NCBI GenBank assembly: GCA_963676395.1
Contig: OY781066.1
Span: forward strand, 928,001-992,000
From: a bacterium
GTDB taxonomy: Bacteria > Fidelibacterota > Fidelibacteria > Fidelibacterales > Fidelibacteraceae
Length of the DNA stretch: 64,000 nt
Direction: 5' to 3'
The notes beneath the pieces were generated by a model. The model did no database searches, was not told the origin of the DNA, and was given only the letters and a program-made list of their open reading frames with translations. Shown one piece after another: positions 1-64,000 of the stretch; positions within the stretch are counted from its first letter, which is position 1, and the number at the start of each line of letters is the position of its first letter. A program made the translations under genes and the position numbers.

Positions 1-2539
1 TCAAACCACCCAAAATAACCACGGCTCCCTGAGCATACCAACCCTTTTCAAGCAAGATATTATAGGTCAACCATTTTCCGGCAAAACCACTCAGCGGTGG
101 AACACCGGCAAGAGTAATAATACCGATCAATACAGATATAAATGAAATGGGCATTCGAGTAATAAGTCCACCCATTTGATACATATTCTTAGTTTTAGTC
201 CGCCAAACAACCCCGCCTATAGCAAGGAACAATAAGGACTTAAACAGGAAATGATTCAATGCGTAAGTGATGGAAGTAAGCCAGCCCAAGTGCGTCATCA
301 TACTCAAACCAAAAAGCACATAACCCAGATTACCCACGGATGAGTACGCTAATAAACGTTTCGCATCTTCTTGATAGATGGCGGCAAGATTACCTAAGAA
401 TACGGTAATAGCACCCAGCCAACTGAGGATGTAGTTTATATGTACTTTTCCTATCATAGGATCTTGAATTGCAGACATCACAATAATAAGCCCGAACATA
501 CCTGCTTTTAGCAGAATGGCCGAGACCATAGGCGATACATCTGTTTCGGCTTCGCCATGAGCACCCGGCAACCAAATGTGCAAACCCATGCTCGCCAGCT
601 TTGTAAGAAATCCAAGTACCAGTAGAATATAAATAAGCGGTGAAGCGTCTGTAATCACAGATAACAATCCAAGATCAATGCTTCCACCATTATTGGCAAA
701 GAACAAGCCAAGTCCACTTAACATCACATAAGCACCTCCCAAAGAGAAAAGCAAATATGAAAATGCGTGAGGTTTAGACTTCTTGCCACGAATAATTAAA
801 AAATAAGAACCAATGGTCATTAACTCCCATGCCGTAAACAACTGCAACGTGTTCTCGGCCATCAACAATCCTGCGAGTCCGGTATACATCATCACCGCAA
901 AAGGATAAAATCCTGTCCGTTTCCCTTTATAGGCGTATCCGGGAATCAGCAATAAAGTACCGCCTACCAGGAAAATAATGCCAAACATAAAGCGATAACC
1001 TTCAAGTCCCAACAGTAAATCGTAGGTATAATATCCCATAGCCGCAATAATCAATGTATTCTTCAACCAAGCCGGCAAAAAATCCAGCACAAAAAGTACT
1101 GCGATCACCAACATTGGGATGTAGAATATTTTAAGCGATTCCCCTCCGGGAACATAGGTAGATGCGAATGCACCCAAAGTAAGTAAAGATAGTACCGCGA
1201 TCAAAACCGGGATTGCTTGCGTAAAAGCCACCTTGATCTTAACCTTGACGTCAGCTTTGAGAATTTTCCCCAACCAACGGAACAAATATGCCGCTTCCAG
1301 CAAAGTACCCAAAAGGACCATGGCGATAAAGAAATACTGCCCGCCTTTGGCGAAAAGCATTACCATTTGCCATTTGGCAAAGAAAGATGGGAAAGGCGGT
1401 AACCCCACAAGCGCCAGGATAAATACACCGAAAGCAAAAAGATAGATCGGACGCTTTTTCAGGTCGCCCCACTCTTCTATTTTTTCTTTATTCAACATAC
1501 CTGCCAACCAAAACAAACCGGCCTTAGCAATAAAATGTGAGATAAACAAACCGCCAATGATTAGGATCATCGACGATCCGGCAAGCTCCAATCCCAAAAC
1601 GGGAAACATGGCCAGCACACCAACAATAAGACCAATTTGACCAATGGATGAATAACCCAATAATCGCTTGGCATTATCTTGCATTAATCCCATTACATTC
1701 GATGCAACAAAGGTCGTCACACCAATAGCGGCAAGGATCAAAAGCAAGCTTTCATTTAACATAGGCAGGATCTTGTACAACGCAAACAGCATGCCTGCAG
1801 ATGATCCCGATGCGATCACTGCGTTCACGGCAGGATCCACTGCTTCGTAAACATCCAATGCCCAACCGTTTGCGGGGAAAGGCTTCAGTTCGATCACAAT
1901 CGCCATCAACAAAGTAAAAACGGCAAGTAATACAGCGCGGCTCGATGCAACATCAATGACCGCTGCCATACTGTCGATATGCAATACTCCGCTAAAGCGA
2001 TAAAGATAGATCGTACCGATCAGGAAAAACACCGAGGCCAAACCGCCGGCGATCATATATTTAAAACCGGCTGACAAAGATTTACCATCTCGATTGATCC
2101 CGATCAGGGCAAAGGTGGCAATGGAGGTGATCTCCATAAACACAAACAGGTTAAACAAGTCACGGGTCATAATTAATCCATTAATACCCATGATCATCAT
2201 GAGTAAAAGAACCATTGCATTGACCTTGCTTGTATTGAGCCTCTTAAGCAAATATAGTCCCGATAAAAAGCCCAGCACATTCACCGCAAGCGTAAAAAAC
2301 GCTTCGTATAAACCCATCTGTAAATTAATTGAGAAAGGTGGTTTAAACCCGGCGGTATAGATCATTGCGACTTCCCCGCCATTGATCAGAGAGACAAGCC
2401 ACTGAGCCGAAATGACAGCCATACCGGCAAGTGCGGCAAAAAATACCAAAAGACTGAGTTTTCGCCAGACTTTATCAAAGAGGGCCAAAAGGAAACCCGC
2501 ACCCAAGGCAAGAATGAAAATATATATCGGATTTACCAT
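1..2539 (-). CDS. Proton-translocating antiporter-like subunit (MrpD/MbhH/NuoM-like) with two fused antiporter modules; 3' end runs off the window
   Basis: Not in the ORF track because there is no stop in the window. ATG at 2539 overlaps the mnhC stop. Manual reading gives MVNPIYIFILALGAG...TRDLFNLFVFMEITSIATFALI...GFKYMIAGG, then a second module in the same frame: AENTLQLFTAWELMTIGSYFLI...HIWLPGAHGEA...KRLLAYSS...GVPPLSGFAGKW. Frame spot-checked at several points. Confidence 0.88.
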   Translation of the reverse strand, partial: MVNPIYIFILALGAGFLLALFDKVWRKLSLLVFFAALAGMAVISAQWLVSLINGGEVAMIYTAGFKPPFSINLQMGLYEAFFTLAVNVLGFLSGLYLLKRLNTSKVNAMVLLLMMIMGINGLIMTRDLFNLFVFMEITSIATFALIGINRDGKSLSAGFKYMIAGGLASVFFLIGTIYLYRFSGVLHIDSMAAVIDVASSRAVLLAVFTLLMAIVIELKPFPANGWALDVYEAVDPAVNAVIASGSSAGMLFALYKILPMLNESLLLILAAIGVTTFVASNVMGLMQDNAKRLLGYSSIGQIGLIVGVLAMFPVLGLELAGSSMILIIGGLFISHFIAKAGLFWLAGMLNKEKIEEWGDLKKRPIYLFAFGVFILALVGLPPFPSFFAKWQMVMLFAKGGQYFFIAMVLLGTLLEAAYLFRWLGKILKADVKVKIKVAFTQAIPVLIAVLSLLTLGAFASTYVPGGESLKIFYIPMLVIAVLFVLDFLPAWLKNTLIIAAMGYYTYDLLLGLEGYRFMFGIIFLVGGTLLLIPGYAYKGKRTGFYPFAVMMYTGLAGLLMAENTLQLFTAWELMTIGSYFLIIRGKKSKPHAFSYLLFSLGGAYVMLSGLGLFFANNGGSIDLGLLSVITDASPLIYILLVLGFLTKLASMGLHIWLPGAHGEAETDVSPMVSAILLKAGMFGLIIVMSAIQDPMIGKVHINYILSWLGAITVFLGNLAAIYQEDAKRLLAYSSVGNLGYVLFGLSMMTHLGWLTSITYALNHFLFKSLLFLAIGGVVWRTKTKNMYQMGGLITRMPISFISVLIGIITLAGVPPLSGFAGKWLTYNILLEKGWYAQGAVVILGGL

Positions 2540-2886
2540 TTTAACTCCTTGAATGTTGAAATATCAAGTGTCTTATTTTTTTCATACAGTTTGATCGCAT
2601 AGGATAACATTAAAGCCGTTACAGCCAAACCGATAACAATTGCCGTCAACACCAATGCCGAGGGAATAGGATCAACAACCTGATTCACTGCATCGGCTTT
2701 TAATACGGCAGAATCCAAGATCGGAGCTGTGCGATCTTTAAGATAGCCAATAGAGACCATCACTAAATGCACACCCGTATCCACAATGGAAAAACCGATA
2801 ATGATCTTGATGATATTTTTATTGGTCAGCATACCCCAAAGTCCGACAAGGATGAGGATGAAACCTAAGTAAGTAATAAGTGTCAT
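2533..2886 (-). CDS. mnhC: Na+/H+ antiporter subunit C (MnhC/MbhG-like)
   Basis: DPIPSALVLTAIVIG motif; NIIKIIIG; operon position. Confidence 0.9.
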   Translation of the reverse strand: MTLITYLGFILILVGLWGMLTNKNIIKIIIGFSIVDTGVHLVMVSIGYLKDRTAPILDSAVLKADAVNQVVDPIPSALVLTAIVIGLAVTALMLSYAIKLYEKNKTLDISTFKELKW

Positions 2887-3572
2887 GATCTCACCTCCCG
2901 CATATTATCGACGATGCCAACCAATTCCGCACCGACCTTTAAACCGATAAAAGAATAGATCAAAGGAATAGCGCCGGCAGAAATCAGCGATCCGAACTCG
3001 CCAAGCTCAAGAAAGCGGTTATCAAGAAAACCCGCAGCCAGAACAAGTCCAAGAATACCAATAGCGACATAGGAAGCACCGGACAGAGATTCAACAAGAT
3101 GAAGCACCGAATTATTGATACTTGCAGACACATCGGTCAGCAGCAACAAAACAAAAGCCGTGGCGATCACTACGCCTCCCTGAAACCCGCCACCGGGTGT
3201 CAAGTGACCGTGCAAGAAAATATAAACGCCAAACACCAGGATCAGCGGAAAAAGAAAAGCCGTTCCACTAAAAAGAATTTGGGATGCTTGTCTACGAGCG
3301 GCTTTCTCATTCTTGCCTTCACGACGAAGAAAGAAACCCACACCGGCAGCCGCAATGAACAAAACGGCTACCTCACCCAAAGTATCAAGACCACGATAGG
3401 TCACGATCACCGAGCTCACCAGGTTCGCACCGCCCAATTCTTTGGGACCATCCTGAACATATTTTTCTGCCGTAGGCGAAAGCTTTTCAAACGCTTGAAA
3501 ATCTTTTGCAAAAGGCAATAACATGAGCATAAAGAAAGCCATTAATACAACTAAGAGGATCTTTTTAACCAT
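2883..3572 (-). CDS. mnhB: Na+/H+ antiporter subunit B (MnhB; MbhE+F-like)
   Basis: NLVSSVIVTYRGLDTLGE and HGHLTPGGGFQGG motifs. Confidence 0.9.
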   Translation of the reverse strand: MVKKILLVVLMAFFMLMLLPFAKDFQAFEKLSPTAEKYVQDGPKELGGANLVSSVIVTYRGLDTLGEVAVLFIAAAGVGFFLRREGKNEKAARRQASQILFSGTAFLFPLILVFGVYIFLHGHLTPGGGFQGGVVIATAFVLLLLTDVSASINNSVLHLVESLSGASYVAIGILGLVLAAGFLDNRFLELGEFGSLISAGAIPLIYSFIGLKVGAELVGIVDNMREVRS

Positions 3573-3813
3573 TTTTATCCTCCTTCCTGATCTTATTCAA
3601 GGCAAAGAGAAACACCAAGGTAGTCAAACCCGAACCGATAGCCGCCTCGGTCATCGCAACATCGGGCGCAGCTAGAACAAGATATAAAATGGAAGCCAGC
3701 AAGGATACCGCGCCTGCAGCGATCACGGCAGAAAGCAGTGATTTCTGCACAAGTGCCAAAATGGCAGCGACGATCATGATGACGCCCAAAACAATAATTA
3801 ATACGGTCGTCAT
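3565..3813 (-). CDS. DUF4040 / MbhD-like antiporter subunit
   Basis: APDVAMTEAAIG motif, three hydrophobic segments. Confidence 0.85.
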   Translation of the reverse strand: MTTVLIIVLGVIMIVAAILALVQKSLLSAVIAAGAVSLLASILYLVLAAPDVAMTEAAIGSGLTTLVFLFALNKIRKEDKNG

Positions 3814-4151
3814 TTCTTGCCTCCTTTGTCTTTTGCTTTATCGGCGGCAAGATCATCTTTGATGGTTTTGACTGAAACGGTAGTTCCAATAAAATGCGCC
3901 GCACGTGCCAAAGCATGTGAAGAAAGCGGATTAGTTAAAATAATAAATAGAATAAGGATCACGATCTTACCGGTAGCGGAACCACCAAAACCAAAAGCCA
4001 GTCCGGCTAGAAAAAGAATTGTTCCCAAGGTAGTCGCCTTTGTACCCGCTTGCATACGGTTAAATACATCAGGCATTCTCAGCAAACCGAGTGCACCAAG
4101 AAATAAAAAGATCGATCCGATCAATGTAATAATAGCACCTACGAGTTCCAT
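3810..4151 (-). CDS. mnhG: Na+/H+ antiporter subunit G
   Basis: GLLRMPDVFNRMQAGTKATTLG; NPLSSHALARAA. Confidence 0.9.
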   Translation of the reverse strand: MELVGAIITLIGSIFLFLGALGLLRMPDVFNRMQAGTKATTLGTILFLAGLAFGFGGSATGKIVILILFIILTNPLSSHALARAAHFIGTTVSVKTIKDDLAADKAKDKGGKK

Positions 4152-4411
4152 TACAGCCCCCTTTCCAGATATCTTGCTATCGCGATCACACCAACAAAAG
4201 AAATCAGCGCATAAACCATAGCAATATCAAGATAGATCACTCGCTCCAAAAGGAAAGCCAATAAAGCGATCACCGAAATAGCAACAATGGTCATTACATC
4301 CAATGCCACCACTCTATCAACCGATGTTGGACCGGAGATCATACGAACAAAGGCAAGCAAAATGGCAAGCAGAGCAATAGCCCCTGCGATTTGATATAGT
4401 ATATTAGCCAA
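4151..4411 (-). CDS. mnhF: Na+/H+ antiporter subunit F
   Basis: GPTSVDRVVALD; YLDIAMVYALISFVGVIAIARY. Confidence 0.9.
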   Translation of the reverse strand: MANILYQIAGAIALLAILLAFVRMISGPTSVDRVVALDVMTIVAISVIALLAFLLERVIYLDIAMVYALISFVGVIAIARYLERGL

Positions 4412-4898
4412 AGATCACCTCCAGATATTTTTCAAATTTATCAACGATGGCCTTTGTGGCTCCTTCAAGATCTTCCTCACGAACTTCGATCCAATGGATA
4501 TACAACATATCATCTTTGATATCTACCGTTAAGGTTCCGGGGGTAAGCGTGATCGAATTTGCCAGAATTGTTATAGCGATCTTCGAATTCAGCTTAGTTT
4601 TTACCTTGACAATCCCGGGTTTAATGGGGAGTTTCGGGTTAATGACCCGGCGTGCAACATCCAAATTAGATACAATCAATTCCCACGCAAAAACAAAGGG
4701 ATAGACCAACATAAAAAGGATGGCTTTGGGTGTAAGCCTCAAATCACCCAATACAGGTTCCAACCTGAGGGTAAAGAGCACCACAAGCGCCGATACGGCC
4801 ACGCCCGCCCAAAGTTCTTGTCCACTGTTCGGTGTAAGCAAAACCCACAGCAACAGTAGAAGTAAAAACAATAGGACAGAGTGTTTGAATCGTTTCAT
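4404..4898 (-). CDS. mnhE: Na+/H+ antiporter subunit E
   Basis: SNLDVARRV; ANSITLTPGTLTVD; LYIHW. Confidence 0.92.
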   Translation of the reverse strand: MKRFKHSVLLFLLLLLLWVLLTPNSGQELWAGVAVSALVVLFTLRLEPVLGDLRLTPKAILFMLVYPFVFAWELIVSNLDVARRVINPKLPIKPGIVKVKTKLNSKIAITILANSITLTPGTLTVDIKDDMLYIHWIEVREEDLEGATKAIVDKFEKYLEVIFG

Positions 4899-4912
4899 AG
4901 CTCCACTTCCGT

Positions 4913-5584
4913 TTAATTATTTATTATATTATCATCTTTCTGCGTAAGACAATTCTTCATGCAAAAAGAGATTACTTCCAGTTCTTTAGCTAGGTCAATA
5001 TTATGGATAAACATCTCATTTTTACGACCGGGAAAAATCACAGACGTAAAATTAAGAATACCTTTTACATACGTCGGGTCTAACATTTCTACAATACCCT
5101 CGGCTTCGCTTGAAGGTACGGCCAGCACCACAATCTCTATGTGATGTTCTTTGATATATTTGTTTAATGTGTCTATAGAATATATAGGTGTTTGACCTAT
5201 CTTGCCACCGATTTTTTCTTTATTGCTTTCAAAGGCAGCTACAAAATCAAAATTAGCATCGAGAAAACCGGAATAACGAAGTATAGCGGTTCCAAGATGA
5301 CCCACGCCAACAAGAACGACCTGTTTAATATTATCCAAGCCAAGAATTTTATTCAGACGCGCTTTCAACTCCTTAACATTATAACCTTGTCCTTTAAGGC
5401 CATAAGCTTCAAATTGAGCAAGATCTTTTCGAATAATAGTCGGTTTCAAGCCGCAATGTGAAGACATTTCCTGAGAAGTCAACATCTCTCTTCCCTGTTC
5501 TTCGGCACATCGCAAACAACGCAAGTAATCCGTTAAACGACGAATTACCGCCTCGGAAATTTTATTTTCTTGTAAATATTCCAA
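4913..5584 (-). CDS. rex: Redox-sensing transcriptional repressor Rex
   Basis: N-terminal IRRL..Y..., IRKDL..F..YG.KG.GY winged helix; Rossmann VGVGHLG; ILNF motif; TTG start. Confidence 0.88.
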   Translation of the reverse strand: MEYLQENKISEAVIRRLTDYLRCLRCAEEQGREMLTSQEMSSHCGLKPTIIRKDLAQFEAYGLKGQGYNVKELKARLNKILGLDNIKQVVLVGVGHLGTAILRYSGFLDANFDFVAAFESNKEKIGGKIGQTPIYSIDTLNKYIKEHHIEIVVLAVPSSEAEGIVEMLDPTYVKGILNFTSVIFPGRKNEMFIHNIDLAKELEVISFCMKNCLTQKDDNIINN

Positions 5585-5633
5585 TATGATTACACTACCC
5601 TTCTTAAATAATTCGCATGCTACTTACCATTGC

Positions 5634-5657
5634 TTGTGAAAGTTATAACTTTCACTT
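5634..5657. promoter_or_regulatory. Perfect 20-bp palindrome GTGAAAGTTATAACTTTCAC (5636-5655); candidate Rex operator
   Basis: About 50 bp upstream of rex. It has TTGTGAA and TTCAC half-sites like the Rex consensus TTGTGAA-N4-TTCACAA, but with a longer spacer. Confidence 0.6.
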
Positions 5658-5834
5658 AGTCAATGCAAGAAAATTCTGTTTACTTCCTAAAAGCATACTA
5701 ACAATATGCTACTCACCGAAGTATTGAAAGGCGGTAAAAGCACTCAATATATTATTCAAACACGCAGGTTTGCTCCTATAATCGAATCAATAAAATCTTT
5801 GTGTTTATAATAACATTTCTCACTATATTCTTCT

Positions 5835-6452
5835 ATGAAACCAAAAATACCGTTCTCTACAACGATCTACGATCCCATTCTTGGCACCGCCTTACTACCA
5901 TTAAGGAAATCTATTGCATCAGCTCTTTCCAAAAATAAACATGCCCGTATTTTGGATCTCTGCTGTGGTACCGGAGCACAATTACGATACCTTGAAGAAA
6001 AAGATTATATCAATCTTCACGGTTTGGATCTCGACCCGGGGATGATCGCCTATGCGAAAGAATTCAGTAAATCCATTCGATTTTATCAAGAAGATGCATC
6101 TAACACCCATTTTAATCAAGGCGACTTTGATATCGTAATAAGCTCATTAGCGCTTCATGATAAAGATCAAGCACTGAGAGAAGCCATTCTCACGGAAGCC
6201 TCTCGACTTATCAGCAAACAGGGTGCTATCTATGTTGCCGATTTCGCCTTTGATGGCAATAGTACCCGTTGGGGTCGCTTCTTGATCTCTACAGTTGAAT
6301 TCTTTGCCGGCGATGAACACTATGCCAACTTTAGAGAATACACAAAACGTGGCGGCATGCCAAATGTCCTGCCTGAGGGCATGTTCAGTATGGAAGAAAT
6401 TGATCGTGTTCTTCATGGGACTATTGCGGTGTGGAAACTTACGAGAGTATGA
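5835..6452 (+). CDS. Class I SAM-dependent methyltransferase (UbiE-like)
   Basis: ILDLCCGTG motif I; GLD; FDIVISSLALHD. Confidence 0.85.
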   Translation: MKPKIPFSTTIYDPILGTALLPLRKSIASALSKNKHARILDLCCGTGAQLRYLEEKDYINLHGLDLDPGMIAYAKEFSKSIRFYQEDASNTHFNQGDFDIVISSLALHDKDQALREAILTEASRLISKQGAIYVADFAFDGNSTRWGRFLISTVEFFAGDEHYANFREYTKRGGMPNVLPEGMFSMEEIDRVLHGTIAVWKLTRV

Positions 6453-6544
6453 GGGTAAATACGACGAAAGAGGGTTAAAACCCAAGGCTATTATATCACA
6501 AGAATTTTTCTATAATTCCTCAAAAACAATCATTACATTTAATC

Positions 6545-7483
6545 ATGCTAAAGCGCACATTAACAATCCTGCTTCTGTTTTGCGGACTTGCCTTTTCGCA
6601 AAGCATTGACTCCTTACTTACTATTATTGAATCTCATCAAAATGATGAAGAATGGTTAAAGCTACTCTCCGGCGAAAAAAATTATCACATCGTTTATTTT
6701 CAGGCAGAATACGAAACAAACTCATATTTCGCAGGTCGCGATATTGGTTTGGATTGCGCTAATGTGATAGCACAAACAGCCTACTCCTACAAAAATATCT
6801 CAATGGGCGCTGCCGCTATTTTCTACGAAAATTTGCATCCTACCCTACAAACTGCCGCCGTTTCAATTGATTATCAACTTCCGCTGAATTTGCCGATCAA
6901 CATTAATGTGGGTTATGATCGTTATTTTGTTTTCGGTGAAACCGATACGATTGCGTCAAAATACCCCAATAGTATAAACGTCTCACTTGCCTATCAGACA
7001 CACTTTTGGAAGGCTGAACTTCCCATAAGCCTTATAGTTGGCAGTGATGGCATTTTACCCCAAATAGCTCCAAGCATCTATGGAAAATTTGAGCTTTATA
7101 AGTGGAAAAAAACAAACTCGATCTCAATCAAGCCCGAGATCAATTTTCACCTGGCAACCGAAGAAACGGCTTTATCGATCACTCCGGGACATCGTCCTCG
7201 CCCAAATCTCGGTAAACCGAATGCCTTAGCGCAGGAAAATTCCGGAAATGGACAAGGCCAGGGTCCGGGACAAGGGAGCAGACCCGAAGCTCAATATCTT
7301 AAAACATTCGGACTAATGAACACCCAGATCAATCTTGAATTGATAGCAGAATTAAAAGATTTTGAAATTGGTCTAAGCTATCAATACAACCGCCCCAAAA
7401 GCATGGATCCGCAGATAAATTATTCGGCCACTTCCCTGCTGGCAATATCAATGGGGTATGTGTTTACGTTTACTTCAAAATAA
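6545..7483 (+). CDS. Hypothetical secreted protein, probable outer-membrane beta-barrel
   Basis: Signal peptide, alternating beta pattern, C-terminal ISMGYVF, Gly/Gln-rich loop GNGQGQGPGQG. Confidence 0.65.
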   Translation: MLKRTLTILLLFCGLAFSQSIDSLLTIIESHQNDEEWLKLLSGEKNYHIVYFQAEYETNSYFAGRDIGLDCANVIAQTAYSYKNISMGAAAIFYENLHPTLQTAAVSIDYQLPLNLPININVGYDRYFVFGETDTIASKYPNSINVSLAYQTHFWKAELPISLIVGSDGILPQIAPSIYGKFELYKWKKTNSISIKPEINFHLATEETALSITPGHRPRPNLGKPNALAQENSGNGQGQGPGQGSRPEAQYLKTFGLMNTQINLELIAELKDFEIGLSYQYNRPKSMDPQINYSATSLLAISMGYVFTFTSK

Positions 7484-7637
7484 TAATTCGCTAACATTGG
7501 TTTTAAATCCAAGATTAGTGAATATGGTTTAATTTGGATATACATTAATATTCGGTTTTGTTAAGACACAAAGTTTTGCGTTTCAGCACTGCCAAACATT
7601 TAAGCTCACAAAAGAACAATAAATGCTAATTAGCTCT

Positions 7638-7663
7638 TAACCTTTGAGCATTGATCCGTGTCT
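7638..7663 (+). promoter_or_regulatory. Candidate autoregulatory ECF promoter (TAACC ... GTGTCT)
   Basis: AAC-containing -35-like and CGT/GTCT -10-like elements just upstream of the ECF sigma gene. Confidence 0.35.
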
Positions 7664-7690
7664 TATGATTGGAGACCAAGGAAATAGGAT

Positions 7691-8170
7691 TTGAAAGAAA
7701 ACCGGAAACACATCATTGACAAATGGATCGTCCAATACTATGATGCAGTATTGGGCATGGCGCTACGCCTTACGGGCAACCGTGACGATGCTGAGGATTG
7801 CGCTCAGGATGTGTTCGTGAAAGCATGGAAAAAATATTCCAGCTTTCGCGGTGACTCACATCCTTTGGCCTGGTTGAAAACCATTACATACAACACATGC
7901 TACAATCATCTCAACCGAAATAAATCCAAAACTTGGAATGAAATGGATGAAAACCGTCATTCCAAAGAGCAGATACCCGAAGGACAAAAACGCGGCTTCG
8001 ACCCCAAGCACCTAGAAGTGCTTTCAGTCGGTGAGCGAGCAGTACTTCTTGCCAGAATATACGACGGTTTGAGCTTTAAAGAAGTTGCAGCGACATTAAA
8101 TACAAGCGAGAATAGCGCCAAAGTGAGCTATCATAACGCAATAAAGAAATTACGAAAGGTCATGTTATGA
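7691..8170 (+). CDS. ECF RNA polymerase sigma-70 factor
   Basis: DAEDCAQDVFVKAW, FRGDS, WLKTITYN region 2; GLSFKEVA region 4. Confidence 0.92.
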   Translation: MKENRKHIIDKWIVQYYDAVLGMALRLTGNRDDAEDCAQDVFVKAWKKYSSFRGDSHPLAWLKTITYNTCYNHLNRNKSKTWNEMDENRHSKEQIPEGQKRGFDPKHLEVLSVGERAVLLARIYDGLSFKEVAATLNTSENSAKVSYHNAIKKLRKVML

Positions 8171-8649
8171 CATGCAAAGAGATACAGGAATTACTTCCTG
8201 ATATTATTAATAACCCGGGAATGCACCCCGAAGCAGAAGCACATATTAAAAACTGTGCCGATTGCGCCGACGAAATGGCATTCTTGCAAGAATTAAGGGA
8301 AGGTATAAAAGTTACAATACCCGACCCGACTATCACCGAAACGGTGGGGCAAAAAATACGCCTGGCACGACGCATACGCAGAGAGCAAGTCCGCCGTCCT
8401 ATGATCTATGCCGCATCGATGGCTGCCGTTCTTGCCTTAAGCTTGCTAATGCCCGGAATTGTTGGTAATTTACAAGAACCGGTCTTTTATGGTGAATACG
8501 AACCGGAAACCGAAGCGACTATAAAATCACTGGACGTAGATGCCGGCTGGCAGATATCGACCGATGAAATCGCCCTGTACTTGCTCGAAAATGCCGACTT
8601 AGAAACCATCGAGGAACTTGGATTAGAAAACTATCAGGTGACATCATGA
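8167..8649 (+). CDS. Zinc-finger (ZAS) anti-sigma factor with one TM helix
   Basis: MTC...HIKNCADC (HxxxCxxC); TM segment; ATGA overlap with the sigma gene. Confidence 0.8.
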   Translation: MTCKEIQELLPDIINNPGMHPEAEAHIKNCADCADEMAFLQELREGIKVTIPDPTITETVGQKIRLARRIRREQVRRPMIYAASMAAVLALSLLMPGIVGNLQEPVFYGEYEPETEATIKSLDVDAGWQISTDEIALYLLENADLETIEELGLENYQVTS

Positions 8650-9119
8650 AAAAATTCGTTATTATTGTTTTATCCCTTACACTCATGCTTGGGCTGAATG
8701 CTCAGGATATGAAAAATATTGAAAACTACCGGATCTATAAAATGTCCGAATATCTTGACCTAAGTCCCAAACAGGCCGAGAAATTTTTCCCGCTCATGCG
8801 CGAATATGAACGCGACCTGAAAAATATCAAGATTGAAGAAGAACGCTTATATGCTGATCTGAAACGCATGCAAAAATCCAATAAGGTCGATGAACGTGAG
8901 CTTGAAAAAGCCATGGACCAAATCGACAAACTCGAACGCGGGCGCACGGACATTAAACACAATTTCCGAAAACGCAGCAGCAAAATATTAAGCCCTAATC
9001 AGATTGCGAAAATGTCCACCTTTGAAAACGATTTTCGCAAGCAACTCAAGCAAACGTATATCCAACGCCAGAAACAAAATTTGCCGAATAACAGGAAACT
9101 GAAAAAGAAGCCACGATAA
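8646..9119 (+). CDS. Periplasmic Spy/CpxP-like helical protein
   Basis: Signal peptide; LDLSPKQAEKFFP and ILSPNQ motifs; third gene of the ECF triad. Confidence 0.7.
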   Translation: MKKFVIIVLSLTLMLGLNAQDMKNIENYRIYKMSEYLDLSPKQAEKFFPLMREYERDLKNIKIEEERLYADLKRMQKSNKVDERELEKAMDQIDKLERGRTDIKHNFRKRSSKILSPNQIAKMSTFENDFRKQLKQTYIQRQKQNLPNNRKLKKKPR

Positions 9120-9143
9120 TCACAGATCGGAAAATATATAATT

Positions 9144-9171
9144 AGGCACGAAGAAATTCGTGCCTTTTTTT
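9144..9171 (+). terminator. Intrinsic terminator
   Basis: AGGCACGAA-GAAA-TTCGTGCCT followed by a T-tract. Confidence 0.85.
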
Positions 9172-9257
9172 ATACTGAGGTGCGAGGATGTATGTTATGT
9201 CATATCAGTAAGAGCATACGATCACCTACTCATGTCTTACCCGTATAATCCTACTAC

Positions 9258-9914
9258 CTACTCAGATCTCACTGCCCGCATCAACTCATCCGAATACGGC
9301 ACGATCAACTCCTTTAAATCCTCATAACTCTTTCGATCTGGATCCAGCCATTTCATTTCATTTTCGGGCTTCAAAATAAAAGGCATGCGTTTTGCCGAAT
9401 TATGAATTCGCGCCATCAGTGGGTTGGCCGGCATGGTGAGAATGGAGAAACCTTTCCAATCTTTCCAACTATCCCAGATCCCGGCAAAGGCAAAGATGTC
9501 CTGATCGGTATTGATCTTATATTTTACTTTATCGCTAATCGTTTTGGGTGATTTTGGTTCTACTCTGGTTTGCACATGCTTCCACTCATAAAACGCGGTC
9601 GCCGGAATAATACAGCGTCTGTAGCGCATCGACTCCCGAAATGATGGTTTTTCAAAAGCCGATTCGATGCGCGCATTAAGGGTAGACGTCATCAGCTTCT
9701 TAGCCATGGTCTCATTTTTCACCCAGGATGGCACCATACCCCAATTGAACAAATCGATCTGTTGCGGATTGTCTCCGGTGATCACCGCTAATAACGGATG
9801 CGCAAACGCATTAAAATGCTCACCCGGCTTAAAGAGATCCTCCTGAGGAAAATCGGCTTTAAAGCGAGCCTTTAATGTTTTAGCTTTTGCGGTAGCGGCT
9901 AGGTGAAAGCACAT
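9258..9914 (-). CDS. SOS response-associated peptidase (SRAP/YedK/HMCES family)
   Basis: Start reassigned to MCFHL (Cys2 hallmark); WGMVPSW, NARIES, RRCIIPATAFYEW, FAFAGIWD, IHN..KRMP. Confidence 0.92.
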   Translation of the reverse strand: MCFHLAATAKAKTLKARFKADFPQEDLFKPGEHFNAFAHPLLAVITGDNPQQIDLFNWGMVPSWVKNETMAKKLMTSTLNARIESAFEKPSFRESMRYRRCIIPATAFYEWKHVQTRVEPKSPKTISDKVKYKINTDQDIFAFAGIWDSWKDWKGFSILTMPANPLMARIHNSAKRMPFILKPENEMKWLDPDRKSYEDLKELIVPYSDELMRAVRSE

Positions 9915-9981
9915 AATTACCTTTAATCGTTTCGATAGATTAAGGGGTTTTGAGGGAAGTTGGAAGTATTTTAAGAAGAAA

Positions 9982-10230
9982 TTATGAATTATCTTTGGTA
10001 TAACCGAAAATATAACCAGCAATTGCTCCTAAAACACCAAAAGCAGGAGCTAAATCAAGAGAATTATCGGGATACAAAGCAACCAACACAATAAATCCAC
10101 TAATAATTGTAATTCCATAAACTTTTAAGTTAAATGGACCAAAACCTGGCTTCATCTGTTTTTTAAGAAATATTATTGCAACTATTTCAATAACCACAAC
10201 TGCAATCAAAACGAAGTAATACATATGCAT
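9982..10230 (-). CDS. Small hypothetical membrane protein (about 3 TM)
   Basis: Three hydrophobic segments; LGAIAGYIFG; RBS-like GGGGA upstream. Confidence 0.6.
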   Translation of the reverse strand: MHMYYFVLIAVVVIEIVAIIFLKKQMKPGFGPFNLKVYGITIISGFIVLVALYPDNSLDLAPAFGVLGAIAGYIFGYTKDNS

Positions 10231-10247
10231 AAGCTTTCCCCTATTTA

Positions 10248-10763
10248 TTAATGATCAACGTTTTCATCTTCAAACCAAACAACAACAATACCATTATCTT
10301 CATGATATTGTTCAATGTAACTCGTCAATTCTTTTGAAGGTCGTTTAGGGTAAATAATTCCCGGGCAAACACTGATGTTACAATTAATATACTCATTGAT
10401 ATAATTGTAAATCTGACTCTGATGCCGATTTAAATTTCGTTTTATATTCTTAGAAAGAATTTTATCCCAAAATGTATTCTTAATCTCTAATATTGCAACC
10501 ATATCATCCATATCAGTTATTAGAATATCCATTCGACCTCTAGATAAAGAATGGATCTTACTATCATTTTTAAGAACTTTTTCTTTAAGAAATTCACCAC
10601 TCTTATTGGTCTTTTGCCAATGTTCTTGAACAAGCTTGTGAAAGCGTTTACCGGAGGCTAGGATTGGGGGTTGCAATACTTTAAGCTTTTTGAATTGCTT
10701 CTCCTTGGGTTTTGGTAACCTTTGTAGCTTTGCTATTCCCGGCACCTTTAACGGCCCATCCAT
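10248..10763 (-). CDS. PD-(D/E)XK-type nuclease-like protein; N-terminus uncertain or truncated
   Basis: GKRFHKLVQ, GRMDILI, LEIKN and QIYNY fit RecB-like motifs. The first ~28 codons overlap the DUF2188 gene out of frame, so the true start may be the TTG before QPPILASGK. Confidence 0.6.
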   Translation of the reverse strand: MDGPLKVPGIAKLQRLPKPKEKQFKKLKVLQPPILASGKRFHKLVQEHWQKTNKSGEFLKEKVLKNDSKIHSLSRGRMDILITDMDDMVAILEIKNTFWDKILSKNIKRNLNRHQSQIYNYINEYINCNISVCPGIIYPKRPSKELTSYIEQYHEDNGIVVVWFEDENVDH

Positions 10764-10803
10764 TTGGATGCTTAACGATATGTTGATTCTTACCTTTAGA
10801 CAT
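10681..10803 (-). pseudogene. Truncated DUF2188-family gene
   Basis: AAGGAG RBS, then MSKGKNQHIVKHPNGWAVKGAGNSKATKVTKTQGEAIQKA*. The family-like SIA follows the stop, but the usual C-terminal half is absent. Confidence 0.75.
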
Positions 10804-11126
10804 TTCGGTCTCCTTGCTATAAGGTTAACGTTTATGCGTAAATAAAATCACCTTAACATAAACTTGCCATTGCTTCATCTCTTCTCCTTTTTTCCCACGC
10901 TAATCAGCTGATATTAAGTTAGAAACAAAATACCGTATTATGCAAATAATAATATTATTTTTTTGTATTTTTACCATATAATGCATTTGTATTACTTTTT
11001 ACTATGATGGCAAATTCATTGTAGTATTTATACACTATGTTGCAGTAAGCAAAGTGATAATTCCAAAAACATTGCTCTATTCAACCCCTTCAGGCTTGAA
11101 TATAATACTGGATAAGGTGGACGCGG

Positions 11127-11154
11127 TTGACATTGTAAGCAATTGGGCTATTTT
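11127..11154 (+). promoter_or_regulatory. Sigma-70-like promoter TTGACA-N16-TATTTT
   Basis: Perfect -35 at 11127-11132 and a -10-like hexamer at 11149-11154, directly before the structured element. Confidence 0.45.
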
Positions 11155-11160
11155 ACATCA

Positions 11161-11355
11161 TCGTTACCGACTAACACGGACGCTCCCGGACGCGCAGCCG
11201 CTTTTACAGGTCGGTGGGAGTTTGTCTTGGTCTGTGTTAATCATTTGTACATGTTCTGGGCTAAATCTCCCAGAGATATTTGCTGTAAGGAACGGTCCAG
11301 TCTACGCTACCCTAGAGTATCCGGGCGCCTGACATGGCTCGACCGTTCTATACAG
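11161..11355 (+). ncRNA. Putative structured non-coding RNA of unknown class
   Basis: Three stems visible: 11172-11181/11230-11239 (with inner 11182-11187/11216-11221), 11255-11260/11269-11274 and 11283-11297/11341-11355. G-U pairs favour the + strand. Confidence 0.5.
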
Positions 11356-11365
11356 AGTGCTTAAT

Positions 11366-11977
11366 TCATTTGCGCCTTTCGGAGCGCACCCTATATATTC
11401 TTTCGGTAAAACCGCCATGCTCCTCGAAGTCGCTGGTGAGGTGATTGATTTGTTTTTGGAGAAGAAATTGGGAAACGGTTATTAATGTAATTGCTGCATT
11501 TGCGGCCATTTCGGGGTAGACTGCAGTGGACACTGTGGATTTGGTGGATGTTTGGCCGCTCGCTTTACTAAGTCTATAGCGTCCACTATTGTCCACGACC
11601 CACTGAGCAACTTCATCTGCAGTTTTACAGCGAGCATCTACCAGATTTTGTCTAAAGATATCATCTCTTTCCCAAAGCTCCAAGCCTCTCTGCCTCAAAT
11701 AATCTTCATAGTCTAATTTCAGTTCTTCCAAACTGGCGCGCGCAACATTGGTAAGTTTAATTTCGAATTTCTTGGAGGTACCTGAGGCTTCTGAGCCTTC
11801 GGCAATATTTTGCACACCCGAGCGAGCGGCTTGTACCATTTGGTCGTGAGTGCGACTGCGTATTGATATGTAATTATCGCAAAATCGCACGGTGATATCG
11901 TAAACCAATCGAGCCAATTGAAACGACTTTAGTTTTCGGTAACCGCCATACTTGGGCAATAAAGGTTCCTTTGCCAT
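11366..11977 (-). CDS. Four-helix-bundle protein (23S rRNA IVP-like) with four-helix-bundle suffix domain
   Basis: GGYRKLKSFQ, RSRTHDQMVQAARSGVQNIAEG, LTNVARASLEELKLDYEDYLRQ; suffix AANAA...F..HGGFTERIYRVR. Confidence 0.9.
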   Translation of the reverse strand: MAKEPLLPKYGGYRKLKSFQLARLVYDITVRFCDNYISIRSRTHDQMVQAARSGVQNIAEGSEASGTSKKFEIKLTNVARASLEELKLDYEDYLRQRGLELWERDDIFRQNLVDARCKTADEVAQWVVDNSGRYRLSKASGQTSTKSTVSTAVYPEMAANAAITLITVSQFLLQKQINHLTSDFEEHGGFTERIYRVRSERRK

Positions 11978-12177
11978 GTTTCGTCCCCATGATTTTCTAT
12001 GGCAAAATAAGCAGGTATTATTAAGGTAGCAATGACTCTCTTTAAAGTGTGATGTGGGTCACATTTTTCTTTAGCAAACAACACAAACCCAAAGGAGTTG
12101 GATAGTATAATTTATATATCAGAAACGATCATCTCGAGGAATGTCGGGATTCTCTTCATATTGTAATTCTATTAAAC

Positions 12178-12810
12178 CTAAAATTTAACTCCTACTCCCA
12201 ACTCAATAATATGCTTTATGCGATCGGAATTAATATAGTCATCAATCTTGTACCCAAAGCTGATAGCTGTAGATCCTTTGAGACGCCAATTCAAACCGGC
12301 ACCATAACGCAATTTATGCGTCCCGTTTTCAAGGCCATAATAAAGCTCTGCCACAGCATAAGGATCAATCTTTGATCTCCGAATATTATAAGCTCCTTTA
12401 ATGCGAACACGCAAAAAATTTGATAGTCCGTCATCTTCATTGTAATTCGTATACATTACCCTGAGTGCCGGAGTAAAACGACCTATTTCATGTTCGGCTT
12501 CAGAATAAACGGTGATACGATGGGCCAATTCGGTTTCACTGCTATCCTTGAAATTAAATACAGCTTTGTAAGCTACCCCCATATCCAAGACTTTAAGAAG
12601 AGAATATTTGGCTTCAATTTCTCCCAAGGCTTTATCAATACCGTTTTCATCCAATCGTAATTCGGGGACAAGGTAAACCTTTACTTTCTTGATAGGAGAA
12701 AATCGTAAACTTAGGGATACGCGGGATTCGGTTTCGCTTTCGGCATATAAGCCAACGATCATCAGACTTAGTAGTGCGACAGGTGTAAATTTCTTGAAAA
12801 AATTAAACAT
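12178..12810 (-). CDS. DUF2490-like outer-membrane beta-barrel protein
   Basis: Signal peptide, beta pattern, PYAVAELYY, KLRYGAG, terminal F; typical neighbour of DUF4956/VTC. Confidence 0.75.
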   Translation of the reverse strand: MFNFFKKFTPVALLSLMIVGLYAESETESRVSLSLRFSPIKKVKVYLVPELRLDENGIDKALGEIEAKYSLLKVLDMGVAYKAVFNFKDSSETELAHRITVYSEAEHEIGRFTPALRVMYTNYNEDDGLSNFLRVRIKGAYNIRRSKIDPYAVAELYYGLENGTHKLRYGAGLNWRLKGSTAISFGYKIDDYINSDRIKHIIELGVGVKF

Positions 12811-12813
12811 AAA

Positions 12814-13512
12814 TCAATTTTCTTCCGGAGTAATATGTTCTTGGTCGTCTTCATAATAGTACAAGGTCAAATCAGCAATATCACGCAGATAATCGATCTT
12901 TTGCAAGGTGTAGTGTGTAACATTAATACCGGTACGCTCGCGAATATCTTGCAACAAAGCTTCTTCATCTTTCTTGTGAATCAACTCGATCTTTTCATAT
13001 CGCATGCGAATACTTAACTCGCGACGTGGATTAAATAGTTTTTCAAGAAAAAACAAACCCACCACAACGGCTGCATTCGTTAAGGCCAGTTCAACATAAG
13101 AGACTTTTTTATTCGCCAGCGCATTAATGACGGCAACACCGATGATCACAAACAAATAGGTCATTTCCTTGATTGGAATAGTATCGGTTCGATACCGAAT
13201 AATACCAAAAACAGCAAACAAACCCAGCGCGAACCCCAGCTGAAGTTTAACACTGCTTAGTAAAAAAGTCAGCAAAAACACCGTACCGCCAATAGCTAAA
13301 AAACTTAGAGCAAATTGCTTGGAATTTCCCCTTTTGTTATAAATTTTCCATACAATTAGAAAAATTACGAGCATACAAAAAGAAAATCGCAGTACTAACT
13401 CCAAGGTATCGGCCACATTAATTAATCGAATATCTAAAAAGCGGACATTCTCAAAAAGATCGTTGAGTGCGACAGTCTGTCTTGTACTGTCTGCTGCAAA
13501 TAAATATCCCAT
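12814..13512 (-). CDS. DUF4956 membrane protein
   Basis: GFALGLFAVFGIIRYRTDTIPIKEMTYLF. Confidence 0.88.
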   Translation of the reverse strand: MGYLFAADSTRQTVALNDLFENVRFLDIRLINVADTLELVLRFSFCMLVIFLIVWKIYNKRGNSKQFALSFLAIGGTVFLLTFLLSSVKLQLGFALGLFAVFGIIRYRTDTIPIKEMTYLFVIIGVAVINALANKKVSYVELALTNAAVVVGLFFLEKLFNPRRELSIRMRYEKIELIHKKDEEALLQDIRERTGINVTHYTLQKIDYLRDIADLTLYYYEDDQEHITPEEN

Positions 13513-13519
13513 AACTCAC

Positions 13520-14299
13520 CTATATGTTGTAAAGATCCGGTTGATCAAGCAACTTACCGATCTCCCGAATCCTTTGTTTAAATCTATTTCTCTTAATATT
13601 TTTATCGGTCAGCACACGCCCCACACAATATTTACTAAAGCCACCCGACTTAATACGTGCATCGCGCAAATAGCGTTTCAAGGATGTGTCCTTCGCCCCT
13701 TTTTCTGATTTCAATTCAAGAATGACTAAAGCATTCATATCAACATCCTGATCGACACCTGAAAAAATCAGATCAATATCAATGGTAGCACGTTCTTTCA
13801 TGTCCTTATTAATGAGAGTCATTCGTGTAAATGTATTTTTCAAAGAAGGTAAAAGCTGTTCATCACAAAAGATCGACCGATCACAGATAAATTTTCCTTC
13901 TTCATCTGTAAAATCCTCTGTTTTATCCGTCGACTTAACACGTTTCTTGATCGTTCGTCCCTGATTGGTTTTAAATTTCACCTCAAGGAAATGATCATCG
14001 GAATCTATGTAATCACGACGGCGAATCTTATATCGATTCAATTTACCGTTGTGATGCAGCGTATACATTTTATTATCCGCTGTATCGAAATACTGCGTGA
14101 CATACTGTTGCCATTGACGACCTTCAATGGTCTGGATCATGTAATCATTCTTAACAGCATTGAAAAGTGCCGGTAATTCCGAGGTATGGAACCAGTATTT
14201 TTTATCCACACGGTTCATCATACGCACTTTTGCCGCTTCTTCAAGAGGGAGCACCTGCATCCCTAAACCCTGAACTATGTTAAATACATTCTCTGACAT
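13520..14299 (-). CDS. VTC / polyphosphate polymerase domain protein (CYTH-like)
   Basis: MNRVDKKY, YFDT, RYKIRRR.Y, FLEVK.K, ERATID, ILELK, FSKYC. Confidence 0.88.
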   Translation of the reverse strand: MSENVFNIVQGLGMQVLPLEEAAKVRMMNRVDKKYWFHTSELPALFNAVKNDYMIQTIEGRQWQQYVTQYFDTADNKMYTLHHNGKLNRYKIRRRDYIDSDDHFLEVKFKTNQGRTIKKRVKSTDKTEDFTDEEGKFICDRSIFCDEQLLPSLKNTFTRMTLINKDMKERATIDIDLIFSGVDQDVDMNALVILELKSEKGAKDTSLKRYLRDARIKSGGFSKYCVGRVLTDKNIKRNRFKQRIREIGKLLDQPDLYNI

Positions 14300-14491
14300 A
14301 ATATTAATCCGATTACAAACTTAAATATAGCCAAAATAAGACTTTATGCGCAAGACTTAACTTCCTGAGATTCAGCCTTCAATCTTGTAACAAAGGGAAC
14401 GTTAAAAACTTGCTAAAAATTATTGATTACATAATATATTTTGGACATAATTATTCTATAAAACAATCGCGACTGTTCGCTGCATATCGGG

Positions 14492-15067
14492 TTAATATTC
14501 CTTCATTGCAGAGATAAGATAATTATGCTCAAAGGTATGATTGATCTTTACATCACAAAAACCTGCAGCAAGTAATTGCGTTTCCACGTCAAGTGGCTCA
14601 ACACGGATATCCATAGGTGGGCCAAACCCCGCTTCGATCTTTTTCCAGTCCGAGATAAGCATTTTTCCACCGGGACAAAGGCATCTATAGCACCCTCGCA
14701 GTACATCCATATGATCATCCAATTCATGATGCAAATTAATACTGATAAAAACATCCACGCTGTCGTTTTCCAACGGAATACTTCCGGGCTGCATAAGCAC
14801 AGGTTCCAAAGCGGAATATTCTCCGGTAAGATTCTCTTTCATGTAGGTGATCATAAATTCGGAAATATCCAATGCGATCACTCGGCTGCCCGGAAACAGC
14901 TTAGTCCATTCTTTAGAATAAAAACCTGTGCCCGCACCAAGATCAGCGACAGTTTTTACATCCAAACCTCCGGCAGCCTCCTTGAAATCCTTAGGCGGCA
15001 GCGCTTTGAAGCGTAAAGGATTATTGAGTTTCTCGAATTTTTTGCTATTGAATTGTTTTTGATTCAT
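14492..15067 (-). CDS. Class I SAM-dependent methyltransferase
   Basis: VADLGAGTG; ALDIS; NLHHE; GPP motif. Confidence 0.85.
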   Translation of the reverse strand: MNQKQFNSKKFEKLNNPLRFKALPPKDFKEAAGGLDVKTVADLGAGTGFYSKEWTKLFPGSRVIALDISEFMITYMKENLTGEYSALEPVLMQPGSIPLENDSVDVFISINLHHELDDHMDVLRGCYRCLCPGGKMLISDWKKIEAGFGPPMDIRVEPLDVETQLLAAGFCDVKINHTFEHNYLISAMKEY

Positions 15068-15168
15068 GGAAGTTGAATTGGGGTTTCAAACCTTTGTTCC
15101 GATTAACATCGCGTAAAGAGCAATTGCACCGAAGCTTCGAGGTTCCTTACATATACTTGTTTCAAGGT

Positions 15169-15408
15169 CTATTTTTCCTCTTCTGGCGACAACAATTCCA
15201 CCACTTTTTCCAAGTCACTTTCTGCGACATGTAATTCAATTTCGGTAAAAGCGGATTGTGGTACACGAAAATTTTGGGAAGGAGCGGTATTAGATGCCCA
15301 AAATTCAATGCCTGCCCGCTCAAGTGTTTCGCTTGCGACTGTAAACAGGTACTTATCAAAATAGGTTCGATACAATACAAATTTTTTGTCTTCCATTGTA
15401 CTCTCCAT
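15169..15408 (-). CDS. DUF2007-like small protein
   Basis: A..LERAGI ... IELHV..SDLEK pattern. Confidence 0.6.
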   Translation of the reverse strand: MESTMEDKKFVLYRTYFDKYLFTVASETLERAGIEFWASNTAPSQNFRVPQSAFTEIELHVAESDLEKVVELLSPEEEK

Positions 15409-15409
15409 T

Positions 15410-15832
15410 TTACAACCTAAGGTCTTTTTCGCTAAAGGCTAGAATTGCTCCCGGCAACAAATGAGCAAAAAGCAATAAACCGGCCCCAAGAATTACCGAA
15501 AGTTGAATATCGAATAGAACAAAAACATAAATAATGATCATCACAAAAATTGTGAATATTGCATAAGCCAAGCGCAGGATTTTACCGGACAGTTGAATTT
15601 CACGTTCATCTAAAGAGTCAAAATTATGAGTAAATTTCCATAATCCTGTTACAAAAAAACCGAAAACGTAGGAGATGATTGATAATACAAGGGATGAAAT
15701 ACTGACAATTCTAAGCGAGATAGTCCAGCCTAAGTTCACACCCAATTCATAGGCTGTGATGAGAATAAATAAGCAAATAACCGTAAGCATTACCCAAAAT
15801 CTAACAGTGATGATGTTTATATTTTTATTCAT
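15410..15832 (-). CDS. Hypothetical membrane protein (DUF2178-like, LDERE motif)
   Basis: Four TM segments; SLDEREIQ; coupled to the XRE gene. Confidence 0.65.
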   Translation of the reverse strand: MNKNINIITVRFWVMLTVICLFILITAYELGVNLGWTISLRIVSISSLVLSIISYVFGFFVTGLWKFTHNFDSLDEREIQLSGKILRLAYAIFTIFVMIIIYVFVLFDIQLSVILGAGLLLFAHLLPGAILAFSEKDLRL

Positions 15833-16088
15833 TGTTTAGCCCCTTTGACCTTTGTCTCAGCAGATCCGCCAACGACGGAAAAGGCTTGCTTGAAAAAATG
15901 GCGTCCACCGGCACATCGAAAACGTCTGCAATACGAAAAGCCAGATCGAGACTAGGGTTATATTCCTCACGTTCCAGATAACCGATAGTTTGAAAATTAA
16001 CACCGATTATTTTGGCAAGTTCGGCTCTAGACATCCCCTGTTCTTTACGGAGAATCATGATACGATTATAGATTTTTCTGTTTTTCAT
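15825..16088 (-). CDS. XRE-family HTH transcriptional regulator
   Basis: NRIMILR...SRAELAKIIGVNFQTIGYLEREEYNPSLDLA. Confidence 0.92.
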   Translation of the reverse strand: MKNRKIYNRIMILRKEQGMSRAELAKIIGVNFQTIGYLEREEYNPSLDLAFRIADVFDVPVDAIFSSKPFPSLADLLRQRSKGLNNE

Positions 16089-16143
16089 GATGATAATATA
16101 GGATGTTTTATTGTATATTTACAATATTTTATTTTAACTATCG

Positions 16144-16182
16144 AACCGAGTCGGTTGGATATCGAATAAACCGAGTCGGTTG
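16144..16182. promoter_or_regulatory. Two copies of palindrome AACCGAGTCGGTT, 25 bp apart
   Basis: 16144-16156 and 16169-16181, each preceded by TATCGAA; lies between the divergent XRE and hut promoters. Confidence 0.6.
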
Positions 16183-16205
16183 TTTTATTACCATTCACAC
16201 TATAC

Positions 16206-16234
16206 TTGATATTGAAATCTATTCTCCCTATATT
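16206..16234 (+). promoter_or_regulatory. Putative hut operon promoter TTGATA-N17-TATATT
   Basis: Spacing and position 41 bp upstream of the hutH start, which has an AAGGAG RBS. Confidence 0.55.
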
Positions 16235-16275
16235 TCTCCCGAAGTTATTATTTAGTTACCAAATAAGGAGTTGTC

Positions 16276-17796
16276 ATGCTGCGCATCGATGGCCATTCAT
16301 TGACGCTGGATGATGTTTTGCGCGTTGCCCGAAATGGGGAACGAGTCGGTCTTGCCGATAAAGCTTATGTTCATATCAAAGCGTCCCGCGATTATGTTAA
16401 AAAGTTATTAGAAGAAGAAGCTGTTGTATATGGTATCACCACGGGTGTCGGTGAATTATCAAACCATTACATTCCACCAAAAAAAGCTATCCAATTACAG
16501 GAAAATCTCATTCGTTCTCATGCCTCAAATGTAGGCAAACCTCTCGAAGAAGATACAGTCCGTGCTATGGTATTGCTTCGTGCCAATGCTCTTGCCAAAG
16601 GTTTTTCCGGTGTCCGAATGGTCCTGATCCAAACCCTTCTTGAAATTATTAATAAGGATATCTACCCCTATATTCCGGCCAAAGGATCCGTGGGTGCCAG
16701 TGGAGATCTTTCTCCTCTGTCTCACCTTGCGCTTATCCTAACAGGTCAAGGTGAATGCCTTGTAAAAGGCAAACGAATTAATGCCGAAAAGGTGTTGATC
16801 GAAAAGGGGATTAAGCCTTTGCAACTGCAAGCTAAAGAAGGACTGGCACTGATCAATGGCACACAGGTCATGGCAGCACACGGTTGCCTGACTCTCTGTG
16901 ATGCTTATACTCTTATCAAGCAAGCACAGGTCGCAGGGGCTATGAGTCTTGAAGCTCTCAAAGGAACTGCTCGTGCCATGGATGCACGCATTCATGCTGC
17001 ACGACCACATAAAGGTCAGTCATACATTGCTGCCAATATTCGAAAATTGGTAAAAGATTCCGAGATCATAGCATCGCACGAAAATTGCGAAAAAGTTCAA
17101 GATGCCTATACCCTGCGCTGTATGCCACAGGTCTATGGCGCGGTCTATGATACGTTGGAGTACGTTAAAACAGTCTTCGAAACCGAGATCAATTCGGCCA
17201 CCGATAATCCACTGATATTTGCCGATGATAAAGAAGTGATCTCCGGTGGAAATTTTCATGGTGAGCCTCTGGCTTTTGCTTTGGATTTTCTTGGTATTGT
17301 TCTGTCTGAGATCGCAAATATTTCCGAACGTACAGTCGATAGGCTGGTAAATCCACATGTATCGGGACTCCCTCCATTTCTTGCGGAAGGAAACGGTTTG
17401 AACTCGGGCTATATGATCGCACAGTATACTGCAGCAGCACTGGTTTCCGAAAATAAGGTGCTGGCACACCCGGCATCTGTGGATTCTATTCCGACTTCAG
17501 CCGGCCAGGAAGACCATGTAAGCATGGGTTCCATTTCTGCTGAGCATGCACGCACAATATTACAAAATGTGGTCAATGTACTGGCTATCGAAATGTTATC
17601 AGCAACTCAGGGTATCGACTTCCAACAACCATTGAATGCAGGCAAGGGAACCAAGGCCGCTTGGAAATACATCCGCAAGCATATCCCTCACTGGGAAGAA
17701 GATCGCATTATGTACAAGGATATTGAGAAAATGGCGGAAATTATCCGTAATGAAGATATTTTGAGAGAATTGGAAAAAGAAGGAATTCGACTATGA
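16276..17796 (+). CDS. hutH: Histidine ammonia-lyase
   Basis: [17 protein letters not shown] (MIO ASG); [22 protein letters not shown]. Confidence 0.97.
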
Positions 17797-19496
17797 GCTT
17801 AAGGCCTATGTATCCGGAATTTCGTCCGCGGGGAACTATCAAGGCCAAGTGCGGCAATACATTGGAATGCAAAACATGGGAGATTGAAGCAGCACTTCGT
17901 ATGCTGAACAATAATCTCGATCCTGAAAATTGTCTTATTCCCGAAGATCTGATCGTCTACGGTGGCTCAGGTCGCGCTGCGCGAAATTGGAAAGCCTACC
18001 GCCAAACCGTAGATGCGCTTAAAAACTTGCAAGAAGATGAAACCCTGCTCATGCAATCGGGAAAACCCGTGGGTGTTATTCGTTCACATCCCTACTCTCC
18101 GCGTGTTCTCATCGCAAATTCCAATATCGTTCCCAAATGGTCTACGCAGGATAATTTCGACCGTTATGATAAAATGGGCCTCACCATGTACGGTCAAATG
18201 ACAGCCGGCTCTTGGATTTATATCGGCACACAGGGAATTTTGCAGGGGACCTATCAAACCCTTGCGGCTCTCGCCGAACAGCATTACGGCAGTGACCTTG
18301 CGGGTAAGTGGGTGCTGACCGGGGGTCTTGGTGGTATGAGCGGCGCTCAACCTTTATCGGTTACTATGAATAATGGTGTGGTTATCAATGTAGAAGTCGA
18401 CCCCGTGCGTGCCAAACGCCGAGTCGACGAAGGTTACTGCATGAAATATACCGAATCACTTGATGAATCCATCGCCTGGATGCAGGAAGCGGTGAAAGCC
18501 AAGAAACCCATGTCCATCGCGCTGGTCGGCAACTGCGCTGAAACGCACCCCGAACTGGTAAAGCGCGGTATCATTCCGGATATCGTCACCGATCAAACAT
18601 CGTCTCATGCTCTCTTGGATTATGTTCCTGTCGGCGATCTGAGTAATTTAAGAAAAATGCACGATGAAGATCCCGAGACGTATAAAAAATTATCTATGGA
18701 AGCGATTATTAAACACGAAGAAGCTATTCTTGAGATGCAAAAACAGGGTGCCATTGCTTTTGATTATGGTAACAATCTGCGCGGCCAAGCCGAAGAAGGT
18801 GGTCTCACGGTTCGCGATAATAAGGGTAAATTCTTCTATCCCGGTTTTGTGCCTGCTTATATTCGTCCGCTCTTTTGTGAAGGCCGCGGTCCTTACCGTT
18901 GGGTTGCGCTTTCCGGTGACAAAAGCGATATCGATAAACTGGACGATCTTGTTTTAGAGCTTTTTCCACATGATGAAATTCTATCTCGTTGGATCGCGCT
19001 GGCGAAAGATCAAGTACCACAACTCGGCTTGCCAAATCGCGTCTGTTGGCTGGGTCTCGGCGAACGTGCCGAATTCGCGCTGCGCATGAACAAAATGGTC
19101 GCTAGCGGAGAACTGAAAGCACCCATCGTGATCGGTCGCGATCACCTAGATTGCGGATCCGTAGCATCGCCCAACCGCGAGACCGAAGATATGCTGGACG
19201 GATCCGACGCCATTGCCGATTGGCCTTTGCTGAACGCACTGGTTAATACCGCATGCGGTGCCGACTGGGTAAGCTTACACAACGGCGGTGGTGTGGGGAT
19301 AGGTAATTCCACGCATGCCGGACAGGTCATCGTAGCCACAGGCGCCAAAGAAAAAGCCATCCGTCTGCAACGCGTCCTCGATGCCGATCCCATGATGGGG
19401 ATTTTCAGGCATGTGGATGCGAGATATGAGCATGCGAAAGATTTTGCAAAAAAACTCAAAGTAAATATTCCGAGTGAAAAAGAAATTGAGCACTAA
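17793..19496 (+). CDS. hutU: Urocanate hydratase
   Basis: [39 protein letters not shown]. Confidence 0.97.
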
Positions 19497-19500
19497 AAAG

Positions 19501-19602
19501 TTATAAATTATGATTTCTGATTTTAAATTATAAGAACCCCGAACGAAATTCAGGGGTTGACCTAAAAGCTGACCGCTGATAGCTGTCGGCTAACTGCTAA
19601 AG
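19501..19602. repeat. Two degenerate heptamer tandem arrays flanking a hairpin
   Basis: TTATAAA/TTATGAT/TTCTGAT... (19501-19534); hairpin AACCCCGAA..TTCAGGGGTT (19535-19558); GCTGACC GCTGATA GCTGTCG GCTAACT GCTAAAG (19568-19602). Confidence 0.65.
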
Positions 19603-19610
19603 GAATTAAC

Positions 19611-21296
19611 ATGAAACAAATCATCGAATGCGTCCCAAACTTTTCCGAAGGTCGCGATTTAAATATTATCAAGCAGATCACCGATGTGATCGAACGGGTG
19701 GACGGCGTGATGCTGCTGGATGTAGATCCGGGTAAGGACACCAATAGAACAGTTATAACCTTTGCCGGTGAACCCGAACCTGTCATGGAAGCGGCCATTG
19801 CTTGTGTGGCCAAGGCCAAAGAATTGATCGACATGAGCAAGCACAGCGGTGCGCATCCCCGCATGGGTGCCACGGATGTCTGTCCTTTGGTTCCGGTTTC
19901 TAACATCACAATGGAAGAATGTGCCAAACTGGCAAAAGAATTGGGGAAACGCATCAACGATGCCACCGGTATTCCGATCTACCTATACGGTGAAGCAGCA
20001 CAGCGTGAGGACCGCTACAATCTGCCCGATATCCGCAAGGGCGAATACGAGGCATTGGAAGAAAAACTCAAAGATCCGGATTTTTTTCCCGATTTCGGCG
20101 AGCCGGTTTTCTTACCCAGATCAGGTGTTACTAATGTAAGCGCTCGTCATTTTATGCTGGCATACAACATCAATTTAAACACGACCGACCTGAAGGCCGC
20201 TAAAGATATCGCCCTAACGATTCGTTCCACGGGACGGGCCAAGCGTGATAAAAACGGCAAGATCATCCGTGATGAAAATGGCGTCATGATAAAAGTCCCC
20301 GGTAAACTCAAATTCTGTCAGGCCGGTGGTTGGTTTATCGAAGAATATGGATACGCCCAGGTTACCATGAATTTGCACCGCTTTGATATCACAGGTTTAC
20401 ATACGGCCTTTGATATGGTGACCGAAGAAGCTGCAAAAAAAGGTTTACGCGTCACAGGTTCCGAGGTAGTCGGTATGCTCCCCTTGCAATCGCTCTTAGA
20501 TTCCGGTGAACATTATTTAAGAAAACAAGGTGGTTCAACTGCCTGCCCCGAGAGAGAGATCATAAAAATCGCAATGCGTTCTCTGGGACTTGAAGATACC
20601 TCCCCCTTCGTCCCCGAGAAACGCATTGTCGAATATGCTCTCAAAAATGAAAAAGATCAGTTGAAACATTTGAGCGTGAATAATTTTACGGATCTATTAT
20701 CATCCAATGCACCCGCACCGGGCGGTGGTTCCGTGGCGGCATTGAATGCTGCCTTGGGAGCAGGACTCACTGCAATGGTCGCAAATTTGACCTTTGAAAA
20801 CAAAAACTATACTAAGGTTCGCGAAGAGATGGAAATCAAAGGAAGAGAAGCTCAGGCTCTTAAGATTAAAACACTTCAACTTATCGATGATGATACCGAA
20901 GCCTTTAATATCTGGATGAAAGCCATTCGCATGAAAAAGAAAACGGACGAGCAAAAAGCCAAGCGCAATGCCGCCATCCAAAAAGCCGTACTTACTGCCA
21001 TCAATATTCCTCTCAGCACATTAAACTGCTGTCCCGATATTTTGGATTTGACAGACTATATGCTAAAGAACGGAAATCAAAACTGCCTCTCCGATGCTGC
21101 GGTTGCGGTCAAGCAAACTCAGTCCGCCGCTTGGAGCGCTTACTACAATGTGCTTATCAACCTACCATCTTTAGATGACCCGAAGCAACGCGAAACAATT
21201 CGCAAAGCGGCTAAAATCACGCTGGACGCCGTAGAAAGCAAGGGCACCAAATTATCACTGTTCGCAGAGGAGAAGCTCATCAATGAACTCAATTGA
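19611..21296 (+). CDS. ftcD: Bifunctional glutamate formimidoyltransferase / formiminotetrahydrofolate cyclodeaminase
   Basis: IECVPNFSEGR, HPRMGATDVCP; C-terminal APGGGSVAA cyclodeaminase domain. Confidence 0.95.
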   Translation: MKQIIECVPNFSEGRDLNIIKQITDVIERVDGVMLLDVDPGKDTNRTVITFAGEPEPVMEAAIACVAKAKELIDMSKHSGAHPRMGATDVCPLVPVSNITMEECAKLAKELGKRINDATGIPIYLYGEAAQREDRYNLPDIRKGEYEALEEKLKDPDFFPDFGEPVFLPRSGVTNVSARHFMLAYNINLNTTDLKAAKDIALTIRSTGRAKRDKNGKIIRDENGVMIKVPGKLKFCQAGGWFIEEYGYAQVTMNLHRFDITGLHTAFDMVTEEAAKKGLRVTGSEVVGMLPLQSLLDSGEHYLRKQGGSTACPEREIIKIAMRSLGLEDTSPFVPEKRIVEYALKNEKDQLKHLSVNNFTDLLSSNAPAPGGGSVAALNAALGAGLTAMVANLTFENKNYTKVREEMEIKGREAQALKIKTLQLIDDDTEAFNIWMKAIRMKKKTDEQKAKRNAAIQKAVLTAINIPLSTLNCCPDILDLTDYMLKNGNQNCLSDAAVAVKQTQSAAWSAYYNVLINLPSLDDPKQRETIRKAAKITLDAVESKGTKLSLFAEEKLINELN

Positions 21297-22473
21297 TCTA
21301 CTCATACATAACGCCCGTATTCATACGCTTTCCAAAACAGGAAAGATCGCCAATGGCTGTATTGCGGTGAAAGATGGACGCATTCTTGATGTTTTTTCCG
21401 GCAAGAATATCCAATACCGTGCTATAAGCGAAATTGATGCCAAAGGTAAGCTTGTCATACCGGGCTTTGTTGATTGCCACACCCATCTCGTACATGGCGG
21501 TTCACGTGCCAATGAACTGCAATATCGCTTACAAGGTATGAGCTATCAGGAGATCCAAGAGAATGGTGGAGGTATTTATTCGTCTGTTAAAGCTACTCGC
21601 GACGCCTCAGCAGAAGACCTTTTTCAACAATCTCTTGAACGCGCTAAACTATGCCTAAAACACGGCACGACAACCGTAGAAATAAAAACCGGGTATGGGC
21701 TCAACCCCAAAACCGAAAGCAAAATGCTTGATGTCATTCATCGTTTAAATAACGAAAGCAAACTTGAAACAGTCGCAACTTTTTTAGGTCCACATGTATA
21801 TCCGCAAGATCAAGATCACCAGGAGTATATGGAATGGCTCTTAAATGATGGACTTGAGCTTGCAAAAGACCAAGTTGAATTTGTAGATATTTATTGTGAT
21901 ATCGGTGCCTATACATTTGAAGATACCGAACGATTTTTAAACGCAGCTAAAGCCAAAGACATTCCCATTAAAATTCATTCAGGACAGTTTGATGCTTTGG
22001 GAGCCACCGGATTAGCCGCAGACTTAGGTGCAATTTCTGCGGATCATCTAGACCAAGTAACACAAGCCGAATTTGATGCTCTCCAAAAAGCTAACACCAC
22101 GGCAGTATTTTTACCGGGATGTTCTTATTACCTAAAAACACCTTATCCGAATGCTCGTCCTTATTTGGATGCAAAAATACCCGTAGCACTAGCTACCGAT
22201 TACAACCCGGGCACTTGTCCCTCTCTCAGCATTCCCATGATGATGTCCTTAGCTGTCATGCACATGGGCTTTACTCCCGATGAAGCACTTAAAGCAGTTA
22301 CGCTAAACGCTGCTAAAGCAATAAATCGCGACGCGAAAATCGCTTCTATAGAAAAAGGGAAACAAGCCGATATCTTGATTTGCAATGTTAAGAGTTTAAA
22401 TGAGTTGATCACCATGTTTGGTGTGAATGCGGTAAAGACTGTGATAAAAAAAGGAAAAGTTGAAAGTCTATAG
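21283..22473 (+). CDS. hutI: Imidazolonepropionase
   Basis: PGFVDCHTH, GTTTVEIKTGYGL, SADHL, ALATDYNPG. Confidence 0.95.
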   Translation: MNSIDLLIHNARIHTLSKTGKIANGCIAVKDGRILDVFSGKNIQYRAISEIDAKGKLVIPGFVDCHTHLVHGGSRANELQYRLQGMSYQEIQENGGGIYSSVKATRDASAEDLFQQSLERAKLCLKHGTTTVEIKTGYGLNPKTESKMLDVIHRLNNESKLETVATFLGPHVYPQDQDHQEYMEWLLNDGLELAKDQVEFVDIYCDIGAYTFEDTERFLNAAKAKDIPIKIHSGQFDALGATGLAADLGAISADHLDQVTQAEFDALQKANTTAVFLPGCSYYLKTPYPNARPYLDAKIPVALATDYNPGTCPSLSIPMMMSLAVMHMGFTPDEALKAVTLNAAKAINRDAKIASIEKGKQADILICNVKSLNELITMFGVNAVKTVIKKGKVESL

Positions 22474-22658
22474 TTGAAAATAGAACTCATCATTCTTGCC
22501 CTATTTCGGCGATAGCTCCATGTGTCCATCGAGATGGATAAATAATAATTCGATAAAATCGATAAAGTCATTTAAGTAATCGTTAATAGATAATCTTTGT
22601 AGGAAACTTATTTTTTTCTTACCTTTATAAGTTATTATAATAATTGAGGATAAGCATC

Positions 22659-23162
22659 ATGAAAAAGATTTCGTTATTATTGTTTGTATTCTGCTCTATA
22701 TTTGCGCAAGACAAAGACATCAATTCTCCTCAAATGAGTTTCGCTTTAGATGTAGGAAATTTTGCATATTCCCCTATGATTTCAACAGAAATTGAATATC
22801 ATTTTAACACAAGTATGAAGCATCATTTTTCAATAACAACAGGTCTAGAATTCTATTTGAACTACATTTCTCCTTCCATTGGAATGAACTACTCTTATGG
22901 AAAAAAACATCAATTATTGGCGGGTATTCGGGTAATGGCTACTCATATGTACTATATGGGAGATCCATTTTCGGGATATGAAGTAAAACCAGATATATCT
23001 CCTAAACTTGGATATCGTTATGTTTTTGGAAAAGAAAATCCAAAAGCTTTTATTCAAGCTTATGTTTCACCGCATGTTATTGGCTATTATCGTTCGAGTA
23101 CTAATTTTTTAAGATTGGAGCTTTATTCCGGTCTTCATTTGGGCTTTGGATTTCATCTCTAG
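22659..23162 (+). CDS. Small beta-barrel-like outer-membrane protein, paralog 1 of 6
   Basis: Start moved to MKK after GAGG; signal peptide; IGMNYSYG..HQL, SPKLGYR, YVSP, GFGFHL. Confidence 0.75.
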   Translation: MKKISLLLFVFCSIFAQDKDINSPQMSFALDVGNFAYSPMISTEIEYHFNTSMKHHFSITTGLEFYLNYISPSIGMNYSYGKKHQLLAGIRVMATHMYYMGDPFSGYEVKPDISPKLGYRYVFGKENPKAFIQAYVSPHVIGYYRSSTNFLRLELYSGLHLGFGFHL

Positions 23163-23184
23163 TAACTAATAACTAAAGGAAAGC

Positions 23185-23661
23185 ATGAAAAAACACATCA
23201 TAATATTCTTAGCTATAATAATTAGCTTTTCGCTCTCAGCCAATGACAACATCAAACGACATGGCATATCTGCCCATCTTGGCGGAACCATTTCCCTATT
23301 TGAATTCGGATATCAGTATAATTTTTTATCATTAAATAATCACCAGCTTTCTGCCAATATAGGTATTAACACCGCTATCCTATCCTTTGGAATACCTGTG
23401 GGGCTTGAATACTCTTATGGAAAAAACAACAAGTTTATACTGGGAATTAAGGCCATGCCATTTTGGTCGATAGAATTATTCCCGGGAGAAGGCAGAATGA
23501 AACCTTCACCAATTATGTACAGCCTAAAACTGGGTTATGGCAGGATGATACATCCAAAGGGACAAGATTATCTATTAAGCTTTTATGCTTCCCCGGTTTT
23601 TGATTTGGACAATAAACGAATGATACCGTGGGGTGGAATTAGCATAACACATTGCTTCTAA
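23185..23661 (+). CDS. Small beta-barrel-like OMP, paralog 2 of 6
   Basis: HLGG, PVGLEYSYG, SLKLGY, YASP, PWGGI. Confidence 0.75.
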   Translation: MKKHIIIFLAIIISFSLSANDNIKRHGISAHLGGTISLFEFGYQYNFLSLNNHQLSANIGINTAILSFGIPVGLEYSYGKNNKFILGIKAMPFWSIELFPGEGRMKPSPIMYSLKLGYGRMIHPKGQDYLLSFYASPVFDLDNKRMIPWGGISITHCF

Positions 23662-23754
23662 GTATTTGTCCTTTCTACGATTGAATTATTTATTCATTGC
23701 AACAATCTTAATATCTTATTACTTTTATATTCCAATTATATAATGGAATTCATC

Positions 23755-24186
23755 ATGAAAAAAATATTTACGCTTACACTTATTTTAATCGGTTTTGTTT
23801 TTGCATATAACCCTGAAAACGAACTAGGCATCGCTTTAGATGTCGGTGGCCCCTATACCATCGTACAAACGGAAGCCGACATACGACTTCTTGACAAAGA
23901 AAATCACTACATTGGAGCATCTGCCGGGCTGGGCATGTTCATTAATGCTATGTCAATTCCTTTAGGAATGCAGTACCGTTACGGTGACAAACATCAATTA
24001 GAGACAGCGGCATATTTCGTCATCATGTCTTCCTCTAATGGAGCTGTGTATAATTATTCCATAAAATTCGGATACAGACTTAATTTTTCAAATGCCTTTT
24101 TTCATATCTATGTTTCACCTTTAATAAACAAAACTCTCAGCGTTCAGCCTTGGGCTGGTTTAGGTTTTGGATTTTATCTTCAATAA
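23755..24186 (+). CDS. Small beta-barrel-like OMP, paralog 3 of 6
   Basis: DVGGP, PLGMQYRYG..HQL, KFGYR, YVSP, PWAGLGFGFY. Confidence 0.75.
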   Translation: MKKIFTLTLILIGFVFAYNPENELGIALDVGGPYTIVQTEADIRLLDKENHYIGASAGLGMFINAMSIPLGMQYRYGDKHQLETAAYFVIMSSSNGAVYNYSIKFGYRLNFSNAFFHIYVSPLINKTLSVQPWAGLGFGFYLQ

Positions 24187-24231
24187 TAAATCGTACATTA
24201 ATACTTGAAAAAACAATTTCAGGAGTTAAAT

Positions 24232-24711
24232 ATGAAAAATAAATTATTAATATTTAGCATCATCTGCTTAACCTCTTTTGCATTTGCCGATTATATCCCC
24301 TATAAACATGGAGTAGATTTAAATATCGGCGGCCCTGCATCGGGTGCATCTTTAGAATATCAATACAATCTCGTTATTATGGGTTTACATACTGTGGGAG
24401 TCTCTGCAGCCATCGGAGTGATTGAAGATGGTTATTCGTTCCCAATTGGAATGCAATACCGTTTCGGTAGAATTCACCAGCTTGAACTCGGTGGACATCT
24501 TACACCTGTTTTTAAATCAGACCCATTTAGATTTCAGGCAGCCATAACGGGTAGATTAGGTTACAGAATTAATATTTACCGTTTCTACATGCATATCGCC
24601 TTGCTCCCCTCGTTCCCGAAAGTACATACAACGGCATTATTGGGCTTTGGTTTTTACTTTGGACCAAAAGTACTAGATAGAAAAGTTGAGTATTATACCC
24701 CAAGTCATTGA
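24232..24711 (+). CDS. Small beta-barrel-like OMP, paralog 4 of 6 (C-terminal extension)
   Basis: Start after AGGAG; NIGGP, EYQY, FPIGMQYRFG..HQL, RLGYR, GFGFYF. Confidence 0.75.
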   Translation: MKNKLLIFSIICLTSFAFADYIPYKHGVDLNIGGPASGASLEYQYNLVIMGLHTVGVSAAIGVIEDGYSFPIGMQYRFGRIHQLELGGHLTPVFKSDPFRFQAAITGRLGYRINIYRFYMHIALLPSFPKVHTTALLGFGFYFGPKVLDRKVEYYTPSH

Positions 24712-24864
24712 TCCCTAACCGGCTTATCAGCTATAAAGGGAAGAACACAGATAAATAATTGATGACTAATACTTTTACAGAAAGTAAAAATTAATAAATT
24801 CACTTTCACCACCTCACTTAAATATTTATATTTTATTAAAGTATAATAATCATTAAGGGCTTAT

Positions 24865-25335
24865 ATGAAAAAAACACTTTGGGTATTATTGAGTCTCTTG
24901 CTTGCTTCATCACTAGTAGCTCAAAAAGATATCTCACGACACCGAATTTGCGTTAATCTTGGGGGAGCAGCCTCTTTTGCAAATATTGAGTATCAATTTC
25001 AAATCCATTCAAACGAAAGACATAATGTGTTTGTTGCAGCAGGTATGGGAATGAATTTATTAAATTTCACTTTCCCGATCGGTCTGAACTATGGCTTTGG
25101 GTACGACAATCAATTGATCTTGGGCCTTTACTTTGTTCCAAGATTTAATTCTGCCCTATCTTCAACATACGGCGATGCAGATAATTATTTATTCTCTCCT
25201 AAATTCGGGTATCGAAAAATCTTAAACGGCAAAAAAAATTCTCATCTCCTTCAAGTCTTTTTTTCACCCGCTTTTGATATTGAGAGCGGTACCATGTACT
25301 CGGGTGCAGGACTTGGTTTTGGTCTTTATCTATAA
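24865..25335 (+). CDS. Small beta-barrel-like OMP, paralog 5 of 6
   Basis: NLGG, EYQF, FPIGLNYGFG..NQL, SPKFGYR, FSP, GLGFGLYL. Confidence 0.75.
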   Translation: MKKTLWVLLSLLLASSLVAQKDISRHRICVNLGGAASFANIEYQFQIHSNERHNVFVAAGMGMNLLNFTFPIGLNYGFGYDNQLILGLYFVPRFNSALSSTYGDADNYLFSPKFGYRKILNGKKNSHLLQVFFSPAFDIESGTMYSGAGLGFGLYL

Positions 25336-25356
25336 CTCAATATTGAAGGTATCATC

Positions 25357-25824
25357 ATGAAAAAAACACTCTATTTAATTTTAATATTTATATGCTCCCT
25401 ACCGCTTGCAGCGGCAGAAATGACCGAACACAGCCTTTCCATGAACTTAGGTGGTCCCGCGGGCATCGCATCATTTGAATATGAATACAAATTTATCAAT
25501 ATGGGTAAAGCATCTATGCATTTTACCGCAGGTGTGGGATCGTTGGTTTTGGGTTATTCTTTCCCCATCGGCTTTACCTATACCTATGGAGACGAGAACC
25601 AGCTCATCATCGGCGCTCACTATGTACCAATCTACTTTGCCGAAACGAATATTGTCTCATCAAGTTCATTTGTTCATGCATTCTCACCCAGAATAGGTAT
25701 TAGAAAGATCTTTAAAATAAGCCGGGAAATGGCCTACCTTCAAGCTTATCTTTCTCCTATATTCAGTCCGGATATTAACGGTGTTTTTGCCTGGGGTGGA
25801 ATAGGTTTTGGAGTTTATCTATAG
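25357..25824 (+). CDS. Small beta-barrel-like OMP, paralog 6 of 6
   Basis: NLGGP, EYEY, FPIGFTYTYG..NQL, SPRIGIR, YLSP, WGGIGFGVYL. Confidence 0.75.
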   Translation: MKKTLYLILIFICSLPLAAAEMTEHSLSMNLGGPAGIASFEYEYKFINMGKASMHFTAGVGSLVLGYSFPIGFTYTYGDENQLIIGAHYVPIYFAETNIVSSSSFVHAFSPRIGIRKIFKISREMAYLQAYLSPIFSPDINGVFAWGGIGFGVYL

Positions 25825-25894
25825 CACTGTAACATTTCCAAAATGTGTATCACGTTTATCAAATTGTTTTATTTGATTTTTTTATGAATACAGT

Positions 25895-25920
25895 AAGGGG
25901 ACAGGCATGCCTGTCCCCTT
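25895..25920. repeat. Perfect 26-bp palindrome (REP-like or bidirectional terminator)
   Basis: AAGGGGACAGGCATGCCTGTCCCCTT between convergent genes. Confidence 0.7.
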
Positions 25921-25949
25921 CCATCTTATCATTTAAAATCTCTTCGTAT

Positions 25950-26948
25950 TTAATCAATCCCAATAGCAGATCTTAATCTATTCACAGTTGCTGATGCAAT
26001 GGTACGTGCTTTTTCGGCGCCCTCTTTAAGAATGGTGTCGATCTGAGCGGGATCTTCCATGTACATATCATACTTTTCTCTGAGAGGAGCAAAACGATCT
26101 TCCATAATCTCAAAAAGCTCCTGTTTTGCATGCCCCCAGCCCATGCCACCGGCTAAATATCGCTCTCGGGCAACTTGCTGTTCTTGCTCTGTAGCAAATA
26201 ATTTATACAATGAGAATACGTGTGACGAATCGGGATCTTTTGGTTCTTCGACTTCCTGAGAATTCGTTACGATCTTCATGATCACTTTTCGGAATTTCTT
26301 TGATGGCAAGAAAAGTGGGATAACATTATCATAGCTCTTGCTCATTTTACGACCATCCAAACCAACGATCACTTGAGTTTTCTCAGAAACTACAGGTTCG
26401 GGTACGACCAATAATTCTTTGCCATAAGTATGGTTAAACGACTGTGCTACATCGGCTGCGATCTCAACATGTTGTTTCTGATCTTTCCCCACCGGAACAA
26501 TATTCGTATCAAACAAAAGAATATCGGCTGCCATCAATACGGGGTATGTATATAAACCCATATTAATTCCGGCATCGGGTTCATTGCCCTGCTCGCCATT
26601 ATCCTGTACTTTTGCTTTGTAAGCATGTGCACGATTCATAAGGCCCTTTGCCGTGAACGCCATTAAGATAGTTGTCAGCTCAAATGTCTCAGGAACATCG
26701 GATTGACGATAAAACATCATGGTCTCGGGATCTAATCCGCAAGCCAACCATGTTGCAGCCAGTTTCGTTGTCATTTCTTTTAACAAAGTGGGATCTTTTA
26801 CCGTATTAATTGCGTGGTAATCTGCAATAAAATATCGTGAATCATAGTTTTCTGCCAATTCAATAGCCGGTTTGATCGCACCAAAATAATTTCCTATATG
26901 CGGCGTACCTGTAGGTTTAATTCCGGTTAAACATACCTTGCGACTCAT
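25950..26948 (-). CDS. trpS: Tryptophan--tRNA ligase
   Basis: TGIKPTG..HIGN, YPVLMAADIL, VPVGKDQKQH, KMSKS. Confidence 0.97.
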   Translation of the reverse strand: MSRKVCLTGIKPTGTPHIGNYFGAIKPAIELAENYDSRYFIADYHAINTVKDPTLLKEMTTKLAATWLACGLDPETMMFYRQSDVPETFELTTILMAFTAKGLMNRAHAYKAKVQDNGEQGNEPDAGINMGLYTYPVLMAADILLFDTNIVPVGKDQKQHVEIAADVAQSFNHTYGKELLVVPEPVVSEKTQVIVGLDGRKMSKSYDNVIPLFLPSKKFRKVIMKIVTNSQEVEEPKDPDSSHVFSLYKLFATEQEQQVARERYLAGGMGWGHAKQELFEIMEDRFAPLREKYDMYMEDPAQIDTILKEGAEKARTIASATVNRLRSAIGID

Positions 26949-27757
26949 TTGCTTTCCTTTCCAAGGAGCATATCTATAGAATAGATACCTTCTAACATTT
27001 TATGTAATTTTTCTGAATAATTTGCAACTTTGGGATCAAAAGAATTCAATTTAACTTCACCCGAAGAATGAATGTATTCGGGCGAGCGACGCATAATAGC
27101 AACATGAGTGATGTTCCCTTTTTCGTTCTGATAAAAAGCAAGATCACCCGGCTTAGCATCTTCAATACTCACCGGATGTTCTTTTAACACTTTGATCTGT
27201 TGTGAGGCATCGCGAGGCAAATCAAGTCCGGCTACCTTAAAACTCATTTGTGTAATTCCTGAGCAGTCACAACCATTTTCGGTTTTACCGCCCCAAAAAT
27301 ATGAACACCCTAATAATTTACCGGCTGAGCATAATATAATATCACGAGGATCCTCAATTTCAAGAATTTCCTGTTCCATGTATGCACTGGACCCATCAGG
27401 CATTAACACTTCGTAAACATCCAATTCATTTTTTAAGTAAGGAAAAGATGTCCCCACGGCAGCCACGGCTTTTCGGGGACCGCTCATCTCGGCATTATCA
27501 TATAAAGACAAAAATGGAGTATGGATCATAACTTTCGGCAAAGTTACTATCATATTTTCCATATCTTCACTAAGATCCAAAGTGGAAAAATTCTGCGACC
27601 AAGCAACATAACCATCAGGAAGTTGCAACTTCACCCAATCACCGTTTTGATCTAATACTTCCGCAATCTCCCACATAACACCCTGAGTTACAATTTGTGA
27701 AGAAAAGCGTGCTTCTTCATACATATTCGCAAAAGGGGTTTTAATGATCTTTTTCAC
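26945..27757 (-). CDS. SH3 + NlpC/P60 (C40) peptidase, YkfC-like
   Basis: YFWGG....CDCSG, LPRDASQQ, PGDL.F, HVAI..., HSS. Confidence 0.9.
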   Translation of the reverse strand: MKKIIKTPFANMYEEARFSSQIVTQGVMWEIAEVLDQNGDWVKLQLPDGYVAWSQNFSTLDLSEDMENMIVTLPKVMIHTPFLSLYDNAEMSGPRKAVAAVGTSFPYLKNELDVYEVLMPDGSSAYMEQEILEIEDPRDIILCSAGKLLGCSYFWGGKTENGCDCSGITQMSFKVAGLDLPRDASQQIKVLKEHPVSIEDAKPGDLAFYQNEKGNITHVAIMRRSPEYIHSSGEVKLNSFDPKVANYSEKLHKMLEGIYSIDMLLGKESK

Positions 27758-27770
27758 ACCATACTCCTAT

Positions 27771-29303
27771 TTATTTTATAAGCAGGTAGGCCAATCCACC
27801 CAAAATACCGCCTGCTAAAGTATTACTTAAATTTACCAAATCATTATTGACCTTTTTATAACCACAAACCAATGGAATGTTTTCATTCCCACAATGAGAT
27901 GTTTTTTCTGTGATCTTCTTGCAAGTCGGACACTGATATTGCGCCTGAATGGTTGCTCCTAATAAAGAATCAACCAAAGCACCAATAAGACCAACCAGCG
28001 AAATCAGTGCAACGGCCAGCCAAGACATTTCAATATCGGCAAAATACTGTAATGAATACTTTCCTGCAATAGCAATCAAGAAAGACCCAAGCAAAGCACC
28101 GCTGGTGCCTATAATAGTCAAACCACCGGAAGTTCCCTGTGGCACCTTTTTAAAAGTTAAAATCGAAACCGGATCATGAGAAGAAAAGGCGCCGATCTCC
28201 GTTCCCCATGTATCGGCTGTAGCCGCGGCTATCGCACCTAGAAATATCATATACCAAAACAGCTCCAAGTTGGGCCATGTTGTGGCCAAAAAATGCCAAC
28301 ACATGGTTGCGATCATAGCAACACCACCATTGGCAAAAACCTGAAAAATATCTCGTTTACCGGTCTTTTCAAAAACCGTTACCAATTTTTGTTTATGCTT
28401 TTTCCCTAACTTTGTTAAGAAAGTTGAAAACAGAAAAAATGCCGCAACAGGAATCATCCACTCTGTTCCACCCAATCCAAAAACAACTGTCCCCAATAAC
28501 CATGCTCCCATTGCCCCCGACAAACTCAAAGCACTTATAAAGTAGGCAAGAAATGCAATAACAACAGTGATGGACATCCATATTATTAAATGAGTCTGCA
28601 GTTCGGGAGATCCATTATATAAGGCATCTAAAATCACGCCGGCACCCAAAGGAACCATAAGATTATCGGTCCCTTTATGTGAGATTGTTTCAGCCCCGGC
28701 AGAAAACAAAGCAACAAAAAATCCAAATGCAATGGCCCTTGTCCAGGTGATAGGATCGTCAAACAACGTTCTGAAAACTTTCATACTAATAACGGCAACA
28801 ATAAAAGAAACAATAAACATTGCCAGTGATCCTTGCAAAGATTTTTTTTCTGTCAAAACTTTAAAAATCAATGGTTTTTTTCGAGATTCACCCACCCACG
28901 AAGCAACCGGATCACCTAAGGCCATAATCAGCATAGCCGTTTGAAGAATAGCCAAATCTTTATGCCAGAACCAACACACCAAAATAAAGAAAGAGATGGG
29001 GAAATAGACGGTACCATATGATACCCTATCTGTTTCATGGATACTTTTGATTAAATCATATTTCAATGCTGCAAAATTCATGACAGTAAATAGAAATGCA
29101 ACCAACAATACCGGTTTTTCACTCGTAAAAATAAAGGGAGTCACGCAAACTAAAATACCAACAAACATATGTACTAAACGACGAGTTGTATGAGGATGAA
29201 CATTTAGTTTTTTCAGGAGAGCATCAGCTACGCCCAGAACACCAATAATCCCAACTGTAAAAACAAAAAAAAGCCCCCAGTCTGTGCTAAAAAGAAAATT
29301 CAT
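27771..29303 (-). CDS. Fusion of phytol/dolichol kinase-like (CTP-dependent) domain and DUF92 domain
   Basis: N-half: RRLVH, GDPVASWVG, KKSLQGS, DNLMVP. C-half: RDIFQVFANGG, ATADTWGTEIG, GTSGGLT, DSLLGA, NNDLVN. Confidence 0.85.
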   Translation of the reverse strand: MNFLFSTDWGLFFVFTVGIIGVLGVADALLKKLNVHPHTTRRLVHMFVGILVCVTPFIFTSEKPVLLVAFLFTVMNFAALKYDLIKSIHETDRVSYGTVYFPISFFILVCWFWHKDLAILQTAMLIMALGDPVASWVGESRKKPLIFKVLTEKKSLQGSLAMFIVSFIVAVISMKVFRTLFDDPITWTRAIAFGFFVALFSAGAETISHKGTDNLMVPLGAGVILDALYNGSPELQTHLIIWMSITVVIAFLAYFISALSLSGAMGAWLLGTVVFGLGGTEWMIPVAAFFLFSTFLTKLGKKHKQKLVTVFEKTGKRDIFQVFANGGVAMIATMCWHFLATTWPNLELFWYMIFLGAIAAATADTWGTEIGAFSSHDPVSILTFKKVPQGTSGGLTIIGTSGALLGSFLIAIAGKYSLQYFADIEMSWLAVALISLVGLIGALVDSLLGATIQAQYQCPTCKKITEKTSHCGNENIPLVCGYKKVNNDLVNLSNTLAGGILGGLAYLLIK

Positions 29304-29524
29304 TTAATACCTCAAATTAATGCAGAATATTACAAGAAAAAGACATCACTTGCAATTGATTATTCGTGATTCACTTATCTGGAGACAATGTACAAAGACA
29401 GGCATAATAGCTGACAATAATTTTTAAGATCATATTTTATGATGATCTCCCAACTCCTTGCGAGTTAATACTTTGAATTTATTAAAATCCTCAATATTTT
29501 CCCCATAAGAAACTGGAGTTCCTC

Positions 29525-31642
29525 ATGGATATATCGATCATTATTGAAATGATTCAAAATGTTGCCGTATTGTTAGCCTTTAGCTTGTTATATGATTATA
29601 TGTGGCCTAAAGATGATGGAGCTCATACTATTTTCGGAAAGATTCTTGCCGGCTTAAGTATAGGTATTATTGGGATCATTCTCCTAAGCATACCAATCGG
29701 ACTATCATCCGAAGTGATTATCGACAGCAGAACCGTTTTATTGGCAATATCAGGCTTGTTTTTTGGTACAATCCCCACGATTATTGCCATGCTCGTGATC
29801 ATCGGCAGCCAATTACTTTTCGGTGGTGATTCATTGTGGATGGGTGCAGCGTACACATTAATTGCAGGCTTTAGTGGATTAATCTGGCGTCAGTATTTTC
29901 CAGCTAAAAAAATCAAATCCCCCTATTTTAATATATTACTCCTCGGTTTGATCGTTCATCTTTTTGAATTGGGTACCATTATATTTTTACCCAAAGAACA
30001 AATGCTTTCTACGTTTAAGAGCATTGCTTTACCCTTAATTCTTTTATACCCCGCCTTTACCGGACTACTTGGATTATTATTACTAAAACGTTGGCAAACA
30101 TGGAACACACAACAACAAAAATCAAAAGAAGAATTACAATATCGAGCTTTATTCGAAAATGCCGGTGAGGCCATTGTTGTGGCTCAAAAAGGTATGATTA
30201 CTTTTGCCAATAAACGTATGACTGACCTACTGGGCGTACCTTATGAAGAAATCAGATCAAAACCATTTACCTCATTCATCCATCCGGATGATAAAAGTTT
30301 GGTACTATCCAAACATCAAAATAGAATTAAACAAACAGACCACAATCAAAATCATTATTCTTTTAGAGTTATTACAAGCAATAACAAAACTTTATGGATA
30401 GAAATAAATTCTGTATATTTTTTATGGAATGGTGAACCGGCCTCTCTTAGTTTCCTTTCGGATGTTACCGAACAAAGACAAACGGAACGTCAACTTGTTC
30501 TTGCCAAAAATAAGGCAGAAGAAAGTGATCAACTTAAATCTATTTTTCTGGCAAACATGAGCCATGAGATCAGAACCCCTATGAATGCAATTCTTGGCTT
30601 TTCCGAACTTCTATCAATCAGTACGCTTCCGGACAACAAGAAAACTCATTATATCGAAATGATCCAAACTGCAGGAAAACAGCTATTGCATATCATTAAT
30701 GATATTGTTGATATTTCTAAACTTGAGGTCAACCAACTCAGACTCAACAAACAAGATGTTAAGCTCTACGATATTTATAGTCAAAGTATTGAAATATGTA
30801 AAAACAATCCTTTGTTAAAAGAAAAAAAGAATGTTGAGTTTAAGCTGAATCTCCCAACTACCTGTCGGGAATTAAAAGTACATGCAGATCCGTATCGCAT
30901 ACGACAGGCCTTAGATAACTTACTAAGCAATGCCGTTAAATATACAGATCAAGGCAGTATTGAATTTGGTTGTACCTTGGAAAAGAAAAAAGATACCGTG
31001 GTAATTAATACTTATATTCAGGACACCGGCATTGGTATACCAGAAAGCAAAAAAGATATTATCTTTAAGCGCTTCCGTCAGGTTGAAGAAAATCAATACC
31101 GGGAAGGTGCGGGACTTGGACTAAGTATTACTAAGGGTATTATTGATCTTATGGGTGGAACGCTCGATTTTGAAACAACAGAAGGGCTCGGATCAAAATT
31201 CTATTTCAGTCTAGAACTTGAAAAAGCGAAAGAGATTAAAACTGTGAATAAAAGCAAAACACTAAGCCTGCCGGACTTAAAAGGCATGAGCATTTATATT
31301 GCCGAAGATGATCTAACATCATTTTTTCTGATCAAAGAATATTTAAGCGAGACCAATGCAACCATCTCACATGCTTCTGATGGTGAAATCCTAATGAAAA
31401 TGTTAAGAAAACAAGTCCCTGACATGCTTCTATTGGATATTAACATGCCTAAAAAAGATGGATATACTTGTCTAAAAGAAATCAAAGAGAACAACTACAA
31501 AATGAAAATCATTGCCCAAACAGCTTACGCAATGGAAAATGAAAAAGATCGTTGTTTAAGATCCGGTTGTCAAGGTTATGTATCAAAACCGATTGACCCC
31601 GAAATTCTTCTTGAGGAAATCAGGAAGATCATTAGCAATTAA
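29525..31642 (+). CDS. Hybrid sensor histidine kinase (5TM-LytS-like + PAS + HisKA + HATPase + receiver)
   Basis: FLANMSHEIRTPMNAI, NLLSNAVKYT, DTGIGI, GAGLGL, LLDINMP. Confidence 0.93.
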   Translation: MDISIIIEMIQNVAVLLAFSLLYDYMWPKDDGAHTIFGKILAGLSIGIIGIILLSIPIGLSSEVIIDSRTVLLAISGLFFGTIPTIIAMLVIIGSQLLFGGDSLWMGAAYTLIAGFSGLIWRQYFPAKKIKSPYFNILLLGLIVHLFELGTIIFLPKEQMLSTFKSIALPLILLYPAFTGLLGLLLLKRWQTWNTQQQKSKEELQYRALFENAGEAIVVAQKGMITFANKRMTDLLGVPYEEIRSKPFTSFIHPDDKSLVLSKHQNRIKQTDHNQNHYSFRVITSNNKTLWIEINSVYFLWNGEPASLSFLSDVTEQRQTERQLVLAKNKAEESDQLKSIFLANMSHEIRTPMNAILGFSELLSISTLPDNKKTHYIEMIQTAGKQLLHIINDIVDISKLEVNQLRLNKQDVKLYDIYSQSIEICKNNPLLKEKKNVEFKLNLPTTCRELKVHADPYRIRQALDNLLSNAVKYTDQGSIEFGCTLEKKKDTVVINTYIQDTGIGIPESKKDIIFKRFRQVEENQYREGAGLGLSITKGIIDLMGGTLDFETTEGLGSKFYFSLELEKAKEIKTVNKSKTLSLPDLKGMSIYIAEDDLTSFFLIKEYLSETNATISHASDGEILMKMLRKQVPDMLLLDINMPKKDGYTCLKEIKENNYKMKIIAQTAYAMENEKDRCLRSGCQGYVSKPIDPEILLEEIRKIISN

Positions 31643-31824
31643 TGAATAAGTGACTATTCGATTGGAGATGCTGCTAAGCTTATTGTCTTTGTTTTATTTT
31701 TTTCTCACTGTTATTTTTCTATTTATCATTTGTAAATACGAAGAAATATTTTTTAATAAACATTTTCACAATAACTATATAAAAGAGGTTCCAATGTGGG
31801 TTCGCTATATTGGATTTAAACACC

Positions 31825-32490
31825 ATGCTTAAAATCACGATCATATACGATAACACCGTCGTTGAGAAACACGTCAAATCAGATTGGGGGTTTGCTGCCC
31901 TAATAGAATATCAGAACCATAACATACTCTTTGATACCGGCGCTGATGGGCATATTCTCTTACACAACATGAAGCTACTGGGTATTGATCCAAAAGACAT
32001 TGATATGGTTTTCATATCACATCATCATTTTGACCACACCGGAGGATTGGCAGCTTTTTTGCATGAAAACCCTGATGTGAGCGTCTATGTTCCGCAGTCA
32101 CTTCGTGGCATTCGACACGCTCGCGAAGTCCACCATATTACTGAAGCCTGTGAAATATTACCTGATATTTTCAGTAGTGGAGAACTCAACCATATTGAGC
32201 AATGTTTATTTATAAAAACAAATAAAGGGATCGTAATTGTATCTGGTTGTTCACACCCCGGTATCTCAAACATTCTTGCTAAAGCAGAAGAATTAGGGCA
32301 TGTACACGTTTTATTTGGTGGCTTACATGGTTTTGATAATTTTAAACTCTTGCATAATATTGATTTTGTTTGTCCGACTCATTGCACAAAGCATATTCAA
32401 AAAATAGCCGAATTGTACCCCAATAAATATATCAAAGGTGGCGTTGGACGCATATTAACATACCCCTTTAAAAATGAGAGAAACTCATGA
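31825..32490 (+). CDS. MBL-fold metallo-hydrolase (COG1237-like)
   Basis: ILFDTG, SHHHFDHTGG, GCSHPG, GGLH, PTHCT. Confidence 0.88.
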   Translation: MLKITIIYDNTVVEKHVKSDWGFAALIEYQNHNILFDTGADGHILLHNMKLLGIDPKDIDMVFISHHHFDHTGGLAAFLHENPDVSVYVPQSLRGIRHAREVHHITEACEILPDIFSSGELNHIEQCLFIKTNKGIVIVSGCSHPGISNILAKAEELGHVHVLFGGLHGFDNFKLLHNIDFVCPTHCTKHIQKIAELYPNKYIKGGVGRILTYPFKNERNS

Positions 32491-33332
32491 AAACCTATTT
32501 AAAATGCATACCCTGTTTTATTAAGCAAGCACTTCGTGTTGGAGAAATGACCTTTGAGGATGAAAAAGACATTAAATCCCTAATGGATAAGATCGGTTGC
32601 AGAATCAAAGATATTAACATGGAGCACACACCACCCGAGATTGGCGTTATGATCTATGATGAACTACATAAGATCACGGGAGTCGCAGACCCATATGCCC
32701 AAGAAAAAGCAAAGCATATTGCCGAAGCGAAAAGATTATATCCCATGTTAAAAAACAAACTATCGCAAGATGAAGATCCTCTGCTTATGGCCATACGCAT
32801 AGCAATAGCAGGTAATGTCATGGATCTTGGCATGGACAAACAATTTAATGTAGAAAAAGATCTTGAACATATCCTTCAACGTAAATTTGCCATATGTGAT
32901 TATGATTCTTTTAAAAAAGCTTTAAAAAATACTGATCACATCCTGTATCTGGGTGATAATTCCGGAGAATCTGTTTTTGATAAAATACTTATTGAAAACC
33001 TGGGGAAACCTGTTACCTATGTCGTAAGAGGTAAGGCCATAATCAATGATGTTACCTATAATGACGCCATTGCTTCAGGTCTTGGTGAAGTTGCAGAGAT
33101 CATCAGCTCGGGAACTCCGGCACCGGCAACCATATTGCCACTGTGTAACAATGAATTTATTGAGCGCTTTAATAAAGCGAATATGATTATCTCAAAAGGT
33201 CAAGGTAATTACGAAGGTCTATCCGAAACGGATCGTCCCGTATTTTTCTTATTAAAAGCAAAATGTCCGGTGATTGCCGAGGATATAGGTGTTAATGAAG
33301 ATGATATAGTTTTAATGGACGTAAATCGTTAA
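32487..33332 (+). CDS. DUF89 / ARMT1-like damage-control phosphatase
   Basis: CIPC, DPY, AIAGNVMD, DNSGE, INDVT, SKGQGNYEGL, LLKAKC. Confidence 0.9.
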   Translation: MKTYLKCIPCFIKQALRVGEMTFEDEKDIKSLMDKIGCRIKDINMEHTPPEIGVMIYDELHKITGVADPYAQEKAKHIAEAKRLYPMLKNKLSQDEDPLLMAIRIAIAGNVMDLGMDKQFNVEKDLEHILQRKFAICDYDSFKKALKNTDHILYLGDNSGESVFDKILIENLGKPVTYVVRGKAIINDVTYNDAIASGLGEVAEIISSGTPAPATILPLCNNEFIERFNKANMIISKGQGNYEGLSETDRPVFFLLKAKCPVIAEDIGVNEDDIVLMDVNR

Positions 33333-33391
33333 TACGAATCAAAATCATCGTGATCTTCAAAACATAAAATGTCTCGAATTCTAAAATTCTT

Positions 33392-33426
33392 CTTACGACT
33401 TACGACTTACGACTTACGACTTACGA
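33392..33426. repeat. Perfect heptamer tandem repeat (CTTACGA)x5
   Basis: Read directly from the sequence; intergenic, upstream of dtd. Confidence 0.9.
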
Positions 33427-33485
33427 ATTTAATTTCCTTTCGCATATTTTTAAGCTAAATTACTAAGTTTTAACAGGATAAAAAA

Positions 33486-33932
33486 ATGATCGCAGTAATT
33501 CAACGCGTATCCAAGGCTGATGTAAGTATAGACTCGAAGATAAAAGGCAAAATCAAGGAAGGACTTGTGATACTTTTAGGTGTCGCCACCGGCGATACAG
33601 AGGCTGATGCAAATTTCCTGGCTGACAAAATCTGTGGCTTAAGAATATTCCCCGATAAACAGGGGAAAATGAATATTTCCTTAAAGGATTCGGGAGGATC
33701 TGCGTTGATCATTTCCCAATTTACACTTTGCGGAGACTGGCGAAAAGGGCGTCGACCCAGTTTTACAAAAGCTGCAAAACCCAATGAAGGGGAAAAGCTA
33801 TATGACTATTTTTGCAAGGTCATAGATGAGCAAAACATTCATATTGAAACCGGAGAATTTGGTGCTATGATGGATGTATCACTTGTAAATAACGGTCCCG
33901 TGACTTTTGTATTAGACAGCAAACAAATATGA
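33486..33932 (+). CDS. dtd: D-aminoacyl-tRNA deacylase
   Basis: AVIQRV, SQFTL, KGRRPSF, NNGPVT. Confidence 0.96.
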   Translation: MIAVIQRVSKADVSIDSKIKGKIKEGLVILLGVATGDTEADANFLADKICGLRIFPDKQGKMNISLKDSGGSALIISQFTLCGDWRKGRRPSFTKAAKPNEGEKLYDYFCKVIDEQNIHIETGEFGAMMDVSLVNNGPVTFVLDSKQI

Positions 33933-33946
33933 TGATAGAGGAATGA

Positions 33947-34354
33947 ATGAGAAAAATTAGAGTAGTTTTAGCTAAACCAGGTTTAGACGGACACGACCGT
34001 GGAGCAAAAGTTATAGCAAACGCAATGCGTGATGCCGGCATGGAAGTAATTTACCTTGGGCTTCGACAAACACCCGAAATGATCGTTAATGCAGCCCTTC
34101 AAGAAGATGCCGATGTTATATCACTATCAATTCTCTCCGGTGCACATATGACGATCTTTCCAAAGGTTCTTGATCTGCTAAAAGAAAACGACATGAACGA
34201 TGTTCTTTTAGTTGGTGGTGGTGTTATTCCCGAAGAAGATATGGAAGAATTACGCAAGCTTGGTGTTGCAGAACTCTTTGGTCCCGGAACGCCCACTGGG
34301 GTAACTGTGGACTTTATTGAAAATTGGTTTAAAAACAGTTCAAGATCAAAATAA
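33947..34354 (+). CDS. Cobalamin-binding subunit of methylmalonyl-CoA mutase family
   Basis: [30 protein letters not shown]. Confidence 0.92.
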
Positions 34355-34373
34355 ACTGTCTATGGGGGACAAT

Positions 34374-35078
34374 ATGGGGACAACAAACAAGACCATGAAA
34401 GAATGGCCGGAAGATGACCGACCACGAGAAAAATGTATCCGGCAAGGTGCCGGAGCGTTGACACATGCCGAATTACTGGCCATCCTGTTAAGATCGGGAA
34501 CAAGAAAACAATCTGCTCTTGATATCGCAAAAAACTTGCTCTCCGACAACAATGGACTCCTGCAGCTAGGCATGATGACAATAGGTGCTCTTTCAAAATA
34601 TCACGGTGTAGGTCCCGCAAAAGCAACAACGCTATCAGCGGCTTTTCAATTAGGTGCTCGTTTTCACGAAGCACTGGAAGCTAACGATACTCCGGTTGTT
34701 ACCGGTCCCGAAAGCGTTGCACATGCTTATGGGGAGCGTATGCGGCTCATGCGAAAAGAGGTCTGTAAGGTTATACTTCTAAATCGTGCCCACAAAGCCT
34801 TTAGGGATATCAATATTTCTATTGGCAGTGTTTCGGCTTCTATCGTACATCCGCGAGAAGTTTACAAGCCTGCAATCGACCATTTAGCTTCAGCGATCAT
34901 ACTGATGCATAATCATCCAAGCGGTGAGCTAAAACCCAGTCGACAGGATATAGAGATCACCCACACCATTCAAAAGGCAGGTGAAATTTTAGATATCCCG
35001 CTATTGGACCATGTGATTATAGGGCATTCAGGATTTTTAAGCTTAAGAGAGCAGGGACATATGGAGTTAATATCATGA
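34374..35078 (+). CDS. radC: RadC (JAB domain) protein
   Basis: DRPREK, ELLAILLRSG, GVGPAKA, VHPREV, HNHPSG..PS..D, LLDHVI; start uncertain (34362 or 34374). Confidence 0.93.
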   Translation: MGTTNKTMKEWPEDDRPREKCIRQGAGALTHAELLAILLRSGTRKQSALDIAKNLLSDNNGLLQLGMMTIGALSKYHGVGPAKATTLSAAFQLGARFHEALEANDTPVVTGPESVAHAYGERMRLMRKEVCKVILLNRAHKAFRDINISIGSVSASIVHPREVYKPAIDHLASAIILMHNHPSGELKPSRQDIEITHTIQKAGEILDIPLLDHVIIGHSGFLSLREQGHMELIS

Positions 35079-35830
35079 AATTACAATCATTTCAAAACGG
35101 ACAAACTATCCTTGAGCATCTACGGCGAGAGGAGATCGATATAGCCTTTCAAAAAGCTAAAGTACTTGTGGCAGAGGAACCTGAAAATGCTCTAATACAA
35201 TACTCTTTGGCAATGTGTTATCTTATAAAAGGAAATGAAAACAAGGCCATGGAGCATTTTAATCGAACCCTGTTGCTTGACCCCTCTTTTATTTCTGCTG
35301 CTGAAAGGCTTATTGAAATAAATAAAGACGGATACTCTCTTGGAGAATTAAAATATCTTTACACTCTCATTACCTCTCACAAAGAAGGTACCGAAGAAAT
35401 GTATCGTTTTCTGGATCAATTTTCGTCAACAGAAATCAATATGAACCTCTCAAACACCAAAACTCTATCTTCAAAAGAAAGTTCTTCCGATGGTGACGAC
35501 AATATATATATTAAGCATCTTATCACACAGATGGATAAATATGATAAAAATGCACCCAAACCCGATGGAGAGGCTTGCGCAATCCCTCAACCGATAACGC
35601 CACCACCTCATGAACCCCCACCTCCCCCGGAACCCGTTAAGGATGAACCCGAAATTGAAACAAGTAGTTTTGGTATAGAAACCCTTACCATGGCAAAATT
35701 ATATATCCGTCAAGGACTATACGAACAAGCTATGGCGATTCTGATGAAATTGTTAAAACGACAACCCAGTGATGAAAATATTCAAATTGAAATTGACAAT
35801 CTTCAAGTTCTCATGAGAGATAAGCGCTAG
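35075..35830 (+). CDS. TPR-containing hypothetical protein with Pro-rich linker
   Basis: N-terminal TPR-like helices; PPPHEPPPPPEP; C-terminal TLTMAKLYIRQG. Confidence 0.7.
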   Translation: MKLQSFQNGQTILEHLRREEIDIAFQKAKVLVAEEPENALIQYSLAMCYLIKGNENKAMEHFNRTLLLDPSFISAAERLIEINKDGYSLGELKYLYTLITSHKEGTEEMYRFLDQFSSTEINMNLSNTKTLSSKESSSDGDDNIYIKHLITQMDKYDKNAPKPDGEACAIPQPITPPPHEPPPPPEPVKDEPEIETSSFGIETLTMAKLYIRQGLYEQAMAILMKLLKRQPSDENIQIEIDNLQVLMRDKR

Positions 35831-35838
35831 GAGACCTT

Positions 35839-36912
35839 ATGAACACCGACAGACTAAAAAGACTTCGTATTATATTGGAAAACGAAAAATTAGATGGCAT
35901 CTTTGTGCGTCACTCATCAAACCTCCGTTATATTTCCGGTTACTCGGGTTCAAACGGGATGTGCTATATTACCCTCGAAGATGCATGGTTCTTTACAGAT
36001 TTTCGTTATAAAACACAAAGTGCTTCGGAAGTCAACAATATGCACGTTAATATCCCCGTAGGCAAAGGATTATTGCAAGCCATGAAGGACAGCGCTTGTG
36101 TAAAACCCGGGTCAAAAATCGCCTTTGAGGGAAATCATTTAAGTTTCGAACAATATGATGAATTAAAAAAACTATTTCCCGATTGCACTTTTATTAACCG
36201 TTCCATGCTGATGGAAAAACTTGCTTCCGTAAAAGAATCCTTTGAATTGGATTATTTCAGAGAAGCGGCTCGTATCACCGATACTGCATTTGCCGAACTC
36301 CTGAATGAGATCAAGCCCGGTATTTCGGAACGAATGATCGATGCTAAGCTTTCCTATATCATGAAAAGCCTTGGCTCTGAGAAAGATAGTTTTGATACTA
36401 TCGTTGCTTCCGGTATAAATGGTTCCAAACCGCACCATAGCCCCGGTGAAAAATTACTTCAAAACGGGGAACTGATCACCATTGATTTTGGTGCCATGTA
36501 TAAAGGTTATCATGCCGATGTGACCAGAACGGTTTGTCTTGGAAAGGCCAACGATAAACAACGTGAAATCTACAATATCGTTTTGGAAGCCCAAGAAAAA
36601 GCTATTGTCGCCCTTAAACCCGGCTTGACAGGAAAAGAAGTTGATGCCATCGCTCGTAATTATATCACATCTAAAGGTTATGGTGAATATTTTGGACATG
36701 GTTTAGGGCATGGACTAAGTTTGGAGATCCATGCAGAACCTCGTTTGTCTCCCACATATAATGAACCCTTATTGGCCGGCCAGATCGTTACGGTAGAGCC
36801 CGGTATATATATCCCCGATTGGAGTGGCGTTCGTATAGAAGATGATATTATTATTACCGCTGATGGAACTGAAAATATCACCAAAGCACCTAAGCACCTG
36901 ATTGAGTTATAA
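35839..36912 (+). CDS. Xaa-Pro aminopeptidase (M24)
   Basis: TDFRY, IDFGA, DVTRT, HGLGHGL.LEIH, TVEPGIY, GVRIED. Confidence 0.93.
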   Translation: MNTDRLKRLRIILENEKLDGIFVRHSSNLRYISGYSGSNGMCYITLEDAWFFTDFRYKTQSASEVNNMHVNIPVGKGLLQAMKDSACVKPGSKIAFEGNHLSFEQYDELKKLFPDCTFINRSMLMEKLASVKESFELDYFREAARITDTAFAELLNEIKPGISERMIDAKLSYIMKSLGSEKDSFDTIVASGINGSKPHHSPGEKLLQNGELITIDFGAMYKGYHADVTRTVCLGKANDKQREIYNIVLEAQEKAIVALKPGLTGKEVDAIARNYITSKGYGEYFGHGLGHGLSLEIHAEPRLSPTYNEPLLAGQIVTVEPGIYIPDWSGVRIEDDIIITADGTENITKAPKHLIEL

Positions 36913-37508
36913 TGAGCACACAAATAAATACCATTATTTTTGATCTGGGTAATGTACTGGTAGATGTTGATTATCCAAACTTTTGCAAAGTCATGAATTG
37001 GGATTACGATAAATTTATGAAATTCATATTGTCTGATTTTTTTCTTGATTTTGAGCGAGGAAAACATAGTGTTCAAGAATTCTTTAAAGAACTTTCATGT
37101 TATATCCCTTTAACAAAAGAGGACCAAGAGCGCTATAAAAACAATCTTACCAAAAAATTTCCCTTAAGGCCACGAACTTGGGCGCGACTTCATTACCTGA
37201 AAAAGAAGTACCGCGTAATCTTGTTTTCAAATACCAATGTATTGGACTATGAAGCCTTAGATAAAGAATTTGAGCTAAAGCGTGTAATACGAAACAGCTA
37301 TGTTTCCTATGCCCAAGGATACATAAAGCCTGAACCGGAAGCATATAAACGTGTCGAAGAGCTCTTTAAAATCGTTCCTAAAAATACTCTGTTCGTAGAT
37401 GATAAACCTGAAAATATTCAAGGGGCTCGCCATGCCGGTTGGCATGCCGAGATCACCGAAAACGAACAACGCCTATTTGAAGTACTAAAGGAATATGAGA
37501 TCACCTAA
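36912..37508 (+). CDS. HAD-family phosphatase (YihX-like)
   Basis: IFDLGNVL, SNTN, KPEP, FVDD..EN. Confidence 0.88.
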   Translation: MSTQINTIIFDLGNVLVDVDYPNFCKVMNWDYDKFMKFILSDFFLDFERGKHSVQEFFKELSCYIPLTKEDQERYKNNLTKKFPLRPRTWARLHYLKKKYRVILFSNTNVLDYEALDKEFELKRVIRNSYVSYAQGYIKPEPEAYKRVEELFKIVPKNTLFVDDKPENIQGARHAGWHAEITENEQRLFEVLKEYEIT

Positions 37509-37767
37509 ACGATTTCGATAACCTTGTGTATCAGATCTTTTTCAAAACGGACTCCGCCCGAGGGTCAAAACAAAAGCTTTAAATCCCGATTTTAAATTTA
37601 CAACAGGAATGAAGAATGTGTAACGAATGCTATTATTGCAAACATATATAAACGACCTGGAGTCATTCCTTTATTAATCTGAAACATACCGTAGAATTCT
37701 TTATAATCTATTTGTCAATATGAATCCAATACAATAATTTCCCATATAAAACCGGGGAGTTAATTTA

Positions 37768-38481
37768 ATGAAAAAGCTACTTATTGTTTTAATCGTTCTG
37801 CTAACTATTGTTCAAGCACAAAGTTTAAACGGACGCGATTACTTTAAATATGCTATGCCCGAAATTGCCAAAACATGGGAAGGATACGCTATTTTGGGGT
37901 CCGGTGCTGTTTTATCCGGACTGGCTTTAAACATTGACAAACCCGTACGTGAATTCATGACACGCAAGGCATATCTCCCCTCCTGGTTAGATGCATTGGC
38001 CGACTCCTACGTCGATGATTACTGGGCTTTTGGTGTCTCGGCGCTGGGCGCCTTAGGACGTGGCTATCAAACGGGAAACTATGGAGAATCTTTTAGATAT
38101 TGGGCTGCCTCCAACATCGGGACAGTTGCCCTGACATATGCTTTCAAATACGGAGTTGGAAGAATGCGTCCTAATGAAAAGGATAATCATTCTTATCCCT
38201 CTGGACATAGCTCAGTTGCCTTTGCAACCGCTACCATGTATCAAATGTGGTATGGCTGGAAGGCTGGACTTCCCGCCTATGCTTTTGCAACCATCACAGC
38301 ATTTCAACGTTTAGATAACGACCAACACTGGTTTAGCGATGTCATTATGGGAGCGGCCATCGGTATTGCTATCCCTTATATGTTTTACATCGGTGAAGAA
38401 AAAGCAAAACCCCAAGCTGCCGCAGCATTGGTAGTACCTCCAATATCAATTTCAATCCCTTTGAATCTTTCCGGTAAATAA
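37768..38481 (+). CDS. PAP2-family phosphatase
   Basis: K...GRMRP, SYPSGH, R....QHW.SDV. Confidence 0.88.
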   Translation: MKKLLIVLIVLLTIVQAQSLNGRDYFKYAMPEIAKTWEGYAILGSGAVLSGLALNIDKPVREFMTRKAYLPSWLDALADSYVDDYWAFGVSALGALGRGYQTGNYGESFRYWAASNIGTVALTYAFKYGVGRMRPNEKDNHSYPSGHSSVAFATATMYQMWYGWKAGLPAYAFATITAFQRLDNDQHWFSDVIMGAAIGIAIPYMFYIGEEKAKPQAAAALVVPPISISIPLNLSGK

Positions 38482-39548
38482 TGGTAGAAAAAATCACCCC
38501 ACAAATGACCCGACTGCTCATGTTATGGTTTGAGCAACATCGTCGCGAAATGCCTTGGCGAGGTTCGACTGACCCCTATCATATATGGGTCAGCGAAATG
38601 ATGCTTCAACAAACCCAGGTTACAACAGTCGTAAACTATTTTCATCGTTGGATCCAATGCTTCCCCGATGTTTACACCTTAGCAAAATCAGATCTCGAGG
38701 ATGTTCTAAAAGTGTGGGAAGGTTTAGGTTATTATACCCGTGCCCGAAATTTTCATAAAGGTGCCAGGTATATCGTTGAACATGCAAGATCAACCGTACA
38801 ACCCTTCCCCGAAAACTATGATGAATGGCTGAAAGTACCCGGTGTTGGCCCCTATACGGCAGCCGCAGTTTCCAGTATTGCTTTTGCCTATCCGGCCGCC
38901 GTAGTCGATGGGAACGTCAAGCGCGTTATGGCCAGATTATTCCATATCAATGAAGATATATCCACTCAAAAATACCATAAAAAATTGTTTCACATCATGA
39001 ACCAGGCCTTTTATGACTTTCATCCCGGTTGGGTAAATCAGGCGTGGATGGAGCTGGGCGCTCTTCAGTGTACACCAAATCCCAATTGCTCAAGCTGCCC
39101 GTTAATTTCTTTTTGTTCAGCTAACAAGAATGCTAAAGTTCACGAACTTCCGGTACGTAAAAAAAAGAAAAAAATTCCCACCCGTTATGGTGCGGCATTT
39201 ATTATCGGTAAAAATAAAACACTCATGCTAAAAAGACCTTCCGAGGGCTTTCTTGGTGGCTTATGGGAATATCCGAGTTTCACACTTAAAGAGCCGGATC
39301 CAACCTATCTAAGTAATTTCTGCAAGGATCATGATATTGATATCAATGAAGAATTGGCAACAAAAGTTCGACATACATATTCTCATTTCCATCAAGAGCT
39401 TACTCTCTATAAAGCCACATTGAAATCTAAGGGTGATTTTAAGGACTGGATCGAAGCACGGGAGGTAAATCAAAATGAAATTCAAGACCTTCCAAGATCA
39501 AAAGTTGCCATTAAAATTAATGCGATACTAAAGAATCTTAATCCTTGA
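38481..39548 (+). CDS. mutY: A/G-specific adenine glycosylase
   Basis: [32 protein letters not shown]5-C-X2-C-X5-C cluster, C-terminal NUDIX-like domain. Confidence 0.95.
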
Positions 39549-40800
39549 TCTCAATAATATCATCCCAATTGGTCGTATAGTTGGGACTTTTTTTATCTTG
39601 ATTCAACATATGCTTATTCTTTAAACCCAAATCGGCAAGCTTTACCGTATTTCTTCCATACTTATCATTTATCAGATCCATTGCCGCAACTAAACTTTGT
39701 TCACTTTCATTTGCTTTATTTTGTGTGAATAAATCTATTTGCAATGCCGTGTCTTGCTGGAGATCCATAAGAATTACACCGGCTTTTTTATACTGATACC
39801 CGGGTTTATATATTGTCCGCAGAGCTTCCTTAGCACGTTTCACCAAGTATAAAGTATTTTGAGTTACAGGAAATTTAACGATAATATTACGCTTATATTG
39901 GGGAAGATCTTTTCTAAAAGAATTTGTATGAACAAACACCATCATCGCAGAAGCATAAGAATGCTGTTTTCGCAATTTAACAGCACAAGTGCTACAATGC
40001 GTAGCCACGGCTTGTTCAAGGTACTCGTAATCGCGTATCATCGAACCAAATGACCTGGCGGTACATATTGCCTTTTTAGGATTCTCGCTAGATGCAAAGG
40101 TTATAGCTGCTTTACCTTTTAACTCTCTCTGCGTCCTTAAGCCTACGACCGTAAATTCCTTAAGAACAAAACCTTCCTGTAAATCTCTGTATTGAGCGGC
40201 AGTCTTCACCCCCAACATTTTCAGCTTTTGAGTTGTTTTTCTACCAACACCCCAAATTTCGCCGATAGGCAGATGAGATAATTCACGGTCAATCTTATCT
40301 TTATCTCGCAAAATAAAACAGCCTTCATGAATAGGATTCTTTTTAGCAATATGGGTTGCCACTTTAGCGAGCGTTTTGCTTTCGGCAAGGCCGATGCTAA
40401 CCGGGATACCCGTATGCTTTTTAATGATATATCTCATCTCCCGAATGAGCTTAAGCAATTTATGATCACTTCCGCCTTCCAATTCAAGAAAAGCTTCATC
40501 TATAGAATATATCTCTATATCCTTCGAGTACTCTCTAAGGATGCTCATCACACGGTGGCTCATATCGCCGTAAAGCGCAAAATTGGTGGAAAACACATGT
40601 ACAGATTCCGCTTCGATCAATTTCTTGTATTTAAAAACAGGAGCGCCCATAGGAATACCCAGCGCTTTGGCTTCATTTGAACGGGCGATCACACAACCAT
40701 CATTATTTGAAAGCACAACAATCGGTTTTCCCTCAAGATTGGGATTAAATACGCGTTCACAAGAAGCATAAAAATTGTTACAATCTACTAAAGCAATCAT
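39538..40800 (-). CDS. umuC: Y-family DNA polymerase V catalytic subunit
   Basis: [29 protein letters not shown]-terminal SPNYTT.W. Confidence 0.94.
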
Positions 40801-40802
40801 GA

Positions 40803-41249
40803 TTACATTTTTTTGATCACATAGGTAACGACACCCCAGATAATAAAATCATTATCTTCACCTACGGGAATAGGTTCATAAGCATCATTTTCGGGTAGCA
40901 AAAAACATTTACCACTTTCGACATGAACTCTTTTGACAGTAAAATCCCCATCAATAAAGCACACGGCAATGGCATCATTCGTAGGATCTAAAGAACGATC
41001 AATAACCAAAACATCACCATCATGAATTCCTACATTTTCCATTGAATTGCCTTTTACACGGCCATAAAATGTGGCATTGGGATTATTGATAAGTTCCTTG
41101 TTTAAATCAAGACTCATATCCATATAATCATCAGCCGGAGAAGGAAATCCTGCAGAAATATTGTTAGCTACAGGTAATTCCAGCTGAGACGAAGGATCTG
41201 CTGTATAAAAATCTATGGTATTGTGTTTATTAATTCTGGAGAGTTTCAT
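40803..41249 (-). CDS. umuD: UmuD-like S24 autopeptidase
   Basis: SAGFPSPA cleavage site, GNSM, FTVKR. Confidence 0.93.
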
Positions 41250-41251
41250 GC

Positions 41252-41599
41252 TTAAACCCTATTATAATCATCCTCATATCTTATGATATCATCTTCTCCA
41301 AAATATTCACCGGTTTGAATTTCAATTACAATCGCAGGCTTTTGAGTCACGTTTTCCATACGGTGTTTTGTTTGCTTAGAAATATAGGCATGATCATTTA
41401 CATAATAGTCGGCAACCTGATCACCTATTGTAATACGCATTACACCCTCGGTAACAACCCAGTGCTCATTCCGTTTTTCGTGAGATTGTAATGAAAGACG
41501 CCCACCCGGATTAATAGTAATTTTTTTAATTTTACATGCTTTTTCATCAAGCAATATCTCAAACATACCCCAAGGACGTTCTTCTTTATACAGACTCAC
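41252..41599 (-). CDS. Cupin, mannose-6-phosphate isomerase type II C-terminal-like
   Basis: RPWG, LSLQSH..R.EHW, IEIQTGEY.GEDDIIR. Confidence 0.88.
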   Translation of the reverse strand: MSLYKEERPWGMFEILLDEKACKIKKITINPGGRLSLQSHEKRNEHWVVTEGVMRITIGDQVADYYVNDHAYISKQTKHRMENVTQKPAIVIEIQTGEYFGEDDIIRYEDDYNRV

Positions 41600-42548
41600 T
41601 GTTCCCTACCTCTTCGGATTTTACATTATTCTTTTTCCTGATGATCATAAAAAATGAAACCAATAATACAAGCGCTGCAATAATTTGAATTGATGTCAAA
41701 TGATTATCATTAACAAAATAATCCAACAAGACAGCTGACAAAGGCCAAACCAGTTCAAAAATTGTAGCAATGGATGCGGGAATACGCTTCAAACCAAAAT
41801 AATATATAAACATGGATAATGCTCCACTGGAAAAAACGATCACGACCCATAATTTCCAGTGTATTGCTTGTATATCGGGAATTGCCTTAAAATAACCGCC
41901 AATAAAGATAACTAAAAATGCCAAAATCGTGGTGGCCAGAAATCTTAAAGATGTGGCCGTACTAAAACTTAACTCATTGGTAAAACGTTTACCGAATACC
42001 GTAGATGAACTAAAAGCAAACGCCGCCAATAAGGCATAAAGTGCAGCAGGTTCAACGAATCTAACCTCTTTCAAGCTCATACCGGGTTGGGCAAAAGCAA
42101 GAAAATAGGCAGCAATGATCGCCAAAATAGCCCAAATATAAAAATCTTTTCTAAGTTGTTCTTTCAAAATTAATCGTGCTAACAACAAAGCAAAAATCGG
42201 TTGCAACTTCTGTAAAAGTACAACTGTCGCAAGGGTTGTTTGTGTTTCCGGATTGTAAGCAGAGAAAAAAGCCTGAGTAATAAAGATCGTTCCCAGCAAA
42301 CCACCCCAAACAGAGATCCAAGCTAAAGAACCCCAACCCGCCAATGAAAGCTGTTGAACTTCTTTTCTACCTCTTACAAGAAAGGGTATAAGTACAAGAA
42401 AACCCAGAGCATGTTCAAAAAACACAACCAAAGCGGCCGGTAAATGATAAAACTGTGGACGAATAAAAACGCCATCCAAGCTCCAAAACAATGCAGCTAC
42501 ACCTACCGCCATTGCACCGATCAAAATAGAAAGATTCTTTCTTGCCAT
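41586..42548 (-). CDS. EamA/DMT family transporter
   Basis: About 10 TM; LLQKLQP; YYFGLKR...ATIFEL..P. Confidence 0.88.
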   Translation of the reverse strand: MARKNLSILIGAMAVGVAALFWSLDGVFIRPQFYHLPAALVVFFEHALGFLVLIPFLVRGRKEVQQLSLAGWGSLAWISVWGGLLGTIFITQAFFSAYNPETQTTLATVVLLQKLQPIFALLLARLILKEQLRKDFYIWAILAIIAAYFLAFAQPGMSLKEVRFVEPAALYALLAAFAFSSSTVFGKRFTNELSFSTATSLRFLATTILAFLVIFIGGYFKAIPDIQAIHWKLWVVIVFSSGALSMFIYYFGLKRIPASIATIFELVWPLSAVLLDYFVNDNHLTSIQIIAALVLLVSFFMIIRKKNNVKSEEVGNSESV

Positions 42549-43447
42549 TATTTCATATCACCTTTCTGAAGTTCCAGTACACTATTAATGTTTACTTTAT
42601 TGGTTTTTAGCCATTGTTCTAATTTATCAATATCTTTCGAGCTTTTCATTAAATATTTTATTTCAATTCCGGGTGTTTCAAATGTCTCATCTATGCCCAA
42701 TTGCAAATTGTTCAATCTATCAAAAGCGGAATTTCTGTTTTTTAGTTCTTCTCTGTACCTTGAAATTACAGGGTACCTCAAGATCGACAGCTGTGCTCTG
42801 ATCGCCGCTAACTTTTGAGCGGAGCTAAGATCTCCTTCAAGTATTGAATTTACTTCGATCGCTTTCAGCAACTCAGCATAATGAACTTCATCTCTAATTG
42901 ATAGTTCCTTAAGCAAAATCGCGATCTGCTCCAACATGTTTATACCGGGCTTTAGCGTAAGGAAATGTTCAATATTTTTTCTTAATTCCGGATCTTCAAA
43001 TGCACGAATTCTTTTATAGGAAATATTCTTAGAAATAAAATAAGACTTCCATTCATATGACAAGGTATCCAAATCTCTGATCTTATCCCAATCACGTAAT
43101 GGAATGTTTAACTTCCTACACCAACTTTGCCTATCCGGATCTTTGGAATATTTTTCCAAAAGGATAAGCAATTTTGACACATCAAATATAGTTAATTCAT
43201 AAAAGGTGATAAGATCATCCAACACCTCTTCATAGCTTAAATCTTCCGGATAAACCATTGCCATGATGTCTGCGTCCGTTTCTTCTATGTGATAATATGA
43301 ACATGGTATCCACTTTCCATCGTATTTCCAAAATAATGGAAGAGTATTGGGGAATTGACTTTGCTTGCTATCCCGAAAGACCTCAAGATCAAAACGTTTA
43401 TCCCAATGGTCGATCATGTCTGAATGTATGCTGATCACTTGTTTCAT
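42548..43447 (-). CDS. Hypothetical protein, possibly divergent ParB-like
   Basis: Soluble 299 aa. The C-terminal LRYP...FE..GIEI pattern recalls ParB-N-containing proteins, but no clear GxRR motif is present. Confidence 0.45.
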   Translation of the reverse strand: MKQVISIHSDMIDHWDKRFDLEVFRDSKQSQFPNTLPLFWKYDGKWIPCSYYHIEETDADIMAMVYPEDLSYEEVLDDLITFYELTIFDVSKLLILLEKYSKDPDRQSWCRKLNIPLRDWDKIRDLDTLSYEWKSYFISKNISYKRIRAFEDPELRKNIEHFLTLKPGINMLEQIAILLKELSIRDEVHYAELLKAIEVNSILEGDLSSAQKLAAIRAQLSILRYPVISRYREELKNRNSAFDRLNNLQLGIDETFETPGIEIKYLMKSSKDIDKLEQWLKTNKVNINSVLELQKGDMK

Positions 43448-43541
43448 ATCAGCGAAATACTACATAATAATTTAGCCTTTAAAAAGGAAAAATATTGTCT
43501 TTCATAGAAATTCGTTTTATGTTGTAGTCGATATTTGAATT

Positions 43542-43714
43542 AAACTTGCGGTCACATTTTTTTGAATCAACGCTGAACAATAGGGAGCCAAAGCTCATAG
43601 TCGGTGGAAATCAGGCCTTCTTGCCATAGTTTGACTACGACAGGTAAAGGAAGATTGAATTCGACGGCGGGCACCCACCGTGTAAATACGGGTTCATTAA
43701 ATAACCGCAAGTTT
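43542..43714 (+). ncRNA. ssrS: 6S RNA
   Basis: Closing stem AAACTTGCGGT/ACCGCAAGTTT; conserved GGGAGCC and GGCACCCACC...CGGGTTC motifs; about 173 nt. Confidence 0.82.
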
Positions 43715-43759
43715 TTTTATGCGTGCTGTTTTTATGCTCTTCTTCATGTTAACACTAGA

Positions 43760-44010
43760 GAATAATTAATTTTATATTTTGAGCTAAATTAACTTGATTT
43801 TATTTATGAAAAGCCGTATGTTGGTTTCGATCATGAGTGTGAATAATATGTGGATAAGCGAATATATTACACCTTGTTGATTGTTAACGATTTTACAGAT
43901 TTTGGCAACAATTATTATAAATAGCTGATTATCAGCATGTTTTATTACCATACTTATTGTGGATAACTTGTTAACAGTATGTGAGTAAATATAGGCGGGA
44001 ATGTGGATAA
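43760..44010. other. Probable replication origin oriC
   Basis: DnaA boxes TGTGAATAA 43838, TGTGGATAA 43849, 43958 and 44002, TGTGAGTAA 43980; AT-rich tract 43760-43810; adjacent to dnaA. Confidence 0.8.
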
Positions 44011-45415
44011 TATTCAATATGACAAAAATGCACTCTTAGAAGAAGAAAGATGGGGTAAGTGTGTAAAAGAGCTTGAGAGCAACGTAAATCAGCAATCTTT
44101 CAGCTCCTGGTTTGCCCCCTTAAGATACTGTTCAAATGACAATGGTATTTTAACCCTGTCCGCTCCTAATAAATTTCATATTGAGTTTATCGAATATAAT
44201 TACTGGGATACGCTTTCCCCCATCATCGACAAGCATTTCCCCGAAAACAAAAAAGTACAATTCATTATAAACTCTCAAATCAAGCCGGAGCGTCATAATG
44301 ATGCTATTGGCAATAGTACTCCCGAGATACAAGCTGTTCAAGAAGAAAGCAGTCAAAAACCCAAGCCACCCAAACCTGATATCTACTCTACTTTTAACAG
44401 TCGTTTTACATTTGAAGAATTTGTAGAAGGACCGCATAACCAATTTGCTAAAGTTGCTGCCTCTTCGGTTTCCGAAAACCCCGGAAAATCCTACAACCCC
44501 TTGTTTATTTATGGCGGTACCGGATTGGGTAAAACTCACTTACTGCAGGCCATTGGCAACAGAGCCTATATACGAAATCCATACAGAAGAATTATTTACG
44601 TATCAATTGATACGTTTATGAGAGATTTTATAGACGCAATACAGAACAACAAGAAAAACGATTTTTCAATGCTTTACAAGCAAGCAGATATATTATTAGT
44701 GGATGATGTACAATTCCTGAGATCAAGAGAAGGGACACAGGAACAATTTTTCCATATATTTAATGATTTGCTCCAGCGAGATAAACAAATCGTGATTACA
44801 TCGGACCGACCTCCGAAGGAGCTAGAGGGTTTGGAAGAACGTCTTGTGTCCCGTTTTCTTTCAGGTTTAATGGTCGATGTTCAGGCTCCCGACCTTGAAT
44901 CCCGTATTGCTATTTTACAACACAAAACAATCATTGAAAATCTTGATATCCCTTACGAGGTTATTGAATTCATTGCACAAAATATCTCTTCAAATATTCG
45001 TGAACTTGAAGGCACGCTTACAACTATGCTGGCAAGATCTTCTTTGGGACATATAGATATCTCTCTGGGCTTGGCCAAGTCAGTGCTTATGGATATGAAA
45101 GGTGTAAAGCGAGATCGCATGATCTCAATTGATACGGTTCAAAAAGTAGTTACGCGCTACTATAAAGTCACACCAAATGAGATTATCGGCAAAGGTCGAA
45201 GAAAAGAGGTTGCGCTGGCCCGACAAGTTATGATGTATCTCTGTCGTGAACTTTGCCAGGCTTCACTTAAAACCATTGGTTTAAGACTGGGTGGGCGCGA
45301 TCATACCACCGTCATGTACGGTGTGCGCGAGATCGGCAAACGCTGTAAAAATGATCCTGCGTTTAAAAAAGAAGTCGAGTTGATCACGCAGCAAGTTGAA
45401 TTTGAGGGTGACTAA
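44003..45415 (+). CDS. dnaA: Chromosomal replication initiator DnaA
   Basis: YNPLFIYGGTGLGKTHL, LLVDDVQF, QEQFFHIFN, NIRELEG, GGRDHTTV. Confidence 0.98.
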   Translation: MDNIQYDKNALLEEERWGKCVKELESNVNQQSFSSWFAPLRYCSNDNGILTLSAPNKFHIEFIEYNYWDTLSPIIDKHFPENKKVQFIINSQIKPERHNDAIGNSTPEIQAVQEESSQKPKPPKPDIYSTFNSRFTFEEFVEGPHNQFAKVAASSVSENPGKSYNPLFIYGGTGLGKTHLLQAIGNRAYIRNPYRRIIYVSIDTFMRDFIDAIQNNKKNDFSMLYKQADILLVDDVQFLRSREGTQEQFFHIFNDLLQRDKQIVITSDRPPKELEGLEERLVSRFLSGLMVDVQAPDLESRIAILQHKTIIENLDIPYEVIEFIAQNISSNIRELEGTLTTMLARSSLGHIDISLGLAKSVLMDMKGVKRDRMISIDTVQKVVTRYYKVTPNEIIGKGRRKEVALARQVMMYLCRELCQASLKTIGLRLGGRDHTTVMYGVREIGKRCKNDPAFKKEVELITQQVEFEGD

Positions 45416-45459
45416 ACACTGCACATTCGAAAAAACACACTATATAAAAGCAAACATTT

Positions 45460-45483
45460 AAGGCACAAATTTCTTTGTGCCTT
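45460..45483. terminator. Hairpin between convergent dnaA and bcp
   Basis: AAGGCACAAA-TTTC-TTTGTGCCTT (GAAA loop on the - strand). Confidence 0.7.
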
Positions 45484-45534
45484 TATTATATCGCAGTCTT
45501 TATTTTATATTATTTCAAATAATGTACAACTGAG

Positions 45535-46005
45535 TTATTTTTCAACTCCGAATTCTTCCAAAATCTTATCCGAATGGCCTGGAACTCTGACGCGTCCATA
45601 TATCTTCGAGATATTTCCTTCCTCGTCGATCAAAAAGGTCTTACGAATCACACCCACGGTAATCTTACCATACATATTTTTTTCACCCCATGCACCATAG
45701 GTTTTCATTACCTCTTTATCTTCATCGGATAACAATAGAAAGGGTAACTCATATTTCTCAATGAACTTCTTGTGCGCACGAGCCCCATCTTTCGAAACAC
45801 CAATAATCACAATATCATTATCAGTATACGCTTTGTAATCATCCCTAAAAGCACAGGCTTCTTTCGTGCAACCGGGTGTATCATCTTTGGGATAAAAATA
45901 CAAAACAACACGCTTGCCACGAAATTGTGACAAACTATACTCTTTTCCATCTGCATCCGGCAGTTTAAAGTCGGGAGCAACATGCTTTACTTCTAATTTA
46001 TTCAT
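45535..46005 (-). CDS. bcp: Thioredoxin-dependent thiol peroxidase Bcp
   Basis: [21 protein letters not shown]. Confidence 0.95.
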
Positions 46006-46056
46006 GGTCTTTCCTTTATTTTAAATCGTTTTTCAACACACTTACTTCAAGAAAGT

Positions 46057-47073
46057 TCACTTTTTTTTCAAGAATTTAGCCATCGCTTTACGAACCCGCC
46101 GTATTTCATATACGATCCCCAGATGCCCACGATTATTATCAAGCACCAGCGTTTTTGCATTTACAAGCTTAGCAAAACTTAGCGCCTCCCATGGTGAGAC
46201 TGTATGATCCTGTTTGTTTACAATAATAAACAATTTTGTTTTAATTCTTTCCGCTGTTTTTGCGATATCATATTCATCTCTCCAAGATATATCGTGATAA
46301 TACAAAGCTTTTGTCTGACAATAAAAGTTATCGGCATTAAAAGTCGTTGGCTCATACACATCAAATGTAGCAATATAATCTTGTACTTCGGTATGTGACA
46401 GCTCAAGGCAATAATACTCCGGCGACTTTGCATTAACATTCTGATACAATCGTACCGAGCGCATATATTCTTCGGGTGGAATATTGTATTTTCGACCCAT
46501 TTCGATTATATCTAATGCCGCTTCCCGACGAATGATATCATAAGCGGAATTTCTGGGTGAAGAAACATACAACACAGCTTTATCCACCAATTCCGGATAT
46601 TCAGCGACAAACTCAAAACCCTGCATAGACCCCATAGACCCACCTACAAGAGCATGAAGATGATCAATATTCAGATCATCAAGTACAGCTTTCAAACCGT
46701 GTACCATATCGACCACGCGTATATCGGGAAAATCGGGTCCCGCCTGTGTTTTTGAATTTGACGGAGAACTTGAGACTCCATTTCCCAAAGCGTCGACAAT
46801 AACAATGCAGTAAGCCGATGTATCAACAAAATTATATTTTGTGATCAATCCCACCACATGCTCAGACGTCCCTCCATGCCAAGTGGGATATAAAACAAAA
46901 TTACTACTGTCCTGATTGACTTCACCTATAATCCTATAACCCATGCGGCAATTTTCAAGAGTTTCTCCATTAAACAATTGAACATCACCAAGCTCAACAA
47001 AGTTTAGTATTGGCACAGCAAAAGCAATACTTAAAAGGAGAAAAGGCAATAAAATCAAGTTGATCTTTTTCAT
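46057..47073 (-). CDS. Secreted alpha/beta hydrolase, homoserine O-acetyltransferase-like fold
   Basis: Signal peptide from MKKIN; GNGVSSSPSN, GGSMG nucleophile elbow, D and GH near the C-terminus. Confidence 0.8.
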   Translation of the reverse strand: MKKINLILLPFLLLSIAFAVPILNFVELGDVQLFNGETLENCRMGYRIIGEVNQDSSNFVLYPTWHGGTSEHVVGLITKYNFVDTSAYCIVIVDALGNGVSSSPSNSKTQAGPDFPDIRVVDMVHGLKAVLDDLNIDHLHALVGGSMGSMQGFEFVAEYPELVDKAVLYVSSPRNSAYDIIRREAALDIIEMGRKYNIPPEEYMRSVRLYQNVNAKSPEYYCLELSHTEVQDYIATFDVYEPTTFNADNFYCQTKALYYHDISWRDEYDIAKTAERIKTKLFIIVNKQDHTVSPWEALSFAKLVNAKTLVLDNNRGHLGIVYEIRRVRKAMAKFLKKK

Positions 47074-47158
47074 TTGATTATTCCGTTTTTTTATTTCCAA
47101 AATATAAGCTTCTTATCAGATTAGAAAAAGAATTATAATGATGAGAAATTTATAATTG

Positions 47159-48316
47159 TTATTTACTGTTCAGTTCGTCGATACATTTTCGTATGGCCGC
47201 CACACCGGACTGAATGTCTTTTTCTTCAATGGCAAATGATATCCTGATATACCCCTCGGCAAGCGGCCCGAAATGAGAACCGGGAGTTACCAGTATACCG
47301 TATTGCTCATTTAAGATCTTTACAAAACGTACATCAGACATCCTATCTTCCAACTCGTTCTTAACATTGATCAATATAAAATATCCCGCTTCGGCGCTGA
47401 CATAACTTTTTAATTCATATTGTTGCAAAGTTTCCAACATGAGCTTTCGTCGATTTTGCAATATGGATAATAGCTTATCTTTTGTTTCATCACCTAAACC
47501 CTTTACCATTCGCAACGCCAGTCTTTGAGAAAAAGTATTGGCACAAGTCGATGAAATATAACGAACCGAGTTTATCGCTTCGGTAATCTTCGGGTGAGCA
47601 AACAGCCAACCGATCCGAAGCCCACTGATGCTAAACAGCTTAGTCATGCTTGAAAAGGTAATCACATGATCGGCATAACCGGCAAAGGAACAACAATGAT
47701 TTGTAGCATAGCGAACTTCATAAAAAGATTCATCCACAAGAATATAAATATCGTGCTCTTCACAATAGACTGAAAGTTTTGCAAATTCATTTTTATCAAA
47801 AAGCTGTCCCGTAGCTATCAAAGGATTATTGATCAAGATCGCGCGCGTTTTATCACTGATCATTTCGATCATCTTTTCTGCTGTTACCGCATGAGGCATT
47901 TCGAGCGATACGGGATATTCCCTCACGGTTCCCGAAAAGAAATGACCTACGGCTTCATGTGCACGAAGTGTAAGCGACGGTACAAGCAATTCCTCTTCGG
48001 GGTCCAAAAGCGCGGCAAGAACACAAAAAATAGCCTCTGTTGTACCGGTCGTGATAGTTGTGCCTGCAACACCCCATTCCAATTCATATTTACCGGCAAG
48101 AGCTTCACGAAGTACGGGTAAACCATAAGTTTCGGTATAATTTAAATTCTCTGAGCGTATGATTTCCTGTGCGGCATTCAATAATATTCCCGGCACCGGA
48201 AAAGGTGGCACCGAAGATGTCATATCAATATGTCCTTTAGGAATCTCATCTCTCAGGATTCGTTCACTGGAACCGATCAGATCCAGCAGATGTTGTATGC
48301 GTGTACTAAATTTCAT
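47159..48316 (-). CDS. PLP-dependent aminotransferase class I/II (divergent)
   Basis: Y....G...LREA, ILVDE, SMTKLFSISGLRIGW, PGSHFG, YIRISFA. Confidence 0.85.
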   Translation of the reverse strand: MKFSTRIQHLLDLIGSSERILRDEIPKGHIDMTSSVPPFPVPGILLNAAQEIIRSENLNYTETYGLPVLREALAGKYELEWGVAGTTITTGTTEAIFCVLAALLDPEEELLVPSLTLRAHEAVGHFFSGTVREYPVSLEMPHAVTAEKMIEMISDKTRAILINNPLIATGQLFDKNEFAKLSVYCEEHDIYILVDESFYEVRYATNHCCSFAGYADHVITFSSMTKLFSISGLRIGWLFAHPKITEAINSVRYISSTCANTFSQRLALRMVKGLGDETKDKLLSILQNRRKLMLETLQQYELKSYVSAEAGYFILINVKNELEDRMSDVRFVKILNEQYGILVTPGSHFGPLAEGYIRISFAIEEKDIQSGVAAIRKCIDELNSK

Positions 48317-48461
48317 CGCGAAATGATAATAAGTTTATTTGTTTAATTAGGCAAGCAATATTTATTCGGAAGCAATTTACCGGAATTCATCTATTGGGAC
48401 TCTTAATAGATTTAGCTTAACACCCCGGGTTTTGAGCTTGACAAAAATTAAACAACAAAAT

Positions 48462-48487
48462 AAAAAGGCTCGGAAATACCGAGCCTT
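48462..48487 (-). terminator. Intrinsic terminator of the M6 protease gene
   Basis: Stem AAGGCTCGG/CCGAGCCTT with a T-run on the - strand. Confidence 0.8.
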
Positions 48488-48507
48488 GTATGACTGTTTT
48501 AATATTA

Positions 48508-51500
48508 TTATTTCAATAAAACCATTTTTCTGGTAATAACCTCAGGCCCGGCCGTCAAACGATACAAGTACATACCACTTGGCAGATCTGCAGCGTGGAA
48601 GCGTACGGTATAATAACCCGCTTCTTGATATCCATTTGCCAATGTGTGGACTAATTGTCCATTTAAATTGTAAACGTTCAATGTCACATTTACATCTTCG
48701 GGCAATTGATAATCTATGCTTGTCATAGGATTAAATGGGTTGGGATAATTTTGAGAGCAGGCAAAATCATCTGGCAGACCATCTGCCAAGCCTGTTTCAC
48801 TCACCAAAACATCAACAACCTGTACACAAGAATCATTTTCAATATCCTTGGCTCGAAGCTCAATGCTTTCTAAACCTTGAAAATCAGAATTCGGTGTTAA
48901 TACCAAAAGCGTATCATCAACAATTCCCACCGCAAGATTTACCGGCAACCCGACCCAAGAATAAGTCATGGGATCACCATTGGGATCAACAAAAATCTCA
49001 TTCAAATTATAGGTCTTTGCCTGATTCATCTTTACATCAAGCGTATCATATGTGTCATCCACAAATACCGGAGCATCATTAAAAACCGTAATATAGTTTA
49101 TTTTCATACTATTAGAGACTTTACCATCCTTTAACGCAGAAAGCGATACAGAATACACGCCTGAACGTGTATAGGTATGAACCGGTTCTTTTTCATTATA
49201 AAATTCACCATCATCGCCAAATTCCCAAATATAAGAATCTGTCGTATCGGGATTACATACCGTTGTATTCATGAATTTTACGGTCAACGGTTTGCGCCCT
49301 TCAGTATTGGCAGCATAAAAACCTGCCGCTAAACCCGTATCCAATGCTGATGAAATTTCAAAATCATCTATACACCAGTACTTTTCTTTTGCCCCACGAT
49401 AGCCTAATTTAAATTTTACATCTCTAAAACCACCAACCATGTCTGACATATCGATCTCGGCCATTTCCGTACCGTTCGTACCCTCTGTCCAACGAGCAGC
49501 TTCAAACCAAACCTGTCCGTTATTGACCGTATACAACAAGCGAGCCAAGGTAAGATTTACAACCTCTAACTTATGTTGGAATTTTACAACAACCGAATGA
49601 CTTAAACCGAAATTAAACGACTGGGTGATCAACTCGGCATCGATCTGTGTTACATTTCCCGCATATTCTGAATCCATCACAATAAAACCATTATCGGATG
49701 TACTTGAGGCAATGGTTCTGTTCAATGGATTTTCTAAGCCAAAAGTTCCATTGCCATAACGATCGAACACGGTCCAACCTTCGGGAATGCCATCAGAAAA
49801 ATCCGTATAATAAAATGGTGGTGAATTTGTCGTGATCTCTTTCAAGTTCTTTTCGGAATATATGTAAGAAGAATCATCAAAAGCAAAAACCGCATAATTT
49901 TGCAAGGTTCCTTCATTCAAACCCGTATGATAAAATACCGTGTCTATACCTTTGTAAACAACCTCGCCACCGGCGATGGATTCGCCTACACTATATTTGT
50001 GCATATTTTCGGGATAACCAAGCTTCGTATCTTCCCCCCAAACGATCATTACTGAATCGGCATTTGCATTCAATTCCCAGGAAACAGTCACCGAATCGTA
50101 ACCCTGAGTTGAAATGGAGATATCGGTAGGACTATCAATACGGGCATCGCCAAACATAAAGGTGATCACACCACCTGATTCGTTGATAGCACGAATGGGT
50201 GAACGACTTGGATTATCGGACCAGTCTAACGCGTTTGGATTGGTATTATCGGTAAAAGAAGTATTTCCGCTTGTACCCGGAAAAGGATCCCCACCATTGT
50301 CATAACCGGCAGAAGGATTTCCAAAACCGTCGGCTTCTTCCAAATCAAAAGCCTGGCGTGCGGGATTATTGTTTAAGCTATTACTATTCCAACCGGAGTG
50401 ATTTAGATCAATATGATAAACCAACAAACCGTGTCCGGGCAGAGCTGCATCAAAACCTGTCCTCTGACGATTTTCCATCATGAAATATTCACCGATATTT
50501 TCTGCCTTAAAATATCGGATCTCATTATACGTATAAGCCGGATTCATCGTAACAGCTTCGATATCACTTAACTCTACCGCAGTAGCCCAGTTTAAGTACA
50601 TTCTTGACCAGGCATTAAATAAAGGAGGACGTCGACCACTATCATTCCAGGAGCCACCGGCCATTTCATCCCAATTCCCCAAACCACCTGAATTACCACC
50701 ACTACCGGAATAATCGGTATCATAAAAATCGGGCAAACCGCAAACATGGCCAAATTCATGGCAAATCACGCCAATGCTTGTAAGTGTCGTACCTGAAGTA
50801 CCATATAATTCATTGGATGTGGAATAATCACCAAAGTATTTTCCATCAAGCTGTTGTGATCCCATAGAATACAACCACCAACGATGCGGCCAAATCGTAT
50901 TGGCCGAAGCACCCGAAGCCTGTCCGTAACCCGCATAGATAAAATAAACATTATCTACATAGCCATCATTATCCAGATCATAATCGGAATAATCTACATA
51001 AGGATCCGCAGCAATAAGTGCATCATAAGTAAATTGTTGAATATTTACATCATGATCATCACCATTATCTTTTCCATAATATTCCCAAGTGGAATCCAAA
51101 TTAATAGGACCTACAACATCAAAGCTAGGATCAAATAGATCGAATGATGTCTTCTTATAATACTCGTTTACAGATCCTATGGCGCCATTATATGTATAAT
51201 CTTTAGCATTAAACAATGAGTCGAAATGCTCGGCATTGTATACAAAATTCTTATTAGAAAAACCTACTAAAATACAAAGAAATTTTCTAGAGCCAAGTGT
51301 TGGAAAATCCGTATGCCCAAAAGGGTCAGCAGCCGGAACTTGCAAGGCAGCACTTTTATGCGTATGCACAGGAGACTGCTGTAAACCGGTTTTTACGGTT
51401 GAAATATTCACCGGCATATTTTCAATGTTTGGCATTTTTTGAATTTGTTTTAAATCTTTTGAATCACGTACTTTCTGATCATGTGCGCGCACACCGGAAA

Positions 51501-51735
51501 GAAGCACGTGTCCTTTATCGTATGATCTTACATATTCATATTCACCTTTAAGGTTTTTTTTGATATGCAAACCATCTTCCGTTTCATGCCAAGAAAAATT
51601 CTCATCACCTTTTAAATATACTTTTAAACTCCTACCATCAGGATAATTTATGGTTTGAGGTTCAGGACTGGCAGGAACCGCAAACAATATAACTACCATT
51701 GACAGCAATAATATAATCACTAACAATTTTTTCAT
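48508..51735 (-). CDS. Secreted M6 (immune inhibitor A-like) metalloprotease with PKD and C-terminal sorting-type domain
   Basis: Signal peptide; GDE propeptide; IWPH; CHEFGHVCGLPDFYD; ENRQ; PKD WEFGD...HTY; QNYPNPFNP. Confidence 0.92.
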   Translation of the reverse strand: MKKLLVIILLLSMVVILFAVPASPEPQTINYPDGRSLKVYLKGDENFSWHETEDGLHIKKNLKGEYEYVRSYDKGHVLLSGVRAHDQKVRDSKDLKQIQKMPNIENMPVNISTVKTGLQQSPVHTHKSAALQVPAADPFGHTDFPTLGSRKFLCILVGFSNKNFVYNAEHFDSLFNAKDYTYNGAIGSVNEYYKKTSFDLFDPSFDVVGPINLDSTWEYYGKDNGDDHDVNIQQFTYDALIAADPYVDYSDYDLDNDGYVDNVYFIYAGYGQASGASANTIWPHRWWLYSMGSQQLDGKYFGDYSTSNELYGTSGTTLTSIGVICHEFGHVCGLPDFYDTDYSGSGGNSGGLGNWDEMAGGSWNDSGRRPPLFNAWSRMYLNWATAVELSDIEAVTMNPAYTYNEIRYFKAENIGEYFMMENRQRTGFDAALPGHGLLVYHIDLNHSGWNSNSLNNNPARQAFDLEEADGFGNPSAGYDNGGDPFPGTSGNTSFTDNTNPNALDWSDNPSRSPIRAINESGGVITFMFGDARIDSPTDISISTQGYDSVTVSWELNANADSVMIVWGEDTKLGYPENMHKYSVGESIAGGEVVYKGIDTVFYHTGLNEGTLQNYAVFAFDDSSYIYSEKNLKEITTNSPPFYYTDFSDGIPEGWTVFDRYGNGTFGLENPLNRTIASSTSDNGFIVMDSEYAGNVTQIDAELITQSFNFGLSHSVVVKFQHKLEVVNLTLARLLYTVNNGQVWFEAARWTEGTNGTEMAEIDMSDMVGGFRDVKFKLGYRGAKEKYWCIDDFEISSALDTGLAAGFYAANTEGRKPLTVKFMNTTVCNPDTTDSYIWEFGDDGEFYNEKEPVHTYTRSGVYSVSLSALKDGKVSNSMKINYITVFNDAPVFVDDTYDTLDVKMNQAKTYNLNEIFVDPNGDPMTYSWVGLPVNLAVGIVDDTLLVLTPNSDFQGLESIELRAKDIENDSCVQVVDVLVSETGLADGLPDDFACSQNYPNPFNPMTSIDYQLPEDVNVTLNVYNLNGQLVHTLANGYQEAGYYTVRFHAADLPSGMYLYRLTAGPEVITRKMVLLK

Positions 51736-51844
51736 ATAATTTCCTTCTTTCTCAATTTCGGATGTAACTTATAATTATACGAAAGCATTTTGATACATTG
51801 AAATATTTTAATAAGTTTTTATTGCTAAAAGGAGCTTAAAAATT

Positions 51845-53284
51845 ATGGAAAACAAATTATTGGTCGAGCGTTCTGCAGAAGGAAAACAAAGTATCACACT
51901 ACCTTTATGTGATGTCCCCGAACGCCCAATTGAAAATTATATTCCCAAAGAATTTCTGCGCGAGCAGAATTGCAATTTACCCGAAGTCAGCGAACCTGAA
52001 GTTGTTCGTCATTTTATAAATCTTTCAACATTAAATCATCATGTAGACAAGGATTTCTATCCTTTGGGTTCTTGCACAATGAAATACAATCCAAAAATCA
52101 ACGAAGCTGTCGCAGCCTCTCCTTGTCTTTCAGAAATTCATCCTCTTCAAGATCCCGCTACGGTACAATCTGCTCTTAAGATCTATCATGATGTCGATCA
52201 GTATCTTCAAAAGATCACCGGCATGGCTCGCTTTACTCTACAACCTGCGGCCGGTTCACATGGTGAGCTTACCGCTGTTATGGTTATGAGAGCTTACCAC
52301 AAAGAAAAAGGCAACGAAAAAACCACAATCCTGATCCCGGATTCGGCACACGGCACAAATCCCGCTTCCGTACATTTGGGCGGCTACAAAGCTGTTACCG
52401 TAAAATCCACAGTAGATGGTTTGGTTGATATTGCCGATCTTAAAGCAAAGCTGAGTCACGAAGTGGCCGGTTTCATGCTGACCAACCCGAATACTCTGGG
52501 TATTTTTGAAGAAAATGTTCAAAAGATCTCTGAGCTGGTGCATTCTGTAGACGGGCTCATGTACATGGATGGCGCCAACATGAATGCTTTGCTGGGCATT
52601 GTTAAAACCGCTGATATGGGTTTTGATGTTACTCATTTAAACCTACATAAAACCTTTTCTACACCTCACGGTGGTGGCGGACCCGGCTCCGGTCCCATTG
52701 GTGTAGTAGAAAAGCTTATCCCCTATCTTCCTGTTCCAAGAATTGAAAAAAACGATGACACTTACTTCCTTGATTGGGAGCAAAAAAATAGCATCGGTAA
52801 AGTTTTAGGGTTTTGGGGCAACTATTCCGTGATCGTAAAAACCTGGGTTTATATTCGCATGCTGGGTGAAGCAGGATTAAAAGATGTTTCTAAACACGCG
52901 ATCATCAACTCCAATTATATTCGTAAATCACTTGAAGATATCTATGAGCTCCCCTTCAAATCACCAACAATGCATGAGTGTGTGTTTTCGGGCGACCGCC
53001 AAAAAAGTCTTGGTGTAAAAACACTGGATATTGCCAAGCGCATGTTAGATTATGGTGTACATGCTCCCACTATTTATTTTCCACTTATCGTTCATGAAGC
53101 CTTGATGATAGAGCCAAGTGAAACAGAAAGTAAAGAATCATTGGATCATTTTATCAATATTATGCGCAGCATTGCGAAAGAAGTGAAAGAAAATCCCGAA
53201 CTCCTGACTTCAGCACCGCAGAACACACCGGTAAAACGACTCGACGAGGTCAAAGCGAATCGTGAATTGAATATTAGATGGTAG
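51845..53284 (+). CDS. gcvPB: Glycine dehydrogenase (decarboxylating) subunit 2
   Basis: PLGSCTMKYNP, QPAAGSHGE, HLNLHKTFSTPHGGGGPG, MIEPSETE. Confidence 0.96.
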   Translation: MENKLLVERSAEGKQSITLPLCDVPERPIENYIPKEFLREQNCNLPEVSEPEVVRHFINLSTLNHHVDKDFYPLGSCTMKYNPKINEAVAASPCLSEIHPLQDPATVQSALKIYHDVDQYLQKITGMARFTLQPAAGSHGELTAVMVMRAYHKEKGNEKTTILIPDSAHGTNPASVHLGGYKAVTVKSTVDGLVDIADLKAKLSHEVAGFMLTNPNTLGIFEENVQKISELVHSVDGLMYMDGANMNALLGIVKTADMGFDVTHLNLHKTFSTPHGGGGPGSGPIGVVEKLIPYLPVPRIEKNDDTYFLDWEQKNSIGKVLGFWGNYSVIVKTWVYIRMLGEAGLKDVSKHAIINSNYIRKSLEDIYELPFKSPTMHECVFSGDRQKSLGVKTLDIAKRMLDYGVHAPTIYFPLIVHEALMIEPSETESKESLDHFINIMRSIAKEVKENPELLTSAPQNTPVKRLDEVKANRELNIRW

Positions 53285-53311
53285 GAAAATTGTTTAAAAT
53301 TTAAACCATAT

Positions 53312-54949
53312 ATGAACCTCAGTTATAAAAATCAATCTATCTCATTTGAACCGACCACCGCGCTTAGCGGTAATGAGCTCATCAAAGGCTACATTGCTGC
53401 CGACGAAAAAGAAATTCTTTGCATGGCATGCGATAACGAAATTCAAAGTCTTAATAATATGGTATCACCCGATACCAAAAATTGCATTTTTTACGACATC
53501 AGTCACCCGCTGGGAGCGGAATGCCTTGCGGTTAGCACAACGGCATTGATGTTAATGTCCGCCGAAGAGCTTTTCCCCGAAACTCGCATTTCCGTCGAGC
53601 ATTCATTCGGCAAAGGTTTTTACTGCGAACCGCTAGATACAAATATTATTCCTCCCGGCTATCTTGAACTTATCAAAAGCAAAATGCATGAATTCGTTCA
53701 ATCCGATTTCCAATTTAAGGAAAGAAAATTATTACCGAGCGATATTAAAGAGCTTGGGTACAATCGCTTTAGAGTTTTAGAAAACTCTCCTAAGCAAAAC
53801 CTGCGTATTTACGAATTACAAAACTTCCCACACTGGTTTATTTCGGCTTTGGTTCCTTCTGCGTCTTATATCAATAAATTTAAGCTTACCCCCTATAAAC
53901 GTGGATTTGTACTAAATTTTCCGACTCAAGATTCTCCCAATGAAATCCCAAGTTTCAAACCATCACCTAATTTATTTTCTATTATTCGTGAAAGCGAAGA
54001 ACGTGGTGAAATGCTAGAAATCAAAACAGTAAACGACCTAAATAAACGTGGTGGCACACCCAAAGAAGCTGAGGCCATACAGTTATACGAAGCCCTTCAT
54101 GAAAAAAAGATTGCCGAGATTGCCGACGTCATCGCTCATCGTAAAAAACTGCGCTTTGTATTTATTGCCGGTCCCTCCGCTTCCGGAAAAACTACTTTCA
54201 TGAAGCGTTTGTCTTTACAATTACGCATTAACGGACTAAAGCCCAAGCATCTGTCTTTAGATAATTATTTTGTTGAAAGACATCAAACGCCCCTGGATCA
54301 AAAGGGCGAACTTGATTTCGAGCACTTCGAAGCGATTGATCACGAATTACTAAATGATCATTTGACTAAACTGATGAATGGACAGGGAGTTCATCTGCCA
54401 AAATTTCAATTTACCGAGGGTAAAAAGTTATACGACGAAAAAGAAACCACTCTTCGTGAAGATGAGATTCTCATACTTGAAGGTATACATGGACTTAATC
54501 CCAATCTTGCAAAACCTATTCCCGAACAGACAAAATTCCGTATTTATATTTCGGCATTAACTCAGTTGAATTACAACCTTTATAACCGGGTTTCCACCTC
54601 AGATACACGTCTATTACGTCGCATGTACCGCGATCTGCAATTCCGCGGGCACTCACCGGAACAAACCCTAAAACGCTGGCCCTCTGTCCGTAGAGGTGAA
54701 AATAAATGGATCTTCCCTTTTCAGGAAAATGCCGACATTTACTTTAATTCCGCCTTAGAATATGAGTGGCCGGTATTCAGCGGCATTCTGCTTAAAGAAC
54801 TACGAGCTATTCATAACAATTCTCCCATAAAAGTTGAAGCTGAACGACTCAGTTGTCTTATGGAGCTTTTTATTCCCTTTAGCACCAAATATATACCTCC
54901 CACATCACTTGTTCAGGAGTTTTTGGGTGGATCATCGTTTGTTTACTAA
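53312..54949 (+). CDS. Nucleoside/uridine kinase with ThrRS-like N-terminal domains
   Basis: AGPSASGKTT, SLDNYF, LEGIHGLNP, RLLRR..RD..FRG, W.SVR.GE. Confidence 0.88.
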   Translation: MNLSYKNQSISFEPTTALSGNELIKGYIAADEKEILCMACDNEIQSLNNMVSPDTKNCIFYDISHPLGAECLAVSTTALMLMSAEELFPETRISVEHSFGKGFYCEPLDTNIIPPGYLELIKSKMHEFVQSDFQFKERKLLPSDIKELGYNRFRVLENSPKQNLRIYELQNFPHWFISALVPSASYINKFKLTPYKRGFVLNFPTQDSPNEIPSFKPSPNLFSIIRESEERGEMLEIKTVNDLNKRGGTPKEAEAIQLYEALHEKKIAEIADVIAHRKKLRFVFIAGPSASGKTTFMKRLSLQLRINGLKPKHLSLDNYFVERHQTPLDQKGELDFEHFEAIDHELLNDHLTKLMNGQGVHLPKFQFTEGKKLYDEKETTLREDEILILEGIHGLNPNLAKPIPEQTKFRIYISALTQLNYNLYNRVSTSDTRLLRRMYRDLQFRGHSPEQTLKRWPSVRRGENKWIFPFQENADIYFNSALEYEWPVFSGILLKELRAIHNNSPIKVEAERLSCLMELFIPFSTKYIPPTSLVQEFLGGSSFVY

Positions 54950-55075
54950 TTAAAACAAAGCTCCAAATAACGTAGATTTAAACGATTTGTATATTCCTGA
55001 TAAATATTCTAATATTAACTGTGACATCTGTGATTATGATATTATTAAATTCAACTTGTAAAATTCGTAAAAAAA

Positions 55076-55705
55076 ATGCATAAAAGATCGATCAATCTCA
55101 CGGACTGGCCTCGTGCCTCTACTTTTAAACATTTCACATCCTACTCCAATCCTTATTTTGGTATCTGCACCGAAGTAGATTGTACTAAAGCCTATCGTTA
55201 TGCCAAAGAAAAGGGCATGTCTTTTTTCCTTTTTTATTTTTATCTCTCTCTACAAACAGCAAATAACATCCCTGAATTTCGCATACGAATAGAAAAAGGC
55301 AAAGCCGTGATCTATGATAAAGTCAAAGGTTCTCCCACCATTATGAAAAACGATGGTGAGCTTGGATATGCCATGATGGAATATGATGAGAATTTTGAAA
55401 ACTTCTACAGATCAGCTCAAGCGGAAGTGCAGCGAGTAAAAACTCAGGATCATCTTGATACATCACAAGATTGTCCCGATACCATCTATTATTCCATTCT
55501 TCCCTGGGTAAAATTTACATCTATTGAACATCCCATGAATATACCTACCACCGAGGGTGTTCCCATTCTCACCTTTGGTAAAATGACCGAAGTAAACGAT
55601 CGCAAAACCATGCCTATTGCCATACATGCTCATCATGCCTTAATGGATGGAATGCATATGGCAAAGTTTGTAGAATCCTTTCAAAATAAACTGGATTCTT
55701 TCTAA
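55076..55705 (+). CDS. CatA-like chloramphenicol O-acetyltransferase family protein
   Basis: W.R...F..F, SILPWVKFTS, P.LTFGK, HHALMDG.H catalytic motif. Confidence 0.85.
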   Translation: MHKRSINLTDWPRASTFKHFTSYSNPYFGICTEVDCTKAYRYAKEKGMSFFLFYFYLSLQTANNIPEFRIRIEKGKAVIYDKVKGSPTIMKNDGELGYAMMEYDENFENFYRSAQAEVQRVKTQDHLDTSQDCPDTIYYSILPWVKFTSIEHPMNIPTTEGVPILTFGKMTEVNDRKTMPIAIHAHHALMDGMHMAKFVESFQNKLDSF

Positions 55706-55792
55706 ACTATTCCAATGATCCCTAAATCTTATTTAAAGCTATCCCATTACTCTTGATATCCTATCCATATTATCCTGCCGCCCAATCAAAAT

Positions 55793-55864
55793 AAAAAACT
55801 TACCGAAAGGTAAGTTTTTTTCTTGCAAACGGGAACATCGACACTTACTTTCCGTTCGGTAAGT
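55793..55864 (+). promoter_or_regulatory. TetR operator pair flanking promoter TTGCAA-N17-TACTTT
   Basis: Palindrome AAAAAACTTACC-GAAA-GGTAAGTTTTTT (55793-55820) and related TTTCCGTTCGGTAAG (55849-55863); -35 at 55823, -10 at 55846. Confidence 0.65.
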
Positions 55865-55885
55865 ATAAAAAGGAGTCAAACATAT

Positions 55886-56479
55886 ATGGGCGACATAACA
55901 ACACACGATAAGATCATAGATACTGCCATCCGCTCTTTTTCAGAGCGGGGATATGCCGGTACATCTATGAGAGAGATAGCCGAAGAGTTAAATATAACCA
56001 AGGCAGCACTTTATTATCATTTCCCCGGAAAAGAGGAAATATTCAACTCGTGCATTCGTCATAGTATTGAGAGCATCGTGCTTAATCTCGAAAAACTGGT
56101 TGAGGCCGATATGGTATTTTGGGATAAATTGCGATTTTTGATAAAAAGCATGTTAACGTTTTCTGATAAAAATCCTCATGTTTTTGTTTTCTTCAGAAAA
56201 CTGATGACCAAAAACTTTGATGCAGAATTTGATATTGAAAAACTTGAGTCTTTCTTTAATCGTCAGCTAGTTGCATCACGAGAACTTATCAAGCAAGGCA
56301 TAGAAAGCGGGGAACTTCGTAATGATTTGCCTGTAAACTTTTTGGCTACTGCCATTAACGGTATGATCCATCATACTTCAGGTCCTCAAATGAGGATCAT
56401 GGCCGAACTAAACAACTCCCCGGAAGAACATACAGAAAATCTGATAACACTTATAAAAGAAGGATTTACGCAGAAATGA
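55886..56479 (+). CDS. TetR/AcrR family regulator
   Basis: Start moved to the ATG after [35 protein letters not shown]. Confidence 0.93.
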
Positions 56480-57792
56480 AAAAATTCTTAAGCATCATGT
56501 TAATTCTGACTGTTGCGCTTTCAGCGAAGGAGCTCACTTTGCATGAAGCAGAAACCCTCGCGTTGGAAAACAACATTCAGATCAAACTTTCAGAAGCCTC
56601 ACTTAAAAAAGCAAAAGCTTCCTCAAACGAGTCCTTGGCAAACTTTTTTCCAACGGTCTCGTCTTATTATCAGCTAACCGATAACCTGGAACTCTCTGTG
56701 ATGGTCGTAGACTTTGATGGTGATGGTCCTCAACCTCCCACTGAATTGAAAATGGGCACACAGTTTAACTCAACTGCAGGTATTCAACTACAATATCCCA
56801 TCTTTACCGGTGGTGCAATTCTAAATGGTCAACTGCTTTCAAAATCGGCCGTGAGCTTATCCGAGCTATCAATGCAAGATCAGGTAAACACGGTTATTCA
56901 TACCATCCGTGTTCTTTACTATCAAGCACAAATGCTTGAATCAATGTGTGAAGCTACCAAGATGGGGCTTGAATCTGCTAAAGAGAGCTACGGACTCGCG
57001 CTGCAGCGTCAACGTGTCGGTCAAGCTACAGAGCTTGATGTTTTGCAAACAAAAGTTCAATATGAATCTTATAAACCTCAATTGCTCTCTCTGGAGAACC
57101 AACTGGTATCTGCTCTAGCCAATCTAAAAACCTATATCAATGATCCCTCACTTGAAGAAGTTGCGGTTGTGGGTCAACTTGAAATGATCACCAATCCCTA
57201 CGAAGGGATGAGCGTTGAAGAACTTCAGGCTATTACATTAAATGAACGCCTTGAATTAAAGATGGCTGAAGAACAAAAGAAAATAGCCAAATACCAGCGC
57301 AATTTAGCTTTGAGTGGTATAATGCCCAAAGTTCAGCTTGGTGGTACAATGCAATGGCAAGCAAATACAGACGATCTTGCCAATCTTGATCATCTGCGTT
57401 CATCCAATGTCTCAATTTCTGTTTCTCTGCCTATCTTTTCAGGTGGCAAAACCGCAGCGGGCATCCAAAAAGCCAGCATTGGTGTCAAAGAAGCAAATTA
57501 CCAGATCGAACAGATCGAAGACTTTGTATACACCAATGTCGACGAAGCTTATCGCAAAGTTAATGAAACCATGAGCAATATTATTGCTACCGATAATGTC
57601 GTAAAACAAGCTCAAGAAGCTCTTCGCTTATCCAAGCTCCTTTATGAGAATGGATCAGCTACTCAAATAGAACTCATGTCAGCCGAATCTGCTTATATTG
57701 GTGCAAAAGCAAATTACATTTCAATGGTATTCCAATATAATCTTGCTGTAGAAGATTTAAAAAAATCATTAAACAACTTACTTAGCTATTAA
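56476..57792 (+). CDS. TolC-family outer-membrane efflux protein
   Basis: Signal peptide; ALENN; duplicated P.F.GG and G..T.L(D/E) motifs. Confidence 0.9.
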
Positions 57793-59069
57793 TGGAGAAA
57801 ACGATGAAACATTCATTAAAAATAATTTCACTAATTATCATTGCAGGACTTATACTGGTATCCTGCGGTGCACCCGGTGCGAAACCGACCGTGAAAGTTG
57901 ATTATAACAAAACAGTTGAAAATATACGCACATTAACCAATGAATTGGACAAAAATGCCAATGATGCAGAAATACGTCGATATCTTTCCAAGGTTAAAAA
58001 GGTGCTTCAACCTGTTTCTGACAACAAAAACAATAAAAATTTAAGTATCGTCCCTGTTAATGTCCAGGTCGTTGAAACGGAAAGCATTACTGAAAAGATA
58101 CAATACTTGGGTAACATCAGTGGAGATCCCAGTGTTGTCGTTTATCCAAAACTATCTGATCTTATTAACGATATCTTTGTTGAAAACGGTGATTATGTCA
58201 AGAAAGGTCAAGTATTGGCGAGCATCAGCGATGCCACTGTCAGAGCTTCAAAAGCTCAAGCGGAAGCAGCCTATTTTAGCGCCAAAAGCCAAGTTGCAAA
58301 TGTCAAAGTTGAATATGAAAGAATGAAAACTTTGTATGAGGCAAAAGCTATCAGCGATTCTCAATGGGACCAACTTCTAACACAAAAAGAAGTGGCAGAA
58401 GCGGGATTAAAACAAGCAAAAGCAGCACTTGACATGGCAGAAACACAATTGGCTTACGCAAAGATCAGCGCACCTATTTCAGGTTATGTATCTAATCTTG
58501 CATATGAAATCGGGGACATGTCTACACCTCAAAAACCTTTTGCAACAATTCACCAGATCAAAACCATTCAAACAAAAGTCAATGTTACAGAAAGAGATCT
58601 TGGAAAGATCAAAGTCGGTCAGCGTTCAGAGATAAATGTTGAAGCTTATCCTAATGATGTCTTTATGGGTACTGTTGTAAATGTTTCACCCGTGATCGAT
58701 CCCATGACGCGTACCGCTCAGGTTGAGATCAAAAGTGAAAATGCCGATAAACGACTAAAACCCGGCATGTTTGCGCGAGTATCAATATTAACCAACGAAC
58801 TCGAAAATGCACTTACCATCGACAAAGCTGCTACAAACAAACAAACCGTTTTAAAACGTTTTGGCGATAGTGTTCGTGATGAAAAGGTTGTTGAAACATA
58901 TTCTTGTTTTATTGTGCGCGACGGTGTTGCACTGGAAGTTCCTATCGAGATCGGTATCGAATCAAAAACAAAATATGAAGTAACATCCGGTCTTTCCGAA
59001 GGTGATCTCGTCGTAATTATGGGACAAAACAACCTTAGCGACTCCACCCTGGTGAATATTATCAAATAA
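57792..59069 (+). CDS. RND efflux periplasmic adaptor (lipoprotein)
   Basis: LVSC lipobox; V..GD.VKKGQ.L; ISAPISG; LKPGMFA; GLSEGD. Confidence 0.92.
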   Translation: MEKTMKHSLKIISLIIIAGLILVSCGAPGAKPTVKVDYNKTVENIRTLTNELDKNANDAEIRRYLSKVKKVLQPVSDNKNNKNLSIVPVNVQVVETESITEKIQYLGNISGDPSVVVYPKLSDLINDIFVENGDYVKKGQVLASISDATVRASKAQAEAAYFSAKSQVANVKVEYERMKTLYEAKAISDSQWDQLLTQKEVAEAGLKQAKAALDMAETQLAYAKISAPISGYVSNLAYEIGDMSTPQKPFATIHQIKTIQTKVNVTERDLGKIKVGQRSEINVEAYPNDVFMGTVVNVSPVIDPMTRTAQVEIKSENADKRLKPGMFARVSILTNELENALTIDKAATNKQTVLKRFGDSVRDEKVVETYSCFIVRDGVALEVPIEIGIESKTKYEVTSGLSEGDLVVIMGQNNLSDSTLVNIIK

Positions 59070-59089
59070 ACTCTGAAAGAGGCTAATAA

Positions 59090-62000
59090 ATGAAATTATC
59101 ATCATTAAGTATAAGACGTCCGATCACCTTCTTTATGATCTTTTTGATCGCTTTGGGATTTGGTGTATTTGGATTATCCAGATTAAAGCTGGATCTTTAT
59201 CCGAATCTTGAATTTCCCGTTGCGCTCGTGATCACCAACTACGAAGGTGTTGGACCGGAAGATATTGAAAACAGTGTAACACGAACACTTGAAGGTTCCA
59301 TCTCAACCGTAGAAGGGATCAAACATATTAATTCAACATCAAGCAAAGGTTTATCGATCATTCAGGTTGAGTTCAACTGGGGAACAGATATGAACCAGGC
59401 CGAAACGGATATACGTCGACAAATCGACTTCGTCCGGGATTTTTTACCTGCCGATGCAACCGATCCAATCACCTTTGTGTTTGACCCCTCTTTTATCCCA
59501 GTAATGAGGCTCATGGTGGCATCCGAAGAATTGGGGAGTGCCGAGCTTCGACAACTTGTAGAGGAGCAAGTGCAACCTAGAATAGAACGAGTTGACGGTG
59601 TTGCCTCTGCCACGGTTAATGGTGGTTTAGAACGCGAAATTCAGGTCAACATCAATCCCTTTGAGTTGGCGGCCAATAATATTTCCATTCTTGATGTAAG
59701 CACACTATTGGGAGTATCCAACCTCCCAATTCCGGGTGGTTTGATCGAAGAAGGTAATTTGGAATTCTCTGTAACAACAAACTCTGAATTCGAAAATATA
59801 GATGACATCCGCAATACGGTTGTTGGATATTCAAATATGGGAGAACCTATCTTCCTGAAAAATGTTGCTACCGTGGTTGACGGATACAAAGATATCACAG
59901 ATATCGTAAGAGATAACGGTGTGAATACTATTAATATTCGTGTCCAAAAACAATCTGACGCCAATACGGTTCAAGTGGCAAACTCTGTTTCAGAAGTCTT
60001 GGCTGATATTGAAAGCAGCGTAGGAAACGGTATTGAGATCTATGTAAACTTTGACCAATCAGAGTTTATTAAAGAATCCGCCAATAACCTTGCGATCACC
60101 GGTATTCTTGCCTTTCTATTGACCGGTCTGGTATTATTTCTTTTTTTGCGACACTTCAGCTCAGCTCTTACCGCTGCCATTTCCGTGCCGGTATCTATCG
60201 TTGTGACTTTCTTTGTTATGAATATTCTTGGGGTTACCTTAAATATTATTTCAATGGCGGGCTTGGCGATCGCCATCGGTATGTTAGTGGATAACTCGGT
60301 CGTGGTATTGGAAAATATTTTCCGCCGTAATCGTGACCTGAATGAAGCTATTTGCCTAGCAGCCGACAAAGGTGCTTCTGAAGTGGGTACCGCCGTTATG
60401 GCCTCAACCTTAACAACCCTATCAATTTTTATACCCATGTTGTTCGTCGGTGGTGTTGCCGGAGAAATGATAAAAGACCTGGCGTTGACGATCATTGTTT
60501 CTCTTACCGTCTCATTGTTCGTTTCTTTAACTTTGGTTCCCCTGCTTTCTTCAAAGCTGCTTTCTAAAAAACAACAAGCTCATAAAACAAAGGCAATGCA
60601 AGGTTTTGATAAGAGAATGGGAAATTTCTTTAAAAAACTTGGAAACGGGTATCAAAAAACTCTGGCTTGGGCTTTAGGTCACAAGAAAACCATTGTCTTT
60701 TCAGTTATCGGTCTTTTCGTAATTGGTATTATTCTGCTAGGCCAGGTTGGCTTTGAATTTATGCCTAAAACAGATGATAATGAGATCAGTCTGGATGTCG
60801 AACTACCCGTAGGTACAGCTTTACCAACGACCGACAGTTATTTCCGTCAGATCGAAAATCTTGTCATTATGGATGTTCCGGAATTGGAAAATATTAACGT
60901 AAGTTTTGGTAGCCGAACCGGTATTGCTTCTGTTTTCGGTGGCTCTTCAAACAGTGGTTCCGTATCACTTTCTTTGATTGATAAAGATCAACGCGAGCGA
61001 AGTAAATTTGAGATTCAAGATGAACTTCGTGAAAAGATCAACAAAATCCCCGGAGTTAAAGCAACCTTTGCAAGCGGTAATTTCATGGGTGGTGGTAACG
61101 GTGCCGACCTTACGCTTGAGATCTATGGTTTTGATATGAACGAAGCCAAACGTGTTGCTAATGACTTGAAAAATAAAATGAAAAATATTGGCGGTATCGT
61201 TGATATTAATCTGTCATTTTCGGACCCTCAACCGGAATACAGCATTAAGATCGATCGTGAAAAAGCCAGTTTAATGGGCCTGAATATCGCACAGCTCTCA
61301 CAGATCGTTGAAACTGCCGTCAAAGGTAAAACCGCTTCGATCTACCGTGAAGGTGGTAATGAATATGATGTTTATGTACAACTTGATCGTCAATTCCGCG
61401 AATCGGAACAAGACCTGAAAAGTATATTTATTGCAACTCCTTCTGGAAATCAAATCCCTTTGAGTGCGATTGCTACGATCACAAAAACCGAATCTCCTGT
61501 TTCCATCTCACGAAAAGATCAGAGTCGTTTGGTAACACTGAGCGCAAACGTCAGTGGACTTGATCTGGGTACAGCCACCAACCTGGTTGAATCCGAGATC
61601 AACACATTGGCAATGCCCTCTGATTTCCGTATTGAGATTAGTGGTGCTGCGCAAGATTTAAGAGAAACAACCAGTTCATTTATGCTCGCAATTCTTATTG
61701 CGATCGCATTGGTATACATGGTTATGGCATCACAGTTCGAATCTTTACTCGATCCTTTTATTATTCTCTTTACCATACCACTAGCTTTAATCGGGGTTGC
61801 TGTTATGTTATTCCTAACCGGAACCACGCTAAACATGACATCTCTGATCGGTTTGGTTGTGTTGGTAGGTATCGTAGTTAATAATGGTATCGTATTGATA
61901 GATTATATTAACCGATTGATCCGTGAAGACAAAATGCATGTAACAGACGCCATTCTTAAAGGGTCGGAAACTCGTTTGCGTCCCATTTTAATGACGGCTC

Positions 62001-62218
62001 TTACCACAATTCTCTCCATGATCCCTCTCGCGCTTGAACTGGGATCCGGTGCAGAACTCTGGGGCCCTATGGCTCGTGCCATTATCGGCGGATTACTGGC
62101 TTCGACTTTCTTAACGCTCTACTTCATTCCAATCGTCTTTGATAGCTTTCAACATCGCAGAATGGAAAAGAAATTAGATGAAAGTTGTGAAGACATGGTT
62201 GATGTTGACGTGTCTTAA
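59090..62218 (+). CDS. RND efflux permease (AcrB/AcrD/AcrF family)
   Basis: SIRRP, GMLVDNSVVVLENI, GIVVNNGIVLID, RLRPILMT. Confidence 0.96.
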   Translation: MKLSSLSIRRPITFFMIFLIALGFGVFGLSRLKLDLYPNLEFPVALVITNYEGVGPEDIENSVTRTLEGSISTVEGIKHINSTSSKGLSIIQVEFNWGTDMNQAETDIRRQIDFVRDFLPADATDPITFVFDPSFIPVMRLMVASEELGSAELRQLVEEQVQPRIERVDGVASATVNGGLEREIQVNINPFELAANNISILDVSTLLGVSNLPIPGGLIEEGNLEFSVTTNSEFENIDDIRNTVVGYSNMGEPIFLKNVATVVDGYKDITDIVRDNGVNTINIRVQKQSDANTVQVANSVSEVLADIESSVGNGIEIYVNFDQSEFIKESANNLAITGILAFLLTGLVLFLFLRHFSSALTAAISVPVSIVVTFFVMNILGVTLNIISMAGLAIAIGMLVDNSVVVLENIFRRNRDLNEAICLAADKGASEVGTAVMASTLTTLSIFIPMLFVGGVAGEMIKDLALTIIVSLTVSLFVSLTLVPLLSSKLLSKKQQAHKTKAMQGFDKRMGNFFKKLGNGYQKTLAWALGHKKTIVFSVIGLFVIGIILLGQVGFEFMPKTDDNEISLDVELPVGTALPTTDSYFRQIENLVIMDVPELENINVSFGSRTGIASVFGGSSNSGSVSLSLIDKDQRERSKFEIQDELREKINKIPGVKATFASGNFMGGGNGADLTLEIYGFDMNEAKRVANDLKNKMKNIGGIVDINLSFSDPQPEYSIKIDREKASLMGLNIAQLSQIVETAVKGKTASIYREGGNEYDVYVQLDRQFRESEQDLKSIFIATPSGNQIPLSAIATITKTESPVSISRKDQSRLVTLSANVSGLDLGTATNLVESEINTLAMPSDFRIEISGAAQDLRETTSSFMLAILIAIALVYMVMASQFESLLDPFIILFTIPLALIGVAVMLFLTGTTLNMTSLIGLVVLVGIVVNNGIVLIDYINRLIREDKMHVTDAILKGSETRLRPILMTALTTILSMIPLALELGSGAELWGPMARAIIGGLLASTFLTLYFIPIVFDSFQHRRMEKKLDESCEDMVDVDVS

Positions 62219-62289
62219 AATATATTATCGTGGGGAATGGTCGCTACTATTTCTTGCGTTAACATAATTTTAATTGCTAGATAAAACTC

Positions 62290-62319
62290 AAAAACCTCGG
62301 GTTAAACCCGAGGCTTTTT
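62290..62319. terminator. Intrinsic terminator, probably bidirectional
   Basis: AAAAA-CCTCGGGT-TAA-ACCCGAGG-CTTTTT. Confidence 0.8.
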
Positions 62320-62525
62320 GATTGTAACAACTTACTAAAAATCTTTAATGGAGAATTAAAGCCGTCTTATCTCATTCCACATATCACGCAAAGCTCTAAC
62401 AAACCCTGATCAAAAACAATTCATAAATAGTTTTTACCTTTTAATTCCATCAATTTATAACTCAAATGCTTATATGACAAAGACTAAAGACAGTGGATTA
62501 TTTATCATCCTTTATCAATCATTCG

Positions 62526-64000
62526 CTATCGAACCAACATCATTTTTCTCATCATGATCGCCGGTTCTCCATCGATAATGGCTGACATACGACATAAATA
62601 TACGCCACTGGGGCAGGGCATTCCTGATGCGGTTTCACCAAACCAACGTATACTATAGTTTTGTGGTTCATGATATGAATTTGCCAGCGTAATGATCTCT
62701 TTACCCAGTAGATCATAGATTTTAACACTCACATAACCGCCCACAGGCAAAGAATAACGAACATCGGTATAACTTTGGAATGGATTGGGAATATTTGGCA
62801 ATAATTCCAATTTTACAGGATTTGCCATAAGGAATCTATCGACTTCTTTTACATTAACCGGAATATAACAAGTGATCATATCGTAGCCATCACTGATACG
62901 AATACTGACGATATCTTCGCCTGATGTAAAATTCTCCGTATAAAAAATGATAGCATTATGCTTTAAATCATACATGTGATAGGTAATATTACCATTGATA
63001 ACTTCCCACTCCAATTCGGAGTTTTTATTATCGATATCATAAACGATCTCATCCAAGTATAAGGTGTCTGAGCTATTTGCGTAGAAAGTAATAGAGTCCG
63101 GAAGTTCCATCGTAAAGTAAGGAGCATCATTTACAGCAAACACAGGAATATTCCATACCTTTTTAACCGTTTTCTTGCCATCACTTACAGATATAATGAA
63201 TTTTTCTTTTCCATACCAATCTTCATAAGGCCAGATCTCAACCAGATCTTTCTTTTTCTCAAGATAAAAATTATTCCCCGCATCAAAACTCAACGTTAAA
63301 CTATCCTCTTTGTCAGGATCAAAAACGAATTGTCTAATATAATCATAGGGTAACGCAAGCGAACCATCTTCGGCAATACTCGTATCGGGAAAAGATTTCC
63401 AACGTGGTGGATCGTTTACAGCTTGAACATTGATCTTCATAAATCCGGTATCTTTCAAACCGCCATCACTCACGACAAAGCCGATCTTTGCCGAGCCATT
63501 CCAATCGGGAGCTGAAGCGAGCGTAATACTATTTTGTCGTTCTCTTACGCTTACACCGGGCTGATCGCTAAAATAACTCCACATCAGGTCGGAACGCTTA
63601 GTCTCGACATCTGTAACATATTTACTCAGATATGATTTCGAAATGGACAAGGTATCGTCTTCTTTCCAGGAATGCGCCGGAATATCAGAAACATGAGGCT
63701 TATCATTAACCGAGATAACGCGCAATCTGTAATCCATTGTATCTGCATATTCCCCATCGCTAACGATCATTTTCAATCCTGTATTTCCATACCAATTTTT
63801 GTCTGCCTTAAGCGTAAAACCACTTTCGTTTTCTTTAAAATATATATGCGAGGCCGGCAACAAGGTCCAATCTAGATCTTTGGACGAGGTTTCGGGATCA
63901 TAAACAAGATCATACAATTCATTTTTATTTAAATTTAAGGTCTCATCTTCAAGAAAAGAGCGCTGCGTTTTCTTGCGTTTCCATGCGGGTGCATCATTCA
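62526..64000 (-). CDS. Large secreted protein with tandem cadherin/Ig-like (VNDxP, tandem-95-type) repeats and C-terminal sorting-type domain; 5' end outside the window
   Basis: Frame stays open upstream of 63917 to the window edge (NDAPAW...); VNDKP, VNDPP and VNDAP repeats; PNPF...SGVY. Confidence 0.85.
   Translation of the reverse strand, partial: NDAPAWKRKKTQRSFLEDETLNLNKNELYDLVYDPETSSKDLDWTLLPASHIYFKENESGFTLKADKNWYGNTGLKMIVSDGEYADTMDYRLRVISVNDKPHVSDIPAHSWKEDDTLSISKSYLSKYVTDVETKRSDLMWSYFSDQPGVSVRERQNSITLASAPDWNGSAKIGFVVSDGGLKDTGFMKINVQAVNDPPRWKSFPDTSIAEDGSLALPYDYIRQFVFDPDKEDSLTLSFDAGNNFYLEKKKDLVEIWPYEDWYGKEKFIISVSDGKKTVKKVWNIPVFAVNDAPYFTMELPDSITFYANSSDTLYLDEIVYDIDNKNSELEWEVINGNITYHMYDLKHNAIIFYTENFTSGEDIVSIRISDGYDMITCYIPVNVKEVDRFLMANPVKLELLPNIPNPFQSYTDVRYSLPVGGYVSVKIYDLLGKEIITLANSYHEPQNYSIRWFGETASGMPCPSGVYLCRMSAIIDGEPAIMMRKMMLVR

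Follow-up and report, generated by a model that had tools for sequence, protein, structure and literature searches.

We found that the GC-rich, stem-rich block beside the four-helix-bundle (4HB) gene of this window is probably the composite 3' flank of a 4HB-suffix gene cassette, made up of three separate hairpin-forming pieces, and not one ncRNA gene. The window, i.e., the whole stretch of DNA that was analysed, is 64,000 nt long and comes from a genome of 2,335,625 bases with 38% GC. An earlier sequence-only reading had proposed a single orphan RNA at this place, pseudoknotted or switching and transcribed from the plus strand. This proposal was not supported, since the block had no Rfam match and no homolog over its whole length, and its strongest stem proved to be a copy of a dispersed repeat. 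All the stems that had been listed were present where they had been placed, and the element ended, as had been described, 10 nt short of the stop codon of the minus-strand gene at 11366-11977. The features of the region are as follows (positions are those of the window).

11127-11154, plus strand: promoter-like site TTGACA-N16-TATTTT, 10 of 12 positions matching
11166-11245, no strand assigned: hairpin 1, phased ..GGAC and GTCC.. units that make up a decayed palindrome, matched by the linker profile
11172-11181 / 11230-11239: stem of hairpin 1, TAACACGGAC/GTCTGTGTTA, enclosing GCTCCC/GGGAGT
11254-11275, no strand assigned: hairpin 2, a 7-bp stem (TCTGGG/CCCAGA) with an 8-nt loop
11279-11359, minus strand: hairpin 3, long form of a genus-specific palindromic repeat (covariance model, 75 bits on the minus strand and 21 bits on the plus strand)
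11283-11355: stem of hairpin 3, CTGTAAGGAACGGTC/GACCGTTCTATACAG
11366-11977, minus strand: 4HB protein with suffix domain, 203 aa (TIGR02436 and TIGR04258, PF05635)
11516-11596, minus strand: linker within the 4HB gene itself, where GTGGAC and GTCCAC units make a weak inverted repeat
11078-11102, minus strand: 10-bp hairpin, then AGAGCAATGTTTTTGG on the minus strand

Read along the minus strand, the 4HB gene is followed by the REP-like long form (11359-11279), which lies 6-16 nt past the stop codon, then by the small hairpin (11275-11254) and then by the GGAC-phased palindrome (11245-11166). Further along this strand lie an AT-rich spacer with the 10-bp hairpin and a T5 run (11102-11060) and then the DUF2188 operon. 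The 10-bp hairpin at 11078-11102 is possibly the true end of the 4HB transcript; the terminator scan left it unflagged because its T-run is not adjacent to the stem.

Hairpin 3 belongs to a genus-specific REP-like repeat family

Two covariance models were used: R1, built from the block alone (a single sequence), and R2, built from three copies of hairpin 3 (those of the window and of the relatives G006 and G015). In the relatives, R1 gave matches in G006 and G015 that covered hairpin 3 only, and both copies lay just past the stop codon of unrelated genes, a gcvPB-like gene in G006 and the gene of a T9SS-tailed protein in G015. R2 matched 10 of the 21 other genomes of the genus, with 1-8 matches per matched genome, and none of the 18 genomes outside it. 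The short form of the repeat reads TGTA[AG]GGAACGGTC-NN-GACCGTTCC[CT]TACA, with arms of 9-14 bp and a 2-nt spacer. In the long form a second hairpin is nested inside, and the copy in the window, at 61-81 nt, is of this form. In the own genome, a pattern search returned 17 matches (16 of them intergenic), and 20 short-form matches were counted.

The position of the copies relative to genes was then compared. Among 22 intergenic elements of the own genome, 20 had a gene reading into the element within 300 nt, and a T-rich tail was present on the gene strand in 13 of these 20. The tail of the window copy, TTACAGCAAATATCTC, has 3 T in its best 8 positions and no T-run, so hairpin 3 is not a canonical terminator; the terminator scan likewise gave none on the minus strand at this place. 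Sixteen long-form matches were obtained, seven of them between co-directional genes, and the model strand (which equals the minus strand of the window) was the gene strand at six of these seven loci, the exception (L156) being a weak match of 20.7 bits. Pairing of the outer stem was kept through double changes among 30 non-redundant elements (A-T in 21 and G-C in 6; G-C in 24 and A-T in 4; T-A in 22 and G-C in 3).

Most copies begin with GTA[AG]G, and this tag is mirrored by C/TTAC at the opposite end, so the two ends are able to pair. The own genome has four matches to PF01797 (Y1). The GGAACGGT core was absent within 1.2 kb of all four of these genes, and no Y1 gene was present in 30 loci around repeat copies. 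One Y1 gene was flanked by a different palindrome family.

Judged by these matches, hairpin 3 is a copy of a REP-like or terminator-like repeat. We label the repeat REP-like and do not file it as a member of the REP family, because its copy number does not fit and no Y1 gene lies alongside any copy examined. Two further assignments were rejected. Hairpin 1 is not a second member of the same family, as R2 scored below 5 bits there. The consensus of attC sites is RYYYAAC/GTTRRRY; compared by eye, the arms of hairpin 3 did not fit it, and an attC-like reading was dropped.

Hairpin 1 is of the kind found in the linkers of 4HB-suffix genes

When R1 was run over 84 4HB loci (E ≤ 1), 12 of its 13 matches fell on the linker between the bundle and suffix domains of the 4HB-suffix gene, among them those of L069, L036, L074, L068, L067, L073, L046 and L048, which come from other phyla; the thirteenth was a second copy in L074. 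The matched linkers were long palindromes of phased CACGGAC ... GTCCGTG units, and that of L069 folded at -61.5 kcal/mol over 117 nt. We built an nhmmer profile solely from 10 linker palindromes of other phyla, with the window sequence left out of it. Against the whole 2.34-Mb genome, this profile gave only two matches at E ≤ 10, and both lay at hairpin 1 (11166-11245), with E = 4.2e-5 and 23.1 bits on the minus strand and E = 0.0038 on the plus strand. A score of 23 bits is moderate, and the linkers from which the profile was made are related to one another. Hairpin 1 lies 121 nt past the only gene of the genome that scores above the TIGR04258 family cut-off. Earlier marginal matches of the block (a best BLAST match of 28 nt at E = 0.008, a local alignment with z of about 2.6, and tblastx) turned out to be linker signal too.

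Repeats of this kind were also present outside linkers. Copies matched by the linker profile lay 19 nt after the stop codon in L080, on both flanks of the gene in L063 and about 900 nt downstream in L074, and in 14 of 74 loci units of the gene's own linker came back in the DNA immediately before or after the gene or in its C-terminal tail. Elsewhere in the own genome there is a 31-aa relic in which the first residues of a 4HB-suffix protein are fused to its last ones, and this relic, too, is followed by GTCC-phased units. Hairpin 1 and the linker of the 4HB gene next to it are built of different units, C[AC]CGGAC and GTGGAC, respectively; this linker has 30-nt arms with 70% complementarity and a z of -1.09 against synonymous-codon resampling. 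The upstream flank of the 4HB gene carries no palindrome (z = +1.18) and no match to the linker profile.

The folding of the linkers was assessed against two kinds of control. Against simple shuffles, 22 of 29 linker palindromes had z below -2, with a median of -3.8. With the protein fixed and the codons resampled, the median z was -1.6, 28 of 77 linkers were below -2 and 16 of 77 were below -3, and the minimum free energy per nt was -0.333 versus -0.310 for a control segment; the palindrome is thus less striking when the amino-acid sequence is held fixed. In 37 of 40 genes the unit types of the two linker arms corresponded, T going with A and C with G, but these genes are kin.

By sequence, hairpin 1 is a palindrome of the GGAC-phased kind of the 4HB-suffix genes, a class that we define here. 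The suggestion of a link between the block and the 4HB gene was partly supported, in so far as this kind of hairpin was found in and beside 4HB-suffix genes of other phyla; the link lies in sequence and does not amount to evidence of protein-RNA binding.

A broader reading, which we regard as unlikely, is that the 4HB-suffix protein and the GGAC-phased palindromes (those of the linker and the flanks, hairpin 1 among them) form one portable module, in which the protein would recognise the hairpins as DNA or RNA and might thereby regulate its own gene or bring about movement or processing of the cassette. Analogues for such a module are Avd with the RNA of diversity-generating retroelements (DGRs) and the stem of ORF-bearing rRNA intervening sequences. 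Were it correct, a nucleic-acid partner of the 4HB protein would have been the right kind of proposal, and the partner would be a repeat module, not a 200-nt pseudoknotted RNA.

Hairpin 1 could also be the last remnant of a second, deleted 4HB-suffix gene of the CGGAC-linker type, with the remaining block as functionless decayed foreign DNA. Two genomes of the genus, G001 and G016, do own 4HB-suffix genes with CGGAC/GTCCG linkers, and the block gave weak local matches on the G016 linker; moreover, the 31-aa relic is another internally deleted 4HB-suffix gene of this genome, and the GC content of the block is foreign to its surroundings. However, no trace of a 4HB or suffix domain was found beside hairpin 1. 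In a six-frame search, the 4HB-suffix protein profile picked up nothing but the end of the intact gene, and no match came from a DNA profile made of 79 genes, so that the reading of hairpin 1 as a pseudogene was rejected. In addition, L080 and L063 have similar repeats outside intact genes, which means that an extragenic position need not imply decay of a gene. We consider a vanished second gene quite doubtful.

The 4HB-suffix gene and its neighbourhood

Relatives of the 4HB-suffix protein were found in many phyla at 61-74% identity (best 120 of 8000 scored). We fetched 80 homolog loci, in 76 of which the gene was complete, and examined the DNA downstream of the gene. The DNA 3' of 4HB-suffix genes (81 loci) showed no likeness to the block beyond the linker matches. 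Where the downstream DNA was conserved between phyla, it was the start of a type I methylase gene and not an RNA, and a conserved RNA element behind 4HB-suffix genes was rejected for this reason; a type I restriction methylase gene adjoins 11 of the 80 homolog loci. Rfam gave no match on 20 homolog loci.

Within the genus, G002 and G020 carry the 4HB-suffix gene at the same place, beside sigma and anti-sigma genes, with different DNA downstream; in G020 an SRAP gene lies 255 nt after it. Compared with G020, the window has in addition a membrane-protein gene, a PD-(D/E)xK-like gene, the DUF2188 gene, the AT-rich spacer and the block. No convincing direct repeats flank this extra segment. Of 400 other genomes of the phylum, only 3 hold a relative of the PD-(D/E)xK-like gene, all of them without the block, and a tie between the block and a cassette of DUF2188 and nuclease-like genes was rejected on account of these three. 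No stem was found that would join the DNA on one side of the 4HB gene to that on the other, in the manner of an rRNA intervening sequence. None of the papers searched mentioned the TIGR04258 or 'four helix bundle suffix' sub-family.

Searches with the block as a whole

To place the block as a whole, it was searched against RNA families, genomes, phages, plasmids and metagenomes. Rfam 15, whose families include riboswitches, sRNAs, C4-type antisense RNAs and RNAs of group II introns and insertion sequences, gave no match at the gathering threshold over the whole window; with E up to 10, mir-881 (18.5 bits) and mir-278 (14.7 bits) were the sole matches, at E = 1.2-1.9, which is noise. The idea of a leader like P1 c4 or P4 CI that had lost its gene was dropped, as Rfam gave no such match at E ≤ 10 and no target or leader arrangement was found. 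By BLAST, the block matched only itself in the own genome, with no second copy in the window either; in 60 relatives the only match was the 60-nt stretch of hairpin 3 in G006, and the covariance model of the whole block found no full-length homolog in 149 relatives. The phage search gave only seven records with 40-nt matches at E = 1, in tail-fibre genes, which were taken as noise; the plasmid search gave none. Two metagenome pattern scans with exact stretches of hairpin 1 gave no match, and hairpin 2 had no relatives in any search. No relative of the whole block was thus obtained in any of these collections.

The claim that no credible ORF follows was borne out. The two plus-strand ORFs, of 92 and 73 aa, had no relatives in a word-indexed search and no paralog in the own genome. 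A phmmer search over 1.84 billion representatives gave five matches at E ≤ 0.001, all to long proteins matched in 5-9 stretches, and the two that were compared (P0121 and P0122) were unrelated repeat proteins with about 25 bits per repeat. A coding reading of the block was rejected, the five matches being artefacts summed from weak matches to long proteins.

Folding, GC content and the case for a plus-strand transcript

The contrast in base composition that had been described was confirmed, with a GC content of 0.47-0.52 in the block versus 0.26-0.33 in its left flank. The genome has 472 ORF-free stretches that measure 200 nt or more; by peak GC the block, at 0.525, ranked 13th of these, tied with ranks 10-12. 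The 30 stretches with the highest GC peaks comprised 12 with tRNA, 2 with rRNA, 1 with a cobalamin riboswitch and 15, the block included, that are unexplained. As 15 of the 30 are known RNAs, the GC signal is a fair prior for an RNA and no more.

We compared the folding of the block with that of shuffled sequences. The excess was only modest for the 216-nt block (plus strand, z = -1.65; minus strand, z = -2.49). When hairpin 3 was left out (11161-11282), the values were -1.66 and -2.42, and hairpin 3 alone gave -2.05 and -3.34, respectively. Folding was more unusual on the minus strand in all the segments tested, and the argument that G-U pairs favour the plus strand fails for this reason. The crossing pairs ACCGAC/GTCGGT and CCCGGA/TCCGGG, which had suggested a pseudoknot, do both exist; as evidence they are within chance, as about five perfect 6-mer complementarities are expected in 200 nt by our own arithmetic (200^2/2 position pairs / 4^6), and shifts in register between the phased repeats that make up hairpin 1 also account for ACCGAC/GTCGGT.

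These data bear on a rival reading, a strain-specific sRNA on the plus strand that would start near 11161, run through hairpin 1 and terminate after about 115 nt (hairpin 2) or about 200 nt (hairpin 3). Lying antisense to the 3' tail of this 4HB transcript, it would act on the mRNA by pairing. The rank in GC content speaks for such an sRNA, as do the promoter-like site and the sequence after hairpin 2 (AUAUUUG; ATATTTG in the DNA), where a terminator-like signal was flagged on the plus strand. Several of 33 tRNA upstream regions, inspected by eye, had TTGAC/TTGCA-N17-TATAAT-like motifs, which makes sigma-70-type promoters plausible in this organism. Yet promoter-like sites were no commoner than in shuffled sequence (3 in 1.5 kb versus 4.0 ± 1.8), and the TTGACA-N16-TATTTT site, although present as had been reported, is probably a chance feature. 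The weaker folding on the plus strand also tells against the sRNA; in addition, both large hairpins are repeat copies with relatives in other contexts, and the block is not conserved. Overall, nothing past the promoter-like site argues for a transcript of this kind, and we think its existence improbable.

Finally, the stems outside hairpin 3 might have arisen by chance in an intergenic spacer that varies, and hairpin 1 might resemble the linkers by coincidence, both being GC-rich hairpins. The low z values of 11161-11282, the marginal similarity to linkers by BLAST and local alignment, and the choice of the region for its visible stems would allow this reading, but it is very unlikely, given that a profile blind to the window picks hairpin 1 alone in 2.34 Mb, on both strands, and does so 121 nt from the only intact 4HB-suffix gene of the genome.

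Proposed organisation of the 3' flank

The family membership and the positions of the REP-like piece and of hairpin 1 are what the model and profile matches establish, and the composite 3' flank that we favour is built on them as follows. The REP-like palindrome directly past the stop codon would be transcribed, from the minus strand, at the end of the 4HB mRNA and would most likely act there as a 3' hairpin, either a stabiliser or a weak terminator. Hairpin 2 would be a separate small hairpin, and hairpin 1 may be the cassette's own boundary or a relic palindrome. The REP-like element, which is of the host genus, may have been inserted later between the 4HB-suffix gene and the family-type palindrome. 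Without this 81-nt element, hairpin 1 would sit about 40 nt past the stop codon, much as in L080.

The block should be set aside as an RNA-gene candidate; it shows how, in an AT-rich genome, an intergenic stretch rich in GC and in stems can consist of stacked repeat elements. The REP-like, terminator-like palindromes, confined to a single uncultured genus and without a visible transposase, are a further case for the study of how repeats of this kind spread. In the TIGR04258 sub-family, repeats of the flank type also extend through the coding sequence that joins the two domains. It is the association of the 4HB gene with the palindrome that deserves to be followed up: the 4HB-suffix protein, 65-73% identical across many phyla, has no known function, and a nucleic-acid site cognate to it would offer a direct way to approach that function.

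Comparison with known systems

The nearest known counterparts of the hairpin 3 family are the REP and BIME repeats of the GTAG-tagged super-family (Di Nocera et al. 2013, PMC3733652), which it fits in form, position and the GTAG-like end. REP copy number is usually above 100 per genome (Nunvar et al. 2010, PMC2817692). The hairpin 3 family resembles REPs in that its members are short repeated palindromes (20-40 bp in REPs), mostly with a GTA[AG]G start, plausibly form RNA hairpins, and are extragenic, mostly past coding regions and between co-directional or convergent genes. It differs from REPs in having about 20-22 copies in 2.34 Mb and in being confined to one genus among those searched. 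Its long form has a nested inner hairpin, and no RAYT (Y1) gene lies beside any copy examined, two further differences from REPs; its GTAG-like end is able to pair with the opposite end.

Like Rho-independent terminators, the family has a GC-rich stem just past a stop codon and a T-rich tail in 13 of 20 gene-adjacent copies. Unlike them, the window copy lacks a T-run and the stem sequence is common to unrelated genes, whereas in ordinary terminators it is not shared in this way. In contrast to ORF-bearing 23S rRNA intervening sequences, the window has no rRNA context according to Rfam.

What the block has in common with the P1 c4 and P4 CI RNAs is the proposal of a small structured RNA behind a promoter. 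It differs from them in having no match in Rfam (E up to 10), which includes a C4 family, and no phage match beyond the 40-nt noise.

Avd is a four-helix-bundle protein that is encoded beside the non-coding template RNA of diversity-generating retroelements. The block, unlike a DGR, has no second copy (template or variable repeat) in the genome or the window; as in the Avd system, a 4HB protein of the same superfamily lies beside a non-coding nucleic-acid element.

Relic and relatives of the four-helix-bundle gene

The plain four-helix-bundle family (TIGR02436) has nine matches at several places in the window's own genome (G000), two of them with internal stops, and only one gene there passes the suffix-domain cut-off. 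The gene that combines the bundle with the TIGR04258 suffix domain (4HB-suffix gene) is patchily distributed in the genus, being present in 5 of 21 other genomes. The N-terminal and C-terminal ends of a 4HB-suffix protein are fused in a short ORF:

G000:C1:1584321-1584416 (locus L169, 1465-1560), 31-aa ORF MGMKMSKDKLITKHGGFTERMYSIRLKRKNK

This ORF is a relic of a 4HB-suffix gene with an internal deletion, and GTCC-phased units come after it.

Neighbours and repeats of 4HB-suffix genes

An HsdM-like gene for a type I restriction methylase adjoins the 4HB-suffix gene in 11 of 80 homolog loci (L013, 3190-4100; also L005, L046, L041, L016 and others), six of which additionally carry an HsdR-like gene upstream. 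The cross-phylum DNA identity of 80-91% 3' of the 4HB-suffix gene corresponds to the start of hsdM.

Inspection by eye showed that the 255-nt spacer 3' of the ortholog in G020 (L088), another member of the genus, consists of ATCCTGTnn units phased at 9 nt. A further genus member, G002 (L085), has a GTAGGGGCTCGAC..GTCGAGCCC palindrome with a T-run after the gene, followed by repeated CTTCGCTAAAGCTTC modules. Again by eye, these modules look like inner hairpins present in some of the long-form repeats, the REP-like palindromes of the genus. The palindrome of phased units between bundle and suffix domain occurs twice in one locus:

L074 3915-4019, second linker-type palindrome copy (65 bits, strong), about 900 nt behind the first

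This second copy may be part of a second, diverged tandem gene.

A possible cassette in the window

Two genes in the window, a DUF2188 gene and a gene for a 171-aa protein, are enclosed by inverted repeats:

10214-10230 and 10981-10997, 17-nt inverted repeat pair, 94% complementary

The protein has no Pfam match and appears PD-(D/E)xK-like from a D...EIK motif read by eye. Among 400 other genomes of the phylum its gene has relatives in only three, none within the genus. The gene pair and its bracketing repeats may form a small acquired cassette.

Other GC-rich stretches and a Y1 transposase locus

Among the ORF-free stretches of G000 that are richest in GC, several have no tRNA or Rfam match, and four of these are grouped within 12 kb (G000:C1:999715-1012048), just past the window end. 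The top-ranked stretch is:

G000:C1:1684267-1684986, GC 0.605

A different palindrome family surrounds a transposase gene:

G000:C1:200267-200611, Y1-transposase (PF01797) gene

Many copies of GTCCCnTAGGGAC then ..ATCTTTGTAG lie around it (G000:C1:199400-201000). This palindrome differs from the REP-like repeat of hairpin 3 in the window, and together with the Y1 gene it looks like the classic REP/RAYT arrangement.
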